Of a stretch of DNA of 64,000 nt, positions 1 through 64,000 are shown piece after piece. Positions within the stretch are counted from its first letter, which is position 1. Each line of letters starts with the position of its first letter. The notes below the pieces were generated by a model, which saw only the letters and a program-made list of their open reading frames with translations, did no database searches and was not told where the DNA came from. Source of the stretch: Minisyncoccota bacterium (GTDB lineage: Bacteria; Patescibacteriota; Minisyncoccia; Phycocordibacterales; UBA9973); NCBI GenBank assembly GCA_041657885.1, contig JBBABB010000001.1, positions 65,094 to 129,093 on the forward strand, read 5' to 3'. The position numbers and the translations under genes were made by a program.

Positions 1-5
1 AGGCG

Positions 6-659
6 ATGAATTATTTATATACAGAAAATATTGAAAAACTCGGTGTTGATTTAATGTCTTTCAATAGTTCAAAAATCTATGGTCCAAAAGGAATTGGTGT
101 TTTATATAAAAAGCGGGGAGTAAAGCTTTCCCCGCTTTATGCTGGCGGTGGACAAGAATTTGGTTTACATTCAGGGACAGAAAGTGTGTCATTGATTGCT
201 GGTTTAGCGGAAGCATTTAGTATTACAAATAAAATAAAACAAAAAGAATCTGAACGACTTACAAAAATTCGTGATTATGGAATTAAAAAATTATTATCGC
301 TCTCAGGTGTATCAGGTTATAAAATAATTCTAAATGGTGACAAGACAAATCGTTTGCCGAACAATATTAATATTTCTGTTTTAGGAATTTCAAGTGAACT
401 TTTAGTTATTGAATTATCTGCCCGTGGAATTTTTGTTTCAGAAAAAAGCGCTTGCAAAAGCGATGACCACAATAAATCATACGTAATTGATGCAATAAGA
501 AAAATTTGCCTGAAAGATGGAAGTGAGGTTGGGGGGTCTCTTCGTATTTCTCTTGGAAGGGCGAATAAAATGAGTGATATGGACATATTATATAGAGGAC
601 TAAAAAATATTTTAAAGAAATATAAACAGTGGACCCCGTTAGAGGTAGACCGCCCCTAG
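6..659 (+). CDS. Cysteine desulfurase (class V aminotransferase, IscS/NifS family), C-terminal fragment; the 5' end lies outside the window
   Basis: Translation shows a PLP-dependent class V C-terminal domain (GVDLMSF..KIYGPKGIGVLY..GGGQE..HSGTE). The frame is open from the window edge. Confidence 0.7.
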   Translation: MNYLYTENIEKLGVDLMSFNSSKIYGPKGIGVLYKKRGVKLSPLYAGGGQEFGLHSGTESVSLIAGLAEAFSITNKIKQKESERLTKIRDYGIKKLLSLSGVSGYKIILNGDKTNRLPNNINISVLGISSELLVIELSARGIFVSEKSACKSDDHNKSYVIDAIRKICLKDGSEVGGSLRISLGRANKMSDMDILYRGLKNILKKYKQWTPLEVDRP

Positions 660-706
660 GTGGTCGAAGCACTCAGATTGGTATCTGAGGGCAACCTCTA
701 ACGGGG
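640..706. terminator. Long inverted repeat (13-bp arms ccccgttagaggt / acctctaacgggg, 41-nt loop with an inner hairpin) spanning the stop codon of the desulfurase gene
   Basis: Perfect 13-bp inverted repeat read directly. It is followed by a small palindrome (aaatagaat/ctattt) and a TGTGCTATAAT box for the next gene. Confidence 0.35.
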
Positions 707-734
707 TGGAAATAGAATCTATTTTTGTGCTATA

Positions 735-1382
735 ATGTCCTTGTATATGGATATTAAAGAATTAGACAAAAAACAGCTCGTTTTATTGACTTTGCTCATT
801 ACTTTTGTGGTGTCTATTGCTACGGGTATTGTGACAGTTTCTCTTATGAACCAAATGCCTAAAAGTGTTCCACAGACCATAAATAATGTCATTCAACGAA
901 CAATAGAGAAAGTTACAACAGTGCAAGTTCCTGTTCCTGTTCCCGCTACCAATAATAAATTAACTGATGAGGCAACAACCCCCAAAGATGATTCATTACT
1001 ATTATTTAGTAATAGCGATGCGCTTGTATCTATTTATTTAAATAATACAAATTTAACTTCAACCGATCCTTCTATGCCTTCTCCTACTACCACCAATGGT
1101 GTAAATGAAGATGGCAGTGTTATTAGTAATGAACCATTGGCTATTGGTCAGGGAATAATTATTTCTGATATCGGGTTGATTCTCGTTGATTCAAGTTTGA
1201 TAAAAGAGCAGGAATTATACAAAGTTATTTTAGACAAGACAGATTTCAATGTTTCTGTTTTGAAAAAGTTTGACAATGGATTTACCATTTTAAAAATTTC
1301 ACCAATAACAGTAGATAACGTTACTAAACCAAAAACTGGGTTAGAAGCTAGCGCTATAGATAGCAGTAGCACCAGTAATTAA
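735..1382 (+). CDS. Hypothetical membrane-anchored protein with an N-terminal TM helix and a Thr/Ser/Pro-rich linker; the true start may be the ATG at 747
   Basis: ORF with a hydrophobic N-terminus. An extended -10 (tgtgctataat, 721-736) overlaps the first ATG, so a leaderless start at 747 is plausible. Confidence 0.5.
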   Translation: MSLYMDIKELDKKQLVLLTLLITFVVSIATGIVTVSLMNQMPKSVPQTINNVIQRTIEKVTTVQVPVPVPATNNKLTDEATTPKDDSLLLFSNSDALVSIYLNNTNLTSTDPSMPSPTTTNGVNEDGSVISNEPLAIGQGIIISDIGLILVDSSLIKEQELYKVILDKTDFNVSVLKKFDNGFTILKISPITVDNVTKPKTGLEASAIDSSSTSN

Positions 1383-1391
1383 TTATTTTTT

Positions 1392-4085
1392 ATGCCCCCA
1401 TTCAACAATTTTACAACTAAAGCAAAAGAAGTAATACGAAAGGCTCACGAGCTGGCCATTGAACGTGGCCAAAACCATGTGAATTCTCTACATCTTTTGA
1501 CTGCGCTTTTAGTGCAAGAAGATTCTTTGATTATTTCTATATTAGATAAAATGGAAGTTGATACCATGCTTCTAACAGATAATTTGGTTGAGATGATAGA
1601 GTCACCAGAGAACCGTAATACACTTTCACCTTCATATCAAATTTATCTTACCCCAGATTTAGCCCAGATTATAGAGAATTCTACTAAAGTAGCTATCACA
1701 ATTAAAGATGAATTTGTCTCTACTGAACACTTATTCGTTTCTCTTCTTGAAGTTCCAGGTGAAGCTCGTGAATTGTTAGGACGCTTTAAAATAGACAAAG
1801 ATAAAGTTATCGATGTTCTTAAATTGCTTCGTAATGAGAATGTAGCAGAATCAGGTTCCTCTAAGAAACCAAAACTTCTCGTTAAGTTTACCCGAAATCT
1901 CACAACCCTAGCTCGAGAAGATAAACTTGATCCAGTCATTGGGCGTGAAGGAGAAATTATGCGAATGATGCAGATTCTCTCTCGTCGTACTAAGAACAAT
2001 CCTATTTTAATAGGAGAAGCGGGTACTGGGAAAACAGCCGTGGCTGAAGCGCTCGCAATTCGTATTGCCAAAAACGATGTTCCTGAAAGTTTAAAAGATA
2101 AAGAAGTCGTGTCTCTTGATCTTGGATTATTATTGTCGGGAACAAAATACCGTGGAGAATTTGAGGAAAGATTACGTGGTATTATAAAAGAAATAGAAAG
2201 GTCCAATGGTAAAATAATTCTCTTCATAGACGAGATACATACTATAGTAGGAGCAGGAAGTTCAGAAGGGTCCCTTGATGCATCAAACATGCTAAAGCCG
2301 GCACTTGCCCGCGGTGAGCTTCATGCTATAGGCGCAACAACTTTAAAAGAATATCAGAAACATATTGAGAAAGATCCAGCTCTTGCTCGAAGGTTTCAGC
2401 CGGTTTATATAGACGAGCCAAGTATTGATGATGCAGTTGCAATTTTACGTGGACTAAAAGAAAAATATGAGCTTTTCCATGGAGTTCGAATTACAGATGA
2501 TGCTATTATCTCAGCGGTAAACTTGAGTTCAAGATATATTACAAATAGATATTTACCCGACAAAGCTGTTGACCTTATCGATGAGGCTTCATCATCTCTA
2601 CGACTTGCACTTGAAAATAAACCACCAATTTTAGAAGATGCAGACCGCAAAATTATGCGTTTTGAAGTTGAGAAAGAAGCACTCACAAAAGAAATCAAAA
2701 GAGAAAGTAAATCGGAAAGCAAAGTTGCTAAAGACCGATTAAAAGACATTGAGAAAGAGATTGCTAATTTGAAAGAGAAAACCCACGAACTTGAACTTAA
2801 ATGGAAAAATGAAAAAGAAACAGTTCAGGAAATCCGCGCGCTAAAGAAAGAATTAGAATTACTCCGAATTGAAGCCGAAAATGCTGAAATGCGTGCGGAT
2901 TTGGGCAGAGCTGCAGAAATACGATACGGGAGAATTCCTGATTTACAAAATAAATTAGAGACCAAACTTTCTCGTTTGAAAAAACTTCAAAAATCACGTC
3001 GCATACTTAAAGAAGAAATAACCACAGAAGATATTGCTTCTGTTGTTGCTCGTTGGACAGGGATACCGCTTGAAAAGATGCTTGAAGAGGAATTAAAAAA
3101 ATTGTCTCACATAGAAAATGAACTTCATTTACGTGTGGTTGGTCAGAATGTAGCGATTAAAAAGATTGCTGATGTTGTCCGCCGAAGCCGGGCTGGAATT
3201 TCTGACCCAAATAAACCGATTGGTTCTTTCATTTTCCTTGGTCCAACAGGAGTGGGAAAGACAGAACTCACAAAAGCATTAGCTCAATTTATGTTTGATG
3301 ATGACAAGGCACTTATTCGAGTAGATATGAGTGAATACACAGAGCGACATAGTGTGTCAAAGCTTATTGGCTCACCACCTGGATATGTTGGTTATGATGA
3401 ATCAGGTAATCTTACCGAAGCAGTTAGGCACCGTCCTTACTCTGTCGTATTATTTGATGAAATAGAAAAAGCACATCCTGAAGTTTTAAACATTTTACTT
3501 CAAGTACTTGACGAAGGTCGTCTTACTGATGCGAAGGGGCGTGTGGTAAATTTCAAAAATACAATTATTATTCTCACCTCAAATATAGGTTCTAACTTTA
3601 TAGAAAAAATGGAATCATTAGGATTTACAAATAATTCCAAAAAAGATGAATATGCTCAGACCAAAGACAAAGTACTTGATTCTTTGAAAGATTATTTCCG
3701 TCCGGAATTCTTAAATAGATTGGATGATATTATTATCTTTGATATTTTGTCACCTGAAGTTATCCGTCATATTGTTGATATTAAAATTAAAATTATTCGC
3801 GAACGTTTACTTGGAAAGGGAATTGAAATTGAGATTTCCGATGAAGCTCTTTTGTATTTAGCAAAAGAAGGGTATAACCCACATTATGGAGCTCGACCAC
3901 TTGGACGGCTAATACAAGATAAGATTCTAAATCCAGTCGCTAATTTTATTATCTCAAAAGGTGTAAAAAAGGGAGATACTGTCTATGTGACAATGAAAGA
4001 AGGAGAACTCTTGATAGAAATGAAAAAAAAGAAAATTAAATCTGATATTTTAGTTCCAAGATCTCAATTGCATAGTGTGAAATAA
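1392..4085 (+). CDS. clpB: ATP-dependent chaperone ClpB (Clp N-domain, two AAA+ modules, coiled-coil middle domain)
   Basis: 897 aa. Two Walker A motifs (GEAGTGKT, GPTGVGKT) and a long coiled-coil insert between NBD1 and NBD2. The N-terminus is typical (NFTTKAKEVIRKAHELA). Confidence 0.95.
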   Translation: MPPFNNFTTKAKEVIRKAHELAIERGQNHVNSLHLLTALLVQEDSLIISILDKMEVDTMLLTDNLVEMIESPENRNTLSPSYQIYLTPDLAQIIENSTKVAITIKDEFVSTEHLFVSLLEVPGEARELLGRFKIDKDKVIDVLKLLRNENVAESGSSKKPKLLVKFTRNLTTLAREDKLDPVIGREGEIMRMMQILSRRTKNNPILIGEAGTGKTAVAEALAIRIAKNDVPESLKDKEVVSLDLGLLLSGTKYRGEFEERLRGIIKEIERSNGKIILFIDEIHTIVGAGSSEGSLDASNMLKPALARGELHAIGATTLKEYQKHIEKDPALARRFQPVYIDEPSIDDAVAILRGLKEKYELFHGVRITDDAIISAVNLSSRYITNRYLPDKAVDLIDEASSSLRLALENKPPILEDADRKIMRFEVEKEALTKEIKRESKSESKVAKDRLKDIEKEIANLKEKTHELELKWKNEKETVQEIRALKKELELLRIEAENAEMRADLGRAAEIRYGRIPDLQNKLETKLSRLKKLQKSRRILKEEITTEDIASVVARWTGIPLEKMLEEELKKLSHIENELHLRVVGQNVAIKKIADVVRRSRAGISDPNKPIGSFIFLGPTGVGKTELTKALAQFMFDDDKALIRVDMSEYTERHSVSKLIGSPPGYVGYDESGNLTEAVRHRPYSVVLFDEIEKAHPEVLNILLQVLDEGRLTDAKGRVVNFKNTIIILTSNIGSNFIEKMESLGFTNNSKKDEYAQTKDKVLDSLKDYFRPEFLNRLDDIIIFDILSPEVIRHIVDIKIKIIRERLLGKGIEIEISDEALLYLAKEGYNPHYGARPLGRLIQDKILNPVANFIISKGVKKGDTVYVTMKEGELLIEMKKKKIKSDILVPRSQLHSVK

Positions 4086-4090
4086 AAAGA

Positions 4091-4125
4091 AAAAATCATA
4101 GAGCCCTAAGGGTTATGATTTTCTT
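4091..4125. terminator. Hairpin (aaatcata..gagccctaagggtt..tatgattt) after clpB
   Basis: Inverted repeat with a GC-containing inner stem, followed by a T-run. Confidence 0.5.
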
Positions 4126-4428
4126 TATTGCCAGTGTACTTTATTAGCATACTTAGGATTTTTCCAATTGGAAGTTTAATATCTTCCAAAATTGGTTTTG
4201 TCGCTGAAGCCTCGTCATAAGCCTCAATTTCTTCTGGATTTGATAGTCCTCGTACCACTGCTTGTTCTTCGTTTAGTTCTATAAGAAAATTGATCATTTT
4301 CTTATCAATTCTTTTTTCGTATTCTGGGAACATATTCTTTTTTATTAATTTACTTGCATTATATCCGCATTTTGTGAAAATGCAAGGAATTGTAAAAATA
4401 AGTAAAATTATGTATACTAGCGAGTAAT

Positions 4429-4511
4429 GCGTCGGTGGCAGAGTGGTCAATTGCATTTGACTGTAAATCAAACGCCTTCGGGCTACGTAGGTTCGAATCC
4501 TACCCGGCGCA
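4429..4511 (+). tRNA. tRNA-Tyr (anticodon GTA) with a long variable arm
   Basis: Cloverleaf folded by hand. Acceptor is GCGTCGG/CCGGCGC, anticodon loop CTGTAAA, long variable arm, T-loop TTCGAAT, discriminator A. CCA is not encoded. Confidence 0.9.
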
Positions 4512-4549
4512 CATTTTTTATTTAAATAATATATGATAAAATAATCTAT

Positions 4550-5578
4550 ATGGCTCAACTTTATAGTAATTCAATTTTTTGGGTGGATATAGAAAAAATT
4601 AAATCAAATCCATTTCAACCACGTCGTGAGTTTGATGAAGATCGACTGCGTGATTTAGCTGATTCTATTCGTCAGTATGGTGTGCTTCAGCCACTTGTCG
4701 TATCACGAGAAGAAATTCAAAAAGAAGATGGAGGTATTTCTGTAGAATATGAACTTATCGCGGGTGAGCGTAGATTACGAGCATCAAAACTTGCTGGGCT
4801 AGAACAGATTCCAGTTATTATCAGAGTGGGTGACGATAATATGGCCAAGCTTGAGCTTTCTATCATTGAGAATTTGCAACGTGAAGACCTCAATGCTGTT
4901 GAACGGGCCCGTGCTTTTATGCGACTTGTTGAAGAATTCAAATTCACCCACACTCAAATAGGAGCAAAGGTTGGGAAAAGTCGTGAGTATGTATCAAATA
5001 CACTTCGACTTCTTGCATTACCTCAAGAAATGCTGGATGCACTTTCTGCAAAAAAGATAAGTGAAGGTCATACTCGCCCTATCTTAATGCTTACAGACAG
5101 GCCAGAACAGCAGATGGTTCTATTTAAAGAAATAATCTTTAAAAAAATGACAGTGCGAGACGCAGAAAAAGCAGCACGTAAAATTGCTTTTGATCGTGTT
5201 CGTAAAAAAGAATATCTTATAGACCCAGAGATAGCGGAAATGGAAGAGAAATTACAAGAGTCCCTCGGCACGCGTGTTCATATAGAAAAGAAAGAGAATG
5301 GCGGTTATATTACTATTGATTTCTTCACAAATGATGACTTACACACTATTCTCGGCCTAATTAAATCAAGTGAAGATAAAAATCCAAATAGCATGCTGGA
5401 TAAATTTATAGCAAGTCAAGAATCACAAATTAAAGCTGTGATTTCTGTAGAGGACAATCCATCTAATGATACAAATGGAGATGACGATACCCATCTTATT
5501 GATGACAGAACAAAACAAGAAATAAAAAAAACAGAAGAAGATATTGACCTTTATAATATCAAAAATTTCTCAATTTAA
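4550..5578 (+). CDS. parB: Chromosome partitioning protein ParB/Spo0J with a long acidic C-terminal extension
   Basis: ParB box II motif (LIAGERRLRASKLAGLEQIPVII) and HTH region (HTQIGAKVGKSREYVSNTLRLL). Confidence 0.9.
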   Translation: MAQLYSNSIFWVDIEKIKSNPFQPRREFDEDRLRDLADSIRQYGVLQPLVVSREEIQKEDGGISVEYELIAGERRLRASKLAGLEQIPVIIRVGDDNMAKLELSIIENLQREDLNAVERARAFMRLVEEFKFTHTQIGAKVGKSREYVSNTLRLLALPQEMLDALSAKKISEGHTRPILMLTDRPEQQMVLFKEIIFKKMTVRDAEKAARKIAFDRVRKKEYLIDPEIAEMEEKLQESLGTRVHIEKKENGGYITIDFFTNDDLHTILGLIKSSEDKNPNSMLDKFIASQESQIKAVISVEDNPSNDTNGDDDTHLIDDRTKQEIKKTEEDIDLYNIKNFSI

Positions 5579-7041
5579 TTTTTCCCGAACGATAAAAATT
5601 TAGAAAGTAAACTATTTGATTTCAAGTAGAGATTTATTTGCTTGCGGGCAAGAGTAGTTTTGGCATAGTCAAGCCATTTTGAAGATGGATTAGCTTTTTT
5701 GTTTACTTGTATTTCAACTATGTCATTGTTTTTTAATTTAGTATTAAGGGCTGAATTTTTGCCATTTACTATTGCTCCTTGGACATGGTTGCCAATATCA
5801 GTATGTATCACATAAGCAAAATCAATAACAGAAGAATCTTCTGGTAGATCTATAATATCTCCCTTGGGAGTAAAAACGAAAACTCGGTTTTTGAAGAAAT
5901 CCATTTTTATTGTTTTTAAGAAATTTTCTGGATTATCTTCATGTTGATTAAGTTCGTGAAGTTGTTGCACCCATTCAAATTGTTTCGGTATTGTTTTTTC
6001 TTTACTACCTTTTTCTTTATATATATAGTGTGCTGCAATACCGTTCTCAGCCTTTTCATGCATTTCATGTGTACGAATTTGTATTTCTACTATTCCTCCA
6101 GTCCCTGTAAATATAGTTGTATGTAAACTCTGGTATCCATTTGCTTTTGGGGTAGCGATATAATCTTTTATGCGATTAGGCACTGGAGTCCATTCTCCGT
6201 GAATTAATCCGAGGACATGGTAACAATCAGCAACGGAATCAACCATAACTCGGAGAGCTATTATGTCGTATATTTTACCCATATCCATATCACATTTTTG
6301 GAGTTTCTTCCAGAGTGAATATAAGTGTTTTTGCCTGTAATCTATCAGAGCGCCCTTTATTTTTACTTCTTTTATTTTTTGAGTAATTATATTTTTTACT
6401 TCAATCAAATATTTTTTATCAACATCTTTTTTATCTAAAAGTAATTTTTTAACTTCTTCATATTCTTTGGGATATGCAAATTTAAATGCTGCATCTTCCA
6501 ATTTACCCTTAAGTCGCCCCATAGACAAACGATCTGCGAGAGGAGCATATATTTCTAGAGTTTCTAGCGCTATGCGTTTCTGTTTGTCTGGGCGAACATG
6601 CTCTAAAGTCTCCATATTGTGAAGTCGATCTGCCAATTTAATAACAAGAACACGCAAATCTTTTGCCACAGATATAAAAAACTTTCTCAAGTTTTCTACG
6701 TTGCGTTCTACACCTTTATATTTAACTTTACCAAGTTTTGTAACTCCTTTTATTAGTTCTACTATTTCATTGCCAAATTCTTTTTTTAATTCTTCTTCGG
6801 TAATAAGTGTATCTTCCATAACATCATGAAGTAATCCTGCTGATATTGTTTTTGACTTCATTCCAAGATCGGCTAAATTTTTCGCTGTTGCAAATACATG
6901 ATTGAAATATGGATCACCACTTTTACGCAACTGCCCCTTATGAGCAGTACGTGCGAAATCATAGGCTTTTTGTATAAGATCTTTATCCTCTTTTTTTAAA
7001 TTTTGTGCTAAAGAAAATATTTCTTCTACCTTAGGTTCCAT
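5575..7041 (-). CDS. rel: Bifunctional (p)ppGpp synthetase/hydrolase of the RelA/SpoT family, short form (HD, synthetase and TGS domains; no ACT domain)
   Basis: HD motif (HDVMEDT), synthetase domain (YQSLHTTI..GIVEIQIRT), TGS domain (VFVFTPKGDIIDLP). Its 3' end overlaps parB convergently by 4 nt. Confidence 0.9.
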   Translation of the reverse strand: MEPKVEEIFSLAQNLKKEDKDLIQKAYDFARTAHKGQLRKSGDPYFNHVFATAKNLADLGMKSKTISAGLLHDVMEDTLITEEELKKEFGNEIVELIKGVTKLGKVKYKGVERNVENLRKFFISVAKDLRVLVIKLADRLHNMETLEHVRPDKQKRIALETLEIYAPLADRLSMGRLKGKLEDAAFKFAYPKEYEEVKKLLLDKKDVDKKYLIEVKNIITQKIKEVKIKGALIDYRQKHLYSLWKKLQKCDMDMGKIYDIIALRVMVDSVADCYHVLGLIHGEWTPVPNRIKDYIATPKANGYQSLHTTIFTGTGGIVEIQIRTHEMHEKAENGIAAHYIYKEKGSKEKTIPKQFEWVQQLHELNQHEDNPENFLKTIKMDFFKNRVFVFTPKGDIIDLPEDSSVIDFAYVIHTDIGNHVQGAIVNGKNSALNTKLKNNDIVEIQVNKKANPSSKWLDYAKTTLARKQINLYLKSNSLLSKFLSFGKN

Positions 7042-7102
7042 TTAGGTATTATACCAAAAAAATTAATAACTAGCTTTAAAACTAGTTTTTAATTTTATTA
7101 TT

Positions 7103-9406
7103 TTATTTCTTTAATTTTATATTATCACCATGCTTGTGCGGATTGTGATTCTTACACATCTTGTTGCTACAACGTTCTGGAATTGTCTTAGTTCCTTCCA
7201 TCATAAGAAAACCACACATGTCACAAATATTTCCAGTTGGTTTTGCCTTAATAGCGTTTTTACAATCAGGATAATCACTGCATGAATAGAATATTCCAAA
7301 TCGTCCTCGACGTTCCATCATTTTCCCTTTATGGCACATTGGGCAAGTAATATCGGTCATTTTCTTTTTTATTTCTTCCTCATCTTGTTTTATAAATTTA
7401 CATTTTGGGTAACGAGAACAAGAAATAAAAGTTCCAAAGCGTCCTTCTCGAATGACTAATTTTCCGCCACCATTTTTACCTCCGCCTTGCATCGAGGCAG
7501 GTTTTTTATCCCCACAAAGAGGACACATTTCTCCAGTTTCTTTTGGACCTTCTAATATGTTACCCTCCATTGTACGAGCTCCATCACAATCTGGGTAGTT
7601 ACTGCAAGAATAGAATTTACCATTACGTGAAAGTTTTACAATCATACTTTTGCCACATTTTGGGCACATGATATCGAGAGGAGCCTCTCCCATATTTGTC
7701 GCTTTGGCCAACTTATCTTTTTCTTTTATTTCTTTTTGGAATGGTGTATAGAAATCACTCAATGTTTTTACATAATCTCTTGTGCCATTGGATATATCAT
7801 CGAGCTCATCTTCCATCTCGGCGGTGAAAGTATCACTAATATAATTTGCAAAATTATTCTCTAGAAAACTAGAAACAACATCTCCAGTATCAGTAGGGAA
7901 AAGTGTTCGCCCCTCTTTTCGGACATAACCTCTGTCCTCAATTGTTTTCATAATTGAAGCATAAGTAGAAGGTCGGCCAATATCTCGGGCTTCAAGCTCC
8001 TTGATGAGCCCTGCTTCAGTATAACGATTTGGTGGTTCTGTAAATTTTTCTGTACTTGTGAGGTCTATCAGTTTTAATTCTTCACCAGTCTCAACTTTTG
8101 GTAATTCAACATCTTCTCCACGAGCTCCAATATCACACATGAGCCAGCCGAGGAATAATACTTGCGAACCATTGGCAACAAAATCAGGGATAGACCCCTC
8201 CTCAGTCCTCCCCTTAGCAGGGGAGGAGGAAGAAATATTTGCAGTTATCTTTGTTTTTAATAATTTTGCATCAGACATTTGAGAAGAGACAGTTCTTTCC
8301 CAGATGAGATTGTAAAGTTTTTTCTGGTCTTCAGTTGCTCCAGCGTGTTCCTCTTCTATGTGTGTAGGGCGAATAGCTTCGTGGGCTTCTTGGGCATTTT
8401 TAGATTTAGTTTTATAAATGTGTAATTCAGCATATTCCTTGCCGTATTTTTTCTCAACAAGTTTGAGTATTTGATTCTGAGCTTGCACAGACAAATTTGT
8501 GCTATCAGTACGCATGTACGTGATGAACCCTGCCTCATAAAGTTTCTGAGCAGTTTGCATTGTTCTTGATGGTGAAAATCCAAAACGAGTGCTTGCTGTT
8601 TGTTGAAGGGTTGAAGTGGTGAAAGGTGCACGAGGGGAACGTTTTTGCTCGCTTGTTTTAACATCTGTGACAAACCACTTTTCTTGTTTGCCAAGTTCTA
8701 ATATTTTTTCTACCAGTTTCTCGTCGCGAGGTTCTTCTACACATGACAGACGCAAAACCTCTCCCCCCGCCCTCTCCTTATCAGGCGAGGGAGCTTTCGG
8801 TGAGGTTTTAAAAGTTCCTTCTATTGTCCAATATTGCTCTGGAATAAATGCGCGAATTTCACGTTCGCGTTCCATGATTATACGTAGTGCAGGGGATTGA
8901 ACTCGCCCAGCGGAAAGTCCATAACGCACTTTTTTCCAGATTATTCCAGATAAATCATATCCTACGAGACGGTCAAGAACTCTTCGTGCTTCTTGGGCTT
9001 TAACCAAATTTTGGTCAATATCACGAGGATTTTGAAGTGCTTCCTCTACTGCTTCTTTGGTAATCTCGTGAAAAGTTACTCTTTTAATCGGTGCTTTGAT
9101 TTTCTTATCAGCATCGAGGAGTTCTTTTAGATGCCAAGATATTGCTTCTCCTTCACGGTCCGGGTCAGTCGCAAGCATTATCTCCTCTGCTTTTTCTGAA
9201 AGAGATTTTAATTCGCTGACAACTTTTTCTTTCCCTTTTGATATTTCATAACGAGGCACAAATCCGGCAGGAATATCTATCGCATCTTTGTTTGATTTTG
9301 GTAAGTCCCTGATATGCCCAACAGACGCACGCACTGTGTATGCGCCCGCTAAATATTTCTCAATAGTTTTTGCTTTCGATGGTGATTCAACAATTAAAAG
9401 TTTCAT
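7103..9406 (-). CDS. topA: DNA topoisomerase I with three C-terminal C4 zinc ribbons
   Basis: TOPRIM N-terminus (MKLLIVESPSKAKTIEKYL) and three Zn-ribbon repeats (CPKCG, CPLCG, CPMC). The start was moved to the MKLL methionine. Confidence 0.95.
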   Translation of the reverse strand: MKLLIVESPSKAKTIEKYLAGAYTVRASVGHIRDLPKSNKDAIDIPAGFVPRYEISKGKEKVVSELKSLSEKAEEIMLATDPDREGEAISWHLKELLDADKKIKAPIKRVTFHEITKEAVEEALQNPRDIDQNLVKAQEARRVLDRLVGYDLSGIIWKKVRYGLSAGRVQSPALRIIMEREREIRAFIPEQYWTIEGTFKTSPKAPSPDKERAGGEVLRLSCVEEPRDEKLVEKILELGKQEKWFVTDVKTSEQKRSPRAPFTTSTLQQTASTRFGFSPSRTMQTAQKLYEAGFITYMRTDSTNLSVQAQNQILKLVEKKYGKEYAELHIYKTKSKNAQEAHEAIRPTHIEEEHAGATEDQKKLYNLIWERTVSSQMSDAKLLKTKITANISSSSPAKGRTEEGSIPDFVANGSQVLFLGWLMCDIGARGEDVELPKVETGEELKLIDLTSTEKFTEPPNRYTEAGLIKELEARDIGRPSTYASIMKTIEDRGYVRKEGRTLFPTDTGDVVSSFLENNFANYISDTFTAEMEDELDDISNGTRDYVKTLSDFYTPFQKEIKEKDKLAKATNMGEAPLDIMCPKCGKSMIVKLSRNGKFYSCSNYPDCDGARTMEGNILEGPKETGEMCPLCGDKKPASMQGGGKNGGGKLVIREGRFGTFISCSRYPKCKFIKQDEEEIKKKMTDITCPMCHKGKMMERRGRFGIFYSCSDYPDCKNAIKAKPTGNICDMCGFLMMEGTKTIPERCSNKMCKNHNPHKHGDNIKLKK

Positions 9407-9453
9407 ATTGCCATAAGTATTACATGAAATCACATTTTTATGCAAATGTAATT

Positions 9454-10317
9454 TTACATTCTCCTAATCTCCCCTAATTCTTCTTTAATTAAATCTTTTA
9501 TTTCCATGATGGAGAGGAGGGCGTTGGCTTCGGCTATTTTCATTCCTGAAATTCGGACGAGTTCGTCACGTTCGATTGGCTCTCGGAGAAGCTCAATGAT
9601 TTTCATTTCTTCTTTTGAACAGTCGGCGTACTTTTCGGCGTCGGTTTGGGTAGGCTTTTCAATTTCAAATCCGAGTGCGATTAATACATCCTCACTTTTT
9701 GTTACAGGGGTAGCTCCTTGCTTAATAAGAGAATTCGTTCCATTGGAATTTGAAGAAAATGCAGAACCGGGGACGGCAAGGACATCGCGATTATAATCAA
9801 GTGCCAAGCGAGCGGTAATGAGTGTGCCAGATTTTTCTTCAGCTTCTATGATAAGTACGGCTTTTGAAATTCCAGCCATCAGGCGATTCCTTTGAGGAAA
9901 AGAATAAAGTTGTGATATGAAGCTCGGTTCAAATTCTGAAAGTAAACAACCTCCCTTATCCACAATTTCTTGGGCGAGTTTAATATTTGCCCTTGGGTAT
10001 AAAACACTATTATCAAGTCCTGAGCCCGGGAAAGATATTGTTATGAGCCCGACTTCAAGAGCAGTCCTATGCGCAATACTATCTATCCCCATCGCAAGAC
10101 CGGAGACAATGACGATAGGGTAACCTTTTAATCCACGAATTAATTTTTCGCAAATATCTTTTCCATAAGAAGTATATTTGCGAGAACCAACGACAGCCAG
10201 ATATATCAAATCTGGGTCTGGAAGTTTGCCACGTATATATAGTGTCTTCGGTGGTTGAGGGATTTCAAGTAATGGTTTCGGGAATTGCTCTGGTTTTAAT
10301 TTATAAATATCTTTCAT
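9454..10317 (-). CDS. dprA: DNA processing protein DprA (Smf)
   Basis: DprA Rossmann-like core (LAVVGSRKYTSYG..IVSGLAMGIDSIAHRTAL). It sits immediately upstream of topA, the classic dprA-topA arrangement. Confidence 0.9.
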   Translation of the reverse strand: MKDIYKLKPEQFPKPLLEIPQPPKTLYIRGKLPDPDLIYLAVVGSRKYTSYGKDICEKLIRGLKGYPIVIVSGLAMGIDSIAHRTALEVGLITISFPGSGLDNSVLYPRANIKLAQEIVDKGGCLLSEFEPSFISQLYSFPQRNRLMAGISKAVLIIEAEEKSGTLITARLALDYNRDVLAVPGSAFSSNSNGTNSLIKQGATPVTKSEDVLIALGFEIEKPTQTDAEKYADCSKEEMKIIELLREPIERDELVRISGMKIAEANALLSIMEIKDLIKEELGEIRRM

Positions 10318-10328
10318 ATTAATTTTTT

Positions 10329-10422
10329 ATAAGCAAGATTGCATAATTCAATTTTTATTCGCGCTTTACCCTAAAGGGCTCCGACGCGGCTCATAAAATT
10401 TGAATTATGCAACCTTGCTTAT
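10329..10422. repeat. Copy A of the conserved-core-in-hairpin element: 23-bp inverted-repeat arms (one mismatch) enclosing the core gcgctttaccctaaagggctccgacgcg (10,361-10,388)
   Basis: The core is identical to copy B (20,893-20,920) and near-identical to copy C (36,080-36,102). The arms ataagcaagattgcataattcaa / ttgaattatgcaaccttgcttat are specific to this copy. Confidence 0.6.
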
Positions 10423-10464
10423 TAATTTGTGTATTATATCATTTTTTTATATAATATATTTATT

Positions 10465-11772
10465 ATGCTAGATATTAAGTTTATACGGGAAAATAAAGAT
10501 ATAGTTAAAGAAGGAGCTAAGAAGAAACACATCGAAGTTGATATTGATGGGCTTATTTCTATTGATGAAAAAAGATTGGAATTACTCTCTCGCGTTGAAT
10601 TTTTACGTGGCGAACAAAATAAATGTAGTGTTTCCATGGGTGGAACATTGAGCAAAGAAGCTCGTGAGCAATTAATTCAAGAAATGAGTTTAGTTAAAGA
10701 AGAATTGAAAGAAAAGGAAGAAGAACTTCGTGAGGTTATGAAAACATGGCAATCACTTATGTTAAAAATACCCAACATTCCTTCTGTAGATACTCCAGAT
10801 GGCCTTGATGAAACAGGTAATCAAATAATACGTCAATGGGGGGGAAAACCAGAATTTTCTTTTACTCCCAAAGAACATTTTGAACTAGGAAAAGCGTTAG
10901 GGATTATTGATACAGAAACAGCAGGCGAGGTTGCTTCGTCACGGTTTTCTTATTTGAAAGGAGATTTAGTCCTTTTACATTTTGCTCTAATCCAAATGTG
11001 TTGGGAAATTTTAACAAACGAAGAAATATTAAAAAAAATAGCGGAGGAATCTAATATTTCTATAAATATTTCTAAATTCATACCTGTTTTACCTCCAGTT
11101 TTTATTAGACCGTTAGTACAAGTAAAAATGGCACGATATATGACACCTGAGGAACATTATATTTTCCCCAACGATGACCTTATGCTTATCGGAAGTGCCG
11201 AGCATACACTTGGATCTATGCACATGAATAAAATTTTTGAAGAAAGTGAATTACCAATTAGATATGCAGGATATTCAACTGCCTTTAGGAGAGAAGCTGG
11301 TGCAGCTGGAAAAGATACTAATGGAATTTTACGTCAACATCAGTTTGATAAATTAGAAATGGAAGTTTTTTCTTTACCTGAAAATTCTATGCAGGAACAA
11401 AATTTTCTTGTTGCTATTCAGGAATATATATTACAAACTTTAAAATTACCATATCAAATAGTAATAATTTGCACAGGGGATATGGGTTTTCCAGATACAA
11501 GACAAATTGATATTGAAACATGGATGCCTGGACAAAATAAATATAGAGAAACTCATAGTGCAGATTTGACAGGGGGTTTTCAGTCTCGTCGTTTGAATAC
11601 TCGGGTACGAAGAAAAGATGGGAAGATAGAACCCGTCCACATGAATGATGCTACTGTTATTGCTCTTGGACGTACTCTCATAGCCATTATGGAAAATTAT
11701 CAACAAGCTGACGGTACTATCAAAATCCCTGAAGTTTTACAGAAATATTTAGGAAAAGATATTATTTCATAA
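10465..11772 (+). CDS. serS: Seryl-tRNA synthetase
   Basis: N-terminal coiled-coil arm (MLDIKFIREN..), class II core motifs (FRREAG, GxGxGxxR-like region), and a C-terminal ADGT motif. Confidence 0.9.
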   Translation: MLDIKFIRENKDIVKEGAKKKHIEVDIDGLISIDEKRLELLSRVEFLRGEQNKCSVSMGGTLSKEAREQLIQEMSLVKEELKEKEEELREVMKTWQSLMLKIPNIPSVDTPDGLDETGNQIIRQWGGKPEFSFTPKEHFELGKALGIIDTETAGEVASSRFSYLKGDLVLLHFALIQMCWEILTNEEILKKIAEESNISINISKFIPVLPPVFIRPLVQVKMARYMTPEEHYIFPNDDLMLIGSAEHTLGSMHMNKIFEESELPIRYAGYSTAFRREAGAAGKDTNGILRQHQFDKLEMEVFSLPENSMQEQNFLVAIQEYILQTLKLPYQIVIICTGDMGFPDTRQIDIETWMPGQNKYRETHSADLTGGFQSRRLNTRVRRKDGKIEPVHMNDATVIALGRTLIAIMENYQQADGTIKIPEVLQKYLGKDIIS

Positions 11773-11779
11773 ATAAAAA

Positions 11780-12646
11780 ATGAAAGACATACCTACATCT
11801 CCGCGTATTATACAAATTAGGCGTAATCGTCGAGCGCGACGATTACGCCTGCTTATTCTTTTTTTTATACTTTTTGTTTCTATAACATGGGCTCTTGCTT
11901 TTTTTTCAGAAGATAGACACGTAATAATAGATAAAGTTGTAATAACGGGGACTCATATTATAGACCAAGACGAAGTAGAGAAAGAAGTTCGCGCAGATAT
12001 TTCTGGTAAATATGTTTATCTTTTTTCTAGGGCGAATAGTTTTATATACCCACGCAAACAAATTTATAATAATTTAATTTTAAATTTTCCAAGGATAGAG
12101 TCGCTTTCAGTTTCGCGTGAGGGATTAAAAACTTTGAAAATAAATATAAAGGAAAGAGTAGGCTCATTTTTGTATTGTGGAGTGATAATACCAGAAAATA
12201 AAGATGATGTTGGAGAAAATTGTTACTTCATAAATAATGATGGTTTTATTTTTGATAAAGCGCCATATTTCTCTGGAAATGTTTATTTTAAATATTATAT
12301 GGACCTTTCTGGTGGTGGCGAAAATCCATTGGGAAAGCAGATGACTAATGTTGAACGTTTCCACGCACTTGAAAGATTTATTGATGGGGTTACATCTTTA
12401 GGCTTTAAACCGATTTACCTAACTGTAGATCCAGATGGTACACATTCTTTGTATTTGAATCATGGGATAAATAATACTATACCTAAAATTATTTTTAAAA
12501 GTGATAATGATTTAGAGGTTATATTAGATAACCTAACTCTTTCTATGAGAAAAAAAGAATTTGCCGGTGAGATAAATTCAAAGTATAATACACTCCTATA
12601 TATAGACCTACGATTTAGTAACAAGGTCTTGTATAAGTTTCAGTAA
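11780..12646 (+). CDS. Cell division protein FtsQ/DivIB-like (single TM helix followed by a POTRA domain)
   Basis: Basic cytoplasmic N-terminus, one TM helix, then a POTRA-like segment (VIIDKVVITGTHIIDQDEVEKEV...). Confidence 0.55.
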   Translation: MKDIPTSPRIIQIRRNRRARRLRLLILFFILFVSITWALAFFSEDRHVIIDKVVITGTHIIDQDEVEKEVRADISGKYVYLFSRANSFIYPRKQIYNNLILNFPRIESLSVSREGLKTLKINIKERVGSFLYCGVIIPENKDDVGENCYFINNDGFIFDKAPYFSGNVYFKYYMDLSGGGENPLGKQMTNVERFHALERFIDGVTSLGFKPIYLTVDPDGTHSLYLNHGINNTIPKIIFKSDNDLEVILDNLTLSMRKKEFAGEINSKYNTLLYIDLRFSNKVLYKFQ

Positions 12647-12788
12647 AAGGAATCTTTTAAAAATCATAAAATAGCTCTTCTCGAAATGCACGGATATTTT
12701 TCTGCTGAAAAATTCCTCGTGCTCGCGCCGTCGCGCTCCCAAGTCATTTCTCAAAGACTATTTTATTAATTTTAAAAGATTAGATATT

Positions 12789-13751
12789 ATGAAAAATTTC
12801 TGGGAAAAGTTACCGAAACCGTTTTTTTGTTTAGCGCCGATGGCCGATGTCACCGATGCGGCTTTTCGTAGTATTATTTGTAAATATGGAAAACCTGATG
12901 TTTTGTGGACAGAATTCATTTCTGCCGATGGGCTTATAAGTGCTGGTAGAGAAATTCTAAAAAATAATTTAATTTATTCAAAAAAAGAAAAGCCAATTGT
13001 CGCTCAACTTTTTTCTTCTAATCCAGTGAAGATGCGTCAAGCTGTAAAGTATGTCGCCTCACTTGGTTTTGATGGTATTGATATCAATATGGGATGCCCA
13101 GATAAATCTATTGAGAGACAAGGTGCAGGAGCGGCGATGATGAAAGATATGAAAAAAGCAAGAGAAATAATTCAGGCAGTCAAAGATGGAATAAAGGACT
13201 CTAAAAAGAATGTTTCAATATCAGTTAAAACTCGTGTCGGTTACAACAAAAGCCAGCTGGAAGAATGGATTCCTTTTTTGTTGTCACAGAATATTGATGC
13301 TCTCACTATTCATGCTCGTACCAGAAAGGAAATGTCAAAAGCTCCTGCAAACTGGGATTATGTAAAAAGGGTAGTGGAGATTAGAAATCAAATGATGGTC
13401 AAAACTAAAATAATTGGTAATGGTGATGTGAGAGATATAAAAGATGGTATAAAAAAAGCAAAAGAAACAGGTTGTGATGGTATTATGCTCGGCCGAGCAA
13501 TTTTTGGGAATCCATGGCTATTCTCTGGAAAAATTCCAACGACCAAAGAAAAATTAAAAGTTATGGTTGAACACACAAAACTATTTGAGAAAATTCTCGG
13601 CAAACATAAGAATTTTGCTGTGATGAAAAAACATTTCAAGGCATATGTAAATGGTTTTGACGGAGCTAAAGAATTACGAGTAGAATTGATGGAAACAAAA
13701 ACCACCAAAGAGGTAGAAAATGTAGTTAATGATTTTATCAAAAATCATTAA
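12789..13751 (+). CDS. tRNA-dihydrouridine synthase (Dus family)
   Basis: Dus signature (FCLAPMADVTDAAFR) with the FMN-binding TIM-barrel pattern and a catalytic Cys (INMGCP). Confidence 0.85.
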   Translation: MKNFWEKLPKPFFCLAPMADVTDAAFRSIICKYGKPDVLWTEFISADGLISAGREILKNNLIYSKKEKPIVAQLFSSNPVKMRQAVKYVASLGFDGIDINMGCPDKSIERQGAGAAMMKDMKKAREIIQAVKDGIKDSKKNVSISVKTRVGYNKSQLEEWIPFLLSQNIDALTIHARTRKEMSKAPANWDYVKRVVEIRNQMMVKTKIIGNGDVRDIKDGIKKAKETGCDGIMLGRAIFGNPWLFSGKIPTTKEKLKVMVEHTKLFEKILGKHKNFAVMKKHFKAYVNGFDGAKELRVELMETKTTKEVENVVNDFIKNH

Positions 13752-13768
13752 TTTGGTATAATGTCCAC

Positions 13769-14845
13769 ATGAAAGATTCCAATATTGCACTATATAGGAA
13801 ATATCGCCCAGAGAGCTTTGATGAGGTTATTGGCCAAGACCACATTGTAAAGGCCATTTCAGGCAGTTTAAAGGCAGGTCGTGTGGCTCATGCCTATCTT
13901 TTTTGTGGTCCTCGTGGTATAGGAAAGACAAGTGTTGCTCGCATAATAGCAAAAGAACTAGGTACATCTGTTAATGATATTTATGAAATGGATGCAGCTA
14001 GTAATCGTGGAATAGATGATATAAGAGATATCAATGAAAATGTTCGTACTCTACCTTTTGATTCAAAATACAAAATTTACATTTTAGATGAAGTACATAT
14101 GTTTACAAAGGAAGCCTGGAATGCACTTTTAAAAACTATTGAAGAACCACCAGAGCATGTGATTTTTATTCTCGCCACAACCGAGCTGGAAAAGGTGCCT
14201 GAAACAATAATTTCTCGTTGCCAAAGTTTCGTTTTTAAGAAACCCAATGATGCAATTTTATCACAACACATTAAAAATATTGCAAAGAAAGAAGAATACA
14301 AACTTGAAGACGGTGGAGCCGAACTCATCGCGCTCCTTGCTGATGGTGCATTTCGTGACGCGCTTGGAACTTTGCAGAAAGTTATTTCTTTTTCAAAAGA
14401 TAAAATAATAAATATAACTGAAATTGAAGAAATTACAGGCGCTCCGAATACTACATTGGTAGATAGTTTCCTAGATGCACTTGCTACAAATGATATTGAT
14501 AAAGGATTTGCGTCTATTGAAAAAGCCGTCAATCAAAACATTGATATGGGAGTTTATATTAAAATGATTCTTTACAAACTTCGTTATGCCCTTATGCTTC
14601 GCTATGTACCAAATACAAAAAAATCTATTGAGGCAACAGTTAGTGAACGCGATTTAGAGTATCTCACAAAACTTGTATCAACAAAACCTGAACATATCTC
14701 GTCTGCAACTCTTTCAATCCTGCTCGAAACATATCAATCCCTTCGCACGGCCGTGATAAGTGAATTACCACTTGAGCTTGCACTAATCAAAATCCTTAAT
14801 GCTGAAAAACCAAATAAAAAAACAGAAGAATCCACCCACACATAA
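13769..14845 (+). CDS. dnaX: DNA polymerase III subunit gamma/tau, short form
   Basis: YRKYRP..F..VIGQ motif, Walker A (GPRGIGKTS), DEVHM box, and Zn-module cysteines (SRCQ). Confidence 0.9.
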   Translation: MKDSNIALYRKYRPESFDEVIGQDHIVKAISGSLKAGRVAHAYLFCGPRGIGKTSVARIIAKELGTSVNDIYEMDAASNRGIDDIRDINENVRTLPFDSKYKIYILDEVHMFTKEAWNALLKTIEEPPEHVIFILATTELEKVPETIISRCQSFVFKKPNDAILSQHIKNIAKKEEYKLEDGGAELIALLADGAFRDALGTLQKVISFSKDKIINITEIEEITGAPNTTLVDSFLDALATNDIDKGFASIEKAVNQNIDMGVYIKMILYKLRYALMLRYVPNTKKSIEATVSERDLEYLTKLVSTKPEHISSATLSILLETYQSLRTAVISELPLELALIKILNAEKPNKKTEESTHT

Positions 14846-14849
14846 AGTT

Positions 14850-16100
14850 ATGGTGAGACAAAGTAAAATTTGGGATGTAATCATCATAGGTGGCGGTGCC
14901 TCTGGTCTTATGGCAGGAGCTGTGGCTTCGGCGCGTGGTAAATCGTGCCTTGTGATAGATAAAAATAAAACTCCAGGGGAGAAATTAAAAATCACCGGTG
15001 GCGGTAGATGCAATATTACCAACAATGAACCTGATATTCACAAATTACTAAAAGTTTATGGCGAAGGAGCCCCGTATTTATATTCACCATTTTCTATTTT
15101 TGGAGTTAAAGATACGTTCAATTATTTTGAGTCGCGCGGTTTGCCACTTGTTGTCCAGGCGCGTAATCGTGTTTTCCCAGTAACAGAAAAAGCTTCTGAT
15201 GTTTTTAGGGTTTTAGAAAAAGAATTAGAGAAAAATAATGTTTCTGTAAAAAGTAATTGCACCGTTAAGAAAATAAATGTGTGTGATAATTTAATAGAAA
15301 GTGTAGGGACAAACAATGGGCTTTTATATGCGAAATCATTTATTCTTGCGACTGGTGGGATGTCACATCCTGAGACTGGCTCAACGGGAGATGGATTAAA
15401 ATGGCTTAAAGATATAGGGCATACTGTGAAAGATTCAAGTCCAGATATTGTGCCATTAGCTGTGAGTGATAAATGGGTAAAGAGTTTGGCTGGTGTGTCA
15501 TTATCTTTTATGAAAATAACTTTCTTTCTTGAGGGTAAAAAGCAATTTTCTAAACTTGGCAAAATATTATTTACACATTTTGGTCTTTCTGGTCCTCTTA
15601 TTTTAAATAGTTCTAAAAAGGTAGATGATTTATTACAACAGGAAGGTAGGGTTACTGCTCATATTGATGCATACCCAGATACAAATGAAGGTAAGCTTGA
15701 AGAATTTATCATTAAAGTTTTTGATGCTAATAAAAATAAAATATGGAGAACTGTTTTGAAAGATATTGTTCCAGAAGGAATAACAAAGGCTATTGAATTA
15801 ATAGAGACAGGGTTAGATTTTAATACTAAAGTTCACAGTATCAGTAAAGAAGATAGGAAAAAGTTTGTAAAATTATTAAAGAATCTTCCAGTAGAAATTA
15901 CAAATCTTATGGGTTACGATAGGTCTATAGTAGCAGATGGTGGAGTATCATTAAAAGAATTAGACATGAAAAATATGTCTTCAAAATTATACAAGAATTT
16001 ATTTATTACAGGAGATTTACTAAATATAAGTAGAAACTCCGGAGGTTATTCTCTCCAGATTTGTTGGACGACGGGTTATGTGGCGGGAATTTCAGTTTAA
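14850..16100 (+). CDS. HI0933-family FAD-dependent flavoprotein (aminoacetone oxidase-like)
   Basis: GxGxxG FAD fold (DVIIIGGGASGLMAG) and the ITGGGRCN motif typical of the HI0933 family. The start was moved to the ATG at 14,850, just after the dnaX stop. Confidence 0.75.
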   Translation: MVRQSKIWDVIIIGGGASGLMAGAVASARGKSCLVIDKNKTPGEKLKITGGGRCNITNNEPDIHKLLKVYGEGAPYLYSPFSIFGVKDTFNYFESRGLPLVVQARNRVFPVTEKASDVFRVLEKELEKNNVSVKSNCTVKKINVCDNLIESVGTNNGLLYAKSFILATGGMSHPETGSTGDGLKWLKDIGHTVKDSSPDIVPLAVSDKWVKSLAGVSLSFMKITFFLEGKKQFSKLGKILFTHFGLSGPLILNSSKKVDDLLQQEGRVTAHIDAYPDTNEGKLEEFIIKVFDANKNKIWRTVLKDIVPEGITKAIELIETGLDFNTKVHSISKEDRKKFVKLLKNLPVEITNLMGYDRSIVADGGVSLKELDMKNMSSKLYKNLFITGDLLNISRNSGGYSLQICWTTGYVAGISV

Positions 16101-17113
16101 TTCTGTATCTCTTTTTTATAAATAGAAACTAAACTATATAGTAAACTCAAAACGAGTGGGCCAATAAGGATTCCTAAGGGACCTATCAATGATACCGCGC
16201 CTAAGATTGCAAAAAGAATAAATAGAGAAGGAATCTCAGTATCTTTTGAAATAATGTATGGACTTAATATGTTATCTATTGTTCCAACAATAATAATTGA
16301 CCAAATAAGAAGTCCAAGAGCTTGTAATTGCATTCCTGTGAAGAATAAGAACAATATTGCTGGCACTGTAACTACAGAGGTTCCAATTGTCGGAATAAAT
16401 GATGCGATAGCTGCGACTATTGCCCAAATAATAGCGTTCGGGACACCGAAAACTGTAAATCCAATCCAAGCTAGAATCCCTTGAGCGATCGCGATAATAA
16501 ATGACCCCTTAAATATTCGATTAATTGATTTTTTAAGATTTGTAAGAATTTCGCTTGTATTATTATCTCTAAGTGGGAGAATTTTCATAAAACCCTTTTC
16601 CCATTTTTCGCCATCTTTTAATAAATAGAAGAGAGTAAATATCATCAAGACGAACATCACGATAGAGTTGATAGTTGATGAGAAAAATTTAGTCAAGTTG
16701 TTTGATAGGGAAGAAACTAACTGTGTTATTTTTGAATGAATATCAAAACTAAAACCTTCTGGTAGTAGTTTATTAATAGAAGAATTAATTGATTCTATGA
16801 AGTGACTAGAATTTCCTGAACTAATTACGTTGAGGTATAAGTCTTGTGTTTGATTAAAAACCGCTTTACCGATGAAAAATAAGGGAACACATAAAAACAC
16901 AAGAAATATTATTACAGTTAATAAAGATGCGAGCCATGCGATATTTTTGACTAAGTGTTTTTTGATCCACAAATAAATTGGATTAAGTACTACAGCAAAA
17001 GCTGTTGCTAGCACAAGCATAGCAAGAAAAGGATAAAAAATTAAAAGGGTAATTACTACTGTTATTAATAATAATACAAACAAAAAATATTTTTCTGTTG
17101 AAGTTATTTGCAT
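16097..17113 (-). CDS. AI-2E family transporter (PerM/UPF0118) membrane protein
   Basis: Eight predicted TM helices and a conserved C-terminal core (IAQGILAWIGFTVFGVPNAIIWA...IPTIG). Confidence 0.7.
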   Translation of the reverse strand: MQITSTEKYFLFVLLLITVVITLLIFYPFLAMLVLATAFAVVLNPIYLWIKKHLVKNIAWLASLLTVIIFLVFLCVPLFFIGKAVFNQTQDLYLNVISSGNSSHFIESINSSINKLLPEGFSFDIHSKITQLVSSLSNNLTKFFSSTINSIVMFVLMIFTLFYLLKDGEKWEKGFMKILPLRDNNTSEILTNLKKSINRIFKGSFIIAIAQGILAWIGFTVFGVPNAIIWAIVAAIASFIPTIGTSVVTVPAILFLFFTGMQLQALGLLIWSIIIVGTIDNILSPYIISKDTEIPSLFILFAILGAVSLIGPLGILIGPLVLSLLYSLVSIYKKEIQN

Positions 17114-17189
17114 GGGTATATTATAACATAATATATAGATAGTTGAAAAATAGTTGTTTTTAGGGTATTCTTATAAATGTTTAAATATT

Positions 17190-17260
17190 TGGGGGATCGT
17201 CTAACGGTAGGACGTCTGCCTTTGAAGCAGAAAATTTAGGTCCGATTCCTAGTCCCCCAG
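17190..17260 (+). tRNA. tRNA-Gln (anticodon TTG)
   Basis: Hand-folded cloverleaf. U1-A72 acceptor (TGGGGGA/TCCCCCA), anticodon loop CTTTGAA, discriminator G. It resembles the E. coli tRNA-Gln architecture. Confidence 0.85.
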
Positions 17261-17279
17261 CAATTTTTTATTCAGCATT

Positions 17280-18326
17280 TTAATTTTCTTCTTGGGGTTT
17301 CTCTATAGAAAGAGTTTCAATCTCTATTGTCTCTCCGGTAATTCGCATGACGTCTTTATCTATTTTTCTGAATTCGTGATTTGATTTATTAAAATGATTT
17401 ACTGTTGTTTCAATAGATTTGCCAAGTTTTTGGTGAACTTCTTCGTAACTTCGTAAATGTGTTCCCAGCTCTCCAACTCTTTTAATAATATCTTTTGCCC
17501 CTTCTTCTATTTGCATGGCTTTGAGGCCCTGAAGCACTGTTTGCAGATATGCAAGGAATGAAGTAGGGGATACTATTATAACTTTATATTTACTAGCAGC
17601 TCTTTGAATCAAGTTATCTGTCTCTTCACTACTTCCACCAATTTTATTTACCAACAAATCATAATAGATTGCTTCGTGAGGGATGAACATAAAAGCGAAA
17701 TCCATGGTGTTTTCTTTTGGTTGGATATATTTAGATGTTTCAACTATTCTATTCTTTAAATCACCCACAAAAAGTTTCTCAAGGCGGTCCTTTTCTCCCT
17801 TATCATTTGTCTCTGAAATACGATTGTAATTTTCAAGTGAGAACTTTGAATCAATAGGAATAATTTTATCTTTAACAAAAACCACCGCATCAACTATAGT
17901 CCCATCAGGAAATGGATACTGCATTTGATAACTTCCCGGGGGCATAACATTTTTGAGTAATGTCTCAAGGTAATATTCTCCCAAAACTCCTCGTTGCTTT
18001 GGGTTCTTCAATATGTCTTGCAAGTTTTTAAGCTGGTCAGCAAAGGAAACAACTTGTTTATTTGTCTCATCTAGACGGGTAATTTTCTCAGTAATATCAG
18101 CGATAATTCGCGATGTTTCTGTTGATTGGTATCGCATGGATTGGCTTATTTCTTTTTGGGATTCACCAAGCTTGTTGTCTATAGTGCGAGATAATTCATT
18201 TATTTGAGTCAAAAGAAGTTGTACCCCATTATCACTCTTCTCAACTGGTCCCTTTTTCAGAAAGAAAAATAACCCTATGACAAGGACAATGAGAACTCCC
18301 AGAAAAATAATGATAAGTAAATTCAT
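17280..18326 (-). CDS. rmuC: DNA recombination protein RmuC
   Basis: N-terminal TM helix, coiled coil, and RmuC core (DAVVFVKDKIIPIDSKF..FAFMFIPHEAIYYDL). Confidence 0.75.
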   Translation of the reverse strand: MNLLIIIFLGVLIVLVIGLFFFLKKGPVEKSDNGVQLLLTQINELSRTIDNKLGESQKEISQSMRYQSTETSRIIADITEKITRLDETNKQVVSFADQLKNLQDILKNPKQRGVLGEYYLETLLKNVMPPGSYQMQYPFPDGTIVDAVVFVKDKIIPIDSKFSLENYNRISETNDKGEKDRLEKLFVGDLKNRIVETSKYIQPKENTMDFAFMFIPHEAIYYDLLVNKIGGSSEETDNLIQRAASKYKVIIVSPTSFLAYLQTVLQGLKAMQIEEGAKDIIKRVGELGTHLRSYEEVHQKLGKSIETTVNHFNKSNHEFRKIDKDVMRITGETIEIETLSIEKPQEEN

Positions 18327-18346
18327 ATTCTTATTCTATCATATTT

Positions 18347-19108
18347 TTATTGTAATTTCCCTAGGTGATATTTAAGTGTATAAATCCAATCTTCTTCGGC
18401 TTCAGCGTTATTTTGTTCTTTTTGAGTAAGCATCCAATCTAGGTATCCTCGGTCTATGTTTGAAACTTCTTCCACCGTCTTTCCGTTATATTTTCCAAAA
18501 TTAAACATATTCATAAGTGAAGGACGGGATGATATATCTATCATTTTCTCAATAGCTTTTTCTTCACTCACGCTTTCCTCCTTCATTATCTTATCAAGTA
18601 ATCGCTCATACAATTTCTCAAGAACCAATACATCGCCAAGGGCATCGTGTGCTTCTGCCTCAATCTCAATATCTAAATAGTATCGCAAATATTGAAGGCG
18701 GTATTGCGGAATAACATTGTTTTTATCAAGAGCACGTGCGACACGAAGTGTGCAAATAGTATTTGCTGGAATAATTCCTTCATTTTTTATTATTTCAGAA
18801 TCAAACTTATTGTTATGAGCCACCATGATAGAGTCAGGAGATTCAAGTAAAATTTTTATTTTTCCATACTCACCACTTTCTTTAAAAGCTTTTTTATCTA
18901 TTACCATTTTATTAGTAATATGATGAACAGCTGAAGCCTCAGGGGGGATAGGAATTGGTGGTTTATAAAGTTCACAAAAAGTCTCTTCCTTCGGCTCGCC
19001 AGAGCCTTGTGTGGAGGCGGCTTTGGTCTTATAAGCCAACTGGCAGAGGAAATCCTTTTTGGGTTCATTGCCCGTTGTTTCAGTATCAAAAAATATAATT
19101 TTTTTCAT
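18347..19108 (-). CDS. DEDDh 3'-5' exonuclease (DnaQ-like) with a C-terminal Exo-X-C/Qsr-like domain
   Basis: Exo I (FFDTETTG), Exo II (VAHNNKFD) and Exo III (HDALGD) motifs. Confidence 0.75.
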   Translation of the reverse strand: MKKIIFFDTETTGNEPKKDFLCQLAYKTKAASTQGSGEPKEETFCELYKPPIPIPPEASAVHHITNKMVIDKKAFKESGEYGKIKILLESPDSIMVAHNNKFDSEIIKNEGIIPANTICTLRVARALDKNNVIPQYRLQYLRYYLDIEIEAEAHDALGDVLVLEKLYERLLDKIMKEESVSEEKAIEKMIDISSRPSLMNMFNFGKYNGKTVEEVSNIDRGYLDWMLTQKEQNNAEAEEDWIYTLKYHLGKLQ

Positions 19109-19144
19109 AATTGTATTTTAACATAAATTTGATATAATAATAGT

Positions 19145-19597
19145 ATGTTACACGAACAAATTAAGAATAGTATAAAAGATTGTATGAAATCAGGGGACAA
19201 GGTTCGCCTTGAGGTTATGAGGGGATTAGTCACAGCTTTTACCAATGAACTTGTAGCAACCAATAGAACTCCACAAGATATGCTTACTGATGAAGAAGCT
19301 ATTAAAGTTATAACACGAGCTTCCAAACAACATAAGGATTCAATAGAGCAATTTACAAAGGGTGGACGTATGGATTTGGTAGATATAGAGACAGACCAAC
19401 TTCATATTTTAGAAGAATTTTTACCAAAATTGATGGAAATAGGTGAGATAGAAGAATTTGTAAAAAATAAGATTGATGAGCTAACTATTAAGGATTTAAC
19501 TAAAAAGGGTATGTTTATGTCTTCTATTATGAAAGAACTTAAGGGCAAGGCTGATGGTTCACAGGTTAAAGAGGTCGTTGATAAATTATTTGTTTAA
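19145..19597 (+). CDS. GatB/YqeY domain protein
   Basis: Collinear with the YqeY family over the full 150 aa. Confidence 0.8.
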   Translation: MLHEQIKNSIKDCMKSGDKVRLEVMRGLVTAFTNELVATNRTPQDMLTDEEAIKVITRASKQHKDSIEQFTKGGRMDLVDIETDQLHILEEFLPKLMEIGEIEEFVKNKIDELTIKDLTKKGMFMSSIMKELKGKADGSQVKEVVDKLFV

Positions 19598-19607
19598 TTT
19601 TTAAATT

Positions 19608-19952
19608 ATGAAATTAATTTTACATTGGATTATTCTTTCTATCGCAGTTTTTGCAACTTCTAAAATTATTGAGGGAATCGCAATAGACCCTATCTGGGTT
19701 ACTCTTATCGTCGGGGCATGTCTCACACTTTTCAATATGTTTGTAAAGCCGATTATTAAAATTCTAACTTTACCAATAAACTTGATAACCTTAGGACTTT
19801 TTTCTCTCGTTATAAATGGGGCAGTATTTTGGTATATGGGAACTTTCATTCAAGGCTTTTCCGTTTCCACTTTCTACGCTGCTTTTATAGGGGCATTACT
19901 TGTCTCAATAATCAACTGGATATTAAGTAAAGTATTCCATTTTGATAATTAA
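19608..19952 (+). CDS. Phage-holin-4-2 (DUF360) family small membrane protein
   Basis: 114 aa with three to four TM helices and the DUF360-like pattern. Confidence 0.55.
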   Translation: MKLILHWIILSIAVFATSKIIEGIAIDPIWVTLIVGACLTLFNMFVKPIIKILTLPINLITLGLFSLVINGAVFWYMGTFIQGFSVSTFYAAFIGALLVSIINWILSKVFHFDN

Positions 19953-20853
19953 GTGTATGTCAATCTTTACAAAAAAGAAAATATTAGTTACTCACAATGG
20001 TTCTTTCCATGCAGATGACCTTTTTGCTACAGCAACTTTGTCAATTTTAAATAATGGAAATATAAAAATAATTCGCACACGTGATCCGAAAGTAATTGAG
20101 AGGGGAGATTATGTTTATGATGTTGGTGGAATTTATGATCCGAGAAAAGATCGTTTTGATCACCACCAAAAGGGTGGCGCAGGTGTTAGAGAAAATGGCA
20201 TCCTGTATTCGTCATTTGGTCTTGTTTGGAATAAATATGGAGAGAAAATTTGCGGGTCCAAAGAATTAGCAAAAATAGTTGATGATAAGCTCGTAGCTCC
20301 TATTGATGCTGGTGATAACGGTTTTGATTTGATTGAAAAAAAACATAAAATTTTTCCTTACTTAATTCAAGACGCTTTATCCATTTTTCGTCCCACATCA
20401 TTGGAAAAGATGGACAATGATGAACAATTTAAAAAAGCTCTTATTTGGGTAAAAGAAATTTTAAAGAGGGAAATAAAAAAATCCAGCGATCAAATAGAAA
20501 TTACAAAAATTATTCAGACTTTTTATAAAAATAGCACAGATAAAAGATTGATAGTAATAGAAATGCCGAATGTTTCTAGATATGAAATATGGGATGCATT
20601 ACAAGATTTTCCGGAACCTCTTTTTGTAGTTTATAAAACTGATGAATGGCGAATTATAGCAATGCGTTCAGATATTAATTCTTTCGGAAATAGAAAAGAT
20701 TTTCCGGAGAGTTGGGCTGGTCTTAGAGATGAAGAATTTCAAAAAATTTCCGGAGTAATAGATGCTGTTTTTTGTCACAAAAATTTGTTTCTTGTTGGTG
20801 TCAAAAGTAAAGAAGGAGCCATTGAACTTGCTGAAAGAGCTTTAGTAGCGTAA
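19942..20853 (+). CDS. MYG1/UPF0160 family metal-dependent hydrolase
   Basis: HNGSFHADD hallmark near the N-terminus. Confidence 0.75.
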   Translation: MIIKCMSIFTKKKILVTHNGSFHADDLFATATLSILNNGNIKIIRTRDPKVIERGDYVYDVGGIYDPRKDRFDHHQKGGAGVRENGILYSSFGLVWNKYGEKICGSKELAKIVDDKLVAPIDAGDNGFDLIEKKHKIFPYLIQDALSIFRPTSLEKMDNDEQFKKALIWVKEILKREIKKSSDQIEITKIIQTFYKNSTDKRLIVIEMPNVSRYEIWDALQDFPEPLFVVYKTDEWRIIAMRSDINSFGNRKDFPESWAGLRDEEFQKISGVIDAVFCHKNLFLVGVKSKEGAIELAERALVA

Positions 20854-20869
20854 GTTGGAGTATAGCTTC

Positions 20870-20946
20870 GCACAAAATAATTTAATTTTCTTGCGCTTTA
20901 CCCTAAAGGGCTCCGACGCGACAGCGAAAATCAATTTATTTTGTGC
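20870..20946. repeat. Copy B of the conserved-core-in-hairpin element: core 20,893-20,920 flanked by 13-14 bp inverted arms (gcacaaaataattt / aatttattttgtgc). The right arm overlaps the obg start region
   Basis: The core is a 28/28 match to copy A. The arms are unrelated to those of copies A and C. Confidence 0.6.
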
Positions 20947-20960
20947 TCGCTAGAATACAT

Positions 20961-21944
20961 ATGTTCATAGATGAAATAAAATTTTTTGCAAAAGCTGGCC
21001 GTGGAGGAAACGGGGTTGTTCGTTGGCGTCGCGAGAAGTTTATAGACAAAGGAGGTCCAAATGGTGGTGACGGTGGCAAGGGTGGATCTATTTACGCTGT
21101 TGCCGTTTCTGATATCAACTTACTTGCAAAATACAAACATAAAAAAGAATTTAGAGGAAATGATGGGGCTGAAGGAGCGGGTGGAAGTAAACACGGAAAA
21201 GATGGGAAAGATTTAATTATTGAATTACCGATAGGTTCTATCATTACTAATGTGGAAAGTGGTGGGTCTGTTTCTTTGGACTACGCTGGGCAAAAAGAAC
21301 TATTACTCAAAGGTGGTATGGGTGGATATGGAAACGAACAATTTAAGACCTCTATCAACACTACTCCTACACAAGCGACCAAGGGTAAAATAGGAGAACA
21401 AGGTAATTTTAAAATTGAGCTTGAGCTTTTTGCTGATGTCGGGTTGATTGGATTACCAAACGCTGGGAAATCATCCCTTTTGAATGCGATTACCAATGCC
21501 TCGGCCAAGATTGGTAGTTATCAATTCACGACTCTAGACCCAAATCTTGGGGATTTCTTTGGTTATACTCTTGCCGATATCCCAGGGCTTATTGAAGGGG
21601 CCTCAGAAGGGAAAGGTTTGGGTACAAAATTCTTAAAACATATCAAAAGAACTAGAATGTTGGCTCATCTTGTGTCTTTAGAGAACAATGAGCCATTAAA
21701 AGTTTACAAACAAATTCGCAAAGAATTGGGGACTTATGATAAAACCCTTTTGGAAAAAGAGGAAGTAATTATTTTGACTAAGACTGATGTTCTAGATTTT
21801 AGTAGTTCAACTACTAAAAAAAGTTTTGAAAAAATTAAGAAAGATTTCGAGAAATTAGGAAAACCCGTCTTTACTCTTTCACTTTATGATGATGCATCTG
21901 TTAAAAAATTAACAGATGGGCTTGTAAAATTGTTGAGAAAATAA
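20961..21944 (+). CDS. obg: GTPase Obg/CgtA
   Basis: Obg-fold glycine-rich N-domain (GRGGNGVVRWRREKF..GGDGGKGGS) and G-domain (GLPNAGKSS). The start was set at the ATG at 20,961. Confidence 0.9.
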   Translation: MFIDEIKFFAKAGRGGNGVVRWRREKFIDKGGPNGGDGGKGGSIYAVAVSDINLLAKYKHKKEFRGNDGAEGAGGSKHGKDGKDLIIELPIGSIITNVESGGSVSLDYAGQKELLLKGGMGGYGNEQFKTSINTTPTQATKGKIGEQGNFKIELELFADVGLIGLPNAGKSSLLNAITNASAKIGSYQFTTLDPNLGDFFGYTLADIPGLIEGASEGKGLGTKFLKHIKRTRMLAHLVSLENNEPLKVYKQIRKELGTYDKTLLEKEEVIILTKTDVLDFSSSTTKKSFEKIKKDFEKLGKPVFTLSLYDDASVKKLTDGLVKLLRK

Positions 21945-21948
21945 AAAA

Positions 21949-21978
21949 TATGGAAGTCCGACTTCCATTTTTACTTCC
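21949..21978. terminator. Rho-independent terminator after obg (atggaagtc..gacttccat followed by T-run)
   Basis: Perfect 9-bp stem followed by ttttt. Confidence 0.6.
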
Positions 21979-22108
21979 ATATTTATTTTACCCAGCTTCT
22001 GCTATCGCGCGTTTCGGGTAAAATTGAGAAATTTTATAAAGTATTGGAAAAAGAGTAAAAGGTGTATAATTAGTTTGTAATTGATTATTAATCTAATCTA
22101 TTAAAATA

Positions 22109-22981
22109 ATGAAAACAAACAAAGGTTTTGCGTTGATAGCACTTTTAGCAATTATTGTTGGTGTTTTGGTAGTGGGTGGTGGGGCGTATTTTTTGGGAAA
22201 GAGTAAGGGGGAAGATAAAAAGGTTGAAGAGATTCCTAAAACAGAGAATCAGATAAAGGGGCAAAATAAATTTGTTTTCAATAAAAACCAAGATCGAACC
22301 AATAAACTATATTTTGCCTCTGTAGATGGCGAGAAAATCTTATTGGGTACAGAAGTTAAGGTGAAAAGAGAAAAATTGGAAAGTAGTAAAGATTACTCAT
22401 ATAGTTTTATGCCTAAAGATGTTTTAGGAAGTATGAAGTTATCTGAAGGCATGACTTTCTATTCCGCGGTCCAATCAATGGATGATGATAATCTTTGGAT
22501 ATTTGTTGAGAGAGACATGAATAATCTTAACTACAGTTTATATTTTTATAATCATCAAACAAAAATGAAAGAATTTATTTTTTCTCAAAATAAAACTCCA
22601 GATCCACGATATTCATTTATTCCTTTTACTTGGAATGGTGATATTGTCTATTTGGAAGCAAAAGAATTTGGAAGTGCAACTGAAAATGAAGGAATATGGT
22701 CATATAACATTAAAACGAAACAATTTTCTAAAATACCAATAAATCCTTTATATCTAGCAACACCAATTATTTCTCCTGATGGTAAATACTTTATTTATAT
22801 AGGAACAACAGAAGATAAGGGAGAATATTCATCTCCTGATATAATATATATCTATGATTTAGCGACTAACCAGGAGAAAATAATCGAGAAAGATAATAAT
22901 GACATTAATTCAAGTTATATGATCTGGGGATGGGTAAATGGTGAAATTAATAATTCGGAGTTGATTGATATAAATCAATAA
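22109..22981 (+). CDS. Hypothetical exported or membrane-anchored protein, possibly a beta-propeller
   Basis: Hydrophobic N-terminus (KGFALIALLAIIVG) resembling a prepilin leader but lacking the conserved Glu. The remainder is Tyr/Asp-rich repeat-like sequence. Confidence 0.45.
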   Translation: MKTNKGFALIALLAIIVGVLVVGGGAYFLGKSKGEDKKVEEIPKTENQIKGQNKFVFNKNQDRTNKLYFASVDGEKILLGTEVKVKREKLESSKDYSYSFMPKDVLGSMKLSEGMTFYSAVQSMDDDNLWIFVERDMNNLNYSLYFYNHQTKMKEFIFSQNKTPDPRYSFIPFTWNGDIVYLEAKEFGSATENEGIWSYNIKTKQFSKIPINPLYLATPIISPDGKYFIYIGTTEDKGEYSSPDIIYIYDLATNQEKIIEKDNNDINSSYMIWGWVNGEINNSELIDINQ

Positions 22982-23122
22982 GAGTAATGAATTAATTATA
23001 TGTTTAATCCTGGAAAAGGAGAGTTTTAATGATTTGTGTTTCTATAAAAAATTAATAGATGAGCTTGTAAAATTGTCTAAAAAATAATATAGTATAGAAG
23101 TTATTTTATTTTTAAAGTTTTT

Positions 23123-23195
23123 GCCCTGTTAGCTCAGCTGGTAGAGCAGCTCCCTCTTAAGGAGATGGTCGGGGGTTCGATTCCCTCACGGGGCA
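23123..23195 (+). tRNA. tRNA-Lys (anticodon CTT)
   Basis: Hand-folded cloverleaf. D-arm TAGCTCAGCTGGTAGAGC, anticodon loop CTCTTAA, T-loop TTCGATT, discriminator A. Confidence 0.9.
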
Positions 23196-23197
23196 CA

Positions 23198-23529
23198 ATA
23201 ATAAAAACCGTTGTAAAATGGTTTTTATTATTGTGCCCCGTAGCGAGACAACTGCTTGTCTCGCGTGAGGGAATCGAAAGACTTTTCCATACGAGCGAAG
23301 CGAGACGGAAAAGTACCTGCCTATGTAATAGGCGAAAGCGTACCCGCGTTTCCCTCACGGGGCACAAATTTTTGCGAAGCACAAAATTTGTGATTCTTAA
23401 ACATATCTAAATATATGTTTAAGAAAATCGAAAGACGAAGGCTGACGAGCCGAGTCGGGGTCGCGAGATTTTTCAGTAGAAAAATACTTGTGACCGAAAA
23501 CGTAATCGCGATTCCCTCACGGGGCACAA
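23198..23529. repeat. Array of tRNA-Lys 3'-end copies. Direct 18-mers ttccctcacggggcacaa at 23,350-23,367 and 23,512-23,529 match tRNA residues 23,181-23,197. A split inverted copy lies at 23,232-23,273 with a 23-nt palindromic insert. Intervening segments are rich in GNRA-type loops (gcgaaagc, tcgaaaga, gcgaagc)
   Basis: Exact string matches read on both strands. A terminator-like hairpin (aataaaaacc..ggtttttatt) follows the tRNA at 23,198-23,230. A perfect 11-bp hairpin lies at 23,390-23,417. Confidence 0.5.
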
Positions 23530-23578
23530 AAATTTGTAAATGTATTTGATTTTTTATTTTTAGGAGTATAATTAGAAT

Positions 23579-23959
23579 ATGGAAAAATTTAATCTTGAAA
23601 ATAATAAAGATTTAAAAATAGGAAAAAATGGGCAAATTGATATTGATTTCGAGGGAGCAGAAAAAAGAGAAAGATTAGAAATAGCTGAAAAATATCATGT
23701 TCTTCATCCTGAAAAATTAGAAAAAAAGGAAGATAGTAAGTGGTATATAGATAATATGGAAGTTGAATACTGGGATAGTTTGTTTAGTGAGAAAGATAAT
23801 CCTTATAAAATTGTTAAAGATAACAACCAAGAAATCAAAAAAGAATTTCAGTTGAAAGTTGACCAGCAAACACAAAAACAAAAACCTACAAAAATAAAGC
23901 ATGGACATAAGCATCATAGAAAAACTCCTGATTCGATGGGTTTTGATCGTTATCATTAG
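23579..23959 (+). CDS. Hypothetical Lys/Glu-rich protein with a His-rich C-terminus (HGHKHHRK)
   Basis: ORF only; no recognisable domain. Confidence 0.4.
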   Translation: MEKFNLENNKDLKIGKNGQIDIDFEGAEKRERLEIAEKYHVLHPEKLEKKEDSKWYIDNMEVEYWDSLFSEKDNPYKIVKDNNQEIKKEFQLKVDQQTQKQKPTKIKHGHKHHRKTPDSMGFDRYH

Positions 23960-24020
23960 CCCTACATTTTAAAGCCTTTTATGTCTATTTATAGCTTTCC
24001 ACGTCCATATATCAAAACGC

Positions 24021-24048
24021 TTGACTTATATAGCTGTTTGTATATAAT
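24021..24048 (+). promoter_or_regulatory. Candidate rRNA promoter (TTGACT, 16-nt spacer, TATAAT) about 200 nt upstream of 16S
   Basis: -35 ttgact at 24,021-24,026 and -10 tataat at 24,043-24,048. Confidence 0.4.
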
Positions 24049-24244
24049 AGAGCCCACAGTCTGTTTATTCGGGCTGTTTTAATTTCTTTGAAATTTAAAT
24101 AGGTATGTAAGAATCAAAGCCCGCCAAACTTTATCCAAGTTGGCGAGGCAAGCAAGTAAATAATCAGTATAGGAATATAAAGTATTTTTTCTTTTGTTCC
24201 GTTCTATTCGTCACGTGATTAGTGTAAACTAATTTTACGTGATT

Positions 24245-25830
<1,586 letters not shown>

Positions 25831-26133
25831 TTTGAAACCGTTGTGCTTTGCACATGAACTCGACACAAATTACGAATGGTTACGAATGTACGAATTAAAT
25901 TCGTGTCATTCGCATAAATTCGTGTATTAGTATCGTGTTAGCGAAGCGTAACTTATTGAGTCGATATTATGTGCCTCAATTGAGCACATAATGGACATTG
26001 ATTTTAAGTCCTAAAAGAAATCTGACAACAAGGGAAAGACCTGATAGGACGGAACAATAGAAAAAATATTTTTCTTGATTGATTTGATTATGAAAAAATA
26101 CCTCATTAAAGTTTAAATAAAATTAAACAAAAA

Positions 26134-26162
26134 ATCTTCCGATTAATCGGAAGATTTTTTGT
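26134..26162. terminator. Rho-independent terminator downstream of 16S (atcttccgat taa tcggaagat + T6)
   Basis: Perfect 9-10 bp stem plus T-run. A second similar hairpin lies near 26,280-26,315. Confidence 0.6.
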
Positions 26163-26430
26163 TATGTGCTTGAGCCAGCGGGCGCAAAACTCCAACACAA
26201 TTGCATATGTGAGTGCAGCCGCTGGCTAAAACACACAACGGCTACCGCATAAAGTATATAATATTTTTTATATAATACAAAATCCCTCCGATTGCTCGAA
26301 GGGGTTTTGCTATGCAATTGTTTCAATAAAATAATTCTCTATTAATTGTTGGAATTATTTACTCACTAAGTAAAGTATATCAAAATGAAACGATATTGTC
26401 AAGTTTGTGTGTTCTTGCTATAATCCTTAT

Positions 26431-26766
26431 GGTTTGTATTGGATGGATACGCTCCGACCCAGGTCAGAGTGAGGAAAGTCCGGGCACATATTTCGACCTT
26501 GTGTTGAAAAAACGTAGCGGGTAACACCCGTCGTCCCCGCCCGAACGGCTGACTAGTTCAGTCGGGCAGGCGCAAGGACAGAGTTGAGAACAGTGACGAA
26601 TCCCGACCTAGGTCGGGGGTGAAACGGCAAAATACTTACGCGTGTGCAAGATCGTGTTCCGATTTCGGTCGGAAAGAATCGCTTGAGGTGTAGAGTAATT
26701 TACATCCTAGATAAATATCTATCGCTTTAGCAATAGAGTACAGAACCCGGCTTATAGATACAAACC
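26431..26766 (+). ncRNA. rnpB: RNase P RNA (bacterial type A, compact)
   Basis: P4 signature gaggaaagtccgggc near the 5' end and acagaacccggcttata near the 3' end. The P1 pairing ggtttgtat/atacaaacc closes the molecule. A TTGTCA..TATAAT promoter lies just upstream. Confidence 0.85.
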
Positions 26767-26774
26767 AAATACAT

Positions 26775-26808
26775 GAAAAACACCTTGTCCAAAGCATGGT
26801 GTTTTTCA
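26775..26808. terminator. Terminator after rnpB (aaaaacacc..ggtgttttt)
   Basis: 9-bp stem with flanking T-run. Confidence 0.5.
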
Positions 26809-26820
26809 TATGGATTGCAT

Positions 26821-26914
26821 TTCCTCCCCTCCTTACCAAGGAGGGGAATGAGGGGAGGTTCTTAATTAATTAGGAACCTCTCCCCAGCCCTCCCCTTGGT
26901 AAGGGGAGGGGGAA
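26821..26914. repeat. Compound GC-rich palindrome: two hairpins (cccctcctt-acc-aaggagggg; ccctcccctt-ggt-aaggggaggg) mirrored around the AT palindrome ggttcttaattaattaggaacc
   Basis: Read directly. The CCTCCCC/GGGGAGG motif class also occurs inside topA at 8,206-8,227 and 8,759-8,798. Confidence 0.5.
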
Positions 26915-27163
26915 TCCAAATTCAGAAATTTCTTTTTTGTTTTTTAAATTAGAAAATTTTTTTTCAAAAAATTTCCACTTTTCTTAAAATAAAAAATAAA
27001 AAAGTTATCCACAGTTTTTTAGTAAAAAGTATTGCAGTATTCTTGTATATGTTAGATAATATATATGTGAGTGTGATAAATTTTTTTACAAATAATTTTT
27101 TATAAATTTTTTGTAAGGTCGTGAAATCATACATCCTTTAAAAATAATTTTTTTAATAAATAT

Positions 27164-27226
27164 ATGGCAGCAAAAAAGAAGGCTAAAAAAGTAGCTAAGA
27201 AAGGAAAGAAGAAAGGAAAGAAGTAA
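27164..27226 (+). CDS. Candidate 20-aa poly-lysine micro-protein ([20 protein letters not shown]) with its own terminator
   Basis: ATG..TAA ORF read by hand. A hairpin terminator follows at 27,248-27,278. The ORF is absent from the ORF track because of its size. Confidence 0.3.
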
Positions 27227-27247
27227 TATTCTTACTTTTAAAAAAAG

Positions 27248-27278
27248 AAATCCCCTCTCTATCGGGGATTTTCTTTTT
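27248..27278. terminator. Hairpin terminator (aaatcccc tctctatc ggggattt + T-run) between the micro-ORF and secA
   Basis: 8-bp GC-containing stem plus T-run. Confidence 0.5.
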
Positions 27279-27297
27279 GTGTTACAATAGGGAATAT

Positions 27298-29778
27298 ATG
27301 GGAATAATAAAGAACATAATAGGAAATGAGAGTGGTCGCCTTATAAAGAAATGGAGACCTCTTGTTGATAAGATAAACAGTCTAGAATTTCAGATGCAGA
27401 AGCTATCTGATCATGATTTTAAGGTAAGGACTGATGAATTACGATTGAGGATTAAAGAAGATATAAGTCTTGATGATTTACTTCCTGAAGTATTCGCGAT
27501 GGTTCGTGAAGCATCAGTTCGTGCATTTGGTCTGAGGCCTTTTGATGTTCAACTTATTGGAGGCGTTGCACTACACAAAGGAAATATTACTGAGATGCGA
27601 ACGGGTGAAGGTAAAACTTTAGTTGCGACGCTACCCGCTTATTTGAATTCTCTCATAGGTCTTGGTGTACATATTGTCACGGTGAATGATTATCTTTCAC
27701 GACGTGATGCGGTTTGGATGGGTCCATTATTTGCGATGTTGGGAGTTAGCGTCGGAGTTGTTAATTCACAGAATACATCATACATCTATGATCTCTCTCA
27801 TCAAGACAAAGAAGAAGTAGAAGGTAGTGAATTGGGGTCTTTTAAAGTTCAATACGAATTCCTCAGGCCTTGTTCCCGGACTGAAGCTTATGCTTGTGAT
27901 ATAACTTATGGTACAAATAATGAATTTGGTTTTGATTATCTCCGAGACAATCTAGCTCATAATGTCAATGAAGTTGTTCAAAGGGGTCATTATTACGCTA
28001 TTGTGGACGAGGTTGACTCTATATTGATAGACGAATCTCGTACGCCTTTAATTATCTCATCACAAGCAGAAGACAGTGAGGATTTGTATTATACTTTTGC
28101 TGATATTGCGAAGAAATTAAAACCGGAGGAAGATTATACTGTAGATGAAAAACTACGTGCCATATCTCTGACTGACCATGGTATAACATTGGCTGAGGAT
28201 TTGCTTGGTATCCACGATATATATACAGAAAAAGGAATTAAATATGTTCACCACTTAGAGACGGCAGTTAAAGCTCGTGCTCTGTATGAGAACAATAAAG
28301 ATTATGTTGTCAAAGATGGAGAGGTAATAATAGTTGATTCTTTTACTGGGCGCTTGCAACCGGGGCGTCGTTGGAGTGAAGGTTTGCACCAAGCCATAGA
28401 AGCTAAAGAGGGAGTAAAGATTGAAAAAGAAACGATAGCTGTTGCCTCTATTACTTTCCAAAATTATTTTAGATTTTATAAAAAACTCTCAGGTATGACG
28501 GGAACAGCTGAGACATCTCGCGAAGAATTTCTCAAGGTTTATGGTCTTGATGTAGTCGTTGTACCTACTCATCGTCCTATTAATAGACACGATTATAATG
28601 ATCTGATTTATCAGACAGAAAAAAATAAATTATTGGCGGTCTCTATTAAGGTCAAAGAGCTTCACGAGAAAGGTCAGCCAGTACTCATAGGAACTGTTTC
28701 AATTGAAAAGAACGAACTCCTTTCGGCTTATCTAACCCAAGCAGGAATTCCTCATACTATACTTAATGCCAAAAATCATGAACGAGAAGGAGAAATTATT
28801 GCCAATGCCGGACGACTAAGCGCAGTTACAGTTGCGACAAATATGGCTGGGCGTGGAGTTGATATTAAGTTGGGAGGTGTCCCATTTGATAAAGAAAAAT
28901 ATGAAGAAGTAAAAAATCTTGGTGGTTTGTTTGTAATAGGTACAGAGCGGCATGAAGCTCGTCGTATAGACAATCAGCTTCGAGGGCGTTCAGGGCGTCA
29001 AGGTGATCCAGGAGCGACTCTGTTTTATGTCTCTCTTGAGGATGACCTAATGCGTATCTTTGGATCAGATCGTATCAAATCAATGATGGCAAAGCTAGGG
29101 GTACCCGAAGACCAACCAATAGAAAACAAATTTATTTCCAATACCCTAGAGAATGCTCAGGCCAAAATTGAAGGATTCCATTTTGATTCTCGAAAACATA
29201 CTCTTGAATATGACAATGTGATGAATCATCAGCGTAAGGTTGTCTATGAGCGTCGTCGTATAATGCTTTCAGGAAATTTTGATGAAATACAAAATTTCCT
29301 TAATTCTTTGGTTGTTGATTACCCAGCACTTCTAGAGGTTATCAAACAAAAGAGTTTGGCGTTAGGTGATTCATTGTTTTTTGAAACTATCCGTCGTATT
29401 GCTTTGTATACTACCGATACTCTATGGGTAGAGCATCTAGAGACAATGGAATATACAAGGTCGTCAGTGAACTTACGTGCTTATGGACAGAGGGAACCTT
29501 TGATTGAATACACGAAAGAGGGTCTACGTTTATTTAGAGAGATGGAAGCCAACTTCAAGGAACAGGTATTTTCTTTAATTAATACTATAAATGCCGATGT
29601 TAAAGACAATAGGCAAACTGAGGTGGTTGAAGAACGACCTGAACTCATATTAAGCTCTTCCGATGGTAATGATAACCCTGGAACTATAAAAAGAGAGACC
29701 CCAAAAATCGGTCGTAATGACCCATGTTCGTGTGGAAGTGGCAAGAAGTATAAGCATTGTCACGGAAAAGATATATAG
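27298..29778 (+). CDS. secA: Preprotein translocase ATPase SecA with a C-terminal zinc-binding tail ([14 protein letters not shown])
   Basis: DEAD-like motor domains ([33 protein letters not shown]). The start was set at the second ATG. Confidence 0.9.
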
Positions 29779-29905
29779 CAAATATACTTATAAAATAAGG
29801 ACATCTATAGGACAAAAGGGGATTATTGTCAAAAGTAGCCGGATGCCCTTGTTTTTAGGGCTTATTTTGACACAGTAATCATATGACTGTCAAGGGATAA
29901 AACAT

Positions 29906-29934
29906 AAAAAATCCTTATTATATAAGGATTTTTT
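29906..29934. terminator. Terminator hairpin after secA (aaaaaatcctta..taaggatttttt)
   Basis: Inverted repeat plus T-run. Confidence 0.5.
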
Positions 29935-30129
29935 ATGTTTGACGAGAGCAAGAACTATGTTATAACTATTGACTTTTAGGAGCCGTTGTGCTACTATATA
30001 AGAAGTTCCAAGTATATCGTTACAGTGATGGTATATAAGGAATTTTTTCGTTTAATCTATTTATTTGATTATTCAATAAATGTTTAGACGATCCTTGGCA
30101 CGGCGTTTGGTGAAGCGTAATCACCACCT

Positions 30130-30732
30130 ATGAATAAACAAGAAATTATACGTTATTTGCAGTCAATTATCGCGATTCCTATACTTGCGATAGCGATGCC
30201 CCTCTCTGGAGTTGCATCTATCCCAAATTTGACTGCAGTTAATAGTACTCTTACGGAAGAAAATTCTGTGATAATAACACAAGAAGAAGTAATACGTAAA
30301 GAACAAGTTGATTTAGAAGTAATACGTAAAGAAAAAGCAGAAGCCATAGATGCATATTTTGCAAAATATGACGCTCCGCTTGAAGGTTATGGAATGAAGT
30401 TTGTGATTGAAGCGGAAAAGAATGACATTGATTGGCGTTTACTTCCAGCCATTGCAATGCGTGAAAGTACTGGAGGAATATGGGATTGTGATAAAGCCAC
30501 TAATAGTGTTTTTGGGTGGGGTTCATGTAAAATAAGTTTTAAGTCAATTGATGAGTCCATAGAAATTGTTACCCGAAATCTTGGTGGTAATAATCCAAAT
30601 ACAGCTCGTCATTATGATGGAAAAACTACTTTACAAATCCTAAGAAAATACAATTCTTATATTAAGAATTATCCTGCTCAAGTCGTGAAAATCATGAAAA
30701 AGATTAGTGATGATGGGAAAGAAATAATTTAA
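30130..30732 (+). CDS. Hypothetical secreted protein with a possible lytic transglycosylase (SLT-like) fold. Contains an internal 18-bp direct DNA repeat (gaagtaatacgtaaagaa x2)
   Basis: Signal-like N-terminus. AIAMRESTGG resembles the SLT catalytic Glu-Ser motif. The duplicated coding repeat gives EEVIRKE..EVIRKE. Confidence 0.4.
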   Translation: MNKQEIIRYLQSIIAIPILAIAMPLSGVASIPNLTAVNSTLTEENSVIITQEEVIRKEQVDLEVIRKEKAEAIDAYFAKYDAPLEGYGMKFVIEAEKNDIDWRLLPAIAMRESTGGIWDCDKATNSVFGWGSCKISFKSIDESIEIVTRNLGGNNPNTARHYDGKTTLQILRKYNSYIKNYPAQVVKIMKKISDDGKEII

Positions 30733-30779
30733 TATAATATAAAAATGCCCCGCCGACTTTGTCGGCGGGGCATTTTGCT

Positions 30780-33700
30780 TTATATCTTTTTAAAGGCATT
30801 AATCATTATACTTTTCTCTCCATTTCTTTCTGTCACTTTGCCTTGTAGCGCGATGATTGTATCAGGAATTAATATATCTTTGTTTTTTTCAAAAAGACCA
30901 CTAAAAACGACTGCCTCTATACTATCTGAAAAGTCAGATATTCGTATAAAGGCCATACGATTGTTGTTTTTGGTTGTGACAATTTTCACAGTATCTATTA
31001 TTGCAGCTATTGTGATTGGAACACCAATCTTTACGTCTTTCTTGACACTTTTTATTAAGGTTCCAAACTTTTCTATTTTTTCCTTATATTCACTAAGAGG
31101 ATGACCAGAAACATAAAGACCAAGTAATTCTTTTTCCCAAATAAGTTTTTCTTTCATCGTTACTTTTGGTTGTTCAACGAGAGAGAGGTTTGTCTTTATT
31201 CCTCCGATAGAACCAAAGAGTGAATCCTGACTTCCACCACCACGTGATTCTTTGTTGAAGGATATTAAAGTCTCAAGATTTCCAATTATCATATTACGCT
31301 CAGCAAGCTCATCCATTGAACCCGATTTAGCCAGTGCTTCTACTGATTTCTTATTTAAATTTTTATGATTTATTCTTTCAAAAAAATCTTCTAGCGATTT
31401 AAATTTTCCATTTGTTTTACGTTCCTCAATTATTGAATCAGCAATATCAGTCCCCAAATTTTTTATATTATAAAGTCCAAATCTTATAGCACGACCTGTT
31501 AATTTATCAGAGCCACTTATCACAGTAAAACCCCCGAAACTTTCATTTACATTTGGAGGAAAAACCTCTATCTTCATTTTTTTACATTCGCCGATAATCT
31601 CGGCAACTTTTTCAATATCTCCCGATTCAGCGGTCATAATTGCTGTCATGTATTCGACAGGGAAATTTGCTTTCATATAGGCTGTTTGATAAGCAACCAA
31701 TCCATAACTTGCAGCATGGGCTTTGTTGAACCCATAAGCGGCAAAAGGTTCAATGAGTGCCCATAATTCTTGGGCCATTTTAGGGGTTATTCCATTTTCC
31801 ACAAATCCTTCTAGAAGTTTTGTCCTTTGAGCTTCCATTTCTCTCGGAATTTTTTTACCCATCGCTTTACGAAGTTTATCCGCTTCAAGCCAAGAATAAC
31901 CACCAAGCTTAATAGCAATCATCATAACGTCATCTTGATAAGTTATCACCCCGTATGATTGGTCAAGAATATCTTTCATTCTTGGGTCAAGATATGAAAC
32001 AAGATTAGAATTGTGCTTACGTTTAATGTATTCTGGAATTGACTCCATCGGTCCAGGACGATAAAGAGCTACCATTGCATTGATGTCGTGGATTGTAGTA
32101 GCTTTTAATTCTTTTAGATAATGTGTCATTCCAGAACCATTTAATTGGAAGAGTCCCATTGTCTCTCCTCGCGCTAGTATTTCAAAAGTCAACTTGTCAT
32201 CAAGTGGTATCTTATCTATATCAACATCTATGTTGTGGATTCTCTTAACGAGCTTAACTGCATCAGCTAAAATCGCAAGATTACGAATTCCCAAGAAATC
32301 AAACTTTGGTAATCCAGCATCTTCAATACTATACATATCGTATTGGGTGATTATATTTCCGCCCTTAGGGTCGTATTGAACAGGGGAGAATTCATAAAGT
32401 GGACGTGGAGCCATGACAACTCCAGCAGCATGGACAGAAATATGTCGGACACAACCTTCCATTTTTTTTGCTAAATCAATAATTTCTTTCGTCTCTCTTT
32501 CTTCTTTGTAAGCTATTTTTAATTCCGGAACTATTTTCATTGCATGCTCAATGGTCATAGGTGTACCTTGAGAGCCAAGTGGAATCATTGAAGAAAGTCG
32601 GTCACCAACACTATATGGGTGTCCAAGTGCACGTGCAACGTCTCTCACTGATCCTTTCGCCATCATTGTTCCAAACGTTCCAATCTGCGCGACTTTATCT
32701 TCGCCGTATTTTCTTTTTGCGTATGCGATGATTTCATCTCGACGATTATCGGCGTAATCCATATCTATATCGGGAAGTGATGGTCTTTCTGGATTAAGAA
32801 AACGTTCAAAAGGAAGTTTGTAAGCGATAGGGTCTACTTTTGTAATACCTACAAGATAAGTAGTAAGCGACCCCGCGACTGACCCCCGGATGTTTGTATA
32901 TATTTTATTTTCTCGCGCGTATTTGAGCAGATCTCCAACCACCAAGAAATATGTCGGATAACCTTTTTGTTTAATAATACCAAGCTCATATTCCAATCGG
33001 TCAGTATAAATGCTTGTTTGTTCTAACTCTCTGAAAGCAAATCCCTCATAAGCTAATTTACGAAGAATTTCATCGGCAGTTGTTCCCTCTGGAATTGGGA
33101 AATCTGGGAAATATGCTTTCCCAAGCTCAAGATCATATTCTTCGCACAAGTCAGCAACCATCTTTGTATTGTCAATTGCCTCTGGTGAATCACTAAAATA
33201 TAGACGAGCAGTTTCCTCATCTATCAAAGAGAAATCATCTTCTGAAAATTCAAATTTAGTTCCTTCTTTTCCATCTGTACCGGTGTTTACTTGCAAAAGT
33301 GTAAAGTGAGCTTGATGATCTTCTTGACATAAATAGTGAGAATCCTGTCCGGCGACAATTGGAATATTAAATTTTTTACCTAAAGCTTTAATCCCTTCAC
33401 GAAGCCTCGCATCATTCTCTACATGAGGATGAGTGTGTATTTCTAAAAAATAATTTTCTTTGCCAAAAATTTCTTGATGTTCTTTTATTAGAGCTTCTGC
33501 TTTTTCATTATTATTTGCTAGGACTGCTTGAGAAAGTTGACTGCTCATACAACCAGATAAACAAATAATACCATCATGAAATTCTTGGAGAATTTCTTTA
33601 TCCATGCGAGGTTTATAATAATAACCTTCAAGATTTGCGATTGTCACTAATCGCATTAGATTTTTATAACCTTGTCTATTTTTCGCAAGAAGTGTCAGAT

Positions 33701-33980
33701 GGTATCTTTTATTATCCACTCCGGGTTCTTTATCTTTTCGTCCGCGTAGAGCTATATAAGCTTCTACTCCAATTATTGGTTTAATATCGGCTTTTCTAGC
33801 TTCTTTGTATAATTCAATAGCTCCATACATATTGCCGTGGTCAGTAATAGCCAAGGCATTCATACCATTTTCCTTGCATTTCTTGACCATATCAGGGATT
33901 TTAGATAATCCATCCAATAGGGAATAGTGAGAGTGGGTGTGTAGGTGTATAAACTTTGCATTGAGTTCCAGTTTCTCCAT
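30780..33980 (-). CDS. dnaE: DNA polymerase III alpha subunit (PHP domain, polymerase core, OB fold)
   Basis: PHP motif (FIHLHTHSHYSLLDG), catalytic aspartates region, C-terminal OB fold. The start was moved to MEKLELN. Confidence 0.9.
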   Translation of the reverse strand: MEKLELNAKFIHLHTHSHYSLLDGLSKIPDMVKKCKENGMNALAITDHGNMYGAIELYKEARKADIKPIIGVEAYIALRGRKDKEPGVDNKRYHLTLLAKNRQGYKNLMRLVTIANLEGYYYKPRMDKEILQEFHDGIICLSGCMSSQLSQAVLANNNEKAEALIKEHQEIFGKENYFLEIHTHPHVENDARLREGIKALGKKFNIPIVAGQDSHYLCQEDHQAHFTLLQVNTGTDGKEGTKFEFSEDDFSLIDEETARLYFSDSPEAIDNTKMVADLCEEYDLELGKAYFPDFPIPEGTTADEILRKLAYEGFAFRELEQTSIYTDRLEYELGIIKQKGYPTYFLVVGDLLKYARENKIYTNIRGSVAGSLTTYLVGITKVDPIAYKLPFERFLNPERPSLPDIDMDYADNRRDEIIAYAKRKYGEDKVAQIGTFGTMMAKGSVRDVARALGHPYSVGDRLSSMIPLGSQGTPMTIEHAMKIVPELKIAYKEERETKEIIDLAKKMEGCVRHISVHAAGVVMAPRPLYEFSPVQYDPKGGNIITQYDMYSIEDAGLPKFDFLGIRNLAILADAVKLVKRIHNIDVDIDKIPLDDKLTFEILARGETMGLFQLNGSGMTHYLKELKATTIHDINAMVALYRPGPMESIPEYIKRKHNSNLVSYLDPRMKDILDQSYGVITYQDDVMMIAIKLGGYSWLEADKLRKAMGKKIPREMEAQRTKLLEGFVENGITPKMAQELWALIEPFAAYGFNKAHAASYGLVAYQTAYMKANFPVEYMTAIMTAESGDIEKVAEIIGECKKMKIEVFPPNVNESFGGFTVISGSDKLTGRAIRFGLYNIKNLGTDIADSIIEERKTNGKFKSLEDFFERINHKNLNKKSVEALAKSGSMDELAERNMIIGNLETLISFNKESRGGGSQDSLFGSIGGIKTNLSLVEQPKVTMKEKLIWEKELLGLYVSGHPLSEYKEKIEKFGTLIKSVKKDVKIGVPITIAAIIDTVKIVTTKNNNRMAFIRISDFSDSIEAVVFSGLFEKNKDILIPDTIIALQGKVTERNGEKSIMINAFKKI

Positions 33981-34015
33981 TTTTTCAGTATAGCAAATAA
34001 TGATATAATTTATAA

Positions 34016-35737
34016 ATGGACAAAACTCCAAAGTTTACTGCGAGGATAAATGAAATATTAAAGAATTTGGTTCCTCATAGGGTCAATTGTTTGCAGTGCA
34101 AATCAGATTTTGAAATATTAGAAAATGATATTGAGTTTTTTAAGAAATTTCAAGTTCCTCCACCCAAAATGTGTCCAGATTGTCGCAGGCAAAGACGATA
34201 TGCTTTTGCAAATTACACAACTCTTTTTAAGAGAGACTGTAATGTCTCTAATCATAATGAAAAGATGATTTCTTCAATACCAGAAGGAACAGAATTTCCA
34301 GTTTATGATTTTGATTATTATTGGCATGGCGATAGGGATTTGTATATAAATGGTAGAGATTTTGATTTTAATAAAAATTTTATAGAACAATTTAAAAAAT
34401 TATTTTTAGTTTCTCCACAACCAGCCCTTACTCGTGACCCTACTAGTGTTAACAGTGATTATACAAATTATGGGATACAACTAAAGAATTGCTATTATAC
34501 TTTTGGTGGAATAAACTCAGAAGAAATTATGTTTAGTGTGTGGCCTTTATGGGCTAAAAATTCTCTAGATATGCTCATTTCTCAAAATACAGATTTATCT
34601 TATGAAGGAGTTTTTCCGAATGGGTGCTATAACTGTAATTATGTTTATTTCTCAAAAGATTGTTTAGATTGTAATTTTATATATGATTGCCGAAATTGTT
34701 CAAATTGTTTTGGTTGTGTAAACCTTAGAAATAAAAAATATTGTATTTGGAATACTCAATATAACAAAGAGGATTATCTTGAAAAAATAAAAGAGTTTAA
34801 TTTAGGGGATAAGAAAGAATTAAAAAATTATAGAGATAAATTAGAAAAAATAATACATGATTTACCCATTAGAGCTACTAGAAATGAACATTCTAAAAAT
34901 TATAGTGGTAATTATATTATTAATTCAAAAAATACTATAAATTCATTTTGGTGTTTAGATTCTGAAAATAATGATTATACAGACTTTGCAGCTCAATCAT
35001 CTGACAATTATGATTGTTCAGTGGGAAGTTGGACAAGTAATGCTTATAGCACTATTTGTGTCGGTGTTCATTCTTCGAATGTTAAATTTTCTTCCTTAGG
35101 TAGAGAATTAAGAGATTGTGAATATATTATGAATTGCAAGAATTGTCAATACTGTTTTGGTTGCATTGGCCTTTATAATGCTAAATTTTGTATTTTTAAT
35201 AAGCAATATACAGAAGAAGAGTATTGGAAATTAGTAGATGATATTAAGGTCAAGATGTTAGAAAGTGGAGAATATGGAGAATTCTTCCCGTTATCTATAA
35301 GCCCTTTTCCTTATAGTGCTTCACTTTCAAATATTATTTATAATATTTCAAAAGAAAAAGTTTTAGAACTAGGTGGGTGGTGGTATGATGAAAAGATAAA
35401 CTTACCAAAGAATATAAAATTAATAAAAGCAAATAACATAGAACCAGATATAAAAAATATTACAGATGAAATTCTAGATATTGGAATTATAAGTGAAGGG
35501 AATGGAAAACCATTTAGAATAGTTAAGGAAGAACTTGAATTTTATAGAAAGAAGAATATTGCAATTCCAAATTTGACTCCTTATGAAAGGATTATAGATC
35601 GTTTTAAATATGTGAATAATTTTAAAGTTTTTAAAGATAAATGTTTTAAGTGTGGAATAGAAATTTTGAGTAGTTATGCGACAAATAATGGATTTAAACC
35701 TTATTGTGATGAATGTTATAAACAAGAAATTTATTAA
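34016..35737 (+). CDS. Large cysteine-cluster protein (N- and C-terminal Zn ribbons plus two internal C-x2-C-rich modules). Function unknown
   Basis: Repeated CxNCxxCxxCxxC..C blocks (CYNCNYVYFSKDCLDCNFIYDCRNCSNCFGC and CEYIMNCKNCQYCFGC). Terminal CxxC pairs. Confidence 0.5.
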   Translation: MDKTPKFTARINEILKNLVPHRVNCLQCKSDFEILENDIEFFKKFQVPPPKMCPDCRRQRRYAFANYTTLFKRDCNVSNHNEKMISSIPEGTEFPVYDFDYYWHGDRDLYINGRDFDFNKNFIEQFKKLFLVSPQPALTRDPTSVNSDYTNYGIQLKNCYYTFGGINSEEIMFSVWPLWAKNSLDMLISQNTDLSYEGVFPNGCYNCNYVYFSKDCLDCNFIYDCRNCSNCFGCVNLRNKKYCIWNTQYNKEDYLEKIKEFNLGDKKELKNYRDKLEKIIHDLPIRATRNEHSKNYSGNYIINSKNTINSFWCLDSENNDYTDFAAQSSDNYDCSVGSWTSNAYSTICVGVHSSNVKFSSLGRELRDCEYIMNCKNCQYCFGCIGLYNAKFCIFNKQYTEEEYWKLVDDIKVKMLESGEYGEFFPLSISPFPYSASLSNIIYNISKEKVLELGGWWYDEKINLPKNIKLIKANNIEPDIKNITDEILDIGIISEGNGKPFRIVKEELEFYRKKNIAIPNLTPYERIIDRFKYVNNFKVFKDKCFKCGIEILSSYATNNGFKPYCDECYKQEIY

Positions 35738-36444
35738 TGAATAAAGATATTAAATATATTGTGGGAATAGATGAAGTAGGGAGAGGACCGATAGCAGGAC
35801 CGGTAGCTGTCTGCGCTTTCTTAATTAAAGATAATTCTTTTTGCATAGGTCAGACCTATGCGAAGTTGCCTAAACTTCGAGATTCCAAGAAACTTTCTAA
35901 AAAGCAGAGAGAAAAATGGTTTGAGTATTTGAAAGTCGCAAAAACCGAAGGTTTTTGCGATTACGTTGTATCTTTTGTCTCTCCAGAAAATATTGATAAA
36001 TTTGGAATTGTAAAATGTATTCAAAAAGCTTTGAATGAATCTCTTTCCAAAGTCGCTTCACAGAATCTTCCAAATTTTTCCCGCTTTACCCTAAAGGGCT
36101 CCCTGCCCGACAATGCCAGCTATAGGCAGGCGGGCGACACGGATAAAAATTTGGAAGATTCTGTTTCGCTTTCCTCACTTCACGTTTATCTGGACGGTGG
36201 ACTTCATGCACCAATTGAATACATAAATCAAGAGACAATTATAAGAGGGGATGAACTTCATCCAGTTATTTCTATGGCATCAATTATGGCAAAAGTTTCG
36301 CGAGACAGAATTATGATAAATTATGCAAAAGTTTATCCAAAATATGGTTTTGAGCGTCATGTTGGCTATGGTACAAAAGCTCATTACGACGCCATCAAAA
36401 AACACGGCCAAACGCCAATTCATCGCAAAACTTTTATTCACTAA
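35737..36444 (+). CDS. rnhB: Ribonuclease HII, carrying a 26-aa in-frame insertion derived from the core-in-hairpin repeat
   Basis: RNase HII N-terminus (VGIDEVGRGPIAGPVAVCA). The insertion encodes ..SRFTLKGSLPDNASYRQAGDTDKN... Confidence 0.85.
   Translation: MNKDIKYIVGIDEVGRGPIAGPVAVCAFLIKDNSFCIGQTYAKLPKLRDSKKLSKKQREKWFEYLKVAKTEGFCDYVVSFVSPENIDKFGIVKCIQKALNESLSKVASQNLPNFSRFTLKGSLPDNASYRQAGDTDKNLEDSVSLSSLHVYLDGGLHAPIEYINQETIIRGDELHPVISMASIMAKVSRDRIMINYAKVYPKYGFERHVGYGTKAHYDAIKKHGQTPIHRKTFIH
36067..36157. repeat. Copy C of the conserved-core-in-hairpin element inside rnhB. Perfect 13-bp arms cttccaaattttt / aaaaatttggaag enclose a 65-nt GC-rich insert that begins with the core ccgctttaccctaaagggctcc
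   Basis: Core match to copies A and B. Insert plus one arm is 78 nt (26 codons), so the rnhB frame is preserved. Confidence 0.6.
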
Positions 36445-36450
36445 TAATTT

Positions 36451-36488
36451 ACATTTAAGAAACGGCCGTTCGTTAAATGTAATGTAAA
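36451..36488. terminator. Terminator hairpin after rnhB (acatttaa..cggccg..ttaaatgt)
   Basis: Inverted repeat read directly. Confidence 0.4.
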
Positions 36489-36585
36489 ATATATTACACC
36501 ACGAAATAAAAATAGTGAGGCCTTGCCTAGCGATTTTTTTACCTTGCTTAATACATTTTAAGTGTATATAATCAAATATATTTGT

Positions 36586-37962
36586 ATGAAAATAAATTTT
36601 AAAAAACCGATAAATAAAAAAGATGTTTTATTTGTGAATGTTAGTTCTAAAAATAACGATGAGGTTGTTAGGGAAAATGGCGTAAAAACTTTATATTTAA
36701 AATGTGACGAAAAAATGACTTTACGTAAGTTTTTTTTACTTGTTCGAAAAATGATAATGATGGCAAAAAGTGTCAAAGCTGAAAAAGTTGCTTTTAATTT
36801 TTCTGATTTTAAATTTGATTTTATAGGGATTTCTAAAAATGAACTAGCAGAAATTATTGGCACTCAGCTTGATTTTGCTAATTATGAATTTAATGAATAT
36901 AAAACCAAAACCAAGGAAGGCTTTCCTGAAGTAAAAGAAATTTTTATTTTAGGTACTACAAAAGAAATAGAAAAAAATATTCTAAAGGGTAATATAATTG
37001 CAAAAGAAGTAAACAAGACTCGATCTCTTTCAAATACTCCTGGTGGTGATATGACTCCAAAAATTTTAGCGCAAAAAGCTAAAGAAGCAGTAAAGGGTTT
37101 ACCTGTGAAGATTACTGTTTTAGGTGAAAAAGAAATGAAAAAAGAAAATATGCTTGCAATATTTTCTGTTGGTCGTGGGTCAGATGAAGAATCAAAATTT
37201 ATTATTATGGAATATTGGGGGATAGATAAGAAAAATAAGCCAATCGTTCTAGTTGGTAAAGGTGTTACCTTTGATACTGGTGGAATAAATTTAAAACCTT
37301 CTTCTTCACTCTTAGGTATGAATATGGATATGTCAGGTGGAGCATCGGTGATACACACTATAGCTCTCGTAGCAAAAATGAAATTAAAAAAGAATGTCAT
37401 TGGACTTATTCCCTCGGTTGAAAATATGCCGTCAGGAAAAAGTTATCGCCCAGGTGATGTTATTCGTTCAATGTCTGGTAAGACAATTGAAATATTAAAT
37501 ACTGATGCTGAGGGTCGTGTAATTTTAGCAGATGCGCTTACTTATGCGCAAAAATACAAACCAGAAGTTGTTATAGATATCGCCACTTTAACTGGTGCCG
37601 CGTGCGTGGCTCTTGGTGAACGTGCTTCTGCGATTTTTACAGAAGATGATGAATTATCAAAATCTTTTGAAAAAATAAGTGAAAGGACAGGGGATTACGT
37701 TTGGCGATTACCATTATGGGAAGAATATGAAAATGAAATAAAGGGGAGTTTAGGTGATTGGACAAATATACATAATAAGGATTCTCGTTATGGCGGAGCA
37801 ATTTATGCTGCAAGCTTCCTGCATCAATTTATTAAAGGTACAAAATGGCTTCACATAGACATGGCACCCCGCATAGTCTCAATATCTGGTGAAAATCTAG
37901 CCATAGGAGCTTTAGGTACCCCAGTTAGAGCCTTATTTAAATTTATAGAGGATAGTAAATAA
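36586..37962 (+). CDS. pepA: Leucyl aminopeptidase (M17 family)
   Basis: NTDAEGRVILADALTYA signature and metal-binding Lys/Asp/Glu pattern. The start was set at MKINF. Confidence 0.85.
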   Translation: MKINFKKPINKKDVLFVNVSSKNNDEVVRENGVKTLYLKCDEKMTLRKFFLLVRKMIMMAKSVKAEKVAFNFSDFKFDFIGISKNELAEIIGTQLDFANYEFNEYKTKTKEGFPEVKEIFILGTTKEIEKNILKGNIIAKEVNKTRSLSNTPGGDMTPKILAQKAKEAVKGLPVKITVLGEKEMKKENMLAIFSVGRGSDEESKFIIMEYWGIDKKNKPIVLVGKGVTFDTGGINLKPSSSLLGMNMDMSGGASVIHTIALVAKMKLKKNVIGLIPSVENMPSGKSYRPGDVIRSMSGKTIEILNTDAEGRVILADALTYAQKYKPEVVIDIATLTGAACVALGERASAIFTEDDELSKSFEKISERTGDYVWRLPLWEEYENEIKGSLGDWTNIHNKDSRYGGAIYAASFLHQFIKGTKWLHIDMAPRIVSISGENLAIGALGTPVRALFKFIEDSK

Positions 37963-38029
37963 TCAAGCATAATATACCTTATTATTAATTGTTTTTTTCA
38001 TCCTAGTGTTTGAAATTTAAATATTAATT

Positions 38030-39250
38030 TTATTTTGATGCATGTTCTATTCTTTCAAGCGCTACTACAAAGGCCGTACGGCGAATATCTGTGTTCAATT
38101 CTTTTGACCTATTCCAGATAATTTTAGTTTCCTCTTCCATAATTTTTTTCAACTTTTCAAAAACAGCTACCTCTGTCCAATGTTCCTTTTTTAGATTTTG
38201 TTCCCATTCAAAAGTAGAGACAGTAACTCCTCCTGCGTTTGCAAGTATGTCTGGTATAATAGGAATCCCTCTAGCAAATAATATATCATCCGCTTCTGGG
38301 GTTGTTGGGCCATTTGCGAGTTCAACGATTAGCTTTGCTTTTATATCTTTCGCGTTTTTTTCTGTAATCTGGTTTTCTAGTGCAGCTGGAATTAAAACAT
38401 CACATTCAATAACGAGAAGTTCCTCGTTTGTAATGTTTTTTGACCCAGGGAAATTAGCGATTTGCCCATTTACTTTTTTGTATTCGTTGAGCTCTTTTAT
38501 ATTTATCCCATCTTCTTTAAGGATTGCTCCTTTTGAATCTGAGATTGCGATAATCTTATGTCCGTGTGCCGATAGAATCTCTGCAGCATTGCCTCCGACA
38601 TTTCCAAAACCTTGAATAACAATATTGCATGATTCGGGTAAATTTAATTTCTTTCTTATCACATCAAAAACATAAAAACCACCAAGCCCTGTCGCAGTGC
38701 CTCGTCCTTCTGAGCCTCCCATATTAATTGGTTTACCTGTTATAACAGCGTTCGTTGTATCTCCAGTAATTTTCGCATATTCATCTACCATCCAAGACAT
38801 TATTTCTGGAGTTGTATTTACATCAGGAGCAGGAACATCTAATTTTGGTCCGATAACAGGGGCCATGAGTTTGATCCATCCACGGGATAATTTTTCAAGT
38901 TCAATTTTTGATAATTTTTTGGGGTCAACCGTTATTCCACCTTTTCCTCCTCCCATCGGAATATTTGCTACCGCGCATTTTAAAGTCATCCAAAAAGCAA
39001 GAGCTTTCACTTCATCTATATCTGTATCTTGATGATAACGTATTCCACCTTTATATGGACCACGAGCATTATTGTATTGAACTCTATATCCTTCAAATAT
39101 TTCAATTCTCCCATCGTCCATTGTGACTGGTATTGCAATACGGATTTCTCTATTAGGTTGCCTTAAAAGTTTGAGAAACTTTTCATCAAACTTTTTTACT
39201 TTTGTAGCTCTTTCAAGCTGTAACATCGCATTTTGAAATGGATTATTCAT
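38030..39250 (-). CDS. gdhA: Glu/Leu/Phe/Val-family glutamate dehydrogenase
   Basis: Catalytic glycine loop (IPMGGGKGGITVDP) and Rossmann NAD(P) fold (GFGNVGGNAA). Confidence 0.9.
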   Translation of the reverse strand: MNNPFQNAMLQLERATKVKKFDEKFLKLLRQPNREIRIAIPVTMDDGRIEIFEGYRVQYNNARGPYKGGIRYHQDTDIDEVKALAFWMTLKCAVANIPMGGGKGGITVDPKKLSKIELEKLSRGWIKLMAPVIGPKLDVPAPDVNTTPEIMSWMVDEYAKITGDTTNAVITGKPINMGGSEGRGTATGLGGFYVFDVIRKKLNLPESCNIVIQGFGNVGGNAAEILSAHGHKIIAISDSKGAILKEDGINIKELNEYKKVNGQIANFPGSKNITNEELLVIECDVLIPAALENQITEKNAKDIKAKLIVELANGPTTPEADDILFARGIPIIPDILANAGGVTVSTFEWEQNLKKEHWTEVAVFEKLKKIMEEETKIIWNRSKELNTDIRRTAFVVALERIEHASK

Positions 39251-39358
39251 GTCTTTTTATTTATTTATATTAATATTTTTCTATTATACTCTTTTTGTTT
39301 GTTTATCTATAATTTCATTTTTTTAGCCTTATTTATTAACAGTTTTGGGGGATAGTGA

Positions 39359-39946
39359 ATGCACTTGACAAAGTACAACCTTATATGCTATAATATACAA
39401 ATGAAAAATAAAATAACAAAAAATCTAATAATCCTTGGAATAATCATTTTTTCTTTTGCTTTGGCAAATAATGCTTCTGCTGTTACAAATAATTATTATT
39501 ACTATTATTATAATACTGTACCAGTTGGATCAACTCAAACAAATCCAAATTTAAATTCAAATATACCTAGTTCGTCTACATCTTCAACTTCAGCAAATTC
39601 GACTTATGATAACTCTAGATTTTTTATTCCGAATCCAATTCCAGTTCCAAAAGTTGTTACAAAACCTACACCTACTTATAATCCAAATGCAGTTTATGAA
39701 AATAGTTCTTATAATTACAATAATAGTTTAGGAGCTTCCGCATACAGTGGTTATAACCAAGCGAATGATAATGGTAGTGGAATAACTGCACTTTCACTTC
39801 GCGGGTCTGGTAGTTTTATGCCGAGCTCAATCTGGCAATGGTTAATAGTAATTATTTTAATATTAACCATTATTGTCATCTCTCGAATTTTTATTCGCAA
39901 AAAAATATTAGTCCAAGAATTTCATACTGCCACACATACTCATTAA
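39359..39946 (+). CDS. Hypothetical secreted low-complexity protein (Tyr/Asn/Ser-rich) with a C-terminal TM anchor
   Basis: Signal-like N-terminus (second ATG at 39,403), a YYYYYYN tract and a C-terminal hydrophobic helix. A terminator hairpin lies at 39,978-40,012. Confidence 0.45.
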   Translation: MHLTKYNLICYNIQMKNKITKNLIILGIIIFSFALANNASAVTNNYYYYYYNTVPVGSTQTNPNLNSNIPSSSTSSTSANSTYDNSRFFIPNPIPVPKVVTKPTPTYNPNAVYENSSYNYNNSLGASAYSGYNQANDNGSGITALSLRGSGSFMPSSIWQWLIVIILILTIIVISRIFIRKKILVQEFHTATHTH

Positions 39947-40018
39947 TTTACTGTTAAGTATCTACATTTATAAAACTAAAAACCTCTCTGGCTCACGTCA
40001 GAGAGGTTTTTAGTTTTG

Positions 40019-40045
40019 GCTCCGAACTTGGGAGGATGTTCGAAT
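40019..40045. repeat. Hairpin/mini-ORF element copy 1 (gctccgaacttgggaggATGTTCGAATAA)
   Basis: The same 27-mer recurs at 41,216-41,242 (+), 54,013-54,039 (-) and 58,215-58,241 (-, variant). A degenerate copy lies at 56,114-56,130. Confidence 0.6.
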
Positions 40046-40128
40046 AAGTATTGCAGAGAATTAAAAAAGAGCTTGCCATAAAGACAAGCCCAGTTTTTTT
40101 GTTGAATTTTTCATTAACTACTTTCTAT

Positions 40129-40458
40129 TCAGGAAAACAAATCAGCTGAACGAAATATCATGGAATCAATCTCTTCCAAATATTCCTGGTTTTCAGGATT
40201 AATCCTAAATTTACTTAAAAGAACATCGTGCTTTTTCTGCATTTCTTTTATCCCATAAAGGAAACAAAATGAAATGATTCGCCGATCTGGCTCTTCCGCT
40301 TCAAGAAATGAAAGCAAAGCTTTCTCACTCTCGCTATCTTTTTGCTCAAAGCACATTATTCCAATTTCATTAATGAGCATGCAACTTGGATAGGTAGAAT
40401 TCGGATTTTCAAGTAGCTCAAGAATTTGATCCAGGGTAAACTTCGTCTGTCTTAACAT
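40129..40458 (-). CDS. Hypothetical protein
   Basis: ORF only. Confidence 0.35.
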   Translation of the reverse strand: MLRQTKFTLDQILELLENPNSTYPSCMLINEIGIMCFEQKDSESEKALLSFLEAEEPDRRIISFCFLYGIKEMQKKHDVLLSKFRINPENQEYLEEIDSMIFRSADLFS

Positions 40459-40508
40459 GATTTCGAGGATTTAATGTTTAGAAATTTGAATTGAATTACC
40501 ATTTTTAC

Positions 40509-41063
40509 TTATAAGACTTTATACTCATACTCCTTAAGATAAAGACTGTCCAGGTATAGGGCAGTATTATTAAATATACCCTCGTACTTATTAGTATAGT
40601 GAGGAATAATCTTAATAGGCAAAATCCCCAACCCCTCGTATATGCCATCCGCACTTGGGCTATAGAAAAGTGTGCATAGTGCATTTGCACCCGCTGATTC
40701 ACCAGCTACAGTTTTTCCTTCTACGAGTAAATCTTTTAATCCATGGAACTTTTTGAAAACACCCATTAACTTTAGGGTATTTCCACCTTGAATATAGATA
40801 ACGTTTGATGATTTTACCTGTTCTGTAAAAGATTCTTTATTTGCAATTTCAAAAGACAAATTTTTAGAACCTTTCACTTTGTTAAATTCATCCATAACTC
40901 GTTCCGTGGTTTGAACTACTCTTTCAGGGTCTTTAGCAAAAGGTACAATTAGTACTTTGGAGTTGTCACCGACATCTTTTAATATCTCTGAGTAGAATAG
41001 AGTATTGTCTTCATTAGTATTACCTTTTTGAAAACCGCCATTAAGTATAAATTTTGATTTCAT
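40509..41063 (-). CDS. Peptidase S51 (dipeptidase E)-like class I glutamine amidotransferase-fold protein
   Basis: YIQGGNT..G..ESAGA pattern of the S51/DJ-1 superfamily. Confidence 0.55.
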   Translation of the reverse strand: MKSKFILNGGFQKGNTNEDNTLFYSEILKDVGDNSKVLIVPFAKDPERVVQTTERVMDEFNKVKGSKNLSFEIANKESFTEQVKSSNVIYIQGGNTLKLMGVFKKFHGLKDLLVEGKTVAGESAGANALCTLFYSPSADGIYEGLGILPIKIIPHYTNKYEGIFNNTALYLDSLYLKEYEYKVL

Positions 41064-41215
41064 CTTTTTTTAATTTAATTGTTAGAAATATATTTATTAG
41101 GTCTTCTTAATTCCCATAAAGAAACTAGGAGAACCTAATAAAAATTAACAATTAAATAAAATATCAAAGAACTACTATGGTTTATATAGTAGCATAATTA
41201 TAGAGTTATGTCAAT

Positions 41216-41242
41216 GCTCCGAACTTGGGAGGATGTTCGAAT
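41216..41242. repeat. Hairpin/mini-ORF element copy 2 (gctccgaacttgggaggATGTTCGAATGA)
   Basis: Exact match to the element core. A bidirectional terminator hairpin follows at 41,265-41,300. Confidence 0.6.
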
Positions 41243-41308
41243 GAGTATTATTAAGTAAATATAAAAGCCCATCAGTGAAGATGAGCTTCTACAGATGGGC
41301 TTAGTTTT

Positions 41309-41803
41309 TTATTCGTCCTGATTATAATAGTATCCAGGACATTGATATGCCTTATCACGCTGTTCACGAACACATCCCATACGATCATCACATGAATTAC
41401 ATAACACTTCTGGGACGGTAATAGTTCCCTTGCGAGTTTTAGTGGAGTAATAAACTTTTACTCTTACTAAATCTTTGCGTAATTCAGGTATGGGATATCC
41501 CTCCTCGATAAGTTGCCTAAAATAATTAAAGTCAACTTTTTTTGCTATAACATGTTCCTCTTTTTTTGCTTTTTCAACAAAAAATTCATCAGAAAGGTAT
41601 TTACTGTTTACTGAAAAAATAAGGTTCCATGATTGGCCACTTCTATCTTCAGCTTCAATAGAATGAATAATTACAGCAAAGTACTTTTCCTTTTCATTTT
41701 TGATGACTTGAAAAGGGACCAACCTTTTTTCGGTGCAAAGGCGTAAGCCATCAAACAATTCCTCTCTTGAGGGACCATTTGTAATTTCAATCGTTTTTTC
41801 CAT
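41309..41803 (-). CDS. Hypothetical protein with a C-terminal Cys cluster (CNSCDD..C..CPG)
   Basis: ORF only. Confidence 0.4.
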   Translation of the reverse strand: MEKTIEITNGPSREELFDGLRLCTEKRLVPFQVIKNEKEKYFAVIIHSIEAEDRSGQSWNLIFSVNSKYLSDEFFVEKAKKEEHVIAKKVDFNYFRQLIEEGYPIPELRKDLVRVKVYYSTKTRKGTITVPEVLCNSCDDRMGCVREQRDKAYQCPGYYYNQDE

Positions 41804-42056
41804 CGTACAATGAATTTAAAAAGAACTTTTTCCTTATACATTTTACAGAGGATAAAGATAACTCTGGAGCCATAAGGCAATCTTTCCGTACAGAAAGAAC
41901 TGCTTATATGATATCACAATAACTTGACATTGTCAAGCAGTTATGCTATACTATCCAGAGTAATAAGTTCTTTTTATAAACCAGAGGTAGATCATACGAA
42001 AACCAATGACTTTTGTCTTTGCTTGACCTGTCGTCTATCTCAAAAAACTCAAAATT

Positions 42057-42386
42057 ATGGTTGCTTTAACTGTTTTCGCTTTGTTCTTCGGTACCTTTAT
42101 TGGCTACTGTTGGGGAAATTCTAAAAGAGGAAAATTGGTAGAATATACCAATGAACTCCCTAATGGGTTTCTGAGAATCCTAAGTACTGATAAGACGTCT
42201 TCTGTCTTAGAAGAAGTTGATTACAAGAAAAGAAGATTCTTGGTTTCCACTGATGTTTTTGGAGGAAAGCCAATCAGACCAAAAGATGTCGTAAGAAAAA
42301 TCAAAAGCGACAGAGAAAGAAAAGATTTCGGAATCCCAGTATTGGGATATCCCCCTCTCATTAAAGTAGAGGAAGAAGATCTTTAA
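42057..42386 (+). CDS. Hypothetical protein with an N-terminal TM helix
   Basis: ORF only. Confidence 0.35.
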   Translation: MVALTVFALFFGTFIGYCWGNSKRGKLVEYTNELPNGFLRILSTDKTSSVLEEVDYKKRRFLVSTDVFGGKPIRPKDVVRKIKSDRERKDFGIPVLGYPPLIKVEEEDL

Positions 42387-42599
42387 AGAAATTTGCTGGT
42401 TTCTCTCCAGTGATTGGTAGTAGCCAAGAGAAAATATAACTCAAGACCCTTATCTTTACAGATGAGGGCTTGTTTATTTTTACCCCACACTCACTACCAC
42501 TATATATCCCCTATAAAGTTCACAACGTGCATATGTTCACAAAAACAAAAGGCCGTTTCCGATAAATCGGGCGTGCCTTACTATTTTAAAATAATACCT

Positions 42600-43013
42600 T
42601 CAGAATCTATCCTTGGTTATGAGTAACACAATAGAAACAATAGCGAGTAAAAAACCAAGTATTTTCTGAAAAGAAATTCCGCCTGCCATAATTGATTGAT
42701 ATACAGCAGGAATAGCTGTTTGTGCAATAAGCATGATCACAAACAATAAACCGACATTTTGTACTGTTGCTTTGGCGATAACACCATTAAAGAGCAATAG
42801 CCCAATTGCGCCAATAACTCCCGCGCTAATCGCAAATATCCAATGGGCCGATGATATTTCCATGGGTTGTGTTAATGAAAAAAGAAAAACACAGATTAGC
42901 ACTACAAAAGCAAAGACAAAAGAAGCTACGCTACCACTTAAACCGCTTCGGTTCATAAGTAGTGGCCAAATGCCAAATAGCATTCCAGCAATAACGATTT
43001 TTATTACATTCAT
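42600..43013 (-). CDS. Small integral membrane protein (4 TM helices)
   Basis: Hydrophobicity pattern only. Confidence 0.45.
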   Translation of the reverse strand: MNVIKIVIAGMLFGIWPLLMNRSGLSGSVASFVFAFVVLICVFLFSLTQPMEISSAHWIFAISAGVIGAIGLLLFNGVIAKATVQNVGLLFVIMLIAQTAIPAVYQSIMAGGISFQKILGFLLAIVSIVLLITKDRF

Positions 43014-43279
43014 ATTGTTGAGTTTTAATAGTTTGTATTTTTTTCTTTCACATTACTTCTAAGAGCTTGTAAAGTCAATAGGAATAAAAAAACCGCCTTT
43101 CAAGTATTTCTCCTGAAAGACGGTTAGTCATTGCTACTAAAGAGTATGCTTAATAGACAATGCGTTCGCCTCCCTACGTCGGAAAAGATAAAAACGACGA
43201 GTTCATAGGTTCAGCATCCTACCACCAAACCCTGACATCTTTCTACTTTGGGTCTCTTTAATAGAAAAGAAGTTAGTTT

Positions 43280-43720
43280 TTAATAAATTGTAAATGACCC
43301 ACAAACAGCTTCACCTGAGACATCATTGTGGTTAAGAAATCGCATGTGCTCCCCATCGTGGAATATATATTCCGTATAACTCGAGGGGGATTCAAGAAAA
43401 TGTGTGGGATATTTCCCTGGTCCTCCACAATTTGCAGTCACAACTTTCCACGTTTTCCCGTACTTGTCTCGTAATTCAGAACCTTCTTGTAATTTCTGAA
43501 ACTCTGTTTGACTAATAATACAGCCAGTTTGATTATTACTTGAAGTGACCTGAATTTTGCAAACTGTCTCATCTTCATAGTGAAAAACAAGTTCATGTTT
43601 TTCACTATCGTATGTTATTGCAGTTATTCTTTGGCTTTTAAAGGCGCACATTCTCAAGAGGGCATCACCAACAAATTCGTTGTATTCCTTGCCGAAAGGA
43701 ATTTCTACTTGTGTTATCAT
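43280..43720 (-). CDS. Hypothetical protein, driven by an inverted copy of the shared promoter module
   Basis: ORF. A promoter-module copy lies upstream at 43,780-43,817 on the minus strand. Confidence 0.4.
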   Translation of the reverse strand: MITQVEIPFGKEYNEFVGDALLRMCAFKSQRITAITYDSEKHELVFHYEDETVCKIQVTSSNNQTGCIISQTEFQKLQEGSELRDKYGKTWKVVTANCGGPGKYPTHFLESPSSYTEYIFHDGEHMRFLNHNDVSGEAVCGSFTIY

Positions 43721-43779
43721 CTTATTTATTTTTAAAGGTTTTTACTATTTTCTTTACATTACTACTTTCGCAATGAATT

Positions 43780-43817
43780 ATCAATCTAGGTTCGAACTTC
43801 TACTAAGGTAGGAAAAA
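43780..43817 (-). promoter_or_regulatory. Shared promoter module, copy 1 (reverse complement of tttttcctaccttagtagaagttcgaacctagattgat)
   Basis: Matches copies at 53,338-53,381, 56,177-56,222 and 59,961-60,005. Confidence 0.45.
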
Positions 43818-44258
43818 TAACCATTATAAAATATGGTTCAAAATTTTGCTCCACGTAGTATACCAGGTTAGAACCTATTTTCAAGCTAATCCAGGATATG
43901 TTTTTATACCAAAGCTATCCCTAGAGTCAGTACAGATAGCATAGTATTTTCAGTTCTATCCCGTACAGTCCCGTTACGTACATACCAACAGTAGCACCCT
44001 TGCAACTTTTGACATAGGCGTGGCTTGTTTTGTCAGCCCGATAATTTTTAATACTACACAGGGCTGTATATAATTCTGTTAGCTTCTGGATAACAGTATC
44101 GCTAATTTCAAACAGTATCATTATCGCAACTGTCCTAAAGGGGTGTACCCTTGTCTTTCTTGTACCCATTTTTATGAAAAACTGAAAATAGGTGGTGGGT
44201 ATATTACAGCCGAGTTTTTCGCGCGGCGGGGGGACACCCTCTCCCAGTTGAGGTTTTT

Positions 44259-45527
44259 CTAGGAATCTTTTTTGGGCTCTGGGTTTACTTCGTCTTCTTT
44301 TTTCTTTGTGCCCATTGGAGGCAAAGGCTCCCTTTTTACTTTTGGGAATTTTTTTGGAAAGTGTTTAATACGTAACTTTTCGTGCTTGTCATAAATTGTG
44401 TGTGAAGAACCCCAGTTATCATCTGGTCTTAAGAAACTCTCTCCGTATTCAAACCAAGAGCCATTCTTTGCGCTCCTTATATCAACAAAGATATGGGGAC
44501 ATTGAGCTAGTGGGTCACCGAGATTATCTATCTCAATAATTCTCTCATATGGGATAACCGCTTCGGTTTCAAAGTATGCCCTGTTGGCCTTATCAATCTT
44601 TTGAGAAAACATATATCCTCGATAATGAACGTCGGTTTCATCCTTGGGGTTATTCCAGTAGTCGTCGTGAATGAGTGCCATATTATATTCATTGCTATAG
44701 TCCCATTTCAAAAGCTCCCCAGTTTGAGGGTCAACTTCCTTGTAGGCGTGATATTTGCGAGTAAGAAGTCGAATGCCGTTGTGGTCGTGTCCAACAAACT
44801 GATACTGTTTCCATCTCGGCTTCTTTCTGAAATCCTCTATCTTTTCGCCCATTTTTATATATGGATAACTTTCGGCGTTTATGTCTCTTACCAGTACGGT
44901 AGTGTAACTCTTTTGACCAATTGCACCCAAGTACTTAACGGTCTTCCTCTTCATTGCTAGTCGAGCCGATATTTCTGACTTTATCGTGCGACGACGTATG
45001 ATTAATGAGATACCAAAGTAGGCAAAGAGCAGATGGTCATTCTTCGGAAGAACGAGCATATCTTCCAAATCAGCTCTGCCCCACAAGTAAAATTCTTGCA
45101 CCCCTTTTTGGCTTAATTTCTCTCGAAACAAGTCTCGTGTCTGTTTTGAAAACTCACAAGGTGCAGCAAAGAGTACGCCGTAAGGTACGTCTGCGCCTTT
45201 TGGTATCATTTCTTCAAGATATTTTTCTAACTTGGCAGGAGTAATTGTTTTCTCACGTTTGCACTGTATCTGCCAAAGCCTATCTGGACTGGTTTTCTTT
45301 GCGCTATCTTTCTCTTCCTGTTCATCATCTTCACTTTCTGACTCTTGGTCACCCACAATTTCAAAACCACGAGCATCATAACCATCGTCTGTGCCAAGAC
45401 GTCCTGTCGGCTCCAACAAGCGCCAAGTGCGAAAATCATAAGCTAATTGGCGCACCAAATCTTCAAACCTATGTGGCTCAAGGTCTTGGAAAGGGAGAGG
45501 GTTTAATGTTCGGGTTGTTTTTGCCAT
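44259..45527 (-). CDS. Mrr-like PD-(D/E)xK nuclease-fold protein (N-terminal about 140 aa) with a 280-aa C-terminal region of unknown fold. Partner of the OLD nuclease
   Basis: GTDDGYDARG ... WQIQCKREK resembles the Mrr catalytic-domain D..(E/Q)xK arrangement. Its start sits 1 nt after the OLD stop (TGAaATG). Confidence 0.55.
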   Translation of the reverse strand: MAKTTRTLNPLPFQDLEPHRFEDLVRQLAYDFRTWRLLEPTGRLGTDDGYDARGFEIVGDQESESEDDEQEEKDSAKKTSPDRLWQIQCKREKTITPAKLEKYLEEMIPKGADVPYGVLFAAPCEFSKQTRDLFREKLSQKGVQEFYLWGRADLEDMLVLPKNDHLLFAYFGISLIIRRRTIKSEISARLAMKRKTVKYLGAIGQKSYTTVLVRDINAESYPYIKMGEKIEDFRKKPRWKQYQFVGHDHNGIRLLTRKYHAYKEVDPQTGELLKWDYSNEYNMALIHDDYWNNPKDETDVHYRGYMFSQKIDKANRAYFETEAVIPYERIIEIDNLGDPLAQCPHIFVDIRSAKNGSWFEYGESFLRPDDNWGSSHTIYDKHEKLRIKHFPKKFPKVKREPLPPMGTKKKEDEVNPEPKKDS

Positions 45528-45528
45528 T

Positions 45529-47379
45529 TCAGGTTATTTTCTTTTTTATCAACTTAACAATGTCATAAAGCCCCTTCAATTCTCCTTTTAGTATTGAGGC
45601 ATCTATGTTTAGCTTTTTGAAAGAATCAGCAATTTTAACAGAGAGATTGTGCTTTACGTCATCGGTAAAACTAATACCCTCGGCTTCATAGTGTTTTACA
45701 ACCTGTTGCATTACTGGAGTTTTGAGACTAAGTATTTTTGAAAAAGATGATTTATACTGCCTGCCAATCTCGTTAGCAGCATCTTCTACAAGTTTGAGCG
45801 GTAATAAATCTTCCATCGTTTCTGCGCCACTTTTTACAGCAACACTTAAAATCTCTTTATTTACAAGTACTTTCTTCTTTTTGTTGGCCACGATTGCGTT
45901 TTTCCCTTCGGTGTCGTTGTCGAACAATGCTATCACATCTAAGCCGTTGTTTTTTAACATATTAGCGTAGTATAGGATTTTCGATGCACCGTGAGCTGGA
46001 ATAAACACTGATGAGTTGAGATTTATTGAAAACTTGAAACTTTTGAGTTTGTTTATGAACTCAAGCAATACCATTTTATCGAGTAAGCCCTCAACAAGGA
46101 TATTTTTCTCTGCAATAGGAGCGACATCAGATAATGCAAAACCAAGAGAGTTTCGCAAAAGTTCGTCTTGAAAAATATCTTTTTTACTTAATCTATTCAC
46201 TATATCAGTATCGTCGTCTGGTCTTCGAATAAGGCGCACACGCTCTGGATATTCTTTGCTAATCATAAAAGGCGTGTGTGTCGAATAAACTATTTGATTA
46301 TGTTCCGATAGTTCTTCCAGTCGTTCTAGCAAATCTTTTTGTCCACCAGGGTGTAGCTTATCGCCTGGCTGGTCAAAAAGAATGATATTATTTTTTAGCG
46401 TTTGTAATTTCGAGCGAAAATTTATTAGAAACGTGAGATACCACTGCAAACCTTCACTACGCTTTTTGGGGTCAATCTGATAACCTTTTTCCTCAACCAG
46501 AATTTCTATAAATGCCTCTTTGTAATGCATCGTTAATTTTATATTCTTTCTCTGTTTCCAGGTATTATTTATAACCTTTGTTACTTTACGAGAAATGTCA
46601 GTAAGAAAGTTGTGTATATAAACGCTGTCTCTATTAGTAAAGTGTGAAGCAATTTTATCTTCTTCAATACCTCCTAAGCGAAAAAGATTTACAACGGATG
46701 AATACTGTTCTTTGATTACGTGAAAAGAAATCGGTACATCTTTGGGAATGTAATACTCATCTGAATATTTCCACAGAAAAACACTTGGAAGAGCATCAAA
46801 AATTATTTCTGATATCTTTTTGTATAGCAGGTCATCTCGTTCTTTTTTTTCTACCTTCTGCAACTTTTTATCTCGGAAGAGCTTTGTATTTTTATGATAT
46901 GTTATTGGCGAAGATGTCCAGTTATTAGGCGCGAGCGATATTGTATTCCCATTCTTTGTCTGTAATTTTTGCTCTACTTCTGAAATGTTTTTATAAATCT
47001 CAACATATTGAAAACCCTGTCCGTTTGGCGTGTCGAGGTAGGTTTCGTCCTCATCGTTACCTTCACGCGTTATTGTGATTCGGTTGTGTTTTTCAAAAAA
47101 ACGAGCGTAACGTTTAAGTTTATCTAGAAGCTCTTCCGACAGCTCAAACTCGTAAATGACATTTGGGAGATAGTTTTTGCGTGAGTATTCGGAGTTTATT
47201 TTTGTGTCAGACTCCGTAAGTTCTTTGTCGGCATCAAGAAACTCAATAGCCTCAAGTAAATTAGTCTTGCCACTCTCATTTGCTCCTACAAGAACAGTTA
47301 TTTTTTCGTCAACATCTAAGCTGTCATCATTGATGGTTCTAAAACTCTGGCATCGGATTGATTTTAATGTTAGTTGCAT
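45529..47379 (-). CDS. OLD-family nuclease: N-terminal ABC/AAA15-type ATPase fused to a C-terminal TOPRIM domain
   Basis: Walker A (VLVGANESGKTNLLEAIEFL), an ABC signature region with Walker B (ILFDQPGDKLHP), and a C-terminal TOPRIM (ILVEGLLDK..IALFDNDTEGKN). Confidence 0.8.
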   Translation of the reverse strand: MQLTLKSIRCQSFRTINDDSLDVDEKITVLVGANESGKTNLLEAIEFLDADKELTESDTKINSEYSRKNYLPNVIYEFELSEELLDKLKRYARFFEKHNRITITREGNDEDETYLDTPNGQGFQYVEIYKNISEVEQKLQTKNGNTISLAPNNWTSSPITYHKNTKLFRDKKLQKVEKKERDDLLYKKISEIIFDALPSVFLWKYSDEYYIPKDVPISFHVIKEQYSSVVNLFRLGGIEEDKIASHFTNRDSVYIHNFLTDISRKVTKVINNTWKQRKNIKLTMHYKEAFIEILVEEKGYQIDPKKRSEGLQWYLTFLINFRSKLQTLKNNIILFDQPGDKLHPGGQKDLLERLEELSEHNQIVYSTHTPFMISKEYPERVRLIRRPDDDTDIVNRLSKKDIFQDELLRNSLGFALSDVAPIAEKNILVEGLLDKMVLLEFINKLKSFKFSINLNSSVFIPAHGASKILYYANMLKNNGLDVIALFDNDTEGKNAIVANKKKKVLVNKEILSVAVKSGAETMEDLLPLKLVEDAANEIGRQYKSSFSKILSLKTPVMQQVVKHYEAEGISFTDDVKHNLSVKIADSFKKLNIDASILKGELKGLYDIVKLIKKKIT

Positions 47380-47410
47380 ATCATTATCATTGTTATTTTA
47401 TTACGACTCA

Positions 47411-47593
47411 CTACTTATGTTTGGATTTTTCTGCGAGTCTTCCGCGCTTGAGGAAATCTTTTATATCCTTATCAGTGAATCGCCACTTGCCCTGTTTCGA
47501 CCCGCTTAATTTTTTATCTTTCAAATAGCGGAAGATTTGCCGTTCAGAACATTTTAGAAGTTTTGCCACTTCTTCGATGGTGTATATTTTCAT
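47411..47593 (-). CDS. Excisionase/HTH_17-family DNA-binding protein, about 60 aa. The first gene of the OLD operon
   Basis: MKIYTIEEVAKLLKCSERQIFRYLKDKKL..GKWRFTDKDIKDFL matches the Xis/MerR-type winged HTH. It lies 31 nt upstream of the OLD start. Confidence 0.6.
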   Translation of the reverse strand: MKIYTIEEVAKLLKCSERQIFRYLKDKKLSGSKQGKWRFTDKDIKDFLKRGRLAEKSKHK

Positions 47594-47918
47594 AAATTTA
47601 ATTGTATCTCTTTTGCGCAAATTGGTCAACTTTTGTCATACTGAATTTTTAACTGTGGATAACGTTTTTGTCTTTGCATAACTCTAAATAACACGACATA
47701 ACGCAACTCCTTATAATTTTCATTGACTAAAAACTCTGATAAATTATAATTAAATTAGCTCTTGAAAAATTAAAGCAAAAAGCAACAAATTGTTTGAGGT
47801 ACAAGTCGCTGGGGCTCTTCTAGAGGAGACTAGAGATATTTCTTAAATAGTTTAGCGCAGTAGTATCTCTGCCCATAAGGTAAAGAGGAACTACCATTTC
47901 AGAATCCAGTTTTATTTT

Positions 47919-48275
47919 GTGGATTTTGAAATGGGAGCTATCTCTTACAACAAAGAACCGCAAAATAAAAAGTGCGATTTTTTGCTTTTTAATGGCGGTA
48001 ATCTACTGGGTTTGACGAAGTCCGTTGTTGACTTCGTGGGTCGCCATCCCAGTGGAACCTGCGAGGTCAAGAGCGGACTTTTTATGTTATCGCAAAAAGC
48101 GCTCGAAGAATTTAAGACTATCTGGAGCAAAGAATTCGGAGAAGAAATCTCCGACGAATTTGCGACTGAGCAAGCAATAAATTTGCTAGTGCTTTTTAAT
48201 GCGACGTATAAGTCCATTAAAAACGAATGGATAAAACAATACGACGATGAAAAATCAAAAAATACCACCATATAA
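47919..48275 (+). CDS. Hypothetical protein (element cargo)
   Basis: ORF only. Confidence 0.35.
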   Translation: MDFEMGAISYNKEPQNKKCDFLLFNGGNLLGLTKSVVDFVGRHPSGTCEVKSGLFMLSQKALEEFKTIWSKEFGEEISDEFATEQAINLLVLFNATYKSIKNEWIKQYDDEKSKNTTI

Positions 48276-49077
48276 CACAATTCCGCACTATATTGTGTCG
48301 GATTATCGTAGCGGGAAATTGAATATCAACCAGCTTCGCTTGCTTCAGTGGATACGTGCGATAGGGACACCATACGGGATTGCCATTACGAGCTTGGTTG
48401 ATTTGAACAACGATGTCTTTCCCGACTTGGAGTTGAAAATTAACACAATCAACTCATACCTTATCAAACTCCGTCAGGAGCAATATATCTTTTTTGAACC
48501 ACGACAGGGCAAAATAGGAACTTTTGAAATACATCTCAATCATTGGTTGACACCTAAGATGGGCTATAAAACGCTTGATAAGTTCTTCCCCGAACCAAAA
48601 CGATGGGTAGGCGCGGACGGAGAACCAATAGGGGTCAATTCTTTTCCACAAGCAAATCCATCAGAAGTCAGTCAGAAGTTGGGGGAGGAAAATCAGAAGT
48701 TGGAAGATATAAAAAACAAGTTAGCAAAACAATTTTCTGGCTACACACCAGAAGACAAAATCAGAAGTCCCCACAACGAACACGATACCGAACATCACAT
48801 TGAAAATCACGATACGTTAATAAAATCTTCTTTTAAGGGAACGTTGGTGAGAGAATTCAATCCGAAGAACTACGAAGAACAGCGATGTAAAGAAATAGTT
48901 TCAGAACTCGGGGATAAGTTTATGAATTCAATCTTAAGTGTCTTGCGAAAAGACGGATTCCGACGTATAGAACAAGCGTGGGGTATTTTTCGAGAGCATA
49001 GAGAGGAAGGTAAAAAAATGGATAATCCCGCAGGATATTTTCAGGGCATTATTAAGAAACTACGAGAAAACCGATGA
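48247..49077 (+). CDS. Hypothetical protein, possibly a winged-helix replication-initiator-like protein
   Basis: Weak resemblance only (QLRLLQWIRAIGTPYGIAITSLVDL). Confidence 0.3.
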   Translation: MKNQKIPPYNTIPHYIVSDYRSGKLNINQLRLLQWIRAIGTPYGIAITSLVDLNNDVFPDLELKINTINSYLIKLRQEQYIFFEPRQGKIGTFEIHLNHWLTPKMGYKTLDKFFPEPKRWVGADGEPIGVNSFPQANPSEVSQKLGEENQKLEDIKNKLAKQFSGYTPEDKIRSPHNEHDTEHHIENHDTLIKSSFKGTLVREFNPKNYEEQRCKEIVSELGDKFMNSILSVLRKDGFRRIEQAWGIFREHREEGKKMDNPAGYFQGIIKKLRENR

Positions 49078-49292
49078 AAACGACACATTCACAATTTAGC
49101 ACTTTTACACTTGTCAGGGATTGTCAGGGTGCTATAATGATAGCGTACCCCAATATGTTTGCTTTTCAGTGGAAAGCGGCACCTTGCTGCCAATTGCTGA
49201 AAAGCGTATTGGGGTACCAGCGGGTGTCGCTTTGCGTTTTGTATAAATTATTTATTAAAAGGTCGCGAGTAAGATTAAATTAGCCAAAATTT

Positions 49293-49847
49293 ATGAAGAA
49301 AATTATTTCAATCGTTTCTATCATTGTAATTATTACCGTTCTTTCGTTTGCATTACCAAGTCAAACTTACGCAGTGTGGTGGAATCCATTTTCGTGGTCT
49401 TCTGAAAACAAACAAGCGGAAGAACAAGAACAGCCGCCAACAACTGACCAGAATACCGAGGAAACGGAGAAGCAAAACACGATTGCTCCATTTAATAATA
49501 TTCCATCGTCTGATGCAGAGACAATCGAGGCGTTGAAAATAGAAGTCGCAACACTCAAGACCAGTTTGGATAATTTATATAAAGCTCATAACAGCCTAGT
49601 GGAAGACCACAATGTTCTACTTAAATACGTAAATGCAACGGTTTCGCCCAGCAAGAGTGTTAGTGTAATAACCGATAATTCTAGTCTTGAGAAAAAAGTT
49701 ACCGATTTAGAAAATAAACTCTACAATGTTTGTCGACGGACATTCAGTTCCCTGGGTGGGCTTGGTAGAGACAACTGTCCGTCGTCTGGACTTCTTGGAA
49801 CGGAAGCTCTTGAGAGTAGAATCAAAAAACTTGAAGGAGGATATTAA
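49293..49847 (+). CDS. Hypothetical secreted coiled-coil protein
   Basis: Signal peptide (MKKIISIVSIIVIITVLSFALPSQTYA) and heptad-like repeats. Confidence 0.4.
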   Translation: MKKIISIVSIIVIITVLSFALPSQTYAVWWNPFSWSSENKQAEEQEQPPTTDQNTEETEKQNTIAPFNNIPSSDAETIEALKIEVATLKTSLDNLYKAHNSLVEDHNVLLKYVNATVSPSKSVSVITDNSSLEKKVTDLENKLYNVCRRTFSSLGGLGRDNCPSSGLLGTEALESRIKKLEGGY

Positions 49848-49864
49848 AATTAGCAAACTACTAT

Positions 49865-50749
49865 ATGAACCAATTTTTAATCTTAATAGGAATCCTTGTA
49901 GGATTAGGGATAATTGTCTCTGTATTGGAAAGTAAAAATAAATATATAAAACGGACTGGTGAAATCGTGTTTGGAACGATAGCGACTGTGATTTTAAGTG
50001 GTATGGTGACTTTGCTTGTTATGGGGGCGCTTATTTTAACCCTTGGGGCATTCGTTTGGATTTTGGCTTTCGTATTTGATTTGCTAAATTTGCCTCCTGG
50101 ATTCGAGGATGGGGTATTTTCTCTGCTCCGCCCTGCTTTTTTCTGGGCGAACGATGACTATATTAAGCCGACTCTCTTCGTTCTGTGGGTAATTATCCTT
50201 TTCGTTGGTTTCAAGGGAGATTGGGTGAAAAAGAAACTCGCTTGGGTACTATATCGGAAAAGGGCGACACCCGAACCAGAAAAATCACAGCAAGAATTAC
50301 CAAAAATGAAAAAGGAGGAAACTGTGTTGGATTATTTTCATCGCATACAATCAATAAAAAATAAAGATAGTAAAGACCGAGAGAAAAAACCACGGAAGGA
50401 GCCATCTTCATCACCAAAGAGATTATTGATTCCCTTGAGCAACTCGGCAGAGGAAGCTTTGGCGGCGGTAAAAGCTCATTTGTTAGACAACCATAAAACA
50501 AAGGGGAACGAAGAAGAATTTGAAGTCCAGGTACGGCTACCACGGGAGACGTATGAACCACAGGAGAAACAGCAGCAGTCGTCTTCGAATCTGTTATCGG
50601 AGAGTTCGGACGAAGAAATAGAATTAGTAGAAGGAGATTCGAAAATCAAAGCGTTTCAATTAGGCTCTCCATTTCAAAAGACCAAAGAGGAAAAAGAACT
50701 ACCCACAAAAAATAATAATCAACCATCACAAAACAATGAAAAAAATTGA
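49865..50749 (+). CDS. Hypothetical membrane protein with a charged low-complexity C-terminal tail
   Basis: Four TM helices followed by a Lys/Glu/Ser-rich region. Confidence 0.4.
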   Translation: MNQFLILIGILVGLGIIVSVLESKNKYIKRTGEIVFGTIATVILSGMVTLLVMGALILTLGAFVWILAFVFDLLNLPPGFEDGVFSLLRPAFFWANDDYIKPTLFVLWVIILFVGFKGDWVKKKLAWVLYRKRATPEPEKSQQELPKMKKEETVLDYFHRIQSIKNKDSKDREKKPRKEPSSSPKRLLIPLSNSAEEALAAVKAHLLDNHKTKGNEEEFEVQVRLPRETYEPQEKQQQSSSNLLSESSDEEIELVEGDSKIKAFQLGSPFQKTKEEKELPTKNNNQPSQNNEKN

Positions 50750-52364
50750 AGACAAAAAAATTAAATACTTTTTGTATGCACGAAAATCGAGTGAGTCGGA
50801 AGAGCGCCAAGCGGCATCGATTGAAGACCAAATCAAAGAATTAACGAGAATTGCGAAAGATTTTAATTTGGAGATTATAGAAATATTTACAGAGTCGCAG
50901 TCAGCTAAAGCGCCTGGTCGCACAGTGTTCAACGAAATGATTAGACGTCTCTATGCTGGAGAAGCAAATGGCGTTTTGTGTTGGAAGCTGGATAGACTTG
51001 CTAGAAATTTTATAGATGGCGGTGCCATCATTGACCTGCTTCAAAGCGGAAAGATGCAAAGTATCCGAACCCACGAGAAATTTTATCTTCCATCAGACAA
51101 TGTGCTAATGATGGCGATGGAGTTTGGAATGGCAAATCAATTTGTTCGAGACCTTTCGGTGAATGTGAAGCGCGGTCTTAAAAACAAAGCAGAGAAGGGT
51201 TGGCTACCTGGCATTGCTCCAATTGGATATCAAAGCACTCCTGACCGAGAAAAAGGATTCAAGGAAATAGAAATTGACCCTGAGCGCTTTCCGCTTGTTC
51301 GTCGAATCTTTGATTTAATGCTCACGGGAAATTATACTGCTCCGCAGATATGGAAGATGACAAAAGAATGGAATCTAACAACCATCAAGCGAAAGAAAAT
51401 CGGCGGTCATCATCTCTCAAAGAGTGGAATCTACGCTCTTCTCGCAAATCCTTTCTATTATGGACGCTTCGAATATCCTGTCGGTAGCGGAAATTGGATA
51501 CAAGGAAAACACAAGCCGATGATTGAGGAAGAAGAATTTAATCATATTCAGAGAATGCTAGGAAAGAAAGGTAAGCCGTGTCCCAAGACTCACCTTTTCG
51601 CTTTTACAGGAATGATGCGTTGCGGTTTTTGTGGAAGTTCTATTACTGCTGAAACAAAAACGAAGAGACAGAAAAATGGAAATGTTCACGAATACATTTA
51701 TTATCATTGCACTAAAAGAAAAAATGAAGCTTGTGTAGAAAAATCTGTGGAAGTAAAAAACCTTAATGCGCAAATAGATGAACTTTTATCTCGCATCACT
51801 ATTTCCGAGGGGTTCAAGGAATGGGCAATAAAATATCTACACGAAATAAGAGAAAGCGAAGCTGAAAGCCAGGAAACAATTCTTAAAAACAAAAATAAGG
51901 AACTCGAGTCGGTAAATACCCATTTATCTAAGCTCATACTCGACTACACTTCTGCTGAAAATACTGATGGAGGTATTATGTCTGCTGACGAACTCAAAGC
52001 AGTAAAGGGAGGCTTGCAGAAGCGTAAAATTGCCCTTGAGGAAGAATTAACGAAAGTAAATATAGAAAAGGACAAGTGGTTAGAATTGAGCGAGAAAACA
52101 TTTAATTTTGCAAGATACGCTCGTAGTTGGTTTGAACAAGGCAATAACGATACCAAAAAATCTATACTAAACTGTCTTGGTTCGAACCTCATCATAAAAG
52201 ACCAAAAACTCAATGTTTTACTGCATCCTTTCTTCTTGAGTATCTTTGAAGAGAAAGATAAGGTGGAAGCAAATTTTGCTTCTGCTCGAACCTCCAAAAA
52301 CCTTTTATCTGAAAGACAAAAAGTTAATTTAGACCCAAAATACAAAACATTGCTCCGTGGGTAG
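50736..52364 (+). CDS. Large serine recombinase (resolvase-type catalytic domain, recombinase domain, zinc ribbon, C-terminal coiled coil)
   Basis: Catalytic region (YARKSSESEERQAASIEDQ), recombinase domain, and Zn ribbon (CGFCGSS..YYHCTKRK). The stop codon overlaps the 3' end of the tRNA-Asn on the opposite strand. Confidence 0.9.
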   Translation: MKKIEDKKIKYFLYARKSSESEERQAASIEDQIKELTRIAKDFNLEIIEIFTESQSAKAPGRTVFNEMIRRLYAGEANGVLCWKLDRLARNFIDGGAIIDLLQSGKMQSIRTHEKFYLPSDNVLMMAMEFGMANQFVRDLSVNVKRGLKNKAEKGWLPGIAPIGYQSTPDREKGFKEIEIDPERFPLVRRIFDLMLTGNYTAPQIWKMTKEWNLTTIKRKKIGGHHLSKSGIYALLANPFYYGRFEYPVGSGNWIQGKHKPMIEEEEFNHIQRMLGKKGKPCPKTHLFAFTGMMRCGFCGSSITAETKTKRQKNGNVHEYIYYHCTKRKNEACVEKSVEVKNLNAQIDELLSRITISEGFKEWAIKYLHEIRESEAESQETILKNKNKELESVNTHLSKLILDYTSAENTDGGIMSADELKAVKGGLQKRKIALEEELTKVNIEKDKWLELSEKTFNFARYARSWFEQGNNDTKKSILNCLGSNLIIKDQKLNVLLHPFFLSIFEEKDKVEANFASARTSKNLLSERQKVNLDPKYKTLLRG

Positions 52365-52720
52365 GGATCGAACCTACGACCAATCGCTTACACTTTATCT
52401 CCTATTACTAGAAGTGTGGACTATATCATCTCCATGTTCATAATTTTATGAATTTAGGAGCAAGGCGCTTCCCATCCGATTATTACCGGAAAGTACTCCC
52501 CGAAAGGATAGTCTCTACACCTTCCTCGATTTTGTGTCGAGGCTTGGCTCGGGATTACCCTAGGCTAAATCAATTATAAATAATTGATCGCCCGAACTTT
52601 TGTTTTCAAAAGTTTTTAGGGGCTTCCCCGAATTCACCTTGTTTTTCATCCTACTTTTCAATAGAAAGCTGCGTAAATTTTCTTTCCACAGGCGATCGCT
52701 CTACCGCTGAGCTACCACGG
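52353..52720 (-). tRNA. tRNA-Asn (anticodon GTT) interrupted in the anticodon loop by a 296-nt group I intron
   Basis: Exon 1 is 52,687-52,720 (TCCGTGGTAGCTCAGCGGTAGAGCGATCGCCTGT). Exon 2 is 52,353-52,390 (TAAGCGATTGGTCGTAGGTTCGATCCCTACCCACGGAG). The joined anticodon loop is CTGTTAA. U1-A72 and discriminator G are as in E. coli tRNA-Asn. A tRNA-Thr alternative (splice after CT) is not fully excluded. Confidence 0.75.
52391..52686 (-). ncRNA. Group I intron of the cyanobacterial tRNA-Leu intron type (about 300 nt, no ORF)
   Basis: P7 halves AGACTA and TAGTC (ggtgtagagacta ... gatatagtcc). P3/P4 block aatcccgagccaagcc. Exon CTGT pairs with internal guide GCAG with a U-G at the 5' splice site. 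The intron ends in G. Confidence 0.75.
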
Positions 52721-52928
52721 AATGTATCTACTTATAAAGTAGATGTGGTTATAATATCAAAAAAATATCCAAAAAGCAAAGTAAAATGATAATATAAATA
52801 TGGAAAGATAACCTACCCACAAAAATTGCTTTTTTTTATAAATAGTTGTATAGTTAGAACATTAACAATAAGCCTATATATTAATTATATGTTTTGTTGA
52901 TATTATTAATAATAAAAAAATAAAAAAT

Positions 52929-53189
52929 ATGTTACAAGAAAAAATTCCTTCAATATTTACTCTTACTCCGGAGTATCAAAGTGCTAATTTAGAATTTACA
53001 GAAGCTATGGAAAATCCAAAGCTTGATTTAGGTGAAAAACTTAAAAAGCTTGAGAATCTTGCAGATCAAATGGGAACGAATCCTCAGAATATTAAACATT
53101 TTAATGATACTATTTTGGAACGCTGGGTTAAAATTAAAAATCCAGAGCTTTATAAAGCTTACCAAAATACTGTATTAGAAGCTGCATAA
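52929..53189 (+). CDS. Hypothetical small protein
   Basis: ORF only. Confidence 0.3.
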   Translation: MLQEKIPSIFTLTPEYQSANLEFTEAMENPKLDLGEKLKKLENLADQMGTNPQNIKHFNDTILERWVKIKNPELYKAYQNTVLEAA

Positions 53190-53265
53190 ACTAAATTAAA
53201 AAACTCACAAGAACCATTCTTGCTAGGTTCAGAAAAGTAGGCAGACCAAAGAATGGTGGCTGACC

Positions 53266-53310
53266 CCAATTCCAATTCCCAATTCCCAATTCTTCCAATT
53301 CTTGATTCTT
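53266..53310. repeat. Heptanucleotide simple-sequence repeat (CCAATTC/CAATTCC, about 4 clean units grading into degenerate ones) just upstream of a promoter module
   Basis: ccaattc caattcc caattcc caattct tccaatt cttgatt read directly. Confidence 0.5.
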
Positions 53311-53337
53311 GGAGCCTGATTTCAAGCCTTATTTTAC

Positions 53338-53381
53338 AAGGCTTATTTTTCCTGCCTTAGTAGAAGTTCGAACCTATTGAC
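53338..53381 (+). promoter_or_regulatory. Shared promoter module, copy 2 (aaggcttatttttcctgccttagtagaagttcgaacctattgac), ending in a -35 TTGACT
   Basis: Matches the other three copies. A -10-like taatgt box lies 17 nt downstream. Drives the ORF at 53,440. Confidence 0.45.
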
Positions 53382-53439
53382 TTTACAAACTGAAAAATGT
53401 AATGTAAAGAAAAATATTCACATATAAATAATTATTAAA

Positions 53440-53907
53440 ATGGAAGAAATTCAGAGCTTTAGACCTTGTGAAATAAATGTTGAAAAACCGACATTAATTC
53501 GCAAAGACCAAAATGGTATTCAGGTTTGGTTACAATGGTTTGGTGAAGCAAGAGAAGAAAATTTGTCTCATAAACAATTTCTCTTTCCAATCAATGCTAA
53601 CATTCAAGACTTTTTCTTCCAGCCAGAAAGTTTTGAAATAATAATGGTTGGTCCTGTAAAAAATTGGCCAGAAAAAAAGATTGTAAATTATTTGGCCGAA
53701 AAACTAGGAGGTGAAAATAAAATAATTATTTATTTCATTTCCTCTAAGTTTGGGGTTGATGATGGTAATGGTGGAACTATTCCTGTCGCGGGGGTTTTGC
53801 CACTGAACATTACTTTGATAGATCCAAATTATGGGATAATAAATCCTAAAGAATTTTTTAAAGACTCAGTTCGCCTTGAAGCTATCAGAAAATTTCAGGA
53901 AAATTAA
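53440..53907 (+). CDS. Hypothetical protein
   Basis: ORF only. Confidence 0.4.
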   Translation: MEEIQSFRPCEINVEKPTLIRKDQNGIQVWLQWFGEAREENLSHKQFLFPINANIQDFFFQPESFEIIMVGPVKNWPEKKIVNYLAEKLGGENKIIIYFISSKFGVDDGNGGTIPVAGVLPLNITLIDPNYGIINPKEFFKDSVRLEAIRKFQEN

Positions 53908-54012
53908 ATTGCCTGCCAAAAGAAGACCCTCCTTCTCTCGGCGGGTTTTTTTTGTGAATATGTGCACATTGTGAACTTCCTAGAAGGGTATGTCTACTTA
54001 GTTAGGATAGTT

Positions 54013-54039
54013 ATTCGAACATCCTCCCAAGTTCGGAGC
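54013..54039. repeat. Hairpin/mini-ORF element copy 3 (minus orientation; reverse complement reads gctccgaacttgggaggATGTTCGAATAA)
   Basis: Exact match to the element core. Confidence 0.6.
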
Positions 54040-54180
54040 TTGACTTTTTAATTAAAATATGCTATCATCATAAAGGTAGTAGTTCTTTGGAATTGGGATT
54101 TTGTGTTGTATTAGTTGGATTATTTTTGTTTCTAAGGTTTAAAGATGGAAATAATTCAATTAATTTAAACTAAATCTTTT

Positions 54181-54585
54181 ATGAAAACAAAAGTAATTGA
54201 CCTCAAGCCAGTGTTTTTAATGAGTAATCAGGATTTTATTAAAAGCATACAAAAATGTTTTGACATCCTTAATGTTGTCTTAAAGATTAAATCTTTGGTT
54301 TCCCATAATCCTCTTTTTATAAAAGAAAAAAATGGAAAAATATATGTCGGCTACAAACCTCTTTCAAAAGGAAAGACCCACTTTTTTTCTAATGAGTTTA
54401 TCAATCCGGAATATGATCTGGCCACTAGAATCGCTATTATACAATTGGCAATTTTTGAGGAATGCAAAGAATATGACTGTTATAAGGAAGTTCCAATGCA
54501 TGGCGCTCCCGAAGAAGGAACAGACACGTTCTTCAAATTTGTTCTCAATAACACTGAATATACATATAAACTCTGGTATGCTTAG
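54181..54585 (+). CDS. Hypothetical protein
   Basis: ORF only. Confidence 0.4.
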   Translation: MKTKVIDLKPVFLMSNQDFIKSIQKCFDILNVVLKIKSLVSHNPLFIKEKNGKIYVGYKPLSKGKTHFFSNEFINPEYDLATRIAIIQLAIFEECKEYDCYKEVPMHGAPEEGTDTFFKFVLNNTEYTYKLWYA

Positions 54586-54691
54586 TGTTTGGTAATTAAA
54601 TTGTTAAACCCACTCTTTTTGATTGATCGGGTTTTCTTTTTATCTAAGTATAGTAAGTTACAAGATAAGATAAAAATGATAGAATGGATTT

Positions 54692-55120
54692 ATGAAAGAT
54701 GATGCATTGTTTTGTATAGGGCAAAAGGCATTTATTGAAAAAGATGGAAAAGTATTAGTTCTAAATGATCCTACTGAGGGGTTAGATTTTCCTGGTGGAA
54801 AAATACAAGAAGGAGAAGCTGTAGATGGTGACAGGACTAGTTTGATAAAATCTTTAAAAAGGGAAGTAAAAGAAGAAACTAGCTTGGAGATAGAAGTTAA
54901 TGATCCTTTTGCTGTTTGGTATCATGAGTTTAGTGATAAAGGTCATAGAAACTATGGAAAAGTAGTTTATCTTGTAGGATTTAAATGTAAATATGTTTCA
55001 GGAGAGATAAAATTAAGTAGTGAGCATGATAATTTTAAGTGGGTAAATAAAAATAATTACAAAGATGTTGATGATGATAGTGATTATTTTGATATATTAG
55101 AAAAATATTTTACTAAATAA
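54692..55120 (+). CDS. NUDIX hydrolase
   Basis: NUDIX box GGKIQEGEAVDGDRTSLIKSLKREVKEETSL (Gx5Ex7REUxEExGU). Confidence 0.75.
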   Translation: MKDDALFCIGQKAFIEKDGKVLVLNDPTEGLDFPGGKIQEGEAVDGDRTSLIKSLKREVKEETSLEIEVNDPFAVWYHEFSDKGHRNYGKVVYLVGFKCKYVSGEIKLSSEHDNFKWVNKNNYKDVDDDSDYFDILEKYFTK

Positions 55121-55382
55121 AATATGGTTATAGACATAGAGCTTACTTTGAATAGGTTTGGGTTTGGAAAAATTTCTGAAAATAAATTTCAATTCTTATT
55201 TTTTAGATTTTCTAAATGGAAAATTCCAAATAAATACTCTATTTCTTTTGAAATAAATTGGCGAAAAAAAGAATAAATTTCCCCAAGAACTTTACTTACA
55301 GCTAGTATAATAACTAGCTTTTTTGTTTGACATTTTTGGTTTTTTGATGTAAAATCTCTTTAAATATTAAAAAACAAAAAAA

Positions 55383-56042
55383 ATGAAAAAATCGGTCAAA
55401 AAGGCCAGTTTTTTCTCTGGCCAGGTTCATAGACTTCTGAATAAAATTTTAAAAGGAATGAAAAGAAGAAAAGAAATTTATTCTTTTACTTCTGTCTTAT
55501 CCCAGTTGGGAGCAAAAAATCTATTGGCTTCTTTCAGGGTTTTTACTTCTGAAAATAGGTTTTTTGAGATTCTATTTAAGGAAGCAATTACTTTCAGCCC
55601 ATCACACGGAGCTGAAGTAGGGGAATGTTATGGATGGAAAGTGGTGATTTTGTTAGGCAAGAATTATACTGCCAAAAAAATCAATTATATTATATTGAAT
55701 GAAATTAAAAGTAGAAGAGTTGGGCAAAAGGTGGAAGAATCATGCCGTAAAGCTATTCAATACCTTATTGATCACGATGAAGAAGTAGGGTCCATTATCT
55801 TCTCTATAAAGATTTCAACCGATACAGAAGACAGGGACTGGAAAATTGACCTTTTTTTGGAAACACAAAAAGGTAATGTTCCGCTCCAAATAAAATCTAG
55901 TCTTATGGGGCAAGTTTCTCATAAGATTAACGACCATAGAGTTACATCACTAGTTTTTAAGGAGAAGATGGAAACTAGTGAATTGAAGGATAAGATTCTT
56001 TTGATTTGCAAATCTTATCCAAAAATTATTGAACATTTGTAA
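55383..56042 (+). CDS. Hypothetical protein
   Basis: ORF only. Confidence 0.4.
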   Translation: MKKSVKKASFFSGQVHRLLNKILKGMKRRKEIYSFTSVLSQLGAKNLLASFRVFTSENRFFEILFKEAITFSPSHGAEVGECYGWKVVILLGKNYTAKKINYIILNEIKSRRVGQKVEESCRKAIQYLIDHDEEVGSIIFSIKISTDTEDRDWKIDLFLETQKGNVPLQIKSSLMGQVSHKINDHRVTSLVFKEKMETSELKDKILLICKSYPKIIEHL

Positions 56043-56113
56043 AGGGGCTTCTTGTATTTTATACAGAAGCCCTTTTTTTTTAATAATTATTTAATCATTT
56101 TAGGTTTCCACTT

Positions 56114-56154
56114 CGTTCCAAGTGCGGAGCCTATGGGCGAGGCAAGTTCTGAGC
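56114..56154. repeat. Degenerate hairpin-element remnant plus 24-nt companion motif (ctatgggcgaggcaagttctgagc)
   Basis: The companion motif is identical to 58,242-58,265. The leading part is a deleted variant of the hairpin element. Confidence 0.5.
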
Positions 56155-56176
56155 CTCAAAATAAACCTTATAAATC

Positions 56177-56246
56177 AAGGCTTATTTTTCCTACCTCAGT
56201 AGAAGTTCGAACCTGATTGACAGATTAGAAAATTTATTGATATAAT
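56177..56246 (+). promoter_or_regulatory. Shared promoter module, copy 3, with -35 TTGACA (56,217-56,222), an 18-nt spacer and -10 TATAAT (56,241-56,246). Candidate promoter of the RiPP-like cluster
   Basis: Module match plus canonical sigma-70-like boxes. Confidence 0.45.
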
Positions 56247-56377
56247 TACCAAAACATTGAAAACAAGTCCTATTTTTGTATTTCTTTTTGGTCAATAAAG
56301 TTAAATTAAAATTTATAGTAAATTTTAAACCATTAAGCAAAATATGAATTTTAGGCAAGAAAGGAGGAAAAGCCATC

Positions 56378-56458
56378 ATGAAACCGGGGATTATAAAAAA
56401 GGTAAAAAAACGCGTCAAAGTACGCATAGGAAAAGGAAGTTGTTGTATCTGCGATTAA
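56378..56458 (+). CDS. Candidate RiPP precursor peptide, 26 aa (MKPGIIKKVKKRVKVRIGKGSCCICD): a cationic body with a C-terminal Cys cluster
   Basis: An ATG 8 nt downstream of a canonical SD (aaaggagg, 56,360-56,367). Immediately upstream of a radical SAM/SPASM gene. A hairpin follows at 56,480-56,510. An alternative 45-aa frame starting at 56,345 lacks an SD. Confidence 0.5.
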   Translation: MKPGIIKKVKKRVKVRIGKGSCCICD

Positions 56459-56479
56459 GTAGAGACGACTGTCAAAAAT

Positions 56480-56510
56480 AGGGGAGAATATTTTTTAAAA
56501 ATTCTCCCCT
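56480..56510. terminator. Hairpin (aggggagaat tatttttaaaa attctcccct) between the precursor and the maturase gene. Possible partial terminator or attenuator
   Basis: Perfect 10-bp stem. Confidence 0.45.
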
Positions 56511-56549
56511 ATAAATATTTTAGTTTATAGATTTAAAAAGGAGGTTAAA

Positions 56550-57629
56550 ATGGAATGTAAATTTGAGACACCTCTTTTGGAAGTAGAGATTAGAGATACC
56601 ATCTATGAAATAGAATTTGGTCAAATCCAACTCGAAATTACAGGAAGGTGTAATATGAATTGCCAACATTGCAGAGCAGATCATCAACTTAGGCGGGATA
56701 TGCCAATTGAGCAAATCATTAAAATTATCAGGTTTGCACGCCAGTTTAGTCCTAACTATAAAGAAATTATTATTTCTGGCGGAGAACCTTTAATTCATAA
56801 AAATATTAATGATGTGCTGAAGCAAGTGCGTACTAATGGGGGTGAGTTTATTACCCTGACGACTAATGGTTCACTATTAACTAAAGAACATTTAAATTTG
56901 ATTCGAGATTTATCTTTTCAACGCTTTGTGCTTTCTGTAAGCCTTGATAGTCTTGATTCAAACCAACACGACAATTTTCGTTGTTATGATGGAGCCTTTT
57001 TAAAGGCTGTTGGCTCTTTACGTTTAGTAGCTGAATATAATTTACCAAACCTTGTTGCTTCAATGAGATCAACAATCCAAGCTTCACAAATTAGTGAAAT
57101 GGAAGAAATGGTAAACTTTGCTAAAAACATTGGATGTAAAAGAGTTAGCTTTTCTGCAATTCATCCATCAGGGAAAGCTATCAAACGCGAAGATCTCTGG
57201 ATGAATAAAGATCAAAAACTAGCTTTTATTAAGGAAGTTTATCGTCTTAAATTATTATTTCCTGAAATAAATGTAACCACAAATGATCCATTAAAATGTT
57301 TAATTCGTGGGAAAAATGATTTAGGTAAAGAGAACGAGATAGTTTTTGATGGTTGTGGTGCTGCGGCTATTACTTTCAATGTGAATTCCGACGGAACAAT
57401 GACCCCATGTGCACTCTTAAACATTCCAATGATGAATGTTTTTCCTTTAAGTATTAAAGAAATTACCAAAAAATATCAAGAAAGTGAAATTGTTAAAAAT
57501 ATGTTAGAAATGAATCTTAAAGGGAAATGTGGAGATTGTAAGATCAAATATCAGTGCGGTGGTTGTCGTGCTCGTGCTTTAATCCAAAATGGAGATTATT
57601 TGGGTGAAGATCCTCATTGTTGGATATAA
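56550..57629 (+). CDS. Radical SAM enzyme with a C-terminal SPASM/twitch-type auxiliary Fe-S cluster domain (peptide-modifying maturase family)
   Basis: CxxxCxxC (CNMNCQHC) at residues 34-41 and a C-terminal Cys-rich region (CGAAAI..CALL..CGDCKIKYQCGGCRARA). A canonical SD (aaaggagg) lies 7 nt upstream. Confidence 0.85.
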   Translation: MECKFETPLLEVEIRDTIYEIEFGQIQLEITGRCNMNCQHCRADHQLRRDMPIEQIIKIIRFARQFSPNYKEIIISGGEPLIHKNINDVLKQVRTNGGEFITLTTNGSLLTKEHLNLIRDLSFQRFVLSVSLDSLDSNQHDNFRCYDGAFLKAVGSLRLVAEYNLPNLVASMRSTIQASQISEMEEMVNFAKNIGCKRVSFSAIHPSGKAIKREDLWMNKDQKLAFIKEVYRLKLLFPEINVTTNDPLKCLIRGKNDLGKENEIVFDGCGAAAITFNVNSDGTMTPCALLNIPMMNVFPLSIKEITKKYQESEIVKNMLEMNLKGKCGDCKIKYQCGGCRARALIQNGDYLGEDPHCWI

Positions 57630-57643
57630 GTTTTATAAAAATA

Positions 57644-57665
57644 TATGGTCGTTTTTAAACGACCA
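57644..57665. terminator. Terminator hairpin after the radical SAM gene (atggtcgttt tt aaacgaccat)
   Basis: Perfect 10-bp stem, T-rich 3' flank. Confidence 0.5.
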
Positions 57666-57694
57666 TTATTTTTTTATATGATATAATATAAAAT

Positions 57695-58165
57695 ATGAAT
57701 ATTTATTTAAAAAAATTTATAGATAAAAAATTTAAAATAGTTGGTAAATCTCTAGATTTAGGTGCTGGTAATTTTTTTGATGTTGCTTGTTTAAAGCAAT
57801 TAGGTTGGAAAAGCAAAGGGGTTGATCTTCGAACAGGAATCGACCTAGAAAAACGCTTTATTTCAAAAAATAAACCATTCGATTTGATTTATTCAAACTA
57901 TGTAATACATAAAATAAAAAATAAAAAACAATTTATTAAAACGATTTATGTTAATTTAAAAGAAAAAGGTTGGCTTTTTATCCACACTTTTGATAAAACT
58001 GATGTCAATAGTACTTCAAATTTATCCAGTGATAATTTGCAAGAACTATTGGAAAAACAAGGATTTAAAAAAATTAAAATAAAGGTTTTTAAATATTATG
58101 ACAATGAAGATGGACATAAGCATTGGCATAAAATCTTGGAAGCAACAGCCCAAAAATTAGTTTAG
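57695..58165 (+). CDS. Class I SAM-dependent methyltransferase (small, 156 aa)
   Basis: Motif I LDLGAGNF and motif post-I DL; Rossmann MTase length. Confidence 0.65.
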   Translation: MNIYLKKFIDKKFKIVGKSLDLGAGNFFDVACLKQLGWKSKGVDLRTGIDLEKRFISKNKPFDLIYSNYVIHKIKNKKQFIKTIYVNLKEKGWLFIHTFDKTDVNSTSNLSSDNLQELLEKQGFKKIKIKVFKYYDNEDGHKHWHKILEATAQKLV

Positions 58166-58214
58166 ATAAAGACTAAGAGTCTGATTTTGATATAGTCAGT
58201 CTTTTTTAATACTC

Positions 58215-58265
58215 ATTTGAACATCCTCCCACGTTCGGAGCCTATGGGCGAGGCAAGTTCTGAGC
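58215..58265. repeat. Hairpin/mini-ORF element copy 4 (variant, minus orientation; reverse complement gives ..gggaggATGTTCAAATGA) fused to the companion motif ctatgggcgaggcaagttctgagc
   Basis: String matches to the 40,019 family and to 56,131-56,154. Confidence 0.55.
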
Positions 58266-58304
58266 ATTTATAGGTATTACGAAATATTGTGGTATAATTT
58301 AAAT

Positions 58305-58760
58305 ATGAAAAATAATAAAATTATATATATTGTTATAGCTGTTTTAGTTATCGGTGGTGGATTGTTTTTCTTTTTAGGTAATAAGGGAAGACAACAAGAA
58401 AATAAAACTAATCAAGAAGCAACAACGACGCCGTCAACTGCATCTCAAGTTTCGCTAGATGATAAAACAATGGTTGATTGTGGTCTGGCAAAAGACCCTA
58501 TGTGTTTTATAAATAGAATGAATGAATGTTTACCGGTAACTGTTAAAATGACAGGGTCAGATAATACAACAAACATAGAAATGATTGTACTAGGAGTAGA
58601 AAATGAAGCATGTCATTTCCAGAGAAAAATAAATAATGTCATAGACCTTGATTGTTTTTTCCCAAAAGGAACTATGAATGGGAATACTCTTGACCAGACC
58701 TTTGGGAATGATAAAGGTCTGCAAAAAGTAGTTGATGATGCTTGTAAGAAGGGGTGGTAA
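58305..58760 (+). CDS. Hypothetical secreted Cys-containing protein. Likely leaderless start 6 nt after TGTGGTATAAT
   Basis: Signal peptide (MKNNKIIYIVIAVLVIGGG). The ORF-track start at 58,287 is a TTG inside the -10 box and was rejected. Confidence 0.45.
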   Translation: MKNNKIIYIVIAVLVIGGGLFFFLGNKGRQQENKTNQEATTTPSTASQVSLDDKTMVDCGLAKDPMCFINRMNECLPVTVKMTGSDNTTNIEMIVLGVENEACHFQRKINNVIDLDCFFPKGTMNGNTLDQTFGNDKGLQKVVDDACKKGW

Positions 58761-58842
58761 TTAAGACCAATATTTTAGCCATATTTTATAATGGTTATTT
58801 TTGGTACCCTATATAGATTACGAACTGTGATATAATTTACAT

Positions 58843-59292
58843 ATGAAAATTGAAAGTGATATTTTTGTAAATAATAGCAGTATTCCTATCGAATATACTT
58901 GTGACGGAAAAGGAATACAACCCCCGCTTAAAATATCTGGTGTGCCAGCAGAAGCAAAAAGTTTAGCGCTTATTGTTGATGACCCTGATGCCCCGAGTGG
59001 AGATTTCGTGCATTGGATAGTTTGGAATATTGACCCTAATATATCTGTTATTGAAAACAGCAATGTTTCCACTGGCGCAGTAGAGGGTTATACAAGTTTA
59101 AATAAGTCGGGCTTCGTTGCCCCTTGCCCTCCGTCTGGCATCCACCATTACAATTTTAAACTTTATGCCCTTGATACTATCCTCTCAATTCCGAAGTCCT
59201 CAAATAAAGCCGACCTTGTTCGGGCTATGGATAAACACATTATTAACAATGCAACCCTTGTCGGTTTATACGAACGGAATAAAACACAATGA
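58843..59292 (+). CDS. YbhB/YbcL (PEBP/RKIP) family protein
   Basis: PEBP signature (DPDAPSG..HW..CPPSGIHHYNFKLYALD). The start is 6 nt after TGTGATATAAT. Confidence 0.75.
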   Translation: MKIESDIFVNNSSIPIEYTCDGKGIQPPLKISGVPAEAKSLALIVDDPDAPSGDFVHWIVWNIDPNISVIENSNVSTGAVEGYTSLNKSGFVAPCPPSGIHHYNFKLYALDTILSIPKSSNKADLVRAMDKHIINNATLVGLYERNKTQ

Positions 59293-59915
59293 ATAAAAAA
59301 GAACTCATTAAAGAACTTGAAGATAGGGGAATCAGAGAAGAAATACTAAAAGTCATAGAAAAAGTTGATAGAAAAGATTTTATTTTGGAGAAAAATTTAA
59401 ATGAAGTTTATGAAGACCACCCTCTTTCCATTGGATACGGGCAAACGATAAGTCAACCATATACTGTAGCTTTCATGTTGCAGGAGCTTGAGCTAAAAAA
59501 GGGTGACAAAGTTTTAGAAATTGGAACGGGTAGTGGATGGAATGCCGCTTTGATTTCCGATATTATCGGAGAAGAAGGAAAAATTTACAGTGTTGAAATT
59601 GTAAAAGAACTTGCTGAAAAGGCGAAAGAAAAATTAAAAAAATATAAAAATATTGTTGTTTTAAATACAGATGCCTCGCATGGGCTTGCCGAATATGCTC
59701 CATATAATAAAATAATTTTAACCGCAGCCCCAAAGAAAATTGCTGAAGAGTTCAAAGAACAACTAGCTGATGAGGGAATTTTACTTGCACCAGTGGGAGA
59801 ACATATCCAAAAACTTATAAAAATAACAAGAGAAAAAAATAATTTTACAGAAACAGAAAATGGAGATTTTGTCTTTGTCCCACTAGTAAGCGGAACAGGG
59901 AACTGTATATATTAA
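59289..59915 (+). CDS. pcm: Protein-L-isoaspartate O-methyltransferase
   Basis: GYGQTISQPYTVAFML and VLEIGTGSGWNAA motifs. Confidence 0.85.
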   Translation: MNKKELIKELEDRGIREEILKVIEKVDRKDFILEKNLNEVYEDHPLSIGYGQTISQPYTVAFMLQELELKKGDKVLEIGTGSGWNAALISDIIGEEGKIYSVEIVKELAEKAKEKLKKYKNIVVLNTDASHGLAEYAPYNKIILTAAPKKIAEEFKEQLADEGILLAPVGEHIQKLIKITREKNNFTETENGDFVFVPLVSGTGNCIY

Positions 59916-59960
59916 ATTTCCACTCCAGACAAAGAGCACCAAAATTAACCTTTATAACAC

Positions 59961-60011
59961 AAGACTTATTTTTTCTACCTTAATAATAGAAGTTCGAATC
60001 TTGTGATATAA
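59961..60011 (+). promoter_or_regulatory. Shared promoter module, copy 4 (aagacttattttttctaccttaataatagaagttcgaatc), running into extended -10 TGTGATATAAT
   Basis: Module match. The ATG of the downstream gene lies 6-10 nt after the -10 box. Confidence 0.45.
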
Positions 60012-60020
60012 TTAAAATGT

Positions 60021-60494
60021 ATGAACAAAAAATTTATTATAGCGATGATTAAGGTTATTACTCTTTGTATTATCATTTTTGCAGTCAGTACTTTTTTTAT
60101 TTATGACGTAAAAATTATTGGCTGGGTTATATTTGCTTTAGGATTATTATGTCTTGTTTCTCTAACTCTTTTTAATATTTTAATAAAAAACGTATGGCCA
60201 GATATTATATTTGGTTTGATTGATAATGGTATTTTAGCTATCTTAGCAGTTATTGGTGGAGCAATAGCGGGTGTAGCTGGTGCAATTATTGGTGGTGTAG
60301 TGGGTAATGCAATTACCGATGGAATTGCTGGTGTCTTTGAAGGCCATATGGCAGAAAGATTAAGAGAAAAGAAAATATCTGAAGAGAGAACGACACTTGG
60401 TTCAGCTATAGGAAAGATGGCTGGTTGCCTTTTAGGAGCTGGAGTAGTATTGATAATAGCAAACTTTATTAACCCTTTATTTATTCTTAGATAA
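60021..60494 (+). CDS. Hypothetical membrane protein with a glycine-zipper segment (GGAIAGVAGAIIGGVVGNAITDGIAGV)
   Basis: Three TM helices plus a Gly-zipper. The start may be the ATG at 60,017. Confidence 0.45.
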   Translation: MNKKFIIAMIKVITLCIIIFAVSTFFIYDVKIIGWVIFALGLLCLVSLTLFNILIKNVWPDIIFGLIDNGILAILAVIGGAIAGVAGAIIGGVVGNAITDGIAGVFEGHMAERLREKKISEERTTLGSAIGKMAGCLLGAGVVLIIANFINPLFILR

Positions 60495-60574
60495 TGTTAT
60501 AATTAGTATTATTAGTTAAACAAAAAATTAGAAGGTTCTCTTTAGTTTTATTTTTAAAGTAGTATAATATAAAT

Positions 60575-60817
60575 ATGAGTAAAAAATATATAATTGTGGG
60601 CTCAGTATTATTAGTTTTGGTTTTGGTCGGAGTGGGTTATTATTATTGGAAAAGCAAGACACAAAAATCGGCCACGGAAGTCGCCGGGGACGTTTCTGTT
60701 GGTGTTTTGCCTGCAATGGATTCAGGTGCAATTAATCCTTTGGAAAGTGCACAGAGCGCGAATCCTTATGATAAAGCCAATCCTTTTTCTAGTATAAAAA
60801 TTAATCCTTTTGAATAA
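60575..60817 (+). CDS. Small membrane-anchored hypothetical protein
   Basis: N-terminal TM helix only. Confidence 0.35.
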   Translation: MSKKYIIVGSVLLVLVLVGVGYYYWKSKTQKSATEVAGDVSVGVLPAMDSGAINPLESAQSANPYDKANPFSSIKINPFE

Positions 60818-62162
60818 TTTTAAAAATATTATGAATAAAAATATATTAAATATATCTATTATAATTATAGGGATTTTAATCTCTGGAGTTATCGCTAGTT
60901 CGTCAATTGTTCAAGCAGAAGTTTCATCTGCTTCAGAAATTTCCTATCCTATTACTGAATTAGGAAATTGTGCGGACAAAGCAACGTGTAAAGTTTATTG
61001 CGACGAACCAGCAAATGTAGATGCTTGTTTGAGTTTTGCTGAAAAGAACAATATGATGTCAGGTGAAGAGGTAACATCAGCTAAAAATTTTAAAAAAGCA
61101 GGAATGATTGGTCCAGGTCAATGTAAAGGTAAAGATGAATGCCAAAAATATTGTAGTGCGCCAGATAATATGGATGAATGCATAACATTTGCTGAAAAAA
61201 ATGGATTAATGTCTAGTGATAAATTGGAAAAGATAAAAGGTCAGGCAAAAAAAGTTAAAGCTGCAATAGCTAAAGGGATAAAGCCACCAGCTTGTTCTAG
61301 TCCAGATGAATGTTCTTCTTACTGTTCAAAGACGGAACACATGGAAGAATGTATCAATTTTTCTATTGAGGCCGGTATTATGGATGAGCAGGAACAGGAA
61401 GATGCGGAGAAAGTTTTATCAGCAATTAAAGAAGGAATTCAACCACCTGCTTGTGCTGGTAAAGATGAATGTGATACTTATTGTTCCGAAACGAAACATA
61501 TGGAGGAATGTTTAACATTTGCGATGAAAGCAGGAATGATGACAGGAGAAGAAAAGGGACAGGCACAAAAAACTATTAATGCCATAAGAAATGGTATTAT
61601 TCCACCTAATTGTAAAGGGGAAGAAGAATGTAAAACTTATTGCGCAGAAGAATCTAATTTGGAAGAATGTATTACGTTTGGAGAAGCGATTGGAAAAATT
61701 AAAAAAGAAGATATTGAAATGATAAGGAATAGTGGTGGTAAAGGTTTTGGTCCTGATGGTCAAAATAATGGAGGTGGTGAAGGACAGGGTGGTCCTGGTA
61801 ATAATGGCGGAGGTGGTGGACAGAGCGGATGGAGTAATGGTACTGGAAATGGTGGTGGAAATGGAGGGCCAGATTCTCTAAATCAAGGCGGTAAAGGTGG
61901 TGGTCAAGGTCCTGGTGGTCAAGGTCCTGGTGGTCAAGGCGGACAAGGAATGGGTGGCCCTAGCGGTCCTAATGGTGGCGGTCCTGGAGGTCAAGGTGGC
62001 CAAGGAGGTCCTGGAAATAATGGCGGGGGTGGGGGACAGAGTGGCTGGAGTAATGGTACTGGAAATGGTGGTGGAAATGGGGGGCCAGGTGGTCAAGGTG
62101 CTGGAGGCCCTAGTGGTGGTGGAGGTGGTGGAGGTTCTGGCGGCGGCGGTGGTGGACGCTAA
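60810..62162 (+). CDS. Secreted repeat protein: six about-45-aa four-Cys modules (C-x3-C-x3-C-x7-EC-x-TFAEKNG) followed by a Gly/Asn/Gln-rich tail containing a 76-bp near-perfect internal DNA repeat (61,795-61,870 vs 62,005-62,080)
   Basis: Signal peptide, six collinear Cys modules, low-complexity tail. The DNA repeat was read directly. Confidence 0.55.
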   Translation: MNNFKNIMNKNILNISIIIIGILISGVIASSSIVQAEVSSASEISYPITELGNCADKATCKVYCDEPANVDACLSFAEKNNMMSGEEVTSAKNFKKAGMIGPGQCKGKDECQKYCSAPDNMDECITFAEKNGLMSSDKLEKIKGQAKKVKAAIAKGIKPPACSSPDECSSYCSKTEHMEECINFSIEAGIMDEQEQEDAEKVLSAIKEGIQPPACAGKDECDTYCSETKHMEECLTFAMKAGMMTGEEKGQAQKTINAIRNGIIPPNCKGEEECKTYCAEESNLEECITFGEAIGKIKKEDIEMIRNSGGKGFGPDGQNNGGGEGQGGPGNNGGGGGQSGWSNGTGNGGGNGGPDSLNQGGKGGGQGPGGQGPGGQGGQGMGGPSGPNGGGPGGQGGQGGPGNNGGGGGQSGWSNGTGNGGGNGGPGGQGAGGPSGGGGGGGSGGGGGGR

Positions 62163-62228
62163 GTAGTAATTAAAACTTTTATATTTAAACTTCTGTTATT
62201 ATAGGATAGATTATTAATTAATTTTTTG

Positions 62229-62270
62229 CCGCCTATGTTACTAACTATGGCGAGCCAAAGTGATATATGA
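62229..62270 (+). promoter_or_regulatory. Conserved leader motif (ccgcctaYgttWMtaactATGGCGAGYCAAAG), copy 1, encoding a 7-codon uORF MASQSDI (62,247-62,270). Its stop overlaps the SPFH gene start (ATGA)
   Basis: 32-nt match to 63,075-63,106 (about 28/32). The uORF was read by hand. Confidence 0.45.
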
Positions 62271-63019
62271 CTCTATACATAATTCTCGCTGTCGTGTTTG
62301 TTATAATTGTTTCTGGTTTGAAAGTTGTAAAGCAATATGAAAGAAGTGTAATATTTTTTCTAGGGAAATGTACAGGGACGAGAGGCCCAGGGCTCATATA
62401 TGTCGTTCCAGTTTTTGAACGTATGGTGAAAGTTACAATGCGTACTGTGACAATGGCTGTGCCTTCTCAGAAAATTATTACTAAAGATAATGTCTCAATA
62501 GATATCGCAGCTGTGGCTTATTATCACGTTGTTGACCCAGAAAAATCAGTTATTGCTATTGAAGATGTTTTTAGTGCTGTAAATCAAATTAGTCAGACAA
62601 CAGTTCGAAACGTAGTTGGACAGTTCAAACTTGACCAGCTTCTTTCTCAAACTGTTGATATAAATATGCAAATTAAAAATGTTATTGATTCTCATACTGA
62701 GCCATGGGGAGCAGAAGTTACTGCTGTTGAAATAAAAGACATTTTTCTTCCAGAAAATATGCAAAGAGCTATGGCGAAAGAAGCTGAAGCCGAAAGGGAA
62801 AGACGTGCAAAGATTGTCGCAGCCGAAGGGGAATTCCAAGCAGCAGAAAAATTAGGCCAAGCAGCAGATTTAATTTCTAAACACCCGGTGGCATTGCAAC
62901 TTCGTACTCTCCAAACGATGGCAGAGATTAGCGTCGAAAAAAATTCCACAATTATTTTCCCAGCTCAATTTATGACGACAGTTGCAGAAGCAGTAAAGAT
63001 GATAAAAGGGGATAGTTAG
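62267..63019 (+). CDS. SPFH/band-7 (stomatin-like) family protein
   Basis: N-terminal TM helix and SPFH core (VVPVFERMVKVTMRTVTM...DNVSIDIAAVAYYHV) with a C-terminal coiled coil. Confidence 0.85.
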   Translation: MTLYIILAVVFVIIVSGLKVVKQYERSVIFFLGKCTGTRGPGLIYVVPVFERMVKVTMRTVTMAVPSQKIITKDNVSIDIAAVAYYHVVDPEKSVIAIEDVFSAVNQISQTTVRNVVGQFKLDQLLSQTVDINMQIKNVIDSHTEPWGAEVTAVEIKDIFLPENMQRAMAKEAEAERERRAKIVAAEGEFQAAEKLGQAADLISKHPVALQLRTLQTMAEISVEKNSTIIFPAQFMTTVAEAVKMIKGDS

Positions 63020-63092
63020 ATAATTTTACAAGTTTAGGGTAGAATAAAAAAGTATTATTAATTAATAAAAAATACCGCCTACGTTTATAACT

Positions 63093-63242
63093 ATGGCGAG
63101 TCAAAGAAATTTTATGGCAAAAAGAGCTACTTCGCTTCATCCACATTTGAAATCAAAGCATTCTCATAAAACAAAAAAACGTCTTGCAGTCAAAAAAGTT
63201 ATGCTTAAGAAAAAAGCAGGGAAGAAAAAAGGTAAAAAATAA
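63093..63242 (+). CDS. Candidate 49-aa highly basic protein (MASQRNFMAKRATSLHPHLKSKHSHKTKKRLAVKKVMLKKKAGKKKGKK), starting within copy 2 of the leader motif
   Basis: ORF read by hand. It is below the ORF-track size cutoff. The real start may be the second ATG at 63,114. Confidence 0.35.
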   Translation: MASQRNFMAKRATSLHPHLKSKHSHKTKKRLAVKKVMLKKKAGKKKGKK

Positions 63243-63413
63243 CTTGACAACAATACCAAAATATTATATACTCTTGATGTAAGTTGTATTCTCATTGGTT
63301 TCGTCGCTATTTAGCGCCTAATATAATGTCTTATCCTTTGTGGTAGTCTTTATGGAAATCAAAGGATAGTTCCAGTCCGTCTTACTTTTATATTTATAGA
63401 TTGGGAAGATATT

Positions 63414-64000
63414 ATGTATAAACAAAATAACCGAAGCACTAGCTCCGGCAGGTCATCTTTTTCTTTTAGTGGTCAAAAAAATAGCTACAGAGGTCATTCA
63501 AATAATCGGTCTCAACCGAAAGGGCGTTTTGGCGGGACATCAATCCATCCATCACGTTTCGTATGCAAAGCTGACCCCATAGTGGAATCTGCTCCGTATG
63601 TTCCAATACACAAATTTGAACAATTTAAAATTAGCGATGCAATAAAAAATAATATTGCGAAGAAGGGTTATGTGACTCCAACTCCAATTCAAGATATTGC
63701 AATCCCTCATGTCCTTTTGGGGCGAGATGTAGTCGGAGTTGCAAATACAGGGACTGGGAAAACGGCAGCGTTTCTTATTCCACTTCTTGATAAAATTGTA
63801 AATAATCCACGCGAAAAAGTTTTAATAATTGTCCCGACTCGAGAATTAGCAATGCAGATTAATGGAGAATTATTTGATTTCAAGGGGAATCTTAGGATTT
63901 TTTCTGTCTGTTGCGTTGGTGGAATGGGAATTTCAAATCAAATTTATGGTTTACGACGACAGCACAATTTTGTGATTGGAACACCTGGGCGTTTGAGAGA
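63414..64000 (+). CDS. DEAD-box RNA helicase, N-terminal part (continues beyond the window)
   Basis: Q-motif region, motif I (ANTGTGKTAAF), motif Ia (PTRELA) and GG motif. It is preceded by a Ser/Arg/Gly-rich N-terminal extension. Confidence 0.85.
   Translation, partial: MYKQNNRSTSSGRSSFSFSGQKNSYRGHSNNRSQPKGRFGGTSIHPSRFVCKADPIVESAPYVPIHKFEQFKISDAIKNNIAKKGYVTPTPIQDIAIPHVLLGRDVVGVANTGTGKTAAFLIPLLDKIVNNPREKVLIIVPTRELAMQINGELFDFKGNLRIFSVCCVGGMGISNQIYGLRRQHNFVIGTPGRLR

Follow-up and report, generated by a model that had tools for sequence, protein, structure and literature searches.

What does a 26-residue, Cys-bearing peptide encoded directly ahead of a radical SAM enzyme do in a Minisyncoccota bacterium, and is such a short open reading frame a gene at all? 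The question is raised by a 64,000-nucleotide stretch of genome (the window) in which three genes occupy about 1.8 kb of the plus strand, on which all features described here lie: a precursor-like peptide gene (56378..56458; MKPGIIKKVKKRVKVRIGKGSCCICD), a gene for a 359-aa radical SAM/SPASM enzyme (56550..57629) and a gene for a 156-aa class I SAM methyltransferase (57695..58165). The initial annotation had proposed a RiPP-like layout of precursor, hairpin, radical SAM/SPASM maturase and methyltransferase. All three reading frames are present as it described them, including the CNMNCQHC motif and the C-terminal CGDCKIKYQCGGCRARA of the enzyme, and the layout as a whole is borne out by a conserved small ORF, by sub-cut-off scores of the enzyme against anSME and heme-enzyme models, and by a conserved intergenic hairpin. 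The locus is a real, hitherto undescribed cassette that combines a tiny peptide with a CxxC-Asp end, a radical SAM/SPASM enzyme and, usually, a small methyltransferase, and to judge from its sequences it is a new family of radical SAM RiPP-like system. No description of this system was found in the literature on CPR/Patescibacteria RiPPs, on SPASM and ranthipeptide maturases, or on the tail motif.

Many ultra-small CPR bacteria carry the cassette, as do some DPANN archaea. A small ORF ending in [IV][KR]VRIGKGSCxxC[D/N/S] lies just 5′ of the orthologous enzyme gene in 27 of 28 genome loci, and in the 28th, from Riflebacteria, the same peptide core forms the end of a 119-aa protein. The initial annotation had staked its reading on the small ORF being kept beside homologous enzyme genes, and this is what the CPR and DPANN loci display: as expected of a RiPP precursor, the core is linked to and co-conserved with the enzyme in 28/28 orthologous loci with upstream sequence. 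Protein look-ups added six more loci with the same pairing. While the radical SAM enzymes of relatives are 58–81% identical to that of the window, the peptide tail of 12 residues hardly changes between bacteria and archaea, and variant tails (CRTCD plus an extension; GENSC or GKNSC...N/S) follow the enzyme clades. Entropy in the peptide ORF is 0.38, 0.28 and 1.34 bits at codon positions 1, 2 and 3 (24 loci), a pattern of variation indicating that the ORF is translated. Its stop position is fixed, and the sequence 3′ of the stop is unconserved.

The methyltransferase gene adjoins the radical SAM gene in about 22 of 27 bacterial loci (16 of the 28 loci of the first set, window included, plus 6 further distinct loci). 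Verified DPANN archaeal contigs carry the peptide and enzyme pair with archaeal-style signals, and the methyltransferase is not adjacent in any of six archaeal cassettes. Across the loci examined no other neighbour is conserved, the cassette lying in unrelated neighbourhoods in CPR bacteria, and an RRE, a protease or an exporter was found in none of these neighbourhoods. Nor was there a relative among 2.9 million viral contigs.

We assigned the enzyme from domain models, an AF2 model and Foldseek. It scores 78.2 bits against the Pfam Radical_SAM model PF04055 (cut-off 29.5), and its CX3CX2C motif, C34-N-M-N-C38-Q-H-C41, is invariant in 56 homologues. The SPASM profile search that the initial annotation had recommended gave 40.8 bits against NCBIfam TIGR04085 (cut-off 27; residues 269–357); the Pfam SPASM model taken alone is borderline (20.5 versus 21.5). 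The seven Cys of the SPASM motif (C269-x12-G-x4-C287, C327-x2-C330-x5-C336-x2-C339, C357) are invariant or nearly so. Adding C250, whose counterpart in the CteB alignment is not a Cys, brings the conserved Cys after the radical SAM core to eight (C250, C269, C287, C327, C330, C336, C339 and C357), so that both auxiliary clusters are presumably fully protein-ligated, as in anSME, SuiB and PqqE. Full ligation would leave no vacant site to bind a Cys of the substrate, such as the sactisynthase CteB has. In the AF2 model (pLDDT 93.5) the radical SAM core is preceded by only about 25 residues, arranged as three short strands, and the enzyme therefore has no RRE domain. The top Foldseek matches are SkfB, CteB, PqqE, SuiB and anSME, and the closest solved structures are all SPASM/twitch peptide modifiers.

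At the other end of the pairing, CxxC is invariant in 50 distinct peptides, of which 47 stop exactly one residue past the second Cys (D in 40, N in 3, S in 4). Two peptides extend beyond that position and still have Asp there, and the CxxCD ending, which is also a Cys-X3-Asp motif, is found in 42 of the 50 when these two are included. The window peptide thus has the spacing of PapB substrates (C22-x3-D26). Whole peptides measure 18–46 aa and contain two, sometimes three, Cys. A membrane-active product had been suggested from the poly-Lys body, a weak argument given that the N-terminal part is hydrophilic and variable in length and that archaeal versions mix Glu with Lys, for a net charge of about 0 to +2. 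Searches of five peptides against NCBIfam (E ≤ 10) and of the window peptide against Pfam returned no curated peptide family.

The third gene product belongs to a narrow, cassette-linked family (249 database clusters at E ≤ 1e-5) with a Methyltransf_23 domain (E = 1.7e-11) and a conserved C-terminal GHKHWH motif. Comparison with the PDB by sequence, and of its AF2 model (pLDDT 95) by Foldseek, gave generic small-molecule class I enzymes only (such as BioC, TehB and Ecm18), neighbours that do not discriminate between targets.

We then compared the cassette with known systems. The enzyme matched 78 curated NCBIfam families, none of them above its own cut-off. In PapA/PapB, the freyrasin-type ranthipeptides, a radical SAM/SPASM maturase likewise stands beside a short Cys-containing precursor, and the tail described here (C-S/A/C-I-C-D) holds the Cys-X3-Asp motif that recurs six times in PapA. 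In PapA, however, these motifs are internal, whereas the single one here is at the extreme C-terminus; the cassette enzyme also differs from PapB in having no RRE, in its score (83.4 bits against NF047865, cut-off 340), in its dedicated methyltransferase and in its CPR/DPANN hosts. SCIFF shares the minimal peptide and radical SAM/SPASM cassette with no transporter or protease, the strong lineage-wide conservation and a highly conserved Cys-bearing C-terminal region. Unlike the cassette peptides, SCIFF peptides have six Cys in about 45 residues, and neither the peptide (TIGR03973, no match) nor the enzyme (TIGR03974, 20.8 bits versus 425) belongs to that family. Among solved structures, none is nearer in sequence and fold than the thioether-forming sactipeptide synthases SkfB and CteB, which have twitch or SPASM domains, but identity is only 18–23%, CteB has an N-terminal RRE that is absent here, and C250 has no counterpart in CteB. 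Scores against sactipeptide synthase models are far under cut-off (AlbA 75.5 versus 850, StsB 61.6 versus 625).

The highest HMM scores (130–157 bits) come from NirJ2, AhbD, TIGR04053 and GeoRSP, compact enzymes of about 330–366 aa that also have no RRE. These scores are far under the cut-offs of 395–500 bits, and the cassette differs from such systems in having an obligate peptide gene and no tetrapyrrole genes. Grouping with non-peptide families such as anSME had been named as an outcome that would speak against a peptide maturase; the enzyme does not rise above the cut-off of any AhbD/NirJ model (TIGR04545, 140 versus 500; TIGR04055, 157.5 versus 500; TIGR04051, 109 versus 515) or of anSME (NF010321, 17.4 versus 441). 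No sulfatase gene occurs in any neighbourhood examined, and the anSME-type motif C/S-x-P-x-R is absent from the peptide tail. In MftA/MftC and PqqA/PqqE, as proposed here, the target of the radical SAM/SPASM enzyme is a small, strongly conserved peptide, which is altered at its C-terminal residue or close to it. The cassette enzyme nevertheless scores only 61.7 bits against MftC (cut-off 265) and 76.3 against PqqE (cut-off 381), and no PqqD/MftB-type partner, chaperone or processing enzyme is conserved in the neighbourhoods examined. A role in defence was also considered and rejected: PADLOC returned a generic viperin match only (pVip), confined to the radical SAM core (residues 26–207) of a protein that carries a SPASM domain and is not a prokaryotic viperin.

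Signals around the genes suggest how they are expressed. As the initial annotation had it, a sigma-70-type promoter, TTGACA-18-TATAAT with a TG (extended −10), precedes the cluster (56217..56246); it matches at 12/12 positions and is the sole perfect site in 55900–58500. It is followed by a structured 5′ leader RNA (56265..56356), a three-helix rod with a conserved 13–14-nt bulge (CAAUAAAGUUAAAU) and a terminal hairpin, which ends 5 nt before the Shine-Dalgarno (SD) motif. A covarying leader of this kind, roughly 95 nt long, precedes the peptide gene in 13 loci, which take the same architecture when folded independently. Compensatory changes occur in 23 of its 34 pairs, and 87% of alignment cells are paired, against 35–51% in slid controls. 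RNAalifold on plain MAFFT alignments recovered the inner helices only; the full fold was obtained by per-sequence folding and a covariance model (R1), which has a single match in the window (67.6 bits, E = 1e-12). Rfam searches with the leader and the hairpin returned noise only and no family match, and the covarying leader may represent a new cis-regulatory RNA.

Between the peptide and enzyme genes, where a perfect 10-bp hairpin had been placed at 56,480–56,510, there is indeed a GC-rich hairpin, with a longer stem of 12 bp (56478..56512; −19.8 kcal/mol, z = −2.5). Of 22 bacterial loci 21 have an equivalent, as a rule with a T-run behind it, as do all 5 later ones; the archaeal loci examined have none. 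From its sequence it is probably a leaky terminator or attenuator. The terminator reported after the radical SAM gene corresponds to an intrinsic-terminator-like hairpin (57645–57666) with a T-run (57645..57675 in all). Ahead of the methyltransferase, an extended −10 element, TGATATAAT (57679..57687), ends 7 nt before the ATG, a leaderless arrangement that is seen at most window genes and also before the methyltransferase in most relatives. Judged from these conserved signals, transcription would start at the sigma-70 promoter and produce a leader of about 125 nt that includes the structured RNA, followed by AAGGAGG and the peptide gene. The hairpin probably ends most transcripts 3′ of the peptide gene, which would make the peptide mRNA more abundant than that of the enzyme; the remainder would continue through a second AAGGAGG and the enzyme gene to the terminator, and the methyltransferase would be expressed from a separate leaderless transcript.

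How would the peptide be modified? On the sequence evidence it is very likely that the peptide is the substrate of the radical SAM enzyme, and likely that the modification sits in the CxxC[D] tail. Since the enzyme has no RRE and the peptide N-terminus varies freely, the conserved basic, strand-like tail is most likely recognised directly. On balance, we read the cassette as the source of a ribosomal peptide that is altered at its very C-terminus, perhaps by a carboxylate-directed Cys thioether and then a cap added by the methyltransferase. The enzyme would generate a 5′-deoxyadenosyl radical and abstract a hydrogen beside the carboxylate of the last residue, from Asp C-beta or from C-alpha of the terminal residue. 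Coupling of that carbon with the Cys thiol four positions earlier (Cys-X3-Asp) would close a small C-terminal thioether ring, and the methyltransferase would cap the remaining carboxylate or thiol. By analogy with the Cys-X3-Asp substrates of PapB, a C-terminal thioether is the best guess for the bond itself, and a tentative one. PapB crosslinks Cys-X3-Asp/Glu and, in vitro, also joins Cys to a C-terminal carboxylate-bearing residue, a reaction demonstrated with D- or beta-amino acid termini (PMC9413430, PMC12373016). Counting against a thioether, 7 of the 50 peptides end in Asn or Ser, which indicates that a side-chain carboxylate is not strictly needed. The distance of the enzyme from the PapB (83 versus 340) and SCIFF (21 versus 425) cut-offs also speaks against one, as do the presence among its top HMM relatives of AhbD, which performs oxidative decarboxylation rather than thioether formation, and the presumed full ligation of its auxiliary clusters.

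The same peptide and enzyme might instead be joined in another chemistry, which we regard as possible but unlikely. The C-terminal residue could be oxidatively decarboxylated or dehydrogenated, as MftC does to the C-terminal Tyr of MftA and AhbD to propionates, with the unsaturated group perhaps captured by a neighbouring Cys; or a tail residue could be oxidised, epimerised or C-C linked. The best NCBIfam scores, NirJ2 (157 bits) and AhbD (140 bits), belong to enzymes that act on carboxylate-bearing side chains, although both fall far under cut-offs of 500. That 94% of the peptides end one residue past the second Cys suggests a role for the free C-terminus, and terminal Asn and Ser are tolerated; the two extended peptides, however, keep their Asp internally, which fits poorly with a mechanism dependent on the alpha-carboxylate. 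The non-thioether enzymes anSME, SuiB and PqqE have eight auxiliary-cluster Cys, like the enzyme described here, while sulfur in the product is the simplest account of an invariant CxxC.

It is distinctly improbable that the peptide is not a substrate and that the enzyme acts on a small molecule, such as a tetrapyrrole-like intermediate, with the basic CxxC peptide serving as a co-expressed metal or Fe-S carrier or nucleic-acid binder. JGI names two homologues as heme synthase ('AdoMet-dependent heme synthase'), in line with the NirJ2 and AhbD matches, but at 140–157 bits these lie far under the cut-offs of 500, and no tetrapyrrole, heme or cofactor genes are conserved in the flanks of the loci examined. 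The neighbourhoods hold no RRE, protease or exporter, and a Lys/Arg-rich peptide behind a structured leader is reminiscent of autoregulated RNA-binding proteins. Against this, linkage is obligate (28/28 loci), the tail variants co-diverge with the enzyme clades, a near-invariant short Cys-bearing C-terminal tail beside a SPASM enzyme is a hallmark of a substrate, and the top structural neighbours are all peptide modifiers. Finally, the notion that the small ORF is a chance frame in what is merely the leader of the radical SAM gene, prompted by its 26 codons, its lack of annotation in the public record and its overlap with other small ORFs, is refuted by conservation across loci and in two domains, the coding-type substitution pattern over codon positions, the fixed stop codon and 26 homologues called independently in the protein database.

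The genomes of CPR bacteria and DPANN archaea are tiny and hold very few recognisable biosynthetic clusters, and the same peptide and maturase unit in both lineages, under strong purifying selection, suggests importance to the cell. Lineage-wide conservation, as with mycofactocin and PQQ, likewise suggests that the peptide serves physiology and not warfare. A bolder proposal, which we consider rather improbable as a whole, is that the product, far from being a niche antibiotic, is a peptide that matters to physiology, either cofactor-like or acting in host interaction; that it bears a new CxxC-Asp C-terminal modification, such as a thioether directed by a carboxylate or a ring formed by decarboxylation, with methylation to follow; that the cassette has been exchanged between CPR and DPANN, the two great ultra-small episymbiont lineages; and that in one bacterial clade it is under the control of a new riboswitch-like or peptide-autoregulated leader RNA. 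The cassette could offer a first molecular handle on a trait common to ultra-small symbionts, and with its small size and three genes it ought to lend itself to reconstitution, giving practical access to what may be new radical SAM peptide chemistry at a C-terminal CxxC-Asp.

The translation signals of the cassette are also unusual for its genome. Counting both strands, the window has 10 copies of AAGGAGG, two of which lie at SD spacing before cassette genes: one (56361..56367) is 10 nt ahead of the peptide ATG, rather than the 8 nt first given, and the other (56538..56544) is 5 nt ahead of the radical SAM ATG. The assertion that all three genes have canonical SDs therefore holds for the peptide and enzyme genes and fails for the methyltransferase, which has none. 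Across the window SDs are as rare as had been stated: of 55 ORFs with 90 aa or more, just 2 have an SD of 5 nt or longer, the radical SAM gene being one of the two. The 16S rRNA tail lacks the anti-SD, as also noted at the outset: its 3′ end is GGAAUAAUUCAAUU, as against GGAUcACCUCCUUu in the Rfam model. These strong SDs give no ground for supposing recent acquisition, since the order of SD, peptide, hairpin, SD and radical SAM gene, with the methyltransferase leaderless, was already that of the ancestral cassette and is kept in most relatives; GGAGG-type motifs occupy the same place before the peptide gene in most bacterial relatives, although one related locus has neither SD. Two perfect SDs in a genome with mostly leaderless genes and no 16S anti-SD make a natural test case for initiation on leadered mRNAs.

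The flanks of the cassette carry genome-specific intergenic repeats. The initial annotation had placed the cluster behind a copy of a shared promoter module, a reading we do not adopt: the repeats do not travel with the cassette, and none of the 63 related loci contains their core. Copies of two modules form the upstream context (56105..56214), and a further copy lies downstream (58209..58265). The segment 56105–56154 is about 86% identical to 58216–58265, and 56151–56214 is about 81% identical to 53312–53375.

Immediately 5′ of a 359-aa ORF (56550–57629, +), the window encodes the 26-codon peptide gene proposed by the initial annotation (56378–56458, +; product MKPGIIKKVKKRVKVRIGKGSCCICD), which carries no annotation in the NCBI record of this Candidatus Paceibacterota MAG. 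The larger ORF matches the Radical_SAM model (78 bits) and, over its C-terminal 120 residues, the SPASM model TIGR04085 (40.8 bits, cut-off 27), in agreement with its earlier reading as a radical SAM/SPASM enzyme. Scanning species-representative genomes gave 51 loci, 29 of which hold clear orthologues of this enzyme (55–80% identity), with the next relatives at or below 30%. Six-frame searching of the 28 orthologue loci having upstream sequence revealed an ORF ending in [IV][KR]VRIGKGSCxxC[D/N/S] directly 5′ of the enzyme gene in 27. Absence of the small ORF beside homologous enzymes, which would have spoken against a RiPP-like cluster, is therefore not what these genomes show. In the 28th locus (L022, a Riflebacteria MAG), the core (…KVSAGKNSCAICN) forms the C terminus of a 119-aa protein (L022 3530–3889), the N-terminal part of which bears a faint, sub-threshold likeness to a CMD/AhpD-like fold (E = 0.11). 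The pairing recurs in six further loci reached by protein look-ups.

Across 24 loci, entropies at positions 1, 2 and 3 of the last 12 codons are 0.38, 0.28 and 1.34 bits, the stop codon stays fixed and conservation ceases beyond it, a pattern characteristic of a translated gene that purifying selection strongly constrains. Profile searching recovered 26 unnamed small proteins of the family, none with a Pfam domain. Among 50 distinct peptides of 18–46 aa, the CxxC is invariant and 47 end exactly one residue past the second Cys (D in 40, N in 3, S in 4); of the other three, two run on past this position but retain Asp there, and the last ends in GD. The variable part is N-terminal and hydrophilic, Lys-rich in bacteria and Glu/Lys-mixed in archaeal versions.

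The enzyme qualifies as a radical SAM and a SPASM protein and lies far below the cut-off of every specific family: NirJ2 (157 bits, cut-off 500), TIGR04053 (141, 395), AhbD (140, 500), GeoRSP (130, 400), PapB (83, 340), PqqE (76, 381), AlbA (75, 850) and MftC (62, 265). The SCIFF maturase family, suggested for a profile check, scores 21 bits against a cut-off of 425, and anSME, a grouping that would have undercut a peptide substrate, 17 against 441. Database relatives number in the thousands, the best 120 being 60–81% identical and nearly all from Patescibacteria; NCBI names the protein only ‘radical SAM protein’. JGI calls two homologues (P0012 and P0088) ‘AdoMet-dependent heme synthase’, a label that is probably wrong given the AhbD score and the lack of linked heme genes. 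SkfB and CteB are the nearest solved structures by sequence, and Foldseek with the enzyme model (pLDDT 93.5) returns SkfB, CteB, PqqE, SuiB (TM 0.76) and anSME, peptide modifiers throughout. The radical SAM core begins after just ~25 residues, which form three short strands, so the enzyme lacks an RRE. Besides the radical SAM motif, eight Cys are conserved, including C250, where CteB has a non-Cys residue in the alignment; read as cluster ligands in the light of known SPASM structures, they hint at two fully ligated auxiliary clusters.

Peptide and enzyme are obligately linked, tail variants co-diverge with enzyme clades, and the C terminus is set one residue after the CxxC. The enzyme would directly recognize the conserved tail, which is basic and strand-like, and modify the last five residues of the peptide. 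This C-x-x-C-D tail includes a Cys-X3-Asp motif, and PapB forms thioethers at exactly such motifs and, in vitro, also joins Cys to a C-terminal residue bearing a carboxylate (PMC9413430, PMC12373016). The Asp/Asn/Ser pattern, albeit a small sample, fits a need for a carboxylate there, whether from the Asp side chain or from the C terminus. The strongest alternative would be a decarboxylative or other oxidative reaction, toward which the affinity of the enzyme to AhbD and NirJ and its eight auxiliary Cys point; a PapB-like thioether is favored because the tail carries the kind of motif that PapB targets. By this analogy, the product may be a small C-terminal thioether ring that is then methylated, a tentative proposal that is somewhat less likely than not.

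Clustering of all locus ORFs yields a single other conserved neighbor, a methyltransferase of ~155 aa; the window copy is the 156-aa class I ORF already annotated (57695–58165, +; domain match). It adjoins the cassette in 16 of the 28 first-set loci (window counted), either 3′ of the enzyme gene or 5′ of the peptide gene, and in another six distinct loci that turned up subsequently, in total about 22 of the 27 bacterial loci whose flanks are long enough and none of six archaeal ones. The family is narrow (249 database clusters, 58–74% identity to the window protein; ‘methyltransferase domain-containing protein’ at NCBI), with an invariant C-terminal HxHWH-type motif, and its confident structural model resembles generic small-molecule methyltransferases only. 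The cassette neighborhoods share no conserved protease, exporter, immunity or RRE/PqqD-like gene. Flanking genes vary between loci, indicating that the cassette relocates as a unit. A GNAT acetyltransferase (Acetyltransf_3, RimJ/RimL-like) lies 3′ of the radical SAM gene in two archaeal loci (L007 5100–5651 and L025 1387–1950), occupying the bacterial methyltransferase position, and may be an alternative tailoring enzyme or a chance placement. The ORF 1.1 kb downstream in the window (59289–59915), which by sequence resembles a protein-L-isoaspartate O-methyltransferase, is not conserved with the cassette elsewhere.

Most of the proposed expression signals are in place. A perfect TTGACA-18-TATAAT promoter with TG (56217–56246, +) precedes the peptide gene, as does an AAGGAGG (56361–56367), which lies 10 nt from the ATG rather than the 8 first given. 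A 12-bp hairpin follows (56478–56512, +; −19.8 kcal/mol, z = −2.5), then a second AAGGAGG (56538–56544, +) 5 nt ahead of the enzyme ATG and, after the enzyme gene, a terminator-like hairpin with a T-run (57645–57666, +). The assertion that all three genes carry canonical Shine–Dalgarno (SD) sequences fails at the methyltransferase, which lacks an SD and instead has TGATATAAT ending 7 nt before the ATG. Of 22 bacterial loci, 21 have a GC-rich hairpin, usually with a T-run after it, between the peptide gene and that of the enzyme, as do all five found later; most bacterial loci have GGAGG-type motifs ahead of both genes, and the methyltransferase is of leaderless type in most relatives as well. 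The window layout is thus that of the ancestral cassette, and its strong SDs do not point to recent acquisition, as had been supposed. One locus, L062, has lost both. The hairpin after the peptide gene would most likely act as a leaky terminator giving excess precursor mRNA, the arrangement of many RiPP operons.

Thirteen bacterial loci (the window, L001, L002, L020, L023, L028, L029, L052, L055 and L058–L061) fold independently into the same ~95-nt rod 5′ of the peptide SD (window copy 56265–56356, +; fold and covariance model); the fold of L024 is similar but divergent. The rod comprises an outer helix (CCUAU/AUAGG), a long middle helix, a conserved one-sided bulge of 13–14 nt (CAAUAAAGUUAAAU) and a terminal hairpin of 9–10 bp, and the SD lies unpaired 5 nt past its end. 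A covariance model recovers all 12 sequences used and one extra instance, L020, again just 5′ of the peptide gene, with no other within the window or 38 loci. In the model-fitted alignment, which leans to structure although the independent folds agree with it, 87% of cells are paired (35–51% in slid controls) and 23 of 34 pairs show compensatory changes (7–10 in controls), values reached in 0 of 500 shuffles. Rfam holds no match to this candidate new cis-regulatory RNA, which could serve as a riboswitch, as an operator for a protein or peptide, or as a leader that stabilizes the mRNA.

Across the window SDs are rare, as previously noted: of the 55 ORFs with 90 aa or more, 2 have a match of at least 5 nt, and no canonical SD other than the cassette AAGGAGG pair stands at a gene start. 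Most genes instead have an extended −10 (TGnTAtAAT) that ends 6–8 nt upstream of the ATG, on either strand, for example at 5575–7041 (−), 13769, 17280–18326 (−), 19145, 34016, 57695, 58305, 58843 and 60021; on this motif evidence, leaderless mRNAs seem to predominate, for which our literature search found no description in Patescibacteria. The 16S rRNA (24245–25832, Rfam model; 3′ end about 25815–25832) ends in GGAAUAAUUCAAUU where the Rfam model has GGAUcACCUCCUUu and an anti-SD would read GGAUCACCUCCUU, bearing out the suspected lack of CCUCC, and CACCTCCTT occurs nowhere in the window. Anti-SD loss affects about half of Parcubacteria (PMC9297842). This 16S rRNA is unable to pair with either cassette AAGGAGG; since the motifs go back to the ancestral cassette and at least one locus has lost them, they may be relics, and the cassette may move among Parcubacteria with and without an anti-SD. 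Alternatively, the motifs may act in some anti-SD-independent manner.

The peptide–enzyme pair also occurs in five loci labeled Woesearchaeota or Nanoarchaeota, and in L063. These have short AT-rich spacers and TATA-like boxes 25–30 nt ahead of the ATG, with no hairpin and no SD. Their genes show the contigs to be genuinely archaeal: diphthine synthase, scoring above its curated cut-off, is encoded on L010 and L021, an archaeal-type PheT on L007 and a TrmB regulator on L010. Archaeal enzymes are 69–78% identical to the window enzyme, against only 58–70% for many from CPR, and the three included in a neighbor-joining tree (no support values) form one clade inside a Paceibacteria/Moranbacteria-like clade. 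This nesting suggests that the cassette passed once from CPR to DPANN and was then refitted with archaeal signals. Viral contigs yielded no copy. The radical SAM gene is frameshift-split on two Nanoarchaeota MAG contigs (L021 3983–5079 and L025 297–1399), representing either pseudogenes or assembly errors.

Uncharacterized radical SAM RiPP families are numerous, and a radical SAM/SPASM RiPP-like pair is of a known kind. We found no description of this family in Pfam, NCBIfam, Rfam or the searchable literature; its host range across CPR and DPANN, the unusual conservation of the cassette, the putative C-terminal CxxC-Asp target and the new leader RNA take it beyond the routine.

The cassette is flanked on both sides by copies from a family of genome-specific intergenic repeats (40019–40052 (−), 41216–41249 (−), 53312–53375 (+), 54007–54039 (+), 56105–56214 (+) and 58209–58265 (+)), which lie just past gene ends. 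The family core, GAACATCCTCCCAAGTTCGGAGC, is absent from all related loci and could form a 7-bp stem with a loop, AUCCUCCCAA, exposing CCUCC; the repeat is a candidate REP-like element, terminator or other. The window further contains a group I intron match (52398–52746, −; RF00028, 63 bits) and a 443-aa ORF (60831–62162) with a long Gly-rich tandem repeat (GGxGGQGP-like, 61749–62143). At 23123–23536, a tRNA gene is followed by its 3′ portion, CGATTCCCTCACGGGGCACA, repeated twice more with spacings of 169 nt and 162 nt, a pattern that could reflect repeated integration at the tRNA site.
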